In this document: piece after piece, positions 1 to 64,000 of the stretch | How positions within the stretch are numbered: position 1 is the stretch's first letter | How the letters are laid out: each line of letters starts with the position of its first letter | Origin: Octopus vulgaris | Lineage: Eukaryota | Direction: 5' to 3' | DNA length: 64,000 nucleotides | NCBI GenBank assembly: GCA_951406725.2 | Contig: OX597838.1 | Location: forward strand, 36,146,001-36,210,000 | Notes under the pieces: generated by a model | What the model saw: the letters and a program-made list of their open reading frames with translations, nothing else | Database searches by the model: none | Told to the model about the DNA's origin: nothing | Program-made: the position numbers and the translations under genes

Positions 1-226
1 TGTGTTTGTGTGTGTTTGTGTGTCTGCATTTGTCCCCCAACATCGTTTGACAACCAATGGTGGTGTGTTTACGTCCCCATAACTTAGCGGTTCAACAAAA
101 GGGACCAATAGAATAAGTACTAGGCATCCAAAGAATAAGTCCTGGGGTTGATTTGCTTGATTAAAGGCAGTGCTCCAGCATGGCCACAGTCAAATGACTG
201 AAACAAGTAAATGAGTAAAAGAGTAA
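1..226 (+). mobile_element. SINE family A, 3' half (cut by window edge)
   Basis: Matches the 3' half of the copy at 1233-1622 and ends in ...cagtcaaatgactgaaacaagtaaa plus the (gagtaaaa)n tail. Confidence 0.9.
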
Positions 227-539
227 ACAGGTCAATAAACATAATGAGACTGGAAGGTCATGATTGGAATGCCTTTGATTAGAAGTCTGCATTGACTTGT
301 TACCAAACACTAAAAATAATATCTTTTACTTGTGTCACTCATTAGACTGTGGCCATGCTGGTGCACCACCTTGAAGGGTTTAGTTGAGTGAAATGAACCC
401 AGTAACTATTTCCGAAGTCTAGGACTTATTCTGTCAGTTTCCTTTATCAAACTTCTAAGCTTCAGGGACATAAACAAACCAACTTTGGTTGTCAAACTGG
501 TTGAAAACAAACACAAATGCATACACATGCACACGCGCA

Positions 540-762
540 CGAGGGTGTGCTGAAATGTTCCCGGCTTTAATGATATTGCAAAATGTGTGGTTGTTTGGAG
601 ACCCAACCGTCTGAGTTCTTTTTCCAGGGCTTAGAAAAACTGAAGGACCCCTGCAATAAGTGTGTGAATCTGAGAGGGGAATATGCTGAATAAAATCATA
701 ATTAATTGACCCCCTTGTATTTTCTTTTACCCCAAATCCAGGAACTTTTCAGCTCCACCTTG
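540..762 (+). mobile_element. Mariner-derived MITE/deletion derivative
   Basis: Imperfect TIRs cgagggtgtgctgaaatgttcc / ggaacttttcagctccaccttg; the interior translates to FFFQGLEKLKDPCNKCVNLRGEYAE*, like a mariner transposase C-terminus. Confidence 0.7.
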
Positions 763-789
763 TGTGTATATATATATATATATATATAC

Positions 790-900
790 TTTATTTAAAG
801 CAGCAGAAAATTCAACAAAACCTGTTACTCTGAGTTTCCCGTTGCCGTTCATCGGACAGTTTTTGCTAGCAACGGCAACGGGAAACTCAGAGTAACAGGT
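790..900 (-). mobile_element. Penelope-like terminal fragment with 30-bp inverted repeat and hammerhead-like motif
   Basis: Perfect IR 820-849/871-900 next to (TA)n; minus strand 859-822 reads CUGU CCGAUGA ACGGCAACGG GAA ACUCAGAGU A ACAG. Confidence 0.6.
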
Positions 901-1090
901 GATTCATATCGAGCCCTTCTGGGTATTAGCGCGCATCTACGATGAGTCTATGATTTAAAAAAAAATTTACCATAATTTTTTCCCATTCTTAATGCATTTT
1001 TTTGCTATTATATAAGGGAAGTAACTCTCTAAAAATGCTTATATAGTTATTTCCCTTACAAACCCGAGCAACGCCGGGTGATACTGCTAG
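901..1090 (+). mobile_element. Non-autonomous Helitron, 5'-truncated
   Basis: Similar to 48370-48543; subterminal hairpin acccg-agcaacgc-cgggt, then CTAG followed by host T. Confidence 0.75.
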
Positions 1091-1232
1091 TATATCAATA
1101 AAATTCTACTGGAACAGCTGTCAGATTTTAAACTACACATATGTTCTCATTGTAAAGGAAATACGACCATTAAATATATTCCAGACTACAGAGGAGAAGG
1201 CAAGCCAATGGATTTGGTTTAAAAAAAGAGAC

Positions 1233-1622
1233 AGGCGCAGGAGTGGCTGTGTGGTAAGTAGCTTGCCTACCAACCACATGGTTCTGGGTTCAGTCCCACT
1301 GCGTGGCATCTTGGGCAAGTGTCTTCTGCTATAGCCTCGGGCCGACCAATGCCTTGTGAGTGGATTTGGTAGATGGAAACTGAAAGAAGCCTGTCGTATA
1401 TATGTATGTGTATGTATATGTTTGTGTGTCTGTGTTTGTCCCTCTAGCATTGCTTGACAACCGATGCTGGTGTGTTTACGTCCCCTTCACTTAGCGGTTC
1501 GGCAAAAGAGACCGATAGAATAAGTACTGGGCTTACAAAGAATAAGTCTCGGGGTCGATTTGCTCGACCAAAGGCGGAGCTCCAGCATGGCCGCAGACAA
1601 ATGACTGAAGCAAGTAAAGAGA
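1233..1622 (+). mobile_element. SINE family A, full length (tRNA-derived head)
   Basis: A-box-like tggctgtgtgg, B-box-like ggttcagtccc, internal TA/TG microsatellite, 3' hairpin and simple tail; about 25 related copies in the window. Confidence 0.92.
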
Positions 1623-1992
1623 ATGAGAAATGGCTAGAAGACCATTGAGTGAAACATAATAGCCAGTTTATCGAGGTGTGGTGCCTCATTTCAGTGTGGT
1701 GGGACCAATGTGCAATGATGCGGTCGAAAGGAATGCCTCGAAATGGTGTGCATTCTCTTCTGATGACCCCATAAACTTACCAGCATCCAGTATTTGGAGC
1801 TTTCAATTGGTGGGACTTGCATCTGCAAGTTATTTGCCAAAGATCAAATATAAACTCACACTGGGGCCTTCCATGCAGTTTCCATTTGCTGAACTTATTT
1901 GCAAGGTATTGGTCAACCCAAGGATTTAGTAGAAGAACTTGTCCAAGGTGGCAGTTTTGCAGAACTGAACTGCAAATCATATAGTCCATGTA

Positions 1993-2842
1993 TTGGGTTG
2001 TCCGGAAAGTTCATGCCGATTTTTAAAGGAAAGAAAAAGGTCAATAAATACTTGCCATTACATTTTTAATCAACCAAATCTGAACCATTTTGTTGCACAA
2101 TGCGTCTCCATCTTTCCTTTAACTTGAAAATACCCTCTTCCCTGAACTGAGGTGGTTTCATGGCAAAGAATTCATCAAGGTATCTTTTTACGTCATCCAA
2201 GGAATTGAAATTTTTACCATTAAGACTATTCTGCAGAGACCTGAATAAGGGGAAATCCGAAGGAGTAATATCTGGTGAATATGAAGGGTGGGGTAACACA
2301 TCCCAGCCGAACTGCAGCAATTTTTGTTTGGTTCCCAAAGCATCAAGTGCTGAAAATGAACTTTCATCTTCCATTTTAAAGGGTTACAGAATTAACACAA
2401 GTTATAGGAACATAAATCTTCTTCCATGAAAAGATAGCTTAAACTGTGCTCTAAATGCAGGTGTAGTCAAATCCTATTTTATGGACTCAACCATGTTCTA
2501 AAATAAGTCAAAAGGTTATCTCTCGTGGAAGCGCCATCCAGTCAAAATGCAAATATATGGTAAGCTACCACCTGTGTCATCTCTTGCGAAAGGTAGGAGA
2601 GTCCAGTTTGCTGGACATTGTTGTAGAGCTGAAAGCCATCTACTCGCAATACCAGAGGGCGCACACTCTCCTACCCTGATGTAATCTCCAGGGATACAGG
2701 CATCCAGCAACAAGACCTCCGTAATGCCATGATGGACCGTGAAGTCTGGCGTAGCAGGGTAAATTCCATTGTCTCGACCACGGTCGAACAATGATGATGA
2801 TGAGGCTACTATAAATTGGCATGAACTTTCCAGACAACCCAA
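1993..2842 (-). mobile_element. Internally deleted mariner transposon with nested RTE fragment
   Basis: TIRs ttgggttgtccggaaagttcatgccgattt / aaattggcatgaactttccagacaacccaa with TA at 1991-1992; ORF 2066-2374 has GWDVLPHPSYSPDITPSDFPLF (mariner YSPDLAPSD motif) fused to a few N-terminal codons. Confidence 0.9.
2519..2802 (+). mobile_element. RTE-clade LINE 3' end (single copy)
   Basis: Encodes ..RRVQFAGHC..DTG..AMMDREVWRSRV (RTE-type C-terminus), ends in (ATG)n; same family as the 12-13.9 kb array. Confidence 0.8.
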
Positions 2843-3404
2843 TGGTTATAAAGTCAATTTCTTAAGCACATAGTTGTGGCTGTGGTTAGGAAAATTATCA
2901 TTTTGTTTTTCTATTTCTTTCACTCTATTCTGTTTAGCAGCACATAAAATATGAATCCGACAAAAAAAAAGCTCTGATACTCATGCATGCACACACACAC
3001 ACACACACACACCAAACATATGCATCAAACACAGATACACCTGCATACATTAACAGAGAAACGTAGTCCTCCAGCCAGTAAAAACGACAGGCTGGTCACA
3101 GCTGGTTTGCCTGATCATTAATGGCCTAGGGTTAAACAACAAACAATGAAAATACTTTAACAAAATTATCATTGAAATTATTTTTACTGTATTTTATTTC
3201 TTTAATAAAATAAAAAATACGAAGTATGAATTCAAAAATTTTAAAAAATGATAAAGAGACCCCCCGCAAACAATTTAACGAGACTAACAAAGTCTGGCAG
3301 AGAAGATACATCTCTTCATTAAAATAAAATAAATAAATACTCTTTTGCCCTTCGTCTTTAATATAAAAGAATCTCCCCTAAGGTTTCTTAATAATAATAA
3401 TATC

Positions 3405-3439
<35 letters not shown>

Positions 3440-3698
3440 GTATATATATATATATATATATATATACACTCGTACATACACACACATGCATACACACACA
3501 TATACACAACAACAAAATGAAAATGAATTAAAAGAAGAGAACAAAAATCAATACAAAATTCTTGGGTTACTCCCCACCATATTCCCACCCCGCTGCCAAA
3601 ATATTATTTAAAAAAATATTTTCATTATTTTTTATTCCTTGAGGTTTTTTCTATTAAACAAAATAAATCCGAAACACCTATAATATGATATGAAATAA

Positions 3699-3736
<38 letters not shown>

Positions 3737-4684
3737 CAATATAATGTAATACATAAATAATGTAAAAAAATACGAATTAAACGAATTTATTTTTTTAATT
3801 CTTTCTTTATTTCTGTGGCATTTCTTCTTTCATGCTATTTGCAGATTTGTAGAAATCCATCAAGGGGAACAAATGGTTATTTTAAAATTAGCAAAAAAAA
3901 AAAAGAAAGAAAATGGGGAATAAAGTTAAATTTAAAAAGAAAATAAAAAAATTGTAAATTGTGTTTCTTAATAAAAAAAATTAAATCTTCCATTTTGACT
4001 CACCCCCTCCCCCAACCTACCCCCACCAAAAAACATAATATATAAAAATAGATATTGTTTATTTGTTTGTTTGTTCGTTTGTTGTTTATATTTATTCTTC
4101 TAAATTTGAGTTGGCATTTTTAAAAATTAAAGTACTTATTTTTTGTATATTATTTTTGTTATAGATGGTTTTTTTTTCAAATCTTTAGAATTAATTTCTT
4201 TTTTTTGTAAATTAATTAATTTTCTTTAAATCTAATTTTATTATTGCTGTTTTACTGCCCTCAGCAAATTTTTGGTTAAATATAAAGCCATATTATGTGG
4301 GTGTCTGATACTCATACGCCAGTCCCTCTCCCAACATCGTCACCACCAGACCTCCAGTTCCCATGGTTGCATGTTGCATGTCTTTTCAATTTTGTTTTTA
4401 TTTCTAAAACAATTTCGAAAACAAAGAAGTTTAAGAAACTGACTCAAGACACCAGATATGATATCTTATAACGAGACATAACCATCAGCATCGTTATCTG
4501 GTATCGATAACTCGTCCCACTCATCCGAATGCCAGCAGCCGTATCAAAAAACTTTCCGTGGTGCCAAACAATGGTGCTGGCTTTGGTCATTGTGGTCGAG
4601 AACATGGACGTGGTCGGGTGGACAGAGTTGCTTTTAGGTGTGTTGTGTTCTGATTGAAAAGCAATTTGAAGAACATGACACGGA

Positions 4685-4720
4685 AACTGTTCGATTAGCT
4701 GTCAGCTCTCCCTTAATAGC
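4685..4720 (-). promoter_or_regulatory. Candidate Pol II core promoter (TATA-like plus Inr-like), predicted TSS ~4688
   Basis: Minus strand: TATTAAG starts at 4718 and ACAGTT has its central A at 4688, the canonical -30 spacing; long (GA)n tracts lie directly upstream and ~1.6 kb of SINE-free DNA downstream. Confidence 0.4.
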
Positions 4721-4724
4721 CACT

Positions 4725-4765
4725 CCTTCTCTCTCTCCAACACACACACATACACTTTCTCTTTG

Positions 4766-4804
<39 letters not shown>

Positions 4805-5740
4805 TTCTCTCTCTCTGAAACACATACACTCTCTCTCTTTCACAATGCCTCTGGTGTTAGCTCTTAGTTTTCCCCTAATCTTGCTCACACATACTCTCTC
4901 TCCTATTCTCTCTCTCTCCATTCTCTCCCTTTCTCTCCCATTCTCTCTCTTTCTCTCACATCCTCTCTCTTTCTCTCACATTCTCTCTGTTTCATTCTCT
5001 CTCTCTTACATTTCTCTCTCTCTCTCTCTCTTACATTTTCTCTCTTTCTCTCTCACATTTTCTCTCTCTCTCTCTCTCTTACATTTTCTCTCTCCATACA
5101 CACACACTTATTCTCATTCTCTCTGTCTCTCATTCTCTCTTTTGCTATACTTCTCTCAGTCCACGCTCTCTCTCTCTCCTTCTCTCACTCATTCTCTCTC
5201 CCTCTCTGTCATATCCTTTCCCTGAGTCATATCCTCTCTCTCTCTTTCCGTCTCATTATGTTTCTGCTATATTGGGATGTTGGTGGGAACACCATTGTGT
5301 GGCGATGCAACAACACATATTCCTTTTTCCATTTACACACAAGCATCTATTTCCTCTAAGAGCATTCACACGAGAAAAAATACCAACAGAGAGTGCAATA
5401 TCTGCTAGAAATAGCAGCCAAAACATTTGTCCTCAATTCCCAGCATCACATTTAAAAAAAAGGACACTTAGATAATGTAACCCTGGATCCCCTGCTCATA
5501 AAAAAACCCCGGCAGGATCGTCATATTTGGATTGCTTTTGCTCATAGGGCTGCTTGATTGTTGTCAGCTCTCCCTCTATTTCCCCTTCTCTCTCTCTCCC
5601 TCCCTCCCTCTCCCCTCCTCTCTCTCTCTCTCTCCCCCTCTCTCTCTCTCCGTCTCTCTCTCCCCTCTCTTTCTCTCTCTCTCTCTCTCCCTCTCTCTCT
5701 CCCCTCTCTCTCTCCCCTCTCTTTCTCTCTCTCTCTCGCT
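4725..5740. repeat. (CT)n/(GA)n low-complexity tracts (4725-5250, 5570-5740)
   Basis: Directly visible. Confidence 0.95.
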
Positions 5741-6056
5741 AGTCTATATTGGGTGTAAGTGGGAGCACTGATACATTGCAGTAAGTTCCCAATTAATTTA
5801 TTATTCTGCAATTAATTTAGTTTCTAATTTCACTTATGCTTCGTTTATTATGATTCCTGGGCCATAAATGTCCCGGCCCTTGTTGCTCACCCTTGGTCTG
5901 CTCTTATTAAGGAGATTTAAGAAATGAAGGCATTCTCTAGCTGTCCCACTCCATCTTCTTTCTATGACTGTGCCTGTGAATGTCAATTGAGGGAGATTGA
6001 GCTATTATTTTCAGCAGGGCTAAACATCATTTCAGATTACCTTATATTGTGGATAT

Positions 6057-6443
6057 TACTCTTTTATCCTTTTACTTGTTTCAGTCATTTGACTGCGGCC
6101 ATGCTGGAGCACCGCCTTTAGTCGAGCAAATCAACCCCGGGACTTATTCTTTGTAAGCCCAGTACTTATTCTATTGGTCTCTTTTGCCGAACCGCTAAGT
6201 GACAGGGGACGTAAACACACCAGCATCGGTTGTCAAGCAATGCTAGGGGGACAAACACAGACACACATATACATATATACGACAGGCTTCTTTCAGTTTC
6301 CGTCTACCAAATCCACTCACAAGTCATTGGTCGACCCGGGGCTATAGCAGAAGACACTTGCCCAAAATGCCACACAGTGGGACTGAACCTAGAAACATGT
6401 GGCTGGTTAGCAAGCTACTTACCACACAGCCACTCCTGTGCCT
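6057..6443 (-). mobile_element. SINE family A between 68-bp direct repeats
   Basis: Reverse complement of family A; 5989-6056 equals 6449-6516 with one mismatch. Confidence 0.92.
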
Positions 6444-6641
6444 TTTTGGAGGGAGATTGAGCTATTATTTTCAGTAGGGCTAAACATCATTTCAGATTAC
6501 CTTATATTGTGGATATGTATATTTGTGATATTTCGTTTTTGGATTTGGTTTGCAAGATTCTTTATGTGAGTTTGTGTGTTGAAGCATATTCTGTTGTGTC
6601 TGGGGAGAGTCATTTTCTTTTTGTGCTTTATAATTTAACAC

Positions 6642-6923
6642 GTGGAGGCACAATGGCCCAGTGGTTAGGGCAGCGGACTCGCGGTTGTAGGATGGCGGTT
6701 TCGGTTCCCAGACTGGGTGTTGTGAGTGTTTATTGAGCGAAAACACCTAAAAGCCCCGCGAGGCTCCGGCCGGGGGGGTTGGCGATCCCTGCTGTACTCT
6801 TTTGCCACAACTTTCTCTCACTTTTTCTTCTGTTGGCCTGCTCACTTAGCCAGTGGGGTGGCGTCACTTGAAGGCTAAAACAATGTGAAGCGCATTGTGA
6901 CCAGCGATGTGTAGCAACATCTG
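6642..6923 (+). mobile_element. SINE family B (tRNA-like head), tail type 1
   Basis: Head gtggaggcacaatggcccagtggttagggcagcggactcg..ggtttcggttccc; 12-bp TSD ataatttaacac at 6630-6641 and 6924-6935. Confidence 0.88.
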
Positions 6924-7356
6924 ATAATTTAACACACTCACCGGTAAAATTTCCACTTATTTCTTATTTTTATTTGTGATTTTGTTGTAGTAGTTTATTC
7001 CTGGGTCAGTCCTGATAAAGTAGATCTGTGTTGCATCTGACCCATCGTTTTCCTATGTCCATGAAGCCCTGCATCACATTAACCACGATGTCCTTTTTTA
7101 AAATGGCAAGAAATATATTTAACTGTTATTTCTAACGGGTCAAATGACCATGTGAGAAATCCCCTTTCTTGGTTTCTTTATTTATGTCAATGAATGTGGC
7201 TATGTGGTAAGCAGTTTGCTTCCCAATCACATGGTTCTGGGTTCAGTCCCATTCATTGGCAACTTGGATATGTGTTTCCTCTTATAGCTCTGGGCTGACC
7301 AAAGCTTTGTGAGTGAATTTAATAGACAGCAACTGAAAGAAGCCTGTCATACATGA

Positions 7357-7451
<95 letters not shown>

Positions 7452-8953
7452 TGAATGTGTATTTGTGTTGACATCATGTGACTGTTGTAAAATGATTGAC
7501 ATGGTCATACAAGCAGTATCATTCATTTCCAATATTCTGCAAGAACATGTCTGGCCATGGGTGAAATATTACCTTGCTTGGAAACAAGTGATAAGCATGG
7601 ATCATTTCGTGCAGTACTGTTTCCAGTAGATCCTCTAGTGGTCTGAATTCAAGAAGTGGGCAACTCAAAGATATGTTGCATATCTGTCTGCATCAGGTTG
7701 TCGTCCAACTTGGCTAACCATATATCCACCCCTGCAGCAAGACACTTGTTCCTTTCTCTCTCTCTCTCTCTCTCTCTGTCCATCTTACTTTAACTTTTCA
7801 TCATCTGATATAAAACCACCTCCCTCAATGGAACTTCTTCCCATGTCAGTGGAGGGTTTGGGAGAGCCTTGTCTTGCAAGTTACTTGGTGACATCACTGG
7901 TGCTTGTGCCATAGGAACCATACCAAAGCAGACATTGCAGACATTGACCAGCTCCTGTCAATTTCTTCAACCCATGCCAATATGGAAAACATTGACTGAT
8001 ATCAGTGATGACAGTATCATGTGATATGAGGGAGATTTGGTTGTTATTTCTAACAGGTCAAGCACCTATACAAAGACTCCCTCATTGATTTACACAATTG
8101 ATTTTACTGAGAGACAAATAATTGAAAAATTTTGGCAACATTTTAACTGGAAAACAGAGGTGAATGGTTGCCACACACTCTCCCACCAAAGTTCCGAGTT
8201 GGTGGCTTAATAAGAAGTCAAGGCTGTTTTTGGCCACATAATCTGGTTTTAATAGTCTAAGGTGTAATTTGACATGATTTGGCTTTAGTTGTACTAACAA
8301 AAAAAAAAAAAAAAAAAAATTATTATGATGTGTAACTAAAAGAGACTCTATTACCAGAGAAATGCTAGAAAATCTTTTACCGTAGCCTCATTAGGTTTTT
8401 AACAACTCGAATTAGATTTCAACAACTGGTACTGTCTCATCATTTTCCCCTCTTTACAATGGAAACAATTTACAGCTCACACTATAAAACTTGTTTTGCT
8501 CTCTTCTCACTTCTTGTCTCTGTGATTATAACTTACGCTGCTGTGTGTTTTCAATCTTTTGCAATCTTAAAAGGAATATCTTCTTTCCACGACGATAGAG
8601 CTACAACGATAACGATGAGAACAACAATGATGATGATGAATTTGGCAACACCAAGATAAATCTAATTTAGATGCCTAACCCAAACCATAAGTGAAGGTTT
8701 AAGGTTAAGGGACTGCAAAGTAGAGAAAATTTAGACGGTAATATTTCAGCTATTAACCCCCGTCACTTTTTATCAATTTATTGGAAACTCCTTCTGATAT
8801 TTCCACTACTATTCAATTAGCCAATTCTTTGGGTTGTATTGAGATGCCCTGTTTAGATACATACGCAACCACACTATTATATACACACACACACACATAC
8901 ATACATATATGCAAACACACAACTTACAAAGCACACATATAGATACATGTATA

Positions 8954-9375
8954 CTCTTGCTTCAGCCATTTGGCTGCGGCCATGCTGGAGCACCGCCTTT
9001 AGTTGAGCAAATCGACCCCAGGACTTATTCTTTGTAAGCCCAGTACTTATTCTATCGGTCCCTTTTGCTGAACTGCTAAGTTATGGGGATGTAAACACAC
9101 CATTGGTTGTCAAGCGATGTTGGGGGGACAAACACACACACAAACACACACACCCACACACACCCACACACACACCCACACACACCCACACACACATATA
9201 CATATATACGATGGGCTTCTTTCAGTTTTATGATTACCAAATCCACTCACAAGGCTTTGGTCAACCCAAGGCTATTATAGCAGGAAACACTGGCCAAATA
9301 TGCAACACAGTGGGACTGAACCTGAAAGCATGTGGTTGGGAAGCAAGCTTCTTACCACACAGCTACCCCTGTGCT

Positions 9376-9376
<1 letters not shown>
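8954..9376 (-). mobile_element. SINE family A, diverged
   Basis: Reverse complement of family A head and tail. Confidence 0.85.
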
Positions 9377-9409
<33 letters not shown>

Positions 9410-9439
9410 TATATATACATATATATATATATAATAAAT

Positions 9440-9802
9440 ATTAGGGAATAAATCCAAATTTACAGGGAAAAAATCAGATTTAGGATTAAATCCAATTTTA
9501 TAGTAAAATATTATAAAATATTATTAGAGACAAAACCACTATTTTGCAAAACAAACAAGGAAAGACTTAATCAATACATAAAATTTTAATAAATAGTCAA
9601 AAAAACCGCCACTACAATTGTTTCTTGTCTTGATCGACAATCTTCAGGTGGACTTCCAATAAGTCAGTTTCAAATTATGAAGATTGTCGATCAAGACAAG
9701 AAACAATTGTAGTGGCAGTTTTTTTGACTATTTATTAAAATTTTATGTATTGATTAAGTCTTTCCTTGTTTGTTTTGCAAAATAGTGGTTTTGTCTCTAA
9801 TA

Positions 9803-9812
<10 letters not shown>
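9440..9812 (-). mobile_element. Penelope-like terminal element with ~135-bp inverted duplication, embedded in (TA)n
   Basis: Arms ~9512-9646 and ~9678-9812 are near-perfect reverse complements, flanked by (TA)n on both sides; contains a hammerhead motif. Confidence 0.7.
9609..9651 (-). ncRNA. Type I hammerhead ribozyme (minimal, palindromic stem III)
   Basis: CCAC CUGAAGA UUGUC GAUCAA GACAA GAA ACAAUUGU A GUGG: intact core, stem I CCAC/GUGG, stem II UUGUC/GACAA, GUA cleavage triplet. Confidence 0.8.
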
Positions 9813-9849
<37 letters not shown>

Positions 9850-9947
9850 ACATACATATATATATATATACATATATGTATATATATATATACATATATA
9901 TATACATATGTATATATATACATATATATATACACACACATATAAAC

Positions 9948-9985
<38 letters not shown>

Positions 9986-10074
9986 CACACATATATACAT
10001 ACACACACACACACACACACACTATATATATACATATATGTATATACACATATATACATATATATATATATGTG

Positions 10075-10107
<33 letters not shown>

Positions 10108-10130
10108 ATACATACATATATATGTATCTA

Positions 10131-10163
<33 letters not shown>

Positions 10164-10183
10164 GTATCTATGTGTGTGTATAA

Positions 10184-10223
<40 letters not shown>

Positions 10224-11209
10224 GTATGTATGTATATATATGTATGTATGTATATATATATATGTATGTATGTATATAGATAGATAGATAGATACATAGT
10301 GGTTGGCATTAGGAAGGGCATCCAGCTGTAGAAACATTGCCAGATAAGACTGGAGCCTGGTGCAGCCTTCTGGCTTCCCAGATCCCCGGTCGAACCGTCC
10401 AACTCATGCTAGCATGGAGAACGGACGTTAAACGATGATGATGATGATGATATATATATATTTTGATGTCCTATATTCTTCCTTCTTATGAATTCTTTCA
10501 GATGTTATATTAGATGTCTAAATGTTCGGAGATAAGTCATAATTGTCAATAAGATTATAATTTCTTGGACTATTAACCACATATTTAGACATGAAAAAAC
10601 ATATTTCTCCTCCCCAACCACTCTTGTTTTTTTTTCAATATTAATATTTACATCGACACAGAGGTGTGTAGATGTAAAACTATATATATTTCATATATAG
10701 ATGTGTGTTTGTATGTATATAAGTATATATATATGTGTATATGCCTATATATGTGTGTGCTTATATATATGTATTTATGTGTGTGTGCATATACATATAT
10801 ATGCATATATGTGTGTGTATATATTTGTATATATATGCATAAATGTGTGTATATACATGTCATATTTGTGTATATATATATATACATGTGTGCATTCATG
10901 TATATATTTATATATGTATATAATATACACATATATGTGTGTAAATATATTTGTATATATATGTGTGTGTTTGTGTGTATATATATATGTATATATGTAT
11001 GTTTGTATATATGTATATACATATATATATACATATACATATATATATATTTTACCATCATGGAACAGTACACAATATATATATTTGTATAAATATTTGT
11101 GTATATATATATGTAGATACACATATACACAAGTACACATATATGTATTTGTGTATATATATATATATATATATACATATATCTGTCTATCTATCTATCT
11201 ATCTATCTA

Positions 11210-11286
<77 letters not shown>

Positions 11287-11311
11287 CACACACACACACA
11301 CACGTAGATAC

Positions 11312-11360
<49 letters not shown>
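9812..11360. repeat. Compound (TA)n/(TG)n/(CA)n microsatellite field with an RTE 3'-UTR fragment at ~10298-10451
   Basis: Directly visible; 10298-10451 matches the end of the 47420-48122 element and has an (ATG)n tail. Confidence 0.9.
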
Positions 11361-11363
<3 letters not shown>

Positions 11364-12015
11364 TCTGATTACAGAAAAATGATGTTAATTGTCTGCATAA
11401 TCATAATATGTTTCACATCCTATGTTCTGTGTTGTGTAATGTATTATTCCATTATGAAAACCGTCTGTTTATGTATTTATTCACATATTTCTTTATTCAT
11501 TCTTTATTGCCTTCACCCTTTGAAGCACATGGCCTTGTGGTTTGGGTGTTGTGCTCCCAATCGCATGGTCGTGGTCTCGATTCCTGGACGGACCTGGCCA
11601 TACAATGCAATTTTGAGGAAACAATTTTGTTCTATGTCACTCCTGGTATCTTAGCTGTCAATGAATAACCCTGCAACACATTGGCGTAGCATTTAAGGGA
11701 AAGGTGACCTCAGCCACTTATATGTCATGGGAACTGTGTAATCAGCCCTATGACTCCTAGATCTTGTGTGTGATAGTACTTACTAAACACATATGCACAC
11801 ATACACGTGTGCACACACATATATAGTGAAGACACATGGTCTAGTTGTTGCTCATCCAATCCAAAGATCAGTAGTTTCAATTCTCAGCTCAAGCAATGTA
11901 TTATATTCTTGATTAGATCACTTCTTTTTGGGTTGCTCCAGTTTGTAAAGGAATCACAACCCTGTGATGGACTGGCATACCATTCTCTAGCCTTGGTTGC
12001 TTGTATGCATCGGAA

Positions 12016-13854
12016 TTTCTACTCTTCTCCTCTGGAAGCCATCTACTCGCAATACCAGAAAGTGCACACTCTCCTACCCTGATGTAATCTCCAGGGATAC
12101 AGGCATCCAGCAACAGGACCTCCGTAATGCCATGATGGACCGTGAAGTCTGGCGTAGCAGGGTAAATTCCATTGTCTCGACCACGGTCGAACAATGATGA
12201 TGATGATATAATGCTGTAACCCTCTGTAAGGTGTGAAAGGTAGGAGAGTCCAGTTTGCTGGACATTGTTGTAGAGCTGAAAACGAGGCAATTTCTACTCT
12301 TCTCCTCTGGAAGCCATCTACTCGCAATACCAGATGGCGCACACTCTCCTACCCTGATGTAATCTCCAGGGATACAGGCATCCAGCAACAGGACCTCCGT
12401 AATGCCATGATGGACCGTGAAGTCTGGCGTAGCAGGGTAAATTCCATTGTCTCGACCACGGTCGAACAATGATGATGATGATATAATGCTGTAACCCTCT
12501 GTAAGGTGTGAAAGGTAGGAGAGTCCAGTTTGCTGGACATTGTTGTAGAGCTGAAAACGAGGCAATATCTACTCTTCTCTCTGGAAGCCATCTGCTTGCG
12601 ATACCAGATGGCGCACACTCTCCTACCCTGATGTAATCTCCAGGGATACAGGCATCCAGCAACAGGACCTCCGTAATGCCATGATGGACCGTGAAGTCTG
12701 GCGTAGCATGGTAAATTCCATTGTCTCGACCACGGTCGAACAATGATGATGATGATATAATGCTGTAACCCTCTGTAAGGTGTGAAAGGTAGGAGAGTCC
12801 AGTTTGCTGGACATTGTTGTAGAGCTGAAAACGAGGCAATTTCTACTCTTCTCCTCTGGAAGCCATCTGCTTGCGATACCAGATGGCGCACACTCTCCTA
12901 CCCTGATGTAATCTCCAGGGATACAGGCATCCAGCAACAGGACCTCCGTAATGCCATGATGGACCGTGAAGTCTGGCGTAGCAGGGTAAATTCCATTGTC
13001 TCGACCACGGTCGAACAATGATGATGATGATATAATGCTGTAACCCTCTGTAAGGTGTGAAAGGTAGGAGAGTCCAGTTTGCTGGACATTGTTGTAGAGC
13101 TGAAAACGAGGCAATATCTACTCTTCTCCTCTGGAAGCCATCTGCTTGCGATACCAGATGGCGCACACTCTCCTACCCTGATGTAATCTCCAGGGATACA
13201 GGCATCCAGCAACAGGACCTCCGTAATGCCATGATGGACCGTGAAGTCTGGCGTAGCAGGGTAAATTCCATTGTCTCGACCACGGTCGAACAATGATGAT
13301 GATGATATAATGCTGTAACCCTCTGTAAGGTGTGAAAGGTAGGAGAGTCCAGTTTGCTGGACATTGTTGTAGAGCTGAAAACGAGGCAATATCTACTCTT
13401 CTCCTCTGGAAGCCATCTGCTTGCGATACCAGATGGCGCACACTCTCCTACCCTGATGTAATCTCCAGGGATACAGGCATCCAGCAACAGGACCTCCGTA
13501 ATGCCATGATGGACCGTGAAGTCTGGCGTAGCAGGGTAAATTCCATTGTCTCGACCACGGTCGAACAATGATGATGATGATATAATGCTGTAACCCTCTG
13601 TAAGGTGTGAAAGGTAGGAGAGTCCAGTTTGCTGGACATTGTTGTAGAGCTGAAAACGAGGCAATTTCTACTCTTCTCCTCTGGAAGCCATCTGCTTGCG
13701 ATACCAGATGGCGCACACTCTCCTACCCTGATGTAATCTCCAGGGATACAGGCATCTAGCAACAGGACCTCCGTAATGCCATGATGGACCGTGAAGTCTG
13801 GCGTAGCAGGGTAAATTCCATTGTCTCGACCACGGTCGAACAATGGTGATGATG
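12016..13854 (+). repeat. Tandem array of ~6.7 x 275-bp units made of an RTE LINE 3' end, (ATG)n tail and ~25-bp linker
   Basis: Tails end near 12207, 12482, 12756, 13031, 13306, 13581 and 13856; units are nearly identical; TSD atgcatcggaa (12005-12015) / atgcattggaa (13855-13865). Confidence 0.95.
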
Positions 13855-14284
13855 ATGCATTGGAAAGTCGGTAACTGGTTCTATGAGACCATGCGCTTGA
13901 GACAGCGTTGACATCAGAGGTTGACATCTTGCTTTACTGAGTGTCAACTTTTGCTGGGTTACTTATTTCTTATGGCTTGTCACCACAGTGAGAATGACAG
14001 GATAACATCTGTGTGCATTAAGGATGGAGCAAATACCACAAGGCATTTTTGTCCAAAAGCATCAGTTCAACAGCATTTACCTCATTGATGTTTTTCTCTT
14101 TACCGATATGCAATCACGAAAGATACACTCAGGGACAATTCATAGGCATGTCCACACGTGCACACACATGCACATTCGATGTGTCACACTCTAATATTGA
14201 ACCGAGAACCATGTGGTTGACAAACAAACTTCTTAAGCACATGGCTATACATATATAAATATCATATTTTTTTTTTGTTTTTTT

Positions 14285-14500
14285 TGTATTTCCAGTTTCA
14301 GCTCTTGAGCTGTGGCCATGCTGGGGCACCGCCATTGTGGTGAAAGAGTACAGCAGGGATCACCACCCCCCAGCCGGAGCCTCGTAGAGCTTTTAGGTGT
14401 TTTCGCTCAATAAACACACACAACGCCCGGTCTGAGAATCGAAACCGCGATCCTGCGACCGCGAGTCCGCTGCCCTAACCACTAGGCCATTGCGCCTCTA
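14285..14500 (-). mobile_element. SINE family B with a family-A-like tail
   Basis: Same head/core as 6642 and 53151, followed by ggcggtgccccagcatggccacagctcaagagctgaaac. Confidence 0.85.
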
Positions 14501-14696
14501 CAATATATATATATATATATATGATATCATATATATATATCAGCGGTGGTGCCCCAGCATGGCCGCAGCCTTCAGGCTAAAACATTTTTAAGGATTTTTA
14601 TATATACACACACACACACATATCTATACACACACACACACATATAGGCGCATTTTTCAGGCACCTTGAACTGGTGACCCAATGGGTCACGGGTAG

Positions 14697-14744
<48 letters not shown>

Positions 14745-14756
14745 TATATGTAAATA

Positions 14757-15066
14757 TCGACCAATGCCTTGTGAGTGGATTTGGTAGACGGAAACTGAAA
14801 GAAGCCTGTCGTATATATGTATATATATATGTGTGTGTGTGTATGTGTGTGTGTGTGTTTGTGTGTCTGTGTTTGTCTCCCAAGCATTGCTTGACAACCG
14901 ATGCTGGTGTGTTTACGTCCCCGTCACTTAGTGGTACGGCAAAAGAGACCGATGGAATAAGTACTGGGCTTACAAAGAATAAGTCCCAGGCTCGATTTGC
15001 TCGACTAAAGGCGGTGCTCCAGCATGGCCACAGTCAAATGACTGAAACAAGTAAAAGAGTAAAGAG
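14757..15066 (+). mobile_element. SINE family A, 5'-truncated
   Basis: Matches family A from cgaccaatgcc to the tail. Confidence 0.9.
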
Positions 15067-15812
15067 TATATATATATCTTTCTCTCTCAATCTGTCTGTC
15101 GATCTACATATCTAGCTTGCTAGCTATATCTCTGTATACATTCACCGCTGCATCTCCTCAGTATCTCATCCATCTGATTCTTCATCTCTCCATCCATTTG
15201 TCCATCCATCTCTCTTTCACTTCTGTCGCTCTATCCTCCTCTCCCCCCCCTCTTTCTCTCTCTCCCTATCTCTGTCTGTCTGTCTGTCTCTCCGCTCATC
15301 CATCCATCAATATGTACCAAGTTTCCCTTAGAAAAGTTAATCAAACCTGCCTCAGTCGTTTGTTAATTGGGAGAAGAATAAGAAAAGAGAGGAGAAAAAC
15401 GAGCGGCTTTCACACTTCCACTAAATTAAATGGATTAAAAACACATCTACATCTTTTAAAATTGTCAGATTTAATGTCTTTAGCTGAAGATATTCTCCAA
15501 GACTTTTATTATTACTTTGCAATTTACCATTCTTTCTTTGCTCTTGCGTTTCATCTTCCATTCCATTTTATTTCATTTCGTTTTATTTTGTTTTTATTTT
15601 ATATAGTTTTTTAAAATTTTATTCTGTTGCATTTTTTTGTTTTTTGATTTTTTTTTTGTATTTGTAATTTCTTTTCTTTTTTTTTCTTCTTGCTTTTTCT
15701 TCTTTTACCTTTTGTTTAGCTTTGGTTTTTTTTTTTTGTTGTTGTCTTCTTTTTATTTCCTCTCTGAAATTTTCCAATCAGAGATGAAAATGCTTTTTAA
15801 TAAATTTGGTTT

Positions 15813-15845
<33 letters not shown>

Positions 15846-15869
15846 TTGTATGCACATATGTGTTTTTTT

Positions 15870-15907
15870 ATTTATTATTATTATTATTATCAATATTATT
15901 ATTATTA

Positions 15908-15942
<35 letters not shown>

Positions 15943-15973
15943 TTTATTATTTTTATTATTATTATTATTATTA

Positions 15974-16004
<31 letters not shown>

Positions 16005-16040
16005 CATTAATATTATTATTATTATTATGATTATCATTAA

Positions 16041-16076
<36 letters not shown>

Positions 16077-16105
16077 CATTATTATCATTAATATTATTAT
16101 TATTA

Positions 16106-16172
<67 letters not shown>

Positions 16173-16190
16173 CAATATCATTATTATTAA

Positions 16191-16226
<36 letters not shown>

Positions 16227-16285
16227 CATCATCATCATTATTATTATATTATTATCATTATCAATATTATTATTATTATTATCAA

Positions 16286-16334
<49 letters not shown>

Positions 16335-16335
16335 T
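15870..16335. repeat. Long (ATT)n microsatellite
   Basis: Directly visible, ~460 bp. Confidence 0.97.
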
Positions 16336-16893
16336 CTTGCTGCTTTTGTATTCCTTTTCATTTCCTTTTTTCTTTTGTTTTATATGTATTCTGTTGTTGC
16401 TGTTGTTGTTGTTTATATACATTGGTCTATATTATTTATGATTTGTTTTTAATGGTTTTTATGTGTTTATTATGTGCAGTGTGATATGTATATGTAGGTA
16501 TGCATATATATATATAAGCATACGTGGATATGCTTATGTGTGGAGTATGAGCTGTGTATGTATGTATGTAGGTATGTGTGTGTGTATGTATGTATGTATG
16601 TATGTATTTATGTATATATGTATGTATGTATATATATATGTATGTATGTATGAAGGTATGTGTGTGTATGTATGTATGTATGCATGCATGTATGTATGTA
16701 TGTATGTATGTATTTATGTATGTATGTATGTATGAAGGTATGTATGTGTGTATGTGTGTTATATATGTATTCATAATTTATCATTATTCTGTGAACATTA
16801 AAAAGAAATGGCTTAAATTCGGAAAATTTATTTGAAATAGGCCGAATGCTCATACATGCATTCATAAATGCAATATGTATCCATTCATATACA

Positions 16894-16929
<36 letters not shown>

Positions 16930-17133
16930 CACAAACACATATCCATTCATATACATATATATATACATAAATATGTAACCATTTATATACATACATATAT
17001 GTTATATGTATATACATACACATATACATATACAAACACACATGTGTAAATGCATGTGTGTGTGTGTGTATTTATAGCACTGTGCATTTGTATTTGTGTA
17101 TATTTGTATGCACATATTTATTTTTTTTTTATT

Positions 17134-17168
<35 letters not shown>

Positions 17169-17292
17169 TACTATCAATATTATAATCAACATGTTTATCT
17201 GTGAGTTTATCTGTTAGTCTATTTATTTCCCTACAGAGAGAATGAGAGGGAAGTAGATAGACGGACACTTGGATATATATATATATATATAT

Positions 17293-17629
17293 AGGCGCAG
17301 GAGTGGCTGTGTGGTAAGTAGCTTGCTTACCAACCACATGGTTCGCGTGGCATCTTGGGCAAGTGTCTTCTGCTATAGCCCCGGGCCGACCAATGCCTTG
17401 TGAGTGGATTTGGTAGACGGAAACTGAAAGAAGCCTGTCGTATATATGTATATATATATGTATGTGTGTGTGTGTCTGTCCCCCTAGCATTGCTTGACAA
17501 CCGATGCTGGTGTGTTTACGTCCCCATCACTTAGCGGTTCGGCAAAAGAGACCGATAGAATAAGTACTGGGCTTACAAAGAATAAGTCCCAGGGTCAATT
17601 TACTCGACTAAAGGCGGTGCTCCAGCATG
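17293..17629 (+). mobile_element. SINE family A, 3'-truncated, small deletion in head
   Basis: Matches family A. Confidence 0.88.
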
Positions 17630-17916
17630 CTATTACCTTTTAGCTTGCCTGAATATAGGGAATATTCTGAGACCTCAGGTATCATATGTAACTAGGGTGG
17701 TAGGAGGTTTAAAGGCTCCATTTGAGAATGAATTCAAGTGAGCCCAGTTGCAATACTTGAAATCAACGATGCCACCAATGTAGACCCTAGCCTGGTGGGA
17801 ACGTGGGTTTTGTTGCTTAGCATTTATATACAACATTATAGTTTAAACAAAAACCATTCAATGGACATAGCTATGAGACCTGGACATTACAGGTTTTCCT
17901 ATTAGTAGGTAGTGGG

Positions 17917-18334
17917 TAGCAATTTTCTTCACTATTTCAGGGAGTGACGACCCTGCCTGACATGAGTTCCGGGCTCAGCTGGCTCCGGCTGACAGTACCC
18001 GGTATGAGCCCCTATCCAGGGTTACGGAAAGAAGACAACCTTCAAAGAAATCCGGAGTGGAGCCCCGTAGGCGGTTTAGTGTTCGGCTCGACACTCTTCC
18101 GGCAGCTTTTGCAACCAAGCTGGTGCCAAACGTAATGCTCTGCATTCCTTTGGGCTACGTCAGCAAGGTCAAGAGAGGAATCCTGACGATTGGGCTACCC
18201 AGGGTTTTCTTACATCTAGCCCAGGCCTGTGCAAGACTGGAGAGAACATGAAATGTATAAACCAGACTGGATTAGTTTATGCGCAACTCCATTGTCTCCC
18301 AATACAAAAGGATGCCAACAACAAGAGCAACAAG
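17917..18334 (+). mobile_element. Unclassified GC-richer insertion, probably a non-autonomous retroelement
   Basis: Compositional shift, (AAC)-rich 3' tail, possible short TSD agtggg; no second copy in the window. Confidence 0.35.
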
Positions 18335-18681
18335 TGGGCATAAGACCAATCCCTGTACTGATCTGATTCATATGATCCATTAACTTCGAAGTAGGACTGG
18401 AAGTGTTGTCATTACTGGTATGGGGCTAGGAGAAGGTGTCACCACTGTCACACATGCCTGGATTCTAGCACTAGGGATGAATGATACCAAGATTACTAGT
18501 ACAAGAGGTTATGGTACCTGAGTTACTAGTACAAGGAACGTTGATACATTGGTTGCTTTTATTAAAGTGGATAGGATTTCTGAAGCTTCAAGTAGAAGAG
18601 GTCATTATGGTAACTGTAGCAATGGGAAAGAGTGAGAGAGAAAGAGAAAGGGAGTGAAAGGGGGTGCAAGATAGAGGACAC

Positions 18682-19079
18682 TAGGTGGCAAGCTGGCAGA
18701 AACGTTAGCACACCGCGCGAAATGCTTAGCAGTGTTTCGTCTGCTGCTACATTCTGAGTTCAAATTCTGCCGAGGTCGACTTTGATTTTCATCCTTTCGG
18801 GGTCGATTAAATAAGTACCAGTTACGCACTGGGGTCGATATAATCGACTTAATCCATTTGTCTGTCCTTGTTTGTCCTCTCTGTGTAGCCCCTTGCGGGT
18901 AGTAAAGAAATAGGTATTTCGTCTGCCACTACGTTCTAAGTTCAAATTCTTCCGAGGTCAACTTTGCCTTTCATCCTTTCAGGGTCAATTAAATAAGTAC
19001 CAGTTATAATCGACTTTATCTGTTTGTCTGTCCTTGATTGTCCCCTCTGTGTGTAGCCCCTTGTGGGCAGTAAAGAAAT
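18682..19079 (+). mobile_element. SINE family C, internally dimeric
   Basis: Head ggtggcaagctggcagaaacgttagc, body (gagttcaaat..gcctttcatcctttc..gtaaagaaat) present twice; TSD aagatagagg(a/g)cac at 18668-18681 and 19080-19093. Confidence 0.88.
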
Positions 19080-19366
19080 AAGATAGAGGGCACAACACAT
19101 CTGTTGACCCAGAAGTTTGTAAATGTCTGTAAGTGACTTTATACCAATCATTGGTAAACTGCTGCCTGTAGCACTTTCTGAATTAGAACCTCTAATGAAA
19201 AATTACCCTGAATTTTTTTAATAGTGCGGGCCCATCTGGTTACAAGCCATGTCTCATATGACCCAGTCTGCTTCTTGAAAACGGTTGCTCTTTATCATGT
19301 AACTCACCCGATTATAGGGAATATTCTAGGACTTGAGGTGGTATATGTATATAGCTAGGGAGATAC

Positions 19367-19780
19367 AGGTGGTGAGCTGGCAGAAACGTTAGCATGCCGG
19401 GCGAAATGCGTAGCCGTATTTCGTCTGCCGTTACGTTGTGAGTTCAAATTCCGCCGAGGTCGACTTTGCCTTTCATCCTTTCGGGGTTGATAAATTAAGT
19501 ACCAGTTATGCACCGGGGTCGATGTAATCAACTTAATCCATTTGTCTGTCCTTGTTTGTCCCCTCTGTGTTTAGCCCCTTGTGGGTAGTAAAGAAATAGG
19601 TATTTCGTCTGCCACTACGTTCTAAGTTCAAATTCTTCCGAGGTCGACTTTGCCTTTCATCCTTTCAGGCTCAATTAAATAAGTACCAGTTATGCACTGG
19701 GGTCGATGTAATCAACTTAATCCGTTTGTCTCTCCTTGTTTGTCCCCTCTATGTTTAGCCCTTTGTGGGTAGTAAAGAAA
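19367..19780 (+). mobile_element. SINE family C, internally dimeric
   Basis: Same structure; TSD tagggagatac at 19356-19366 and 19781-19791. Confidence 0.88.
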
Positions 19781-20545
19781 TAGGGAGATACTGAGTTTAG
19801 AGGCTCCATTTGAGAATGAACTCAGGTGAGCAACGTTGCCACCAATGTAGACCCTGGTCTTGTGGGAATGTGCCCACACCTGCTCTATACCAATTAACTG
19901 AGTGGTCTTCCTTTGGATTTGGTCTCAGTTATTTGTGTATAGGTGGAAATGCTGGTCCCACAGTGGACTTTACTTGTCTTTAGTTTAGTAGTGTCCTTCC
20001 CTTGAGGAGGTCCCGCATTCATGAACCTTCCTTCTCAAGTACCCTCTGTATAAAAATAATAATAATGTAATTATTGTATACAGTGCTCAGGTGCATCACA
20101 ACTTGTCAGACAGTGCGTATAAAGCATATGCAGTAATGTAAAAATGTCGACTCAGGTGCAAACGCATAATTCGGTGACAGACAGGTGTGCCATTCAGGAT
20201 GAATGTTGTGCTCTCAGTCACCATGGAAACAGGGTAGCTGACCCTTTGAATCCTAGGACTTCAGTTACTAATATCCAGGACCCGACGAAGATGATACACA
20301 ACACCACCATCACCCAGTGTAAAGACACACAGAAATAAAGACACACATACACACTGTGAAACAGGGTTTTCAGGTTTCAGTATAGTTTCTGTCAACCAAG
20401 TTTCAATGCCAAAGGTTTGGTGGATCTGAAGATATACAAGAAGACACTTGCTCCAGGTATGACCCTTCCCCGACAGCGGAACGGAACCTGAAAGCATAAA
20501 GTCAAGAATTGAACTTCTTAACCAAACAGCCTTGCCGATATCCAT

Positions 20546-20895
20546 ATCATCATCATCATCGTTTAACGTCCGCTTTCCATGCTAGCATGAGTTGGACGGT
20601 TCAACTGGGGTCTGGGAAGCCAGAAGGCTGCACAAGGCCCAGTCTGATCTGGCAGTGTTTCTACAGCTGGATGCCCTTCCTAACGCCAACCACTCCGTGA
20701 GTGTAGTAGGTGCTTTTTACGTGCCACTGGCACGGATACCAGACGAAGCTGGCAAACAGCCACGATCGGATGGTGCTTTCTACGTGCCACCGGCACAGAA
20801 GCTAGTCACAGCGGCGCTGGCTACGGCCACGTTCAGATGGTTCTCTTACGTGCCACTGGCACTGGTATAACAGCTACAAATTCCATTGATGTTGA
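20546..20895 (-). mobile_element. RTE 3'-UTR-type fragment
   Basis: Starts with (CAT)n then gtttaacgtccgctttccatgctagcatg; related to 47420-48122 and 52824-53138. Confidence 0.75.
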
Positions 20896-21198
20896 TCGAT
20901 TATGAAGATAGAAATCATATATGCACAATGTATGTTCTACAAATATTCACAAATACAGACTTGCACACAGATTTGAAATCTTATACACCTACACATTCAC
21001 ACACACACACACATGCATACACACACACACACAACCTGACACTTGGTTTTCAGTTTCCAGTATAGTTTCCATCAACGAAGTTTCAATCCAAAGGGTTTGG
21101 TAAATCTGAAGATACACTAGAAGACATTTGCTAGCGGTACCTTTATTACATTGGAACAGAACCTGAAAGAGCTAGGCTGAGAAATGAAATTCTTAACC

Positions 21199-21608
21199 GT
21201 GTGGTAAGTAGCTTGCTAACCAACCACATGGTTCCGGGTTCAGTCCCACTGTGTGGCATCTTGGGCAAGTGTCTTCTGCTATAGCCCTGGGCCGACCAAT
21301 GCCTTGTGAGTGGATTTGGTAGACGGAAACTGAAAGAAGCCCTTCGTATATATGTATATATATATGTATATATATATGTGTGTGTGTGTCTATGTGTTTG
21401 TATGTCTGTGTTTGTCTCCCTAGCATTGCTTGACAACCGATGCTGGTGTGTTTACGTCCCTGTCACTTAGCGGTTCGGCAAAAAGAGGCCGATAGAATAA
21501 GTGCTGGGCTTACAAAGAATAAGTCCCGGGGTCGAGTTGCTTGACTAAAAACGGTGCTCCAGCATGGCCACAGTCAAATGACTGAAACAAGTAAAAGAGT
21601 AAAAGAGT
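21199..21608 (+). mobile_element. SINE family A
   Basis: Matches family A. Confidence 0.9.
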
Positions 21609-21640
21609 GATGCCTTGTCTACATCCATATAAAGACAGAA

Positions 21641-21674
<34 letters not shown>

Positions 21675-21825
21675 GAATGTTCTACACATATTCACAAATA
21701 CACACACACACACAGATTTGAACACACTTATATGCCTACACACTCACACACACATAAGCCTTATTGTTTTTTTGCTGCTCACCCTGCCCTGCACCGTCCT
21801 CGCTTCTTGGGATGGCAAAAAAGCT

Positions 21826-21856
<31 letters not shown>

Positions 21857-23109
21857 AATGCCACGAACACAACAAACATGAACCAGACTAAATTTCTCCA
21901 ATTTATTTCATAAAATATAATGTCTAACCCTTCAATCAGAATAGACAGAAACGTTTGTCTGATGTGTAATCATCACCACCACCACTACCGCCACCCTCAC
22001 TACCACCACCACCACCATCACCACCACCACCCTCAGCCTCACCACATCATTATCCTAACATCATCATCTTTATTACAAATGCTATTGCTCTATCATCATA
22101 TCCCTATCATAATCATCATCATCATCATTAGTAGCAGCAGCAGCAGCAGCAGCAGCAGTAGACACTTGTCATTATCTTTCAACAACCATTTTCACCATCA
22201 TCATCATCATCATCATCATCAACACCAATATCCTCAACGTCCAGATCATCACTGTCATCATCATCATCATATTACCACTATCATCAACACCATCATCATC
22301 ATCATCATCATCATCATCATTATAATCAGCCATTGAAAGTATTACTGCATAGTAAGAGGAGCCTGTACATGGTCATTTGATGAGCCAGCAATAGCAGCCA
22401 AATCTTTCCCAGATCAAACTCCTTACGACTACCATCATCAGAAAGTGGACCCATTGGATAACATGGACATGCATTCCCTTGCACATAGATACAGATAAAA
22501 GACAGACAGACTGGTCATGGTTGGAAGGATGTCCTTCTGCAATAGGACTGCTCGATCGAGGTTTGACCTAGGGCTAAACAAGAATAATAACAACAACAAC
22601 AACAACAATAACCTCTAAAGTAAACATCGTTAGATTATAACATGCTAAATGATGCTTGGTCAACATTGTAATTGGGAGAACTCACTTCACAGAGGCGGTA
22701 ATACCTGGTTTCCTGAAGATCGTTAAGAATCAGACAAAACAGAGGTAGACTTGATGGGTGGGTAGGTGGATGTGTTGGGAGGGGAGCGGTCTATAAATTT
22801 GGCTACATCATAGCTGAATCGAACCCCCCACCCCCCACGCCCTTCACTTGCTCCAGCCAACCCCCAAACTAGTTTGAAATCACACAATGTTTTATGGCTA
22901 TTTTGTCTGTAATCTAGCACTTCTCCTCACTCTCCAGACTTAATCCATTATCTCTGGTTTGCCACAACAACATATTTCAAAAGAATCACTCCAGATTTCA
23001 TCCCAAGTCTGGTTGTGGCAGCCAAAGTTCCAGCCAACTATTTAACAACATCGGGAGGTGGAGTGGTGGAGGTTATGGGCCCTTATTATTATCATTATTA
23101 TTATTATTA

Positions 23110-23267
23110 ACCATCTTACAAACAATAACTCTGAGCACCTTTTCAAACTCCACCTGTCTAACACCCGTGGACATGTTTACAAAGTCAGAAAACAGCACAG
23201 CTCCCATGACTTCAGGAAACATTTTTTCACGCTGAGAGTTGCTGAAGCATGGAACAAACTGCCGGCA
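23110..23267 (+). mobile_element. CR1-type LINE C-terminal fragment
   Basis: TRGHVYKVRKQ..RKHFFTLRVAEAWNKLP fits the CR1/L2 ORF2 end motif TRGH..K..R..FF..RV..WN.LP. Confidence 0.8.
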
Positions 23268-23299
23268 CCATATATATATATATATATACATATATGTAC

Positions 23300-23336
<37 letters not shown>

Positions 23337-23847
23337 CATATATACACACATATATACATATATATATGTGTGTGTGTGTAGGTGCTTGTGCCTGTGTTTG
23401 TCCCTCCGCCACTGCTTAACAACCAGTGTTGGTGTGTTTATGTCCCTGTAATCTAGCCGTTTGGCAAAAGAAACCGATAAGTACCAGGTTAACGAACATG
23501 TCTTTGGGTTTATTAGTTTGGCTCATACCCTTCTCCTAAAATACAGTGTACATTTATTTTATTTTATTTTATTTTATTTGCTAAAATAAGTCAGAAACCA
23601 TGGTAAATGTTTTTATTTTTCATTCCCTTTGAGAATTTATCCCTAATTAGTGGTTTGGACTTTAGCTGTTCCTTCTAGCATAAGGGATTCCTATGATGGA
23701 AACCTCTTTATGTATTTAAATGTACACTCTATTTTATATAAATAATATATAGTCTATTGACTAATTTTTCTATACGTTAGGCCTCTGGTAGTACAAAATT
23801 TCTAAAATCTTTATTACCCTGATATTATTAATTATGTATATACACAT

Positions 23848-24241
23848 AGGCGCAGGAGTGGCTGTGTGGTAAGTAGCTTGTTTACCAACCACATGGTTCT
23901 GGGTTCAGTCCCACTGCGTGACACCTTGGGCAAGTGTCTTCTACTATAACCTCGGGTCGACCAAAGCCTTGTGAGTGGATTTGGTAGACGGAAACTGAAA
24001 GAAGCCTGTCGTATATATGTATATATATGTGTGTGTGTGTCTGTGTTTGTATCACTAGCATTGCTTGACAACCGATGCTGGTGTGTTTATGTCCCCGTTA
24101 CTTAGCGCTTCGGCAAAAGAGACCGATAGAATAAGTACTGGGCTTGCAAAAGAATAAGTCCCGGGGTCGAGTTGCTCGTTTAAAGGCGGTGCTCCAGCAT
24201 GGCTGCAGTCAAATGACTGAAACAAGTAAAGGAGTAAAAGA
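23848..24241 (+). mobile_element. SINE family A
   Basis: Matches family A. Confidence 0.9.
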
Positions 24242-24689
24242 ATATATACATACATATATGTATATATGTATGTACATATCTGTGTATGTATATATATGTG
24301 TACATATATATGTATGGGAGTGGTGGCTGTTGTGCAATAATGTTGTTGAGAGAAATGCTCAAAAACCAGCGTGCATATTCTCCTCACGACCTCATAATCC
24401 TACAAGTATCTGATATGTGATGTTTTCAACTGATAGTGCTTGTACCAGCAAGTTGTTCACAAATATTCTATTAATGTATATATAAACACACACACACACA
24501 CATATATATACAGAGGAATATTCAGACTGGGTGTTGCGTTGTGCTCTTGAGCAAAGCACTTCGTTTCACGTTGCTCTGCGGTCATTTCAGCATCTGACAT
24601 GAGGCACCAAGTTGCACCTGTACAGGTAATGTTGGTTTGATGGAGGGAATGAGCTTATGTCTACACAAACATTTGATCACTATAAACAA

Positions 24690-25395
24690 ATCACCTGTAT
24701 TTTGGCACTTTATCTCTATCCAACCACCATGCAGAATGCTTGTTATTGTTAAAAAGAATCCATTTTTCATCACTCATAATAATACAATACAAAAATGGTT
24801 TGCTTTTCTGCTGTGACAGCAAAGAACAGCAAGTTTCAAGATGATATGTTATTTGATGCTTGTTCAGTTCGTGTGGCACCAACTGTTCAGCTTCTTTACC
24901 CTGCTGATTTGTTTTAGATGGTCCAATACAGTTGGAATCCAAGCTTACTCATGCATCGTTTGAGATGTATCTGTTTCCACTATAGTTTCCAGCCCATCAT
25001 TATCCACCTTGGTCTCAGGTCTACCATGGGGCTGATTTTCAAGAGTAAAGTCACCAGACCGGAACTTCTATAACCATCAATGTACAGTGCACTCATTCAC
25101 TACATCTTCACCAAACACCTCATTGATGTTTCGATCTGTCTGGAATGCATTGGTTCCATGATGGAACTCATATTCATAAACAGCACAAATTTTTGATCTA
25201 TTCATGGGTTCACAAAAATTGATTAATAAGAGAAAACTCACAATATAATCAAACACCTTGAATTGTATTTCGAAAAGTGATGTTGTAATTCTTCAATGTT
25301 GTAGAACATAGAATTGTCAGGATAAAACATTAGAGTTAAAGACTCAAACTTGGTGCATAAGAAAATCGGACATTTCATTCTTAAGGACATGATAA
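24690..25395 (-). pseudogene. Degenerate mariner transposase, 5' half
   Basis: Fragments include LVPHEL (WVPHEL motif) and MSDEKWILFNN (first catalytic D), with an N-terminal KFRSGDFTLE..GRP segment; stops and frameshifts present. Confidence 0.85.
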
Positions 25396-25724
25396 TATAT
25401 ATTTCGAAATATATATATATACCTCTATATTTACTTACATGTATATGAATATATGTCCCCATATGCATATATATAGTATACATATACTTTTGTATTTTAT
25501 AAATATGTGTGTATATATACGTTTAAATATTTGTTGTGCAAGATTTTTTATGTGAAGTCGTGTGTTGAAACAGATATTGTTATATTTCGGAATGGTCATA
25601 TGTGAGTGTTTTGCTCTTTATCTTTTATTAAACTTTTAATACTTTTGATATTTATATATAAAAAAAACAATAATAATAAATAAATAAATAAATAAATTAA
25701 TAAATAAAATAATATATAAATATG

Positions 25725-25772
<48 letters not shown>

Positions 25773-26007
25773 ATTTATTACACTATATATATATATATAT
25801 ATATATTTGTATATATATATTTAAAATTTATAAGTTTAAATTATTAAAAATAATTTTTTAATTTTTAATATTTTATATTTTTAAATTAATGTTATGTATT
25901 GGCTTATGTTTTTTCACTGTTTGATTTGCCTAATAGTGGTTTTATCTCTAATTTAATATAATATATATATATATTTATATATATATATATATGTACACAC
26001 ACACACC

Positions 26008-26040
<33 letters not shown>

Positions 26041-41142: not shown

Positions 41143-41551
41143 TTATGGGTTTTTCTTCTTTCAAATTTGCTTCCATTTCTTGCCGAGTGTCTTCCCGACT
41201 CCTAGGGCAAAGAAACTCATTGTATACATTGGAAGGCCATTAAACTAAACTCATTAGTTCGTTCATTTTTTTTTTTTATAGAAATAAAGTTAAATTAAAA
41301 TACATGGGTAGTAATAGTTCTCACATCGACAATGCTCTTCTCAATACGTGTGATGTACCAGTTAAGACAATCTTTTGCACTTCTTGCAGGGATGGTAAGC
41401 CAGGGATCATTCTCATATAATTTTCAGTTCCCTTCTTGATCATTCCTAGTGCTCCTATGATCACTGGTATTGTAACCGCCTTGAGATGCCACATTTTCTC
41501 AATTTCAATGAGCAGGTCTTTATATTTTCTGAGCTTGTCAAATTCTTCTTC
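41143..41551 (-). mobile_element. Second R4/Dong-type family, 3' fragment
   Basis: Minus strand reads KLRKYKDLLIEIEKMWHLKAVTIPVIIGALGMI..VQKIVLTGTSHVLRRALSM*. Confidence 0.8.
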
Positions 41552-41570
41552 TTATTATTAGTATTATTAT

Positions 41571-42104
41571 AGACATCACACATTATACAATATCGTGAGG
41601 TTATTGATGGAAGATATTGTGTCTACCAGAGATTTGTACTGTTTGTCAAGACACAACAAGGACCTCAGACAGACACTACTTTACGCAATATGCCTGCAGT
41701 TCCAAGTTATGTCGACTTTTGTAATGCATCTAGATTGTAGGGTATTTCTAAGGTTTGCAGATGTCTTTTCAGATTGGGTGGTATCGAACCCAGTTCTCCA
41801 ATGACAATAGGGATAATCTTTATGCTCGACTCTCGTGGCTGCCACATCTTTGAGATCTCAATTCTCAGGCTTCCATATTTATCAACTTTTTCTTTCATGA
41901 AGATGTGTTGATCACCTGGCAATGCTACATCAATTATTAGGCACTCATGTTTGTCCCTCATAAAGGTTACTATATCTAGCCTTTGGTACTCTAACACTTT
42001 GTGCGTCTGGAAATCAAAATCCCAGAGGATTTTTACTTACCCCTTTTCATCCATTACCTTTTCCAGTGTATGTTGGCTCCAAGCACCCGTAACCTCATAT
42101 CCAT
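41571..42104 (-). mobile_element. R4/Dong-type LINE 3' fragment, copy 2
   Basis: Near-identical to 40581-41115, with the same 5' truncation point. Confidence 0.85.
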
Positions 42105-42108
42105 ATTA

Positions 42109-42142
<34 letters not shown>

Positions 42143-43263
42143 TATATGTATATATCACAGTTATTAGACTGTGGCCATGCTGGAGCACTGCCTTGAGGAA
42201 TTTTTAGTTGAAGGAATTGACTCCAGCACCTGTTTTTACTGAACTGCTAAGTCACGAGGTTGTAAACAAACCAATACTGGTTGTCAAGCAGTGGTGGAGG
42301 AACAAACACACAGACACCCATACAATGGGCTTCTTTCACTTTCTGCCTAATAGATCCCCTCATAAGGCTGTCATCAACCCAGGGCTATAATAGAAGACAC
42401 ATGCCCAGGGTGCCACTTAGAGGGACTGAACCCAGAACCATGTAGTTGGGAAGCAAGCTTCTTAGATACGCAGCCACACCTGTGCCTATATGTGTGTGCC
42501 TATATGTGTGTGTGTATATGTGTGTGTGTAATACAAAAGTCAAAATATGATATTTATAATGTCATAAGTTATAAAATACATCATATTCTGTATGTATACA
42601 GAGAGAGCAATCAGAGATACCCCATTCAAGACAGCTTTATCTACACACACATATGTGTATATAAATGTATATATATATATGAATGTCTGTGTGCCTTTGT
42701 GTGTGTATGTGTGTGTGTGTGTGTGTGTAATTGTCTGTGTTCTTTATTAATTCTGGTCCTTATCATTAACCCTTATCGTTATTATTAATTTTTTTTTCTC
42801 CCCAATTCATTATACCTAAAACTTCATTTAACAAAGGACATTATTAAGAAAAAACATGCAAAAATACAAAACAAAAAATCATATAGAAATGTATGCTTGT
42901 GTGTGTGTGTGTGTGTGTGTGTGTTTGTGTGTGTGTGTACACGTGTGCATGTATGTGCGTGTGTGTGTGTGAACCTTCCACAAGTAATATTAAACTTTGA
43001 AAACTATACCCATTTAGAGCAAGTGGTATATATAAAAATATATGCATATATAGACTCATGTACACAAATACACATATTCATATACACTCGTATATTTATA
43101 TGTGTGTGTGTGTATGTATATATGTATGCATACATACGCATGTATTTATATATATGTGTATGTGTATGCAGATATATATAAGTATATATATTATGTATGT
43201 ATTTGTACGCATCTACATGCATATGTATATATATATATATATATATATTGCATATGAGTATAT

Positions 43264-43324
<61 letters not shown>

Positions 43325-43429
43325 ATACATATGTATAATATGCATAGAAAAGTTTATATATATATATGTGTGTGTGTGTGTGTATATACATATGTATAAT
43401 ATGCATAGAAAAGTTTATATATATATATG

Positions 43430-43483
<54 letters not shown>

Positions 43484-43518
43484 TGTATATACATATGTGT
43501 AATATGTATAGAAAAGAT

Positions 43519-43554
<36 letters not shown>

Positions 43555-43708
43555 TATATATATATGTAATCTTACTATCTTCTGGGGAACTTTGTGTGTG
43601 TATGTACATACACACGCAGACACACATGCTCATACTCACACGCAGGCACGCATACGAGCTCCCTATAAATATCGCTAAACTGCGAAAAACTATTGCAATT
43701 TCGAACAG

Positions 43709-43744
<36 letters not shown>

Positions 43745-44459
43745 TTATAACACAGACACACACACGTTTATAATAGTTTGTGGTGTGTCTATGTATGTAC
43801 GTAGGGGGGGTACCTATATTGTGTTGCTGTACCTTTCAATGATGTGGGTGCTGACCTCAGTCTTAATGGCTTTGTCTGAAAATTATATGGAAATCATTTT
43901 AAATGGAGAGAATGATATTAATTAAGTCTATTGCACTGTTGATTGTTCGGATTTTATGACTTCATTCATTCTAACCATTGTTGTTCCTGTTTTACCGTTT
44001 TTTCTCTTTATCTTCTTTTTGTTTTTGTTTTTGTTTTTGTCGAAGTTCCCCCGTTGTTCTGTTGTTGTGGTGTATATATCTTTGTAGAAACAGTATATAT
44101 TTATTAGTGTAAAATGGTAAAATGGTAAACTGGAGGTGTTGGCTGGGAGACGGGTAAAGTTTTCCGGGAGAGATTAAGCAGCATGTATATATATATATGT
44201 ATATATATATATATGTATATGTATGTGCGTGTGTGTGTGTGCATGTGTTTATATGTATGTATAAGTGTGTATATGAATGTATATGCATGTCTATATCTGT
44301 GTGTGTTTTTATATGTATTTATGTATATATATATGCATAAGTATGTGCATATACATATATGTATATATACATACATACATACATATGTATGTGTACACAT
44401 ATATATATATAATATAGATAATATATAAATATAAGCATATATACATACATGTACATACC

Positions 44460-44493
<34 letters not shown>

Positions 44494-45056
44494 TATGTAC
44501 ATACATATATATATATATAAGCATATATAGGTATATATACATACACACACATTCATACATATGTGTATATAGATATTTGGGTTATATATATATATATGTG
44601 TGTGTGTGTGTATATTTATGCATGTATGTGTGTATGTATGTTGCAGAGGGAGATATGGAGATAGATATAGACACACATGTAATTATTCCACACATATTTT
44701 TTTATACATACATTTAGTGTTTCTATATGTAATCAATGTCAATATATAAGTGATTTTCTGTAAATACATATAAATACATTTCTCATTATGTGCTTCTGTC
44801 TGCATGTGTGCGTTGCATAAAGGCAATGCACATCTGCATACAACTGTAGGGATGCACATATGCGTTCACAATCATAAGCACACAGAATTGATAATGTAAT
44901 ATACATACTTATATACATAGAGATTGCTCTGCTATGCACATTATATATATATATATATGTATATCCTGATTGCTGTTATTAGTTTGTATATACACTCACG
45001 TGTATATATTTACTACATACATGAACATATACTAGGACACACATTCATGCATAAAT

Positions 45057-45101
<45 letters not shown>

Positions 45102-45290
45102 AACACTTTCTGTTATACATGCACAGATATGAGTGTACATATATATTAATGCATACACCTATTGGACTCACACCGATGTGAAACTAATATCTACGTTCAG
45201 TCTATAGATGCATACTAAAATATGTATGCATGTGTGCATATATATGTATGTATATATGTATATATACATGTATATGTAAGTATATGTATG

Positions 45291-45326
<36 letters not shown>

Positions 45327-45376
45327 TATGTAAGTGTATATGTATGTATATATTTATATGTGCATATTTATATGTG

Positions 45377-45409
<33 letters not shown>

Positions 45410-45479
45410 ATGCGTATATACATTAAAATTTATATGTGTATGTGCTTATATATGTAGGTGTATATATATGTATATGTAG

Positions 45480-45513
<34 letters not shown>

Positions 45514-45568
45514 GTCTAAGTATGTATATATATATCTATATGCACATATATGTGTATATATGAGTAGA

Positions 45569-45599
<31 letters not shown>

Positions 45600-46282
45600 T
45601 TATATCAGTTTATATGTGAATGTTCATATATATATGTGAGTGTGAGCACATATATGTATATATATATATGTATTTTCACACACATATCTATATATATATA
45701 CACATGTGTATATATTTTTATATGGATATACACTATACATTCATTGACTGGTTTACACATGCAGGTACTTTCATGCATCTATATGCATGCATGTGTGTGT
45801 GTGTGTGTGTGTGTGTGTATGCGCGTGTGCTTACAGGGTCATGACGCAAACATATTTGTACACACACATGCATGTGTACATGCACTTATACACACATGCA
45901 CAAAAATTAATATCGAGAAATGGCTATTTGGAATGATGTGGGAAGGTGTGAATAGAATTTTGGTAAATGCGGAAGGTTAATCAACCACAAAACTGATTAA
46001 CACTTTTTGAGGTGTGAGTTCTGTTCTGAGCCAAGGAATGATTGATTTCATATGGTCTGTATATCAGGATACAGCAGTAACTATGTACACATGTGTTTGT
46101 ATGTGTGTGTATATGTATATATGTATATGTATAAATGCATATATATTTATATGTATTTATATTAATATTTGTTTGTTTTTTTTTTTATTCAGTTATAATA
46201 AAAACAACTTTGCATTAATCTAAGGGGTTACTTTATACTTTTATAAAGTACAAGTTTATTCTTAAACAAGAATGTTGCAGAT

Positions 46283-46323
46283 AGTGACTTCGAAGTTTTG
46301 GCTAGTTAAGCCATTGTCAGACT
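46283..46323 (-). ncRNA. Decayed type I hammerhead motif
   Basis: AGU CUGACAA UGGC UUAACUA GCCA AA ACUUCGAAGU C ACU; two CpG-to-CpA reversions restore CUGACGA..GAAA; GUC triplet; adjacent to (TA)n. Confidence 0.55.
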
Positions 46324-46458
46324 GCTACATATATATATATATATGTCTGGCCTCGGGATATATATATATATATACGCCATGTTGAATCGTTAGCTCCTGC
46401 ATGCATTTTTTGATATATATATCTCTCCTTGTTTCTCTCCTTGTTTCTTTTCTGTGTA

Positions 46459-46496
46459 TCTTTCTGTCGAAGAGCGTAGGCTCGAAACGTAAAAGA
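46459..46496 (+). ncRNA. Hammerhead motif (A6U core variant) in a Penelope-like fragment (~46375-46593)
   Basis: UCUUU CUGUCGA A GAGC GUAG GCUC GAA ACGU A AAAGA; the element is flanked by (TA)n. Confidence 0.6.
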
Positions 46497-46642
46497 CTTG
46501 TTTTATTTCTATTCCTAAGCGCCATACTAATACATTTGTTTGTTTGTACACCACCTTCCTTCGTCTTTTGTTTATTTTCATAAACCTTCCCATTATATAT
46601 ATATATACATATATATATATATACATATATATACATATATAT

Positions 46643-46767
<125 letters not shown>

Positions 46768-46959
46768 TGGCGCAGCCTCCTGGCTTCCCAGACCCTGGTT
46801 GAACCATCCAGCCCATGCTAGCATGGAAAACAATGATGATGATGATGATGATATATGTATATATACACATACACAAATACATATTCATAGGTTTGATGAT
46901 GCAAACAAGAAAATAAAACTTCAAAATATGATATATATATATATGTATATATGTAAATA

Positions 46960-47014
<55 letters not shown>

Positions 47015-47105
47015 ATAATAGAAATATTAAAATTACTAAGTCTCTCTAAAAGAGAACAACGGCAGCGTTCCCGGAAAATATAGTATGGCATAACTAATAT
47101 TTATG

Positions 47106-47140
<35 letters not shown>

Positions 47141-47264
47141 TGTATATATATATGTGTATATATATATATATGTATATATGTATGTATATATATATGTATA
47201 TATATATGTATATATATATATGTATATATATATATGTATATATATGTATATATATATGTATATA

Positions 47265-47337
<73 letters not shown>

Positions 47338-47419
47338 ATATATATGTATATATATGTATATATATATATATATGTATATATATGTATATATGTATATATA
47401 TATGGATATATATATATAT

Positions 47420-48122
47420 GGATAGACTTGTGGAAATATGCTGTGCTCGAGAAGACCCGGCAAACCAGATGAAACCATAACCCGTGGCCTATGCCAGGAG
47501 CATAACCAGCCCACTTATGCATAGCTTTTTCCTTCTTTGGTCACTAAACTTTGCTTGTGAAGACCTGTTGAGGCAAGTGAAATCAAAATCAAAATCATTT
47601 CGATGACTGACAGAGCAGCCAACTGGCTTCCATACCCATGACACGTAAAAGGGCACCATACGAGTGTGATCGTTGACAGAGAAGCTATTCGAGTATGATC
47701 ATTAACAGCGTCGCCTTACTGGCACTTATGCCTGTGCTAGTAGGGTGCCAAGAGTACCATCTGAGTGTGATCATTGCCAGAGCAGCCAACTAGCTTCCGT
47801 ACCCTCGACACGTACAAGGGCACCATTCGAGCGTGATCGTTACCAACATCACTTCACTGGCACCTGTGCCGGTGGCACGTGTAAAAAGATTCGAGCGAGG
47901 TCATTGCCAGTACCGCCTTACTGGCCCCCATGCAGGTGGCACCTAAAAAGCACCCACTACACTCTCAGAGTGGTTGGCATTAGGAAGGGCATCCAGCTGT
48001 AGAAACTCTGCCAGATCAAGACTGGAGCCTGGTGCAGCCATCTGGTTGCCAACCCTCAGTCAAAATCGTCCAACCCATGCTAGCATGTGAAACGGACGTT
48101 AAATGATGATAATGATGATGAT
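47420..48122 (+). mobile_element. RTE-clade LINE 3' end with long, internally repetitive 3' UTR
   Basis: ORF end [15 protein letters not shown], repeated gagtgtgatc/gagcagccaact modules, tail ..catgctagcatg..ggacgttaaatgatgat; shorter copies near 10298, 20546, 35600, 39820, 46765 and 52824. Confidence 0.7.
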
Positions 48123-48252
48123 GGTGTTATATTTCATTTATTAATAATTGGTAGAAGTTACAGACTGACTGAAGGATTGAGAGTTTTGTGCATTTGATAA
48201 TTGCCAACACATGAAAGTTTTAGCCTTTAAGTCACTCTGTAACTTCTGCCAA

Positions 48253-48543
48253 TCTTTATATATAAAACTGAAGTTGTGTGTGTGAGAGTCTGTCTCCTCC
48301 AATTTAGATTCCTAACTACTCCCACATTTTGCGGTGCAGTTTAACCAAAAGCGAGTATCTTATAGTCATGATTCATATCGAGCTCTTCTGGGTATTAGAG
48401 CGCGTCTACGATGAGTCTACGATGATAAAAAAATTTACCATCATTTTTTCGCATTTTTAATGCATTTTTTGCAGTAACTCTCTAAAAATGCTTATATAGT
48501 TATTTCCCTTACAAACCCAAGCAACGCCGGACGATACTGCTAG
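48253..48543 (+). mobile_element. Non-autonomous Helitron, full length
   Basis: 5' TC(tttatatataaaa), subterminal hairpin remnant and 3' CTAG, inserted between A48252 and T48544 with no TSD. Confidence 0.85.
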
Positions 48544-48636
48544 TTATTAATAAAAAAGAAACTGAGTAAGGACGTAGGTGCAAAACAAGGTGGGAAAAAA
48601 TAGTACTTGACTACCAAAGGCAGAGTAAAATATTAA

Positions 48637-49720
48637 CCCTTTCGATACCAAACCGCCCAAAGCCGCCCGAAAAAAATTTTGGTCAATGTGACCAAACCGC
48701 CCAAACCCGCCCGAATTTACCTATTCATATTTAAATGAGAATATCAGAGCAAATCTCTTTAGTACATTCGTGAAAACACGTATTATATTTCGTAAACAGT
48801 TCAACTACAGTTTTGTACAACAATCGAAGTGTAATTTTAATTATGTGAAGTTTGGGAGATTTTTTTCCGAAATTTGTTCCTATTGTGTTTTCAAAATTTG
48901 TAATTCTGACAAAAAATGGATACGAATTTCATTATATCAAGCAGTGAGTCAGAATTCGAAGGATTTTCTACTGAAGACCTTCATAAATCTAACTCTATGA
49001 CTGAAAAAAAAAGCACGAGGTATTTGATAATGAATCCGATGTTTCATTTTCCGAAAGTGAAAACAGTGAATTCGTGAGTTCCGACAGCGATAAAGAAAAT
49101 GAATTGGCACCTGAATGGAGTGAAAATTTAAAAACTGTTTCTTTCGGTGATTTTTCTGAAGAAACTGGACCAAGCCACAGACTTTCCCAGAAGAGTAAAG
49201 CGTTAGACTATTTCTTTTTACTTTTTCAAATGAGCCTATTTGAAATCATTACCGCGGAAACGAACCGTTACGCTAAACGTAAACAAAGCGAAAGAAAGGA
49301 TACTTTGTGGTTTCCCACAACCTTAAATGAAATTAAGACTATTTTGCCATAAATATTATTATGGGTATCAGAAAGTTACCCAGAATAACAAATTCTATCG
49401 TAAAATTTTGTTGTATACCCAATTGAATATTAGCTAATAACCCATTTTCTATAGCGATGTTTGAACAAAATTTTAATAATTTTATATTTTGTTGAATTTA
49501 CCTGTATCTACCTGCAATCAGAGTCACTTTGTGACAAAAATTACAGTATAGAATTGGTTGAGAACATTTCATTAAATTATCTTCCAAAATCAGATTAATA
49601 TATTGATAAATAAAAAAGTTATAGTTGTTTAATGAAACCAGACTAAATTTATGATTACGTTAGAAATTAATTGAAACACATAAGGGGTGTATTTTGGTCA
49701 GAAATATAGTAACCAAAGGG
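48637..49720 (+). mobile_element. Non-autonomous piggyBac element
   Basis: TTAA at 48633-48636 and 49721-49724; ends CCCTTT../..AAAGGG; ORF 49074-49352 (LDYFFLLF..IITAETNRYA..WFPTTLNEIK) resembles a piggyBac transposase N-terminus, then frameshift and deletion. Confidence 0.88.
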
Positions 49721-49819
49721 TTAAACATGAACGGCAAAATCAAGTTCATTGGAATTTGAATTCAGAACGTGAAGATGGGCAAAATACTGCAATATGTGCA
49801 CAAGGCCCGAAATGTTTAA

Positions 49820-50500
49820 CCCTTTTGTTACCATATTTCTGTTGAGATGCTCTGTGTTTCTTTCAATTAATTTTAAATATAACAAACAATTTAATGAAGT
49901 AACTTAGTTATCATTTAGCTAGTGTTAGGAACATAAATTGTGACTAAGGTTTGGTAGAAGATTTTAATTCAAACCTTATGGAAACAAGACATTTGTACTC
50001 AGAGCCAGAACTAGTTTCAGGTGGGTTGGTATTGAAAGGGTTAAGAATTGCTTCTCTATTATATATTTTACCCTTTTATTACCATATTTCTGTTGAGATG
50101 CTCTGTGTTTCTTTCAATTAATTTTAAATATAACGAAGAATTCGTAAAATAATTTAGTGTATCATTAAGCTAGTGTTAGGAACATAAATTGTGACTAAGG
50201 TTTGGTGTAAGATTTTAATTCAGAACTTTTGAAAACCAGACATTTGTACTCAGAGCCAGAGCCAGTTTCAGCCGGGTTGGTATTGAAAGGGTTAAGAATT
50301 GTTTCTTTATTATATATTTTAACCCTTTTGTTACCATATTCCTGTTGAGATGCTCTGTGTTTCTTTCAATTAATTTTAAATATAACAAAGAATTCATAAA
50401 ATAATTTAGTGTATCATTAAGCTGTTGTTAGGAACATAAATTGTGACTAAGGTTTGGTGGAAGATCAGAGGCAGTTTCAGGCGGATTGGTATCAAAAGGG
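49820..50500 (-). mobile_element. Three tandem piggyBac-type MITEs (49820-50040, 50071-50291, 50323-50500)
   Basis: Each runs CCCTTTT..AAAGGG with TTAA ends; termini resemble those of the 48637 element in reverse orientation; shared ~27-bp linker. Confidence 0.85.
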
Positions 50501-51197
50501 TTAAGGAAGATGCTAGTTGACTACATCAACTCCAGTGCTCAGTTGGTACTTATTTGATTGATCCTGAAAGGATGAACCGCAAAGTCAACCTTGGTGGAAT
50601 GTGAACTCAGGTCATAAAGACAATTGAAGTGCTACAAGGTATTGTGTTTGGCACCGTAATGATTTTACACGCTCATCACCTTTCTGAGACAGTAATACTA
50701 AATCTACTAATAATAATGGTATGACGAATCTCTTAGGGAGACATTTATCTTCTCTCCCCTTCCAGCTAACTTTAAATCCATTAACAAAGCTGTTAATTAA
50801 AATCACCCAGTGATTATAAGTGCTACAGACCAATAATGAACCATTTTATCTAAATGGATGAGTTAGAAATGTTTACATAGAGTCACATCTCGGGAGGAAA
50901 TCTTACTGAAAACTGTTCATAAATTCAGTCAAAATACAATGATCTGCATGGGATTAGAGGAGTCTGCTGAAAATAGTATTAAATGATGAAGCAAATTAGC
51001 TAAGACAGAAAACATTTAATTAGACATAGACACCAGAAATCAAAGAATTCAATCAGAACAAACTATACAAGTATTTAGCACTGAGATGAAACTGATAAAA
51101 CGAAGGAGAAAAATTAGAAAAGAGCAACCGCAGAAGTGCCAAATTAATATATATATATATATATATACACCCATACATATACATACATACCTCTCAA

Positions 51198-51242
<45 letters not shown>

Positions 51243-51320
51243 GTATACACACATTTCCTTGTTTGTTTACTTGAATGTATAAATTTCAATTATACATACA
51301 TATAACTATATATACACATG

Positions 51321-51366
<46 letters not shown>

Positions 51367-51429
51367 ATATATGTATGTATAAATATATATATATATATGT
51401 ATGTATAAATATATATATATATATGTATG

Positions 51430-51465
<36 letters not shown>

Positions 51466-51669
51466 TATATGTATATATAAATATATATGTATATATATAT
51501 ATATATATATACATCTTCCCTTCTTTCCTGAGCGTCCAATAATACTTTATTTGTTCCACGTCCTTGCGTTGTTGTCTTTTTGTTTTCTTGTTTGGATTAA
51601 CTTTATATATATATATGTGTGTGTGTATGTATATATAGGTACATATATATATATATGTACAAACATATA

Positions 51670-52280
51670 TTCTTTTATTGTTTTACTTGTTTCAGTTATT
51701 TGACAGCGGTCATGCTGGAGCACCGCCTTAAAGGGTTTTTTTAGTTTAAGAAATCAATCCCAGGATTTATTCTTTGTAAGCCTAGTACTTATTCTATCTG
51801 TCTCTTTTGCTGAACCACTACGTTACGGGGACATAAATGCACCAGCATCAGTTGTCAAGCGATGGCCCAGGCACAAACACACTCACACTCCTAATAAACA
51901 AAGGGCTTCATTCAGTTTCCATCTACGAAATCCACGCACAATGCTTTGGTCGGCTATAGTAGAAAGCACTTGCCCAAGGTGCCACACAGTGGGACTGAAC
52001 CCGGAACTATTTGGTTGGAAAGCGAGCTTCTTACCACACAGCCACGCCTGCACCTATATATATATACCTATGTATCTTTTATCTTTTACTTGTTTCAGTC
52101 ATTGGACAGTGGCCATGCTACGCCTTGGAGAATTTTTAGTTGAATGAATCAACTCCAGTGTATTTTTGATGGGCGTGGTACTTATTTTATCAGTCCTTTT
52201 TGCCAAGCTGCTAAGTTACAAGAATGTAAACACATCAACACCAATTATCAAGTAGTGGTGGGAGACAAACACAGACACAC
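51670..52280 (-). mobile_element. Two adjacent diverged family A SINEs
   Basis: Reverse-complement matches at ~51670-52054 and ~52075-52280. Confidence 0.8.
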
Positions 52281-52823
52281 ATCGATATTGATACACACAC
52301 ACACATCCATATTGATACACACACATCTATCTATTGCGGTCAAGCAACCTGTTTGCCTGTCCCTTTTTCTTATATACAATATATATACTGAACTTTACAG
52401 AAGTTCCTGCCGGTAATCGGCTATATTTACATACCGAATTCTACCAGTAAATAATTGGGGTTTTTTTTAAAAGCCTTTATAGAAATTATTTACTCTTATT
52501 ATTATATTATCTATCTATATATATATATATACTCAGAGAGCTTTATCTATCTTTACTCTGAGAACTTTATATTATTGGAAAACCTATATAAAATTAGCTG
52601 AAGATTACTCGACATATTAAATCTGCTGTAATATTTACAGCTTTTAATAAAATGTTGTAGTATGAAACAATTGTACTAAATTACCGGATTCATTCTTGTT
52701 GCTTATTTTTTATTATAATCACCCAGCATATTTTTATGGGTAAGACCATAAAAAATTCTGGTGCATCTAAATTAAGTATCATATTCATTTGAATCTAAAT
52801 TGTTTGCTATATATATATATATA

Positions 52824-53138
52824 TCATCATCATCATCATCATCGTTTAACGTCCGCTCTCCATGCTAACATGGGTTGGACGGTTCAACCGGGGATCTGGG
52901 AAACCAGAAGGCTGCACCAGGCTCCAGTCTTATCTGGCAATGTTTCTACAGCTGGATGCCCTTCCTAACGCCAACCACTCCGTGAGTGTAGTGGGTGCTT
53001 TTTATGTGCCACCTGCACAGGTGCCAGGCAAGGCTGGCAACAGCCACGGTCGGATTGGTGCATTTTACGTGCCACCGGCACGGAAGTCAGTCGAGGTGGC
53101 GCTGGCATCGGCCACGAGTCAGATAGTGCTTTTTACGT
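52824..53138 (-). mobile_element. RTE 3'-UTR-type fragment
   Basis: Same family as 20546-20895. Confidence 0.75.
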
Positions 53139-53150
53139 ACAACCCATAGT

Positions 53151-53534
53151 GTGGAGGCGCAATGGCCCAGTGGTTAGGGCAGCGGACTCGCGGTCATAGG
53201 ATCGTGGTTTCGATTCCCAGACCGGGCATTGTGAGTGTTTATTGAGCGAAAACACCTAAAGCTCCACGAGGCTCCGGCAGGGGATGGTGGTGATCCCTGC
53301 TGTACTCTTTCACCACAACTTTCTCTCACTCTTACTTCCTGCTTCTGTTGTACCTGTATTTCAAAGGGCCGGCCTTGTCACTCTCTGTGTCACGCTGAAT
53401 ATCCCCGAGAACTACGTTAAGGGTACACGTGTCTGTGGAGTGCTCGGCCACTTACACGTTAATTTTACGAGCAGGCTGTTCCGTTGATTCGGATCAACCG
53501 GAACCCTCATCGTCGTAACCGACGGAGTGCTTCC
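53151..53534 (+). mobile_element. SINE family B, tail type 2
   Basis: tRNA-like head; 12-bp TSD acaacccatagt at 53139-53150 and 53535-53546. Confidence 0.9.
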
Positions 53535-55157
53535 ACAACCCATAGTAACCTTAATACACAAATAAAGAAATTTTATCCACCAATTCAGTGTTGAGCACTC
53601 TTTCTCACTATTTGAAATGTACGTACACACATACACATATACACACATGTGTATGAGAAGGAGTGGCCATGTGGTTAGACGTTTGCTTCCAACCACATGG
53701 TTCATATATATATATGAAAGGCTTCTTTCAGTTTCCATCTACCAAATTCACTCACAAGAATTTGTTTGTTCCAGGGCTATAGTTGAAGACATTTGCCCAA
53801 GGTGTTACACTGTGGGACTGAACCCAGAACCATGTGGTTGGAAGCAAACGTCTAACCACATGGCCACTTTTGTGTCTCCATACACACACACATGCAAGTG
53901 TGACTGTGTGTGGTGGAGAAGCTTGCTTCCCAACAATGTGGCCTTGAGTTCAGTCCCACTGTATTACATTTATCATCATTCTGATACTTACACCTTCATT
54001 AAAAGTCTTCATCTGCCTCCACTCATACTCCACTATAGTCACAGCTTTACTTGCGTAAGTCATTTCTTCTCAGCCTTTCTCACTTTCAGCACGGCCACTG
54101 TTTTCTCTTTTGAGTATGACAGAGAGAACGAATGTGACAAATTATACTTAACATTTCACATGCTTCTATACTTGGAACATCATATATATATGTGTGTGTA
54201 TGTATATACACTCATACTCACACACACTCACAAACACACAATAAAATAAGTAAAATCTATATATGCATATATGCATGTAAATATATATATATGTGCATAT
54301 ATATATATATATACTAATATCTATATAAATGCATGAAAATGTATGTTAGTGTGTGTGTGTTTGTATTCATGGTATTAGAAATGGTTATTCAATGCACGCC
54401 CATTTTTCACTAACTTTGTTACCAGTCCTTCAAACGTGTTAGAATCATGATTCCTCAACACCTACACACAACTTACCTACATACACACACACAGAAACAC
54501 AAAGAGCCTAGGCTTTGAAATCGAAATATACTAAACACGTTAAAACACATACAATGATTGTGTGTCACTATAATGTCATTGCTACAATGTCACAACACAC
54601 TGTCATATTGCCATCCTCATGCATTGATCGCTTCTCACAGATGTTTCACTATATATATATATACGTAGCCACAGAAACACAGCATTCACATCCACGGCAT
54701 TGCATTCATGGCATTGCTTCCTCGAACCCAAACCCACACCAAACCGACCTGCACCGGACCGACCGATTTCCAACTGTGCAGACGGAATAATATTCCAAAA
54801 CAAGCGGTTCATCTGGTATTTCAAATTACACATGCATTCTTTTGACAGCATTCAGGAGTTTTGTCAAGTTCACGTTCTTTGGAATTATGGCTTAGAGCCA
54901 GTCTCGGTGCTGACAAAAGCCATCTAATTGTACGTATTTATCTTCCTAATCTGAAAATGGTATTTCAGAAAACTTTTCAGGAATATTGGTCCAACAGCAG
55001 GTGACTGGAGGAGATTGTCAATGGCGTGCTATTGTATTGTGCTTATGTCTATGTGTGTATATATGAGTTTGTGTGGGTGTGTGTCTGTGTGCATATGAGC
55101 ATTTCTATATATGTGTGTGTGCATGATTTATATATATTCATGTATATGTATATACGT

Positions 55158-55191
<34 letters not shown>

Positions 55192-55710
55192 GTATGTGCA
55201 TGTATATATGTGTATAAATATATATATATATATGTATGTATGTGCATGTATATATGTGTATAAATATATATATATATACGTATGTATGTGTATGTATATA
55301 TGTGTATAAATATATATATATGTATGTATGTGCATCTATATATGTGTATAAATATATATATATATATGTATGTATGTGCATGTATGTATGTGTATAAATA
55401 TATATATATATATATGTATGTGCATGTATATATGTGTATATATATGTATAAATATATATATATAATATATAAATATATATATAGACTTAAACACACACAT
55501 GCACAGACACCCATATATATGTACGGTTGTGAGTATATATATATATATATATATATACAAACATCCATATACACACACGTTTATATGCTCTCACACACAA
55601 TACATGCATTCAAAAGTGTGTGCATGTATATATATATATATATATGAGTGCATGTTTGTATATATATATGTATATATATACACACACACATATATAATAC
55701 ATATACATAC

Positions 55711-55756
<46 letters not shown>

Positions 55757-56076
55757 CACACACTTAAACATATGTGGAACTAGCATTATATACACACACG
55801 TATACATCAACTCCCATTTACACGTGTGTGTGTGTGTGTGTGTGTGTATACACGTAGATGTTACTTTCATTCATTTATTCCTTCATTTACTCGTTGATTC
55901 AGAATATTTCCTTCACCCACCCCACCCCCTTCCAACCCTTCACGCACATTTAGCCCACCCCACCCCGCTCCACCAAGGGCCACCCCCCTATCACCTCCGC
56001 TACGCATCTCACAGATCTTATACAGGTATTAATGGCTCTGCCGCAATTGACTCCTTTCTTCCCCACTTCCTCAATT

Positions 56077-56171
<95 letters not shown>

Positions 56172-56720
56172 TTGTCTCACCAGGTGCATGTATATATGTG
56201 ATGTATGTATAATAGAAAGTTGCATATTTTGTATGTGTGTCTGTCTGTCTGTGTGTGTGCGTGTGTGTATTTGCTCATCTGTATTCGTTCATTACCCATA
56301 TTTCACTCCCTTCCCACAACCAGACACCCCTTTTCCACACACCCCACATCTTTCAAGGAACTTGTTCAGGTATTAATGGATCTGTCAAAATTGACTTCTC
56401 TCCCTCTCCTCTTCTCTCTCTCTCTCTCTTTCTCTTCTCCTTCCCCCTCTCTCTATATATCTTTCTCTTTCTCCCTCTCTACAGGTGTCAAAATACACTG
56501 CATTCCCCTTATGCTGTTGAGTGATGCAGACTTTCGTAGATAGACCGATAGATATATAGGAAGCGGAATAGCTAGCTCACAAAACAGATAAATAGAGGGT
56601 AGATCAGATAGCTAGACACACAGACAGACAGATAAGATGAATGGATGGACAGGACAATGAATGGACAGATGGATGGACAGGAGATAGATAGGTGGGCAGA
56701 AAGATGAATGGACAGTCAAA

Positions 56721-56751
<31 letters not shown>

Positions 56752-56814
56752 GGAGGCAGACAAGATGAATGGATATATTCTGTCTTCCCTTCTTTGGATC
56801 TTTCCTTTTCTTAT

Positions 56815-56849
56815 GTTTCTGACGAAGAGCTCCGCTCGAAACGTTAAAC
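56815..56849 (+). ncRNA. Type I hammerhead ribozyme (minimal) in a Penelope-like fragment (~56778-56946)
   Basis: GUUU CUGACGA A GAGC UCC GCUC GAA ACGU U AAAC: intact core, GUU triplet; the element ends in (TA)n; its downstream part recurs at ~51515-51605. Confidence 0.72.
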
Positions 56850-57065
56850 CCTCCTTCTTTCCTGAGCGTCCAATGATACTATACTTGTTCCATGTCCTCA
56901 CGTTGTTGTGTTTTCTCTTTGTGTTTTCATGTTTGGATTAACTTTATATATATATATATATATATATTGTTAGCATGCTGGGCACAATGCTTAACAGCAT
57001 TTCATTCATTTTGATGTTCTGAGTTCAAATTCTGCTGAGGTTGACTTTACCTGTCATCCATTCAA

Positions 57066-57388
57066 TCGGAAAGTCTAACCTCTCGAAAGAGCTGTTCTTC
57101 ACTCATGCTCCAGGGTGTCGGCTGCGGGGTCACTCCGAAAAGCTCTATCTGCGACGATTTCATCTCAATCGAAGGAGAGGGGCTTTCTCCGTCCGGGTTG
57201 CGGATCCGTGGTATAAGCTGCCGGACGAGGTAGTGAAGATGCCGACAACCGCTCGGTTCAAAGTCTCTCTTGACCAGAAATGGCCTGAACTCTTTGCATG
57301 AACACCCACCCTGTACATAACTCCATGTCCCCCTACATGGCCTTGCTTTTTGCTTTTTGAGCCAAAAAATTAACTTAACTTAACTTAA
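57066..57388 (+). mobile_element. CR1-type LINE 3' end inserted in a family C SINE
   Basis: LRGHSEKL..RRGAFSVRVADPWYKLPDEVV..FKVSLD, a short 3' UTR and (ttaac)n tail; the SINE C body is split around it. Confidence 0.85.
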
Positions 57389-57873
57389 TAAAACACGATC
57401 CAGTTGAGCACTGGGGTTGATTTAATTAACGTAACCCCTCCCCTGAACTTGCAGGCCTTGTGTCAGAACTTTAAGCCAATATTTTCCCCGGTGCTCAGTG
57501 CCAGATAATCCCATCATAACCTAATTCTAGCTCACTCTGAAACTCTCATTTGATGCTGCAGTGACACCTTGTGTCTGTTTTTTCAATTCCGATTTATATT
57601 AGATTTTTTTTTTTTTCCTTTCTTCTTTGTCTACATGAAACAAACGCAGATATTTTTTATTCCTCTTTAGATTCCCCTCCACCACCACCACCATCACCAC
57701 CACCACCACCACATCATCGATACCCCCACCACACATTCACAATCCTAACACGAGAATCATTGTAATTATCACCAAAAGATATTTCATACCTCAATCTTTG
57801 ATCCTAAGATCTTTTCCTTATTATTGTCTTCACTTTTATTACTTCTCACCCTGATAGTCTACAATTCCTATTG

Positions 57874-57928
<55 letters not shown>

Positions 57929-58062
57929 GTATGTATAGTATAATATGATATTATACACGTATAATATAATGTAATATAATATTATTATATATATATATAT
58001 AATATGTGATATTTATATATGTGTGTGTATGTGTGATATATATACATATAATATAATATATG

Positions 58063-58113
<51 letters not shown>

Positions 58114-58811
58114 ATATATACACACATAATATATGTGATATATATATATATATATTTTTATATATATACACGTATGCACACACAAACACAAGTGTCTGTC
58201 TGAATCTGCGTGCACGTGAGTGAATGTGTGTGCGTGTGTATGTATCAATATGTGTCAATATTTATATGCATGTGTGTGTGTGTGTGTGTAGATTTTTGCG
58301 TATGCGTACACATAATGGTCACACACATTCCCAGTTAAATCCATCAGGTGATATAGATTTGACACTTTGTATTTGAAAGGATATTTTGTAACACAACATC
58401 GAGCAGATGAATTAATTAGCTGTCTATAAGAAAATATTCCTAGCTTTAGATAATTAATTAATTGATTCATATTCTCGAAGGAGTGTTATATAACTTTCTT
58501 CGTTCAACTAATTGGCACATTTACACCACCTCATCATATTATTCAGGATATCGACTGATATATATTAAAAAACAGAATAAATCCTTCTGACTGGTAGGAC
58601 ATGCAAAGAGTTCTAATCCACACCATTCCTGAGCTGATGAGACCTCACCAAGGTTGAAACTGTGATGCTTCTGTTGTTTGATGCAGATGTTTTCTCTAAG
58701 CCTTTAAGAGCAAAGCTTTGAGTAGAATATTACATCAGATGAATTAACTCTTTAACTTTCAAGTCTTTAACATTTGGAATGGTCATATCTGGCCAAAATG
58801 TTCTTCCTGTT

Positions 58812-59735
58812 TCTCTTTTACTCTTTCTTTTACGTGTTTCAGTCATTTGACTGTGGCCATGCTGGAGCACCGCCTTTAGTCAAGTAAATCGACCCCTCCC
58901 CCACCAGGACTTATTCTTTGTAAGCCTAGTACTTATTCTAATAGTCTCTTTTGTCGAACTGCTTAGTTACGGGGATATATACATACCAGCATCGGTTGTC
59001 AAGCGATGTTGGTGGGGACAAACACAGACACACAAACATATACACACACACATACATATATATATGCATATATACGATGGGCTTCTTTCAGTTTCCATCT
59101 ACCAACTCCACTCACAAGGCTTTGGTTGGCCTGAGGCTATATTAGAAGACACTTGCCCAAGGTGCCGTGCAGTGGGACTGAACCCGGAGTCATGTGGTTG
59201 GTAAGCAAGCTACTTACCACACAGCCACTCCTACATTTATATACAAATCATCCATATCTGGCCTCTCACACCAACCCTGCAATGTTGCTCTAAAAGTAAA
59301 CAGTTACCTCATCAAAATCTCAAAGTTACAAGATAATACACAATAAATTCAAAACATTGTGAATAATATAGGCATAGGAGCGGCTGTGTGGTAAGTAACT
59401 TGTTTACCAACCACATGGTTCTGGGTTCAGTCCCACTGCATGGCACCTTGGACAAGTGTCTTCTACTATAGCCTCGTGTTGACCAAAGCCTTGTGAGTGG
59501 ATTTGGTAGACGGAAACTGAAAGAAGCCTGTCGTATATAAGTATATAGATATGTGTGTCTGTGTTTGTGCTCGTAACTTAGCAGTTCGGCAAAAGAGACC
59601 GATAGAATAAGTACTCGGCTTCCAAAAAATAAGTCCTGGGGTCGATTTGCTCGACTAAAGGCGGTGCTCCAGTCCGGCCGCAGTCACATGACTGAAACAA
59701 GTAAAAGAGTAAAAAAAAAAAAAGAGTAAAAAAAA
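58812..59735. mobile_element. Head-to-head family A SINE pair (58812-59233 minus; 59370-59735 plus)
   Basis: Both match family A in opposite orientations, ~135 bp apart. Confidence 0.9.
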
Positions 59736-59975
59736 AATAAGCCTTACATTTGACAGAGTAATCTGAATGCTAAAAGGGTGAAACCAGCCACGTCCAGCCA
59801 AGATATTCTTCCTATTCTTTGTTCAAACCATCTAGATCCAGCTTCTCTCACCTACCTGACAATGCCATTCTAAAAATAAACAATCACAACATCGAAATCT
59901 CAAAGTTACCAGATAATATATGATTAATTCAAAATATTGTGAATAAATAAGAATATATTTAAGAGATGAGGAATT

Positions 59976-60116
59976 ATTTACATTATTTACATTTGGCAGA
60001 TATTTGTCCTCATCTCATTTGTTGTTAACACGTTTCGGCTGATATACCCTCCAGGCTTTATTAGGTGTCTTGGGGAAATTTCGAACCTGGGTTCTCATTC
60101 CTAAGGTATTTTTCAA

Positions 60117-60150
<34 letters not shown>

Positions 60151-60400
60151 GTTCAGGTCACTGCTTGGAATCTTGGGGTTAGTAGCCCGCGCTATAACAA
60201 TAATTATGATAATAACAATGATAATAATGATAATAATAATAATAATGATAACAACATCGAAAAATAGCTTAGGAATGAGAACCCAGGTTCGAAATTTCCC
60301 CAAGACACCTGATGAAGGCTGGAAAGTATATCAGCCGAAACATTGTGTTAACAACAAACAAGATGAGGACAAATATCTGTCAAATGTAAATAATGTAAAT
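59976..60400. mobile_element. Palindromic Penelope-like element with hammerhead motif (60304-60349, plus strand)
   Basis: Arms ~59976-60150 and ~60195-60400 are reverse complements; GACAC CUGAUGA A GGCUG..CAGCC GAA ACAU U GUGUU. Confidence 0.72.
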
Positions 60401-61021
60401 GAGCATTACGTTTGACAGAATAATCTGAATGCTAAAAGGGTTAAACCAGCCACGTCCAGTCAAAATATTCTACCTGTTTTGTGTTCAAACCGGTCAAATC
60501 CAGTCTCTTACCCCTTCCCCATTCCCTACAATGTCCTTTTAAAAATAGACAATCACATCATTGAAATCTCAAAGCTAATGCATGATTATCTCAAGATGCA
60601 TGATTAATTCAAAACAATATGAGTAAATAAGTCTTACTCTTGACAGAGTTAAGACACATGTTGTACGTTTTATATAAGCTCTATGCTGTATTATATAAGC
60701 TGTAAGTTAATTGACAAATCTACATAGTGCAGGGCTTCGTGTGGTTAAGAAGTTCACTGTACAATCATTTTGTCTTGGACTTAGTTCACTGTGTAGCATC
60801 TCTTGGGCAAGTGTCTTTTACTGCAGCTGCAAGCTAACTGATGAGTTGGAAGCGAAATTGTGAAATAGAAATTGTACAGAACCCTATGTCTGTCTGACTC
60901 TTTGTCTGTCTGTCCCTCATTCCATCTGTCCGTCTGTCTGTCCATCCATTTCTCTGTCTATGTATCTATCTATCCATCCATCTGTCTGACTGTCCGTCCG
61001 TCAATCTATCTATTTATCTAT

Positions 61022-61443
61022 ACTCTTTTACTCTTTTACTTGTTTCAGTCATTTTGACTGCGGCCATGCTGGAGCACCGCCTCTAGTCGAGCAAATCGAC
61101 CCCGGGACTTATTCTTTGTAAGCCCAGTACTTATTCTATCGGTCTCTTTTGCCGAACCGCTAAGTGACGGGGACGTAAACACACCAGCATCGGTTGTCAA
61201 GCAATGCTAGGGGGACAAACACAGACACACAAACATACACACACACACACACTTATATATATATACATATATATATATACGACAGGCTTCTTTCAGTTTC
61301 CATCTAGCAAATCCACTCACAAGGCATTGGTCGGCCCGGGGCTATAGAAGAAGACACTTGCTCAAGATGCCACACAGTGAGACTGAACCCGGAACCATGT
61401 GGTTGGTTAGCAAGCTACTTACCACACAGCCACTCCTGCACCT
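61022..61443 (-). mobile_element. SINE family A
   Basis: Reverse complement of family A. Confidence 0.9.
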
Positions 61444-61565
61444 AGCCATCCATCTGCTTGTCTTTCTTGCTATTTGTCTATTTATCTATTTATCTGTCTG
61501 TCTGTCTATGTATCTATCCATTCATACAGCTGTCTGTCCATCCTTCCATCCATCTGCTTGCCTGC

Positions 61566-61597
<32 letters not shown>

Positions 61598-61743
61598 ATG
61601 TCTGTCTGTCTGTCTGTCTGTCTAACCTACCCCACTTTTTGTTTTTCTCCCCAAAAAGAAAAGCTCTGCTTTGTAATTTGTCCCATCTGTGTTTGACCCT
61701 GTGTGGCTAATAAAGAAACATATTTATCTCTCTCTTTCTCTCA

Positions 61744-61782
<39 letters not shown>

Positions 61783-61929
61783 CATCAACAATTGAGGGTA
61801 AAATTAATGGCAAAGTAATTTACTTTACTAAGCCCTAATTATATAATATATATATATACATATATATATATAGGTGGCGAGCTGGCAGAATCATTAGCAA
61901 GCCCGGCAAAATGCTAGGCATTTCGTTTT

Positions 61930-62330
61930 AGGCACAGGAGTGGCTGTGTGGTAAGTAGTTTGTTTACCAACCACATGGTTCTGGGTTCAGTCCCACTGCG
62001 TGGCACCTTGGGCAAGTGTCTTCTACTATAGCCTCGGGCTGACCAAAGCCTTGTGAGTGGATTTGGTAGACGGAAACTGAAAGAAGCCTGTCGTATATAT
62101 GTATGTGTGTTTGTGTGTCTGTGTTTGTCCCCCTAGCATTGCTTGACAACCGATGCTGGTGTGTTTATGTCCCCATTACTTAGCGGTTCAGCAAAAGAGA
62201 CCAATAGAATAAGTACTAGGCTTACAAAAGAATAAGTCCCAGGGTTGAGTTGCTCGATTAAAGGCGGTGCTCTAGCATGGCCGCAGTCAAATGACTGAAA
62301 CAAATAAAAGAGTAAAAGAGAGTAAAAGAG
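61930..62330 (+). mobile_element. SINE family A
   Basis: Matches family A; preceded by a family C head fragment at ~61871-61926. Confidence 0.9.
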
Positions 62331-62577
62331 TATGTATGTATGTATGTGTGTGTGATTTAAATAAAGAAGAATTATTGCCATTATTAATAGTGTTAATAAG
62401 GTAATCATAAGATGGCTAGCAAGTTCACACCATTACTGGCACAATATAGGGTAAATTTAGATTCAGCAGGGTATATAATACCACTTGCTAAAATCAGAGC
62501 CAATCCTCCAAAAACCACCATAAAATTCACGATAAAGATACACATGAGCAATGCAATGACCATATATATACACACAT

Positions 62578-62619
<42 letters not shown>

Positions 62620-62931
62620 GACAGGCTTCTGTACTATTTCCAGCTACCAGTTTCACTCACAAGGTATCAGTTAGCATGAAACTATATATATATATATATA
62701 TAGTAGTAGTAATAGTAGTAGAAGTAATAATAATAATAATCCATGAATGGATTACTATTATTATTATCTTCATCATTATTATTATTGTTCTATTTCACAT
62801 TATATTGGCACAATTCACTGGAGCGTCATAAAACTGATATTGCAAGTTGGTATCATTAGGCTGCAGATGACAAAATAAAATAGGAGCTTTTATATACCTA
62901 CTCAAAATCGTTTCCTGTAAAAAGCTTAAAG

Positions 62932-62970
<39 letters not shown>

Positions 62971-63109
62971 ACACATTACAATAATATTTCCATTTACTTT
63001 AGGTATTCTTCTTTCTGTCTGAGTTAACTTAAATTTGTTTTTCATATGAACATATTATGTGAGTGAATAGATGTATTTCTATGCATATTTGTATGTGTGT
63101 GTATGTATG

Positions 63110-63147
<38 letters not shown>

Positions 63148-63313
63148 GTTATTACAAATTTGGGATTTTACCAATGGAATCACAACTCCTATTTCTGGAC
63201 AACCTTACATTCTGGAATACACATAGAAAGTTACATCCAATATAATAATATAATAGTATAAGCATTTTAAAGCCTACTATAAAGTACTATAAAATTAAAG
63301 TACAATAGAAGTA

Positions 63314-63356
<43 letters not shown>

Positions 63357-63509
63357 TATATATATATGTATATATATATGTATATATATATCTACACATA
63401 TATGTATATATATATATGCACACACACACATATATATATATATACATATATAAATGAAGGCACATTGCTCAGTGGTTAGAGAATTTAACTTACAAGTGTG
63501 AGGTTATTA

Positions 63510-63905
63510 GAGCGACAAGCTGGCAGAATCATTAGCACGCTGGGTGAAATTCTTAGCGGTATTTCGTATGTCTTTACGTTCTGAGTTCAAATTACGCCGA
63601 GGTCGACTTTGCCTTTCATCCTTTCGGGGTCGATAAATTAAGTACCAGTTACACACTGGGGTTGATATAATCAACTTAATCCATTTGTCTGTCTTTGTTT
63701 GTCCTCTCTGTGTTTAGCCCCTTGTGGGTAGTAAAGAAGTAGGTATTTCGTCTGCCGCTACATTCTGAGTTCAAATTCTACCGAGGTCGACTTTGCCTTT
63801 CATCTTTCAGGGTCATTAAACGAAGTACCAGTTATGTACTGGTGTTGATCTAATCGACTGGCCCCTTCCCCCAAAATTTCGGGCCTTGTGCCTAGAGTAG
63901 AAACG
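63510..63905 (+). mobile_element. SINE family C dimer with a different second tail
   Basis: Body duplicated; the second monomer ends in ..cccaaaatttcgggccttgtgcctagagtagaaa. Confidence 0.85.
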
Positions 63906-64000
63906 AACTGTGAGGTTGTGAGTTTGATTCTTGAAGTGGGCGGTGTGATGTGTTCTTGAGCAAGACACATTATTTTCACATTACTTGAGTTCATTCAGTT

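Follow-up and report, generated by a model that had tools for sequence, protein, structure and literature searches.

Structure of the array

The window (the whole 64,000-nucleotide stretch of Octopus vulgaris DNA analysed here) contains a tandem array of LINE 3' ends (Table 1). TRF places it at 12014-13856, with a period of 275, 6.7 copies and 98% matches; together with the alignment of the units, this agrees with the preliminary description, which had reported 6.7 units, the first being 5'-truncated and the last ending in the LINE tail. Unit 1 starts at unit position 82 and is 194 bp long, unit 3 comprises 274 bp, units 5 and 6 are identical, and the last unit stops at the (ATG)n tail. Successive units are joined by a linker of 24 bp, the final t being that of the LINE and not of the linker.

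The array is enclosed by an 11-bp TSD, whose two copies are identical at 10 of 11 positions, the mismatch being a CpG-type change, exactly as had been described. A TSD-like match occurred in 375 of 200,000 random genomic pairs, given a 6x10 offset box. Hence the TSD, the 5' truncation and the intact tail, that is, the features of a target-primed retrocopy, are all present. The linker is missing from both flanks of the array and from the ordinary copy at 2518-2803 in the window sequence, again in line with the earlier observation. The right flank is single-copy in the assembly (G000), where a second copy of the site was looked for and none was found.

All six linker junctions are preceded by four ATG in an identical register. 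This suggests that there was one junction event, copied afterwards, and argues against the repeated template jumps that had been considered as a source of the array. Another proposed source, a 275-nt circle, finds no counterpart in the units in the form of a ribozyme: the Rfam search yielded only one chance match, located in the flank (E = 4), and the generally known hammerhead core motif was found on neither strand.

Two other tandem structures were seen in the window, a 184-bp repeat forming a head-to-tail dimer (19416-19784) and 12.3 copies of a 10-bp unit (33734-33856).

Table 1. Features of the array and of the neighbouring LINE copy (window positions).
Feature	Position	Strand	Remarks
Left TSD copy	12005..12015	+	final 2 bases overlap the start of unit 1; from TSD comparison
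Unit 1, 5'-truncated LINE 3' end (unit positions 82-275) with (ATG)n tail	12014..12207	+	
First linker, 24 bp	12208..12231	+	six linker starts in all: 12208, then 12483, 12757, 13032, 13307 and 13582
Unit 2, linker plus 251 bp of LINE 3' end	12208..12482	+	2 differences from the majority of 23 young copies
Units 3-6, with the 113G/116T/119G variant	12483..13581	+	0-3 mutual differences
Unit 7, closing in the LINE tail	13582..13856	+	
Right TSD copy	13855..13865	+	tail-flank junction present in contigs of runs X2 and X6
Ordinary neighbour copy	2518..2803	+	31-bp internal deletion; no linker; rare 228G

The parent LINE

The body of the array is the C-terminal coding end of a LINE. Intact copies of this element have a single frame of 1051 aa encoding an AP endonuclease followed by a reverse transcriptase (Exo_endo_phos and RVT_1 above cut-off; a match to DUF6451 is below its cut-off), and the (ATG)n tail directly follows the last codon. 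A 3' tail made of a short tandem repeat is typical of RTE elements, and we tentatively take the parent LINE, as the preliminary description did, to be a member of the RTE clade. Several copies, L189 among others, retain the open 1051-aa frame, and the family may still be able to move.

The linker and its donor

Both the exact pattern and the one with two mismatches gave seven matches to the linker in 2.8 Gb, six of them in the array and one at a locus on the same contig (C25:31.876 Mb, minus strand), 4.28 Mb from the array. A DNA search with the whole unit, where 40 of 1102 candidates were scored, likewise found the linker only at this locus, which is a single RTE-like monomer and not an array. 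The monomer is inserted directly behind the (ATG)n tail of another repeat, the order being this tail, 7 bp, an 11-bp TSD, 6 extra bases, 251 bp of the LINE, its tail and a second copy of the 11 bp. For the upstream repeat, 29 matches were found in 25 of 232 records, and all nine matches reaching its 3' end close in (ATG)n.

The linker is composed of 7 bp of the donor 5' flank, the donor's 11-bp TSD and the 6 additional bases of the donor 5' junction. Thus, the donor monomer is the source of the linker, and, as the flank and the body of the donor lie between two (ATG)n runs, the array unit is exactly that donor stretch. Three other relationships were ruled out: transfer from the array to the donor, since the 11-mer is present a second time behind the tail of the donor; local duplication of a monomer with its own flank, which the preliminary description had rightly rejected, since the linker is native to the donor and came from elsewhere; and LINE 3' transduction, since the linker is the upstream and not the downstream flank of the donor.

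It had been suggested that the array represents a satellite family spreading by TPRT, in which case the linker-LINE junction could recur in arrays with different TSDs. Genome-wide, we found no second array with this linker; it occurs at two loci only, and the donor monomer alone shares it with the array. A family that spreads with this linker is therefore not supported. The more general notion holds in a different form, as other LINE-derived arrays recur at many loci, with their own TSDs (see below).

Turnover of the units

The junction between the LINE tail and the right flank of the array was recovered in contigs from two runs, X2 for organism A and X6 for organism B, a related organism; runs X5 and X9 did not cover this flank. 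Over about 430 bases, the X6 contig shows 20 differences from the array flank, as well as 3 gaps, and the flank divergence, as measured at the 3' junction only, is 3-5%. Both contigs disagree with the assembly at window positions 13911-13915, where the latter has one substitution and two additional bases, possibly an assembly error or a private allele.

If the units were as old as the flank suggests, each of them would be expected to carry 4.5-6.4 private changes, taking 14-20 flank differences between A and B. Units 2, 4, 5 and 6 have none (P at most 2e-8). As the inner units are nearly identical despite the divergence of the flank, the array was expanded or homogenised after its origin; and as they are far too alike for the age of the insertion, the array is not a snapshot of one long copied template, contrary to what had been proposed. 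Later expansion, also raised in the preliminary description, is thereby upheld, with unequal crossing-over as its presumable mechanism. The number of units also differs at two duplicated sites elsewhere in the genome (3 vs 4 and 7 vs 14). Turnover inside the array thus did take place, probably by unequal exchange.

Variants of the units and their locality

The units are polarised in the way noted before: units 3-7, as opposed to units 1-2, carry 113G/116T/119G, a combination present in neither the donor nor unit 1. Relative to the majority of 23 young copies, 8 differences were counted for the donor and 2 for unit 2, and between the donor and units 2-7 there are 10-15 differing positions. The 199T of the donor is a component of a haplotype seen repeatedly (6/87 copies), yet it is found in 0/7 units, whereas unit 3 has the donor's 228T.

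The other six of the seven units have 228G, as does the neighbour copy at 2518-2803. This allele makes up about 0.3% of the family depth in run X2. The 228G pattern gave 30 matches, six in the array and 24 at 22 other loci. Eight of these 22 loci, including the copy at 2518-2803, lie at most 4.4 Mb from the array, on several haplotype backgrounds, compared with 1/134 control copies (within 4.3 Mb; Fisher p = 4e-7), the controls being the non-array matches of three copy searches, of which three proved to be array loci. The region C25:31.85-37.30 Mb (L081-L087, L094) contains eight copies with the rare 228G and differing haplotypes, which could have arisen either by conversion within the region or from a master copy there.

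Outside the array, the variant of units 3-7 was matched 80 times genome-wide. Its source was not found among these matches; the nearest of those listed, at C25:32.33 Mb, does not carry 85A and differs in the rest of its haplotype. An interpretation of this variant as a subfamily block was dropped, 113G and 119G being common alleles (commonness was read from run depths, which are not copy numbers) and 116T a CpG-type change. We also discarded 128T as a marker of the source, as its 19 other matches are dispersed, with 0 on C25. The array bodies are mosaic.

Sister arrays elsewhere in the genome

Other arrays of the same LINE 3' end, with units of 140 bp and 234 bp, occur at at least 61 distinct loci (35 of the 140-bp family and 27 of the 234-bp family, one locus being in both). 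For one allele of the 140-bp unit there were 186 junction matches, corresponding to at least 19 loci among the 100 matches listed and one more locus from the 228G search; for the other allele, 68 matches at 15 loci; and for the 234-bp unit, 61 matches at 27 loci. The junction of the 140-bp family is a 3-bp microhomology (254 matches; 35 loci examined, L108-L127 and L191-L205). This family is present on C14-C31, with none on C1-C13 among the matches listed, and the 234-bp family (L206-L231, L118) has colonies on C8, C24, C27 and C30. Four loci (L118, L191, L197, L225) mix units of both lengths.

Sister arrays consist of 2-32 pieces each, and all but one of them stop at the tail. A TSD of at least 8 bp was seen in 19/59 parsed arrays and 26/75 parsed ordinary copies, and in about 1% of mismatched pairs. 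Loci with the same junction are clustered: a same-junction neighbour within 2.5 Mb was observed for 96% of the 27 234-bp loci (9% of controls) and for 60% of the 15 other-allele 140-bp loci (5% of controls). The contigs C27-C31 hold 22/27 and 14/15 of these loci, respectively, compared with 21/134 controls, ordinary copies being themselves enriched on small contigs. Thus, the sister arrays form megabase colonies. Variants that are private to a locus are shared by the units of one array.

If an array was inserted as a dimer, its length after collapsing the units should exceed that of an ordinary copy by one unit; vice versa, if it grew on an ordinary copy, the two lengths should be similar. For 30 of the 35 loci of the 140-bp family, the median collapsed length is 320 bp, similar to that of 64 ordinary copies, which were chosen by three variant patterns and not at random (MW p = 0.26), and insertion of a dimer is rejected (MW p = 0.01, KS p = 0.001), on the premise that truncation depends on cDNA length rather than on the RNA end. 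One duplicate, three composites and one locus starting at the junction were dropped; one mis-parsed locus was retained, and it counts against the ordinary-copy reading. Starts inside the unit are also rare in this family (2/30 vs 26% expected, P = 0.008). In the 234-bp family, the rank test does not separate the models (p = 0.51 vs 0.19); only the count of starts inside the unit does so, with 12/27 loci, the expectations being 42% and 67% (P = 0.014 for 67%).

Nearly all 140-bp arrays continue 5' of the unit into ordinary LINE sequence, and the first pieces of the sister arrays have many haplotypes. At the base beside the 140-bp junction, the first piece differs from the units in 16/32 scorable loci, in both directions, and at position 199, in the middle of the unit, in 4/35 loci. 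The same microhomology junction with discordant alleles beside it is found at many loci in both the 140-bp and the 234-bp families. On C29 (10.25-10.28 Mb; L125, L126), a monomer and a 3-unit array have a common 3' junction and about 340 bp of common flank, a pair whose direction is ambiguous, as the array could have collapsed. These patterns suggest that the sister arrays were built on ordinary, already inserted copies, so that the TSD around the window array would not by itself demonstrate a retrotransposed multimer.

Several loci have peculiarities of their own. At L125 and L126, three LINE pieces have nearly the same truncation point and differing 5' flanks. Composites at C30:1.69 Mb (L152) and C30:7.63 Mb (L218) have a common tail-linker-LINE junction with an AC-rich linker of about 115-130 bp, and their outer flanks differ, each with its own short direct repeats; this is a second case like that of the window array, again a few megabases apart, and such tail-linked pairs number two among the 175 loci scanned. 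L100 (C30:16.4 Mb) has another type of junction, with 2.8 copies of a unit of about 227 bp, a mid-unit start and a 9-bp TSD. At L030 / L231 (C30:10.03 Mb), upstream subfamily haplotypes take turns from one 234-bp unit to the next. L199 (C31) and L201 (C29:13.0 Mb) represent one insertion site with 7 and 14 units, respectively, and C31 may hold a duplicate or a second haplotype.

Possible origins of the array

We see a slightly better than even chance that ectopic template-switch repair brought the linker into a pre-existing monomer, and that unequal exchange then expanded the array. The donor monomer sits behind the (ATG)n tail of another repeat, with its body and flank between (ATG)n runs. 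At the array site, a 194-bp monomer, now represented by unit 1, would have been inserted by target-primed reverse transcription, making the TSD. Subsequently, a nascent strand, in repair or replication, would have switched onto the donor via the common LINE sequence, copied the 5' part of the donor and the linker, and then switched back, by way of the (ATG)n microhomology, to its own tail, producing a 1.7-mer with one junction; the integration of a donor-derived 275-bp DNA circle could also account for this step, but is less likely. Unequal exchange could then have extended the 1.7-mer to 6.7 units, with short conversions from family copies adding variants. Import after insertion is favoured by the donor TSD in the linker, the locality of the donor, the turnover of the units and the lengths of the sister arrays. 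Against it, no monomer allele was seen at the array site, where the X2 and X6 contigs cover the 3' junction only, and 113G/116T/119G, being in neither the donor nor unit 1, demand a third source.

Alternatively, one target-primed reverse transcription could have made a chimeric 1.7-mer (469 bp), later expanded locally. The enzyme would have either begun with an ordinary LINE RNA, moved by homology onto a read-through RNA of the donor, copied the linker and jumped at (AUG)n to a LINE tail, or used as its template the transcript of a dimer allele at the donor. Such an origin is possible, if rather doubtful. It agrees with the TSD, the tail and the 5' truncation enclosing the whole array, and its two templates account for the polarity more simply than import by repair does, assuming 113G/119G in the first template and a 5' end of the donor type; the donor's 228T in unit 3 also fits. 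Moreover, intact 1051-aa copies exist, 18/64 ordinary copies reach 470 bp, and double template jumps accompanied by a TSD have been reported for LINE enzymes (PMC2104539). However, a donor within 4.3 Mb, a distance at which only 1/134 controls lie, is not predicted; the donor has no other offspring genome-wide, unit 1 is devoid of the donor's 199T, and the sister arrays lack the increase in length that dimers would bring.

We consider it quite improbable that the reverse transcriptase circled a 275-nt circular RNA of the donor, or jumped repeatedly, and so inserted several units at once. The exact coincidence of the unit with the donor stretch between two (ATG)n runs and the mid-unit start of the array would agree with a circle, as would the size of the unit, within the range of animal retrozyme circles (PMC7229834), and 4/64 ordinary copies reach 1500 bp. 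On the other hand, neither an Rfam ribozyme nor a hammerhead core was detected, the junction lies inside an ATG run with no AG before it and is hence not a canonical back-splice, the units do not have the donor's 199T, and the inner units were rewritten after insertion; besides, 140-bp arrays running into ordinary 5' LINE sequence would need a second switch off the circle. Somewhat less improbable, though still unlikely, is that the LINE reverse transcriptase generally builds satellites by starting on ordinary LINE RNA, making a detour onto junction-bearing or circular RNAs of neighbours and returning, so that TSD-bounded arrays are born at insertion; the same low likelihood applies to the arrays spreading in megabase colonies by this route, with no ribozyme or splicing involved. 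The length test does not discriminate against such detours if truncation is set by the end of the RNA, and, if they occurred, they would constitute a local, ribozyme-free rolling-circle route from a LINE to satellite DNA. Finally, the array or its copy number is very improbably an artefact of the assembly: given the discrepancy with X2 and X6 at 13911-13915, some private unit variants may be errors, but the units have distinct nested variants, the TSD is intact, the 3' junction is present in two other runs, and 61 similarly built arrays exist elsewhere. On balance, we incline to exchange between LINE copies after insertion as a better explanation of the array than a retrotransposed multimer.

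Comparison with known systems

The closest known case is the seeding of Rsp-like repeats into 1.688 clusters in the Drosophila simulans clade (PMC7403614). There, a rare microhomology junction is found at many loci, the repeat adjacent to the junction is discordant with the host repeat, and spread by interlocus conversion or by eccDNA into loci with a homologous repeat has been proposed. Here, in contrast, the landing pad is a single dispersed LINE copy and the array consists of that LINE's own 3' end, with a TSD, a tail and a 5' truncation; moreover, one donor is identifiable from its TSD. The pre-existing repeat was demonstrated by synteny in the Rsp-like work, whereas in our case it is putative, the length test and the monomer/array pair of the sister arrays being indirect signs of it. 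Non-allelic gene conversion of ISX in Drosophila miranda (PMC4384637) similarly moves variants between dispersed copies and makes neighbours alike, but, as described there, it concerns point variants and not junctions seeding tandem arrays. In yeast break repair (PMC12891019), in-and-out ectopic template switches copy 172 bp on average, use short microhomologies and are aided by about 200 bp of adjacent similarity; that system, in the account given, is an engineered single break with no array growth, and a corresponding pathway in the present organism is putative.

Among products of reverse transcription, chimeric LINE retrotranscripts (PMC2104539) are likewise fused RNA copies within one TSD, made by single or double jumps, but their parts, as presented in that paper, are different RNAs and not tandem units, with no tie to a nearby donor stated. 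Non-LTR retrozymes (PMC7229834) form tandem units of 150-450 bp with TSDs, whereas our units have no hammerhead and are LINE coding sequence. CircRNA-derived pseudogenes (PMC4897178) contain a permuted junction in a retrocopy; the array has no back-splice junction. Cetacean L1-derived and chicken CR1-derived satellites (PMC9659126) are, as here, tandem repeats of a LINE 3' region, but the description of them gives similarity only, as opposed to the arrays considered here, which are small and dispersed, have the anatomy of insertions and in one case can be traced to a donor. As for the octopus, the main text of one repeat paper (PMC13282606) contains neither 'satellite' nor 'gene conversion', and another (PMC9115989) does not contain 'tandem'. 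In titles and the beginnings of abstracts, we found no literature on arrays seeded inside dispersed LINE copies, while repeat libraries in supplements could hold the units.

Implications

There is no settled answer to how satellite arrays reach new loci, their sources being rarely traceable. Here each array lies in a LINE copy with its own TSD, and one junction includes the TSD of its donor in the manner of a barcode; this makes it possible to test directly, across individuals and species, where an array came from, over what distance, and what the site looked like before. An array surrounded by a TSD, a tail and a 5' truncation is not thereby proven to be a retrotransposed multimer. Our observations suggest that ordinary LINE copies act as landing pads for new satellite DNA, and local exchange may distort the ages that divergence gives for these LINE copies.
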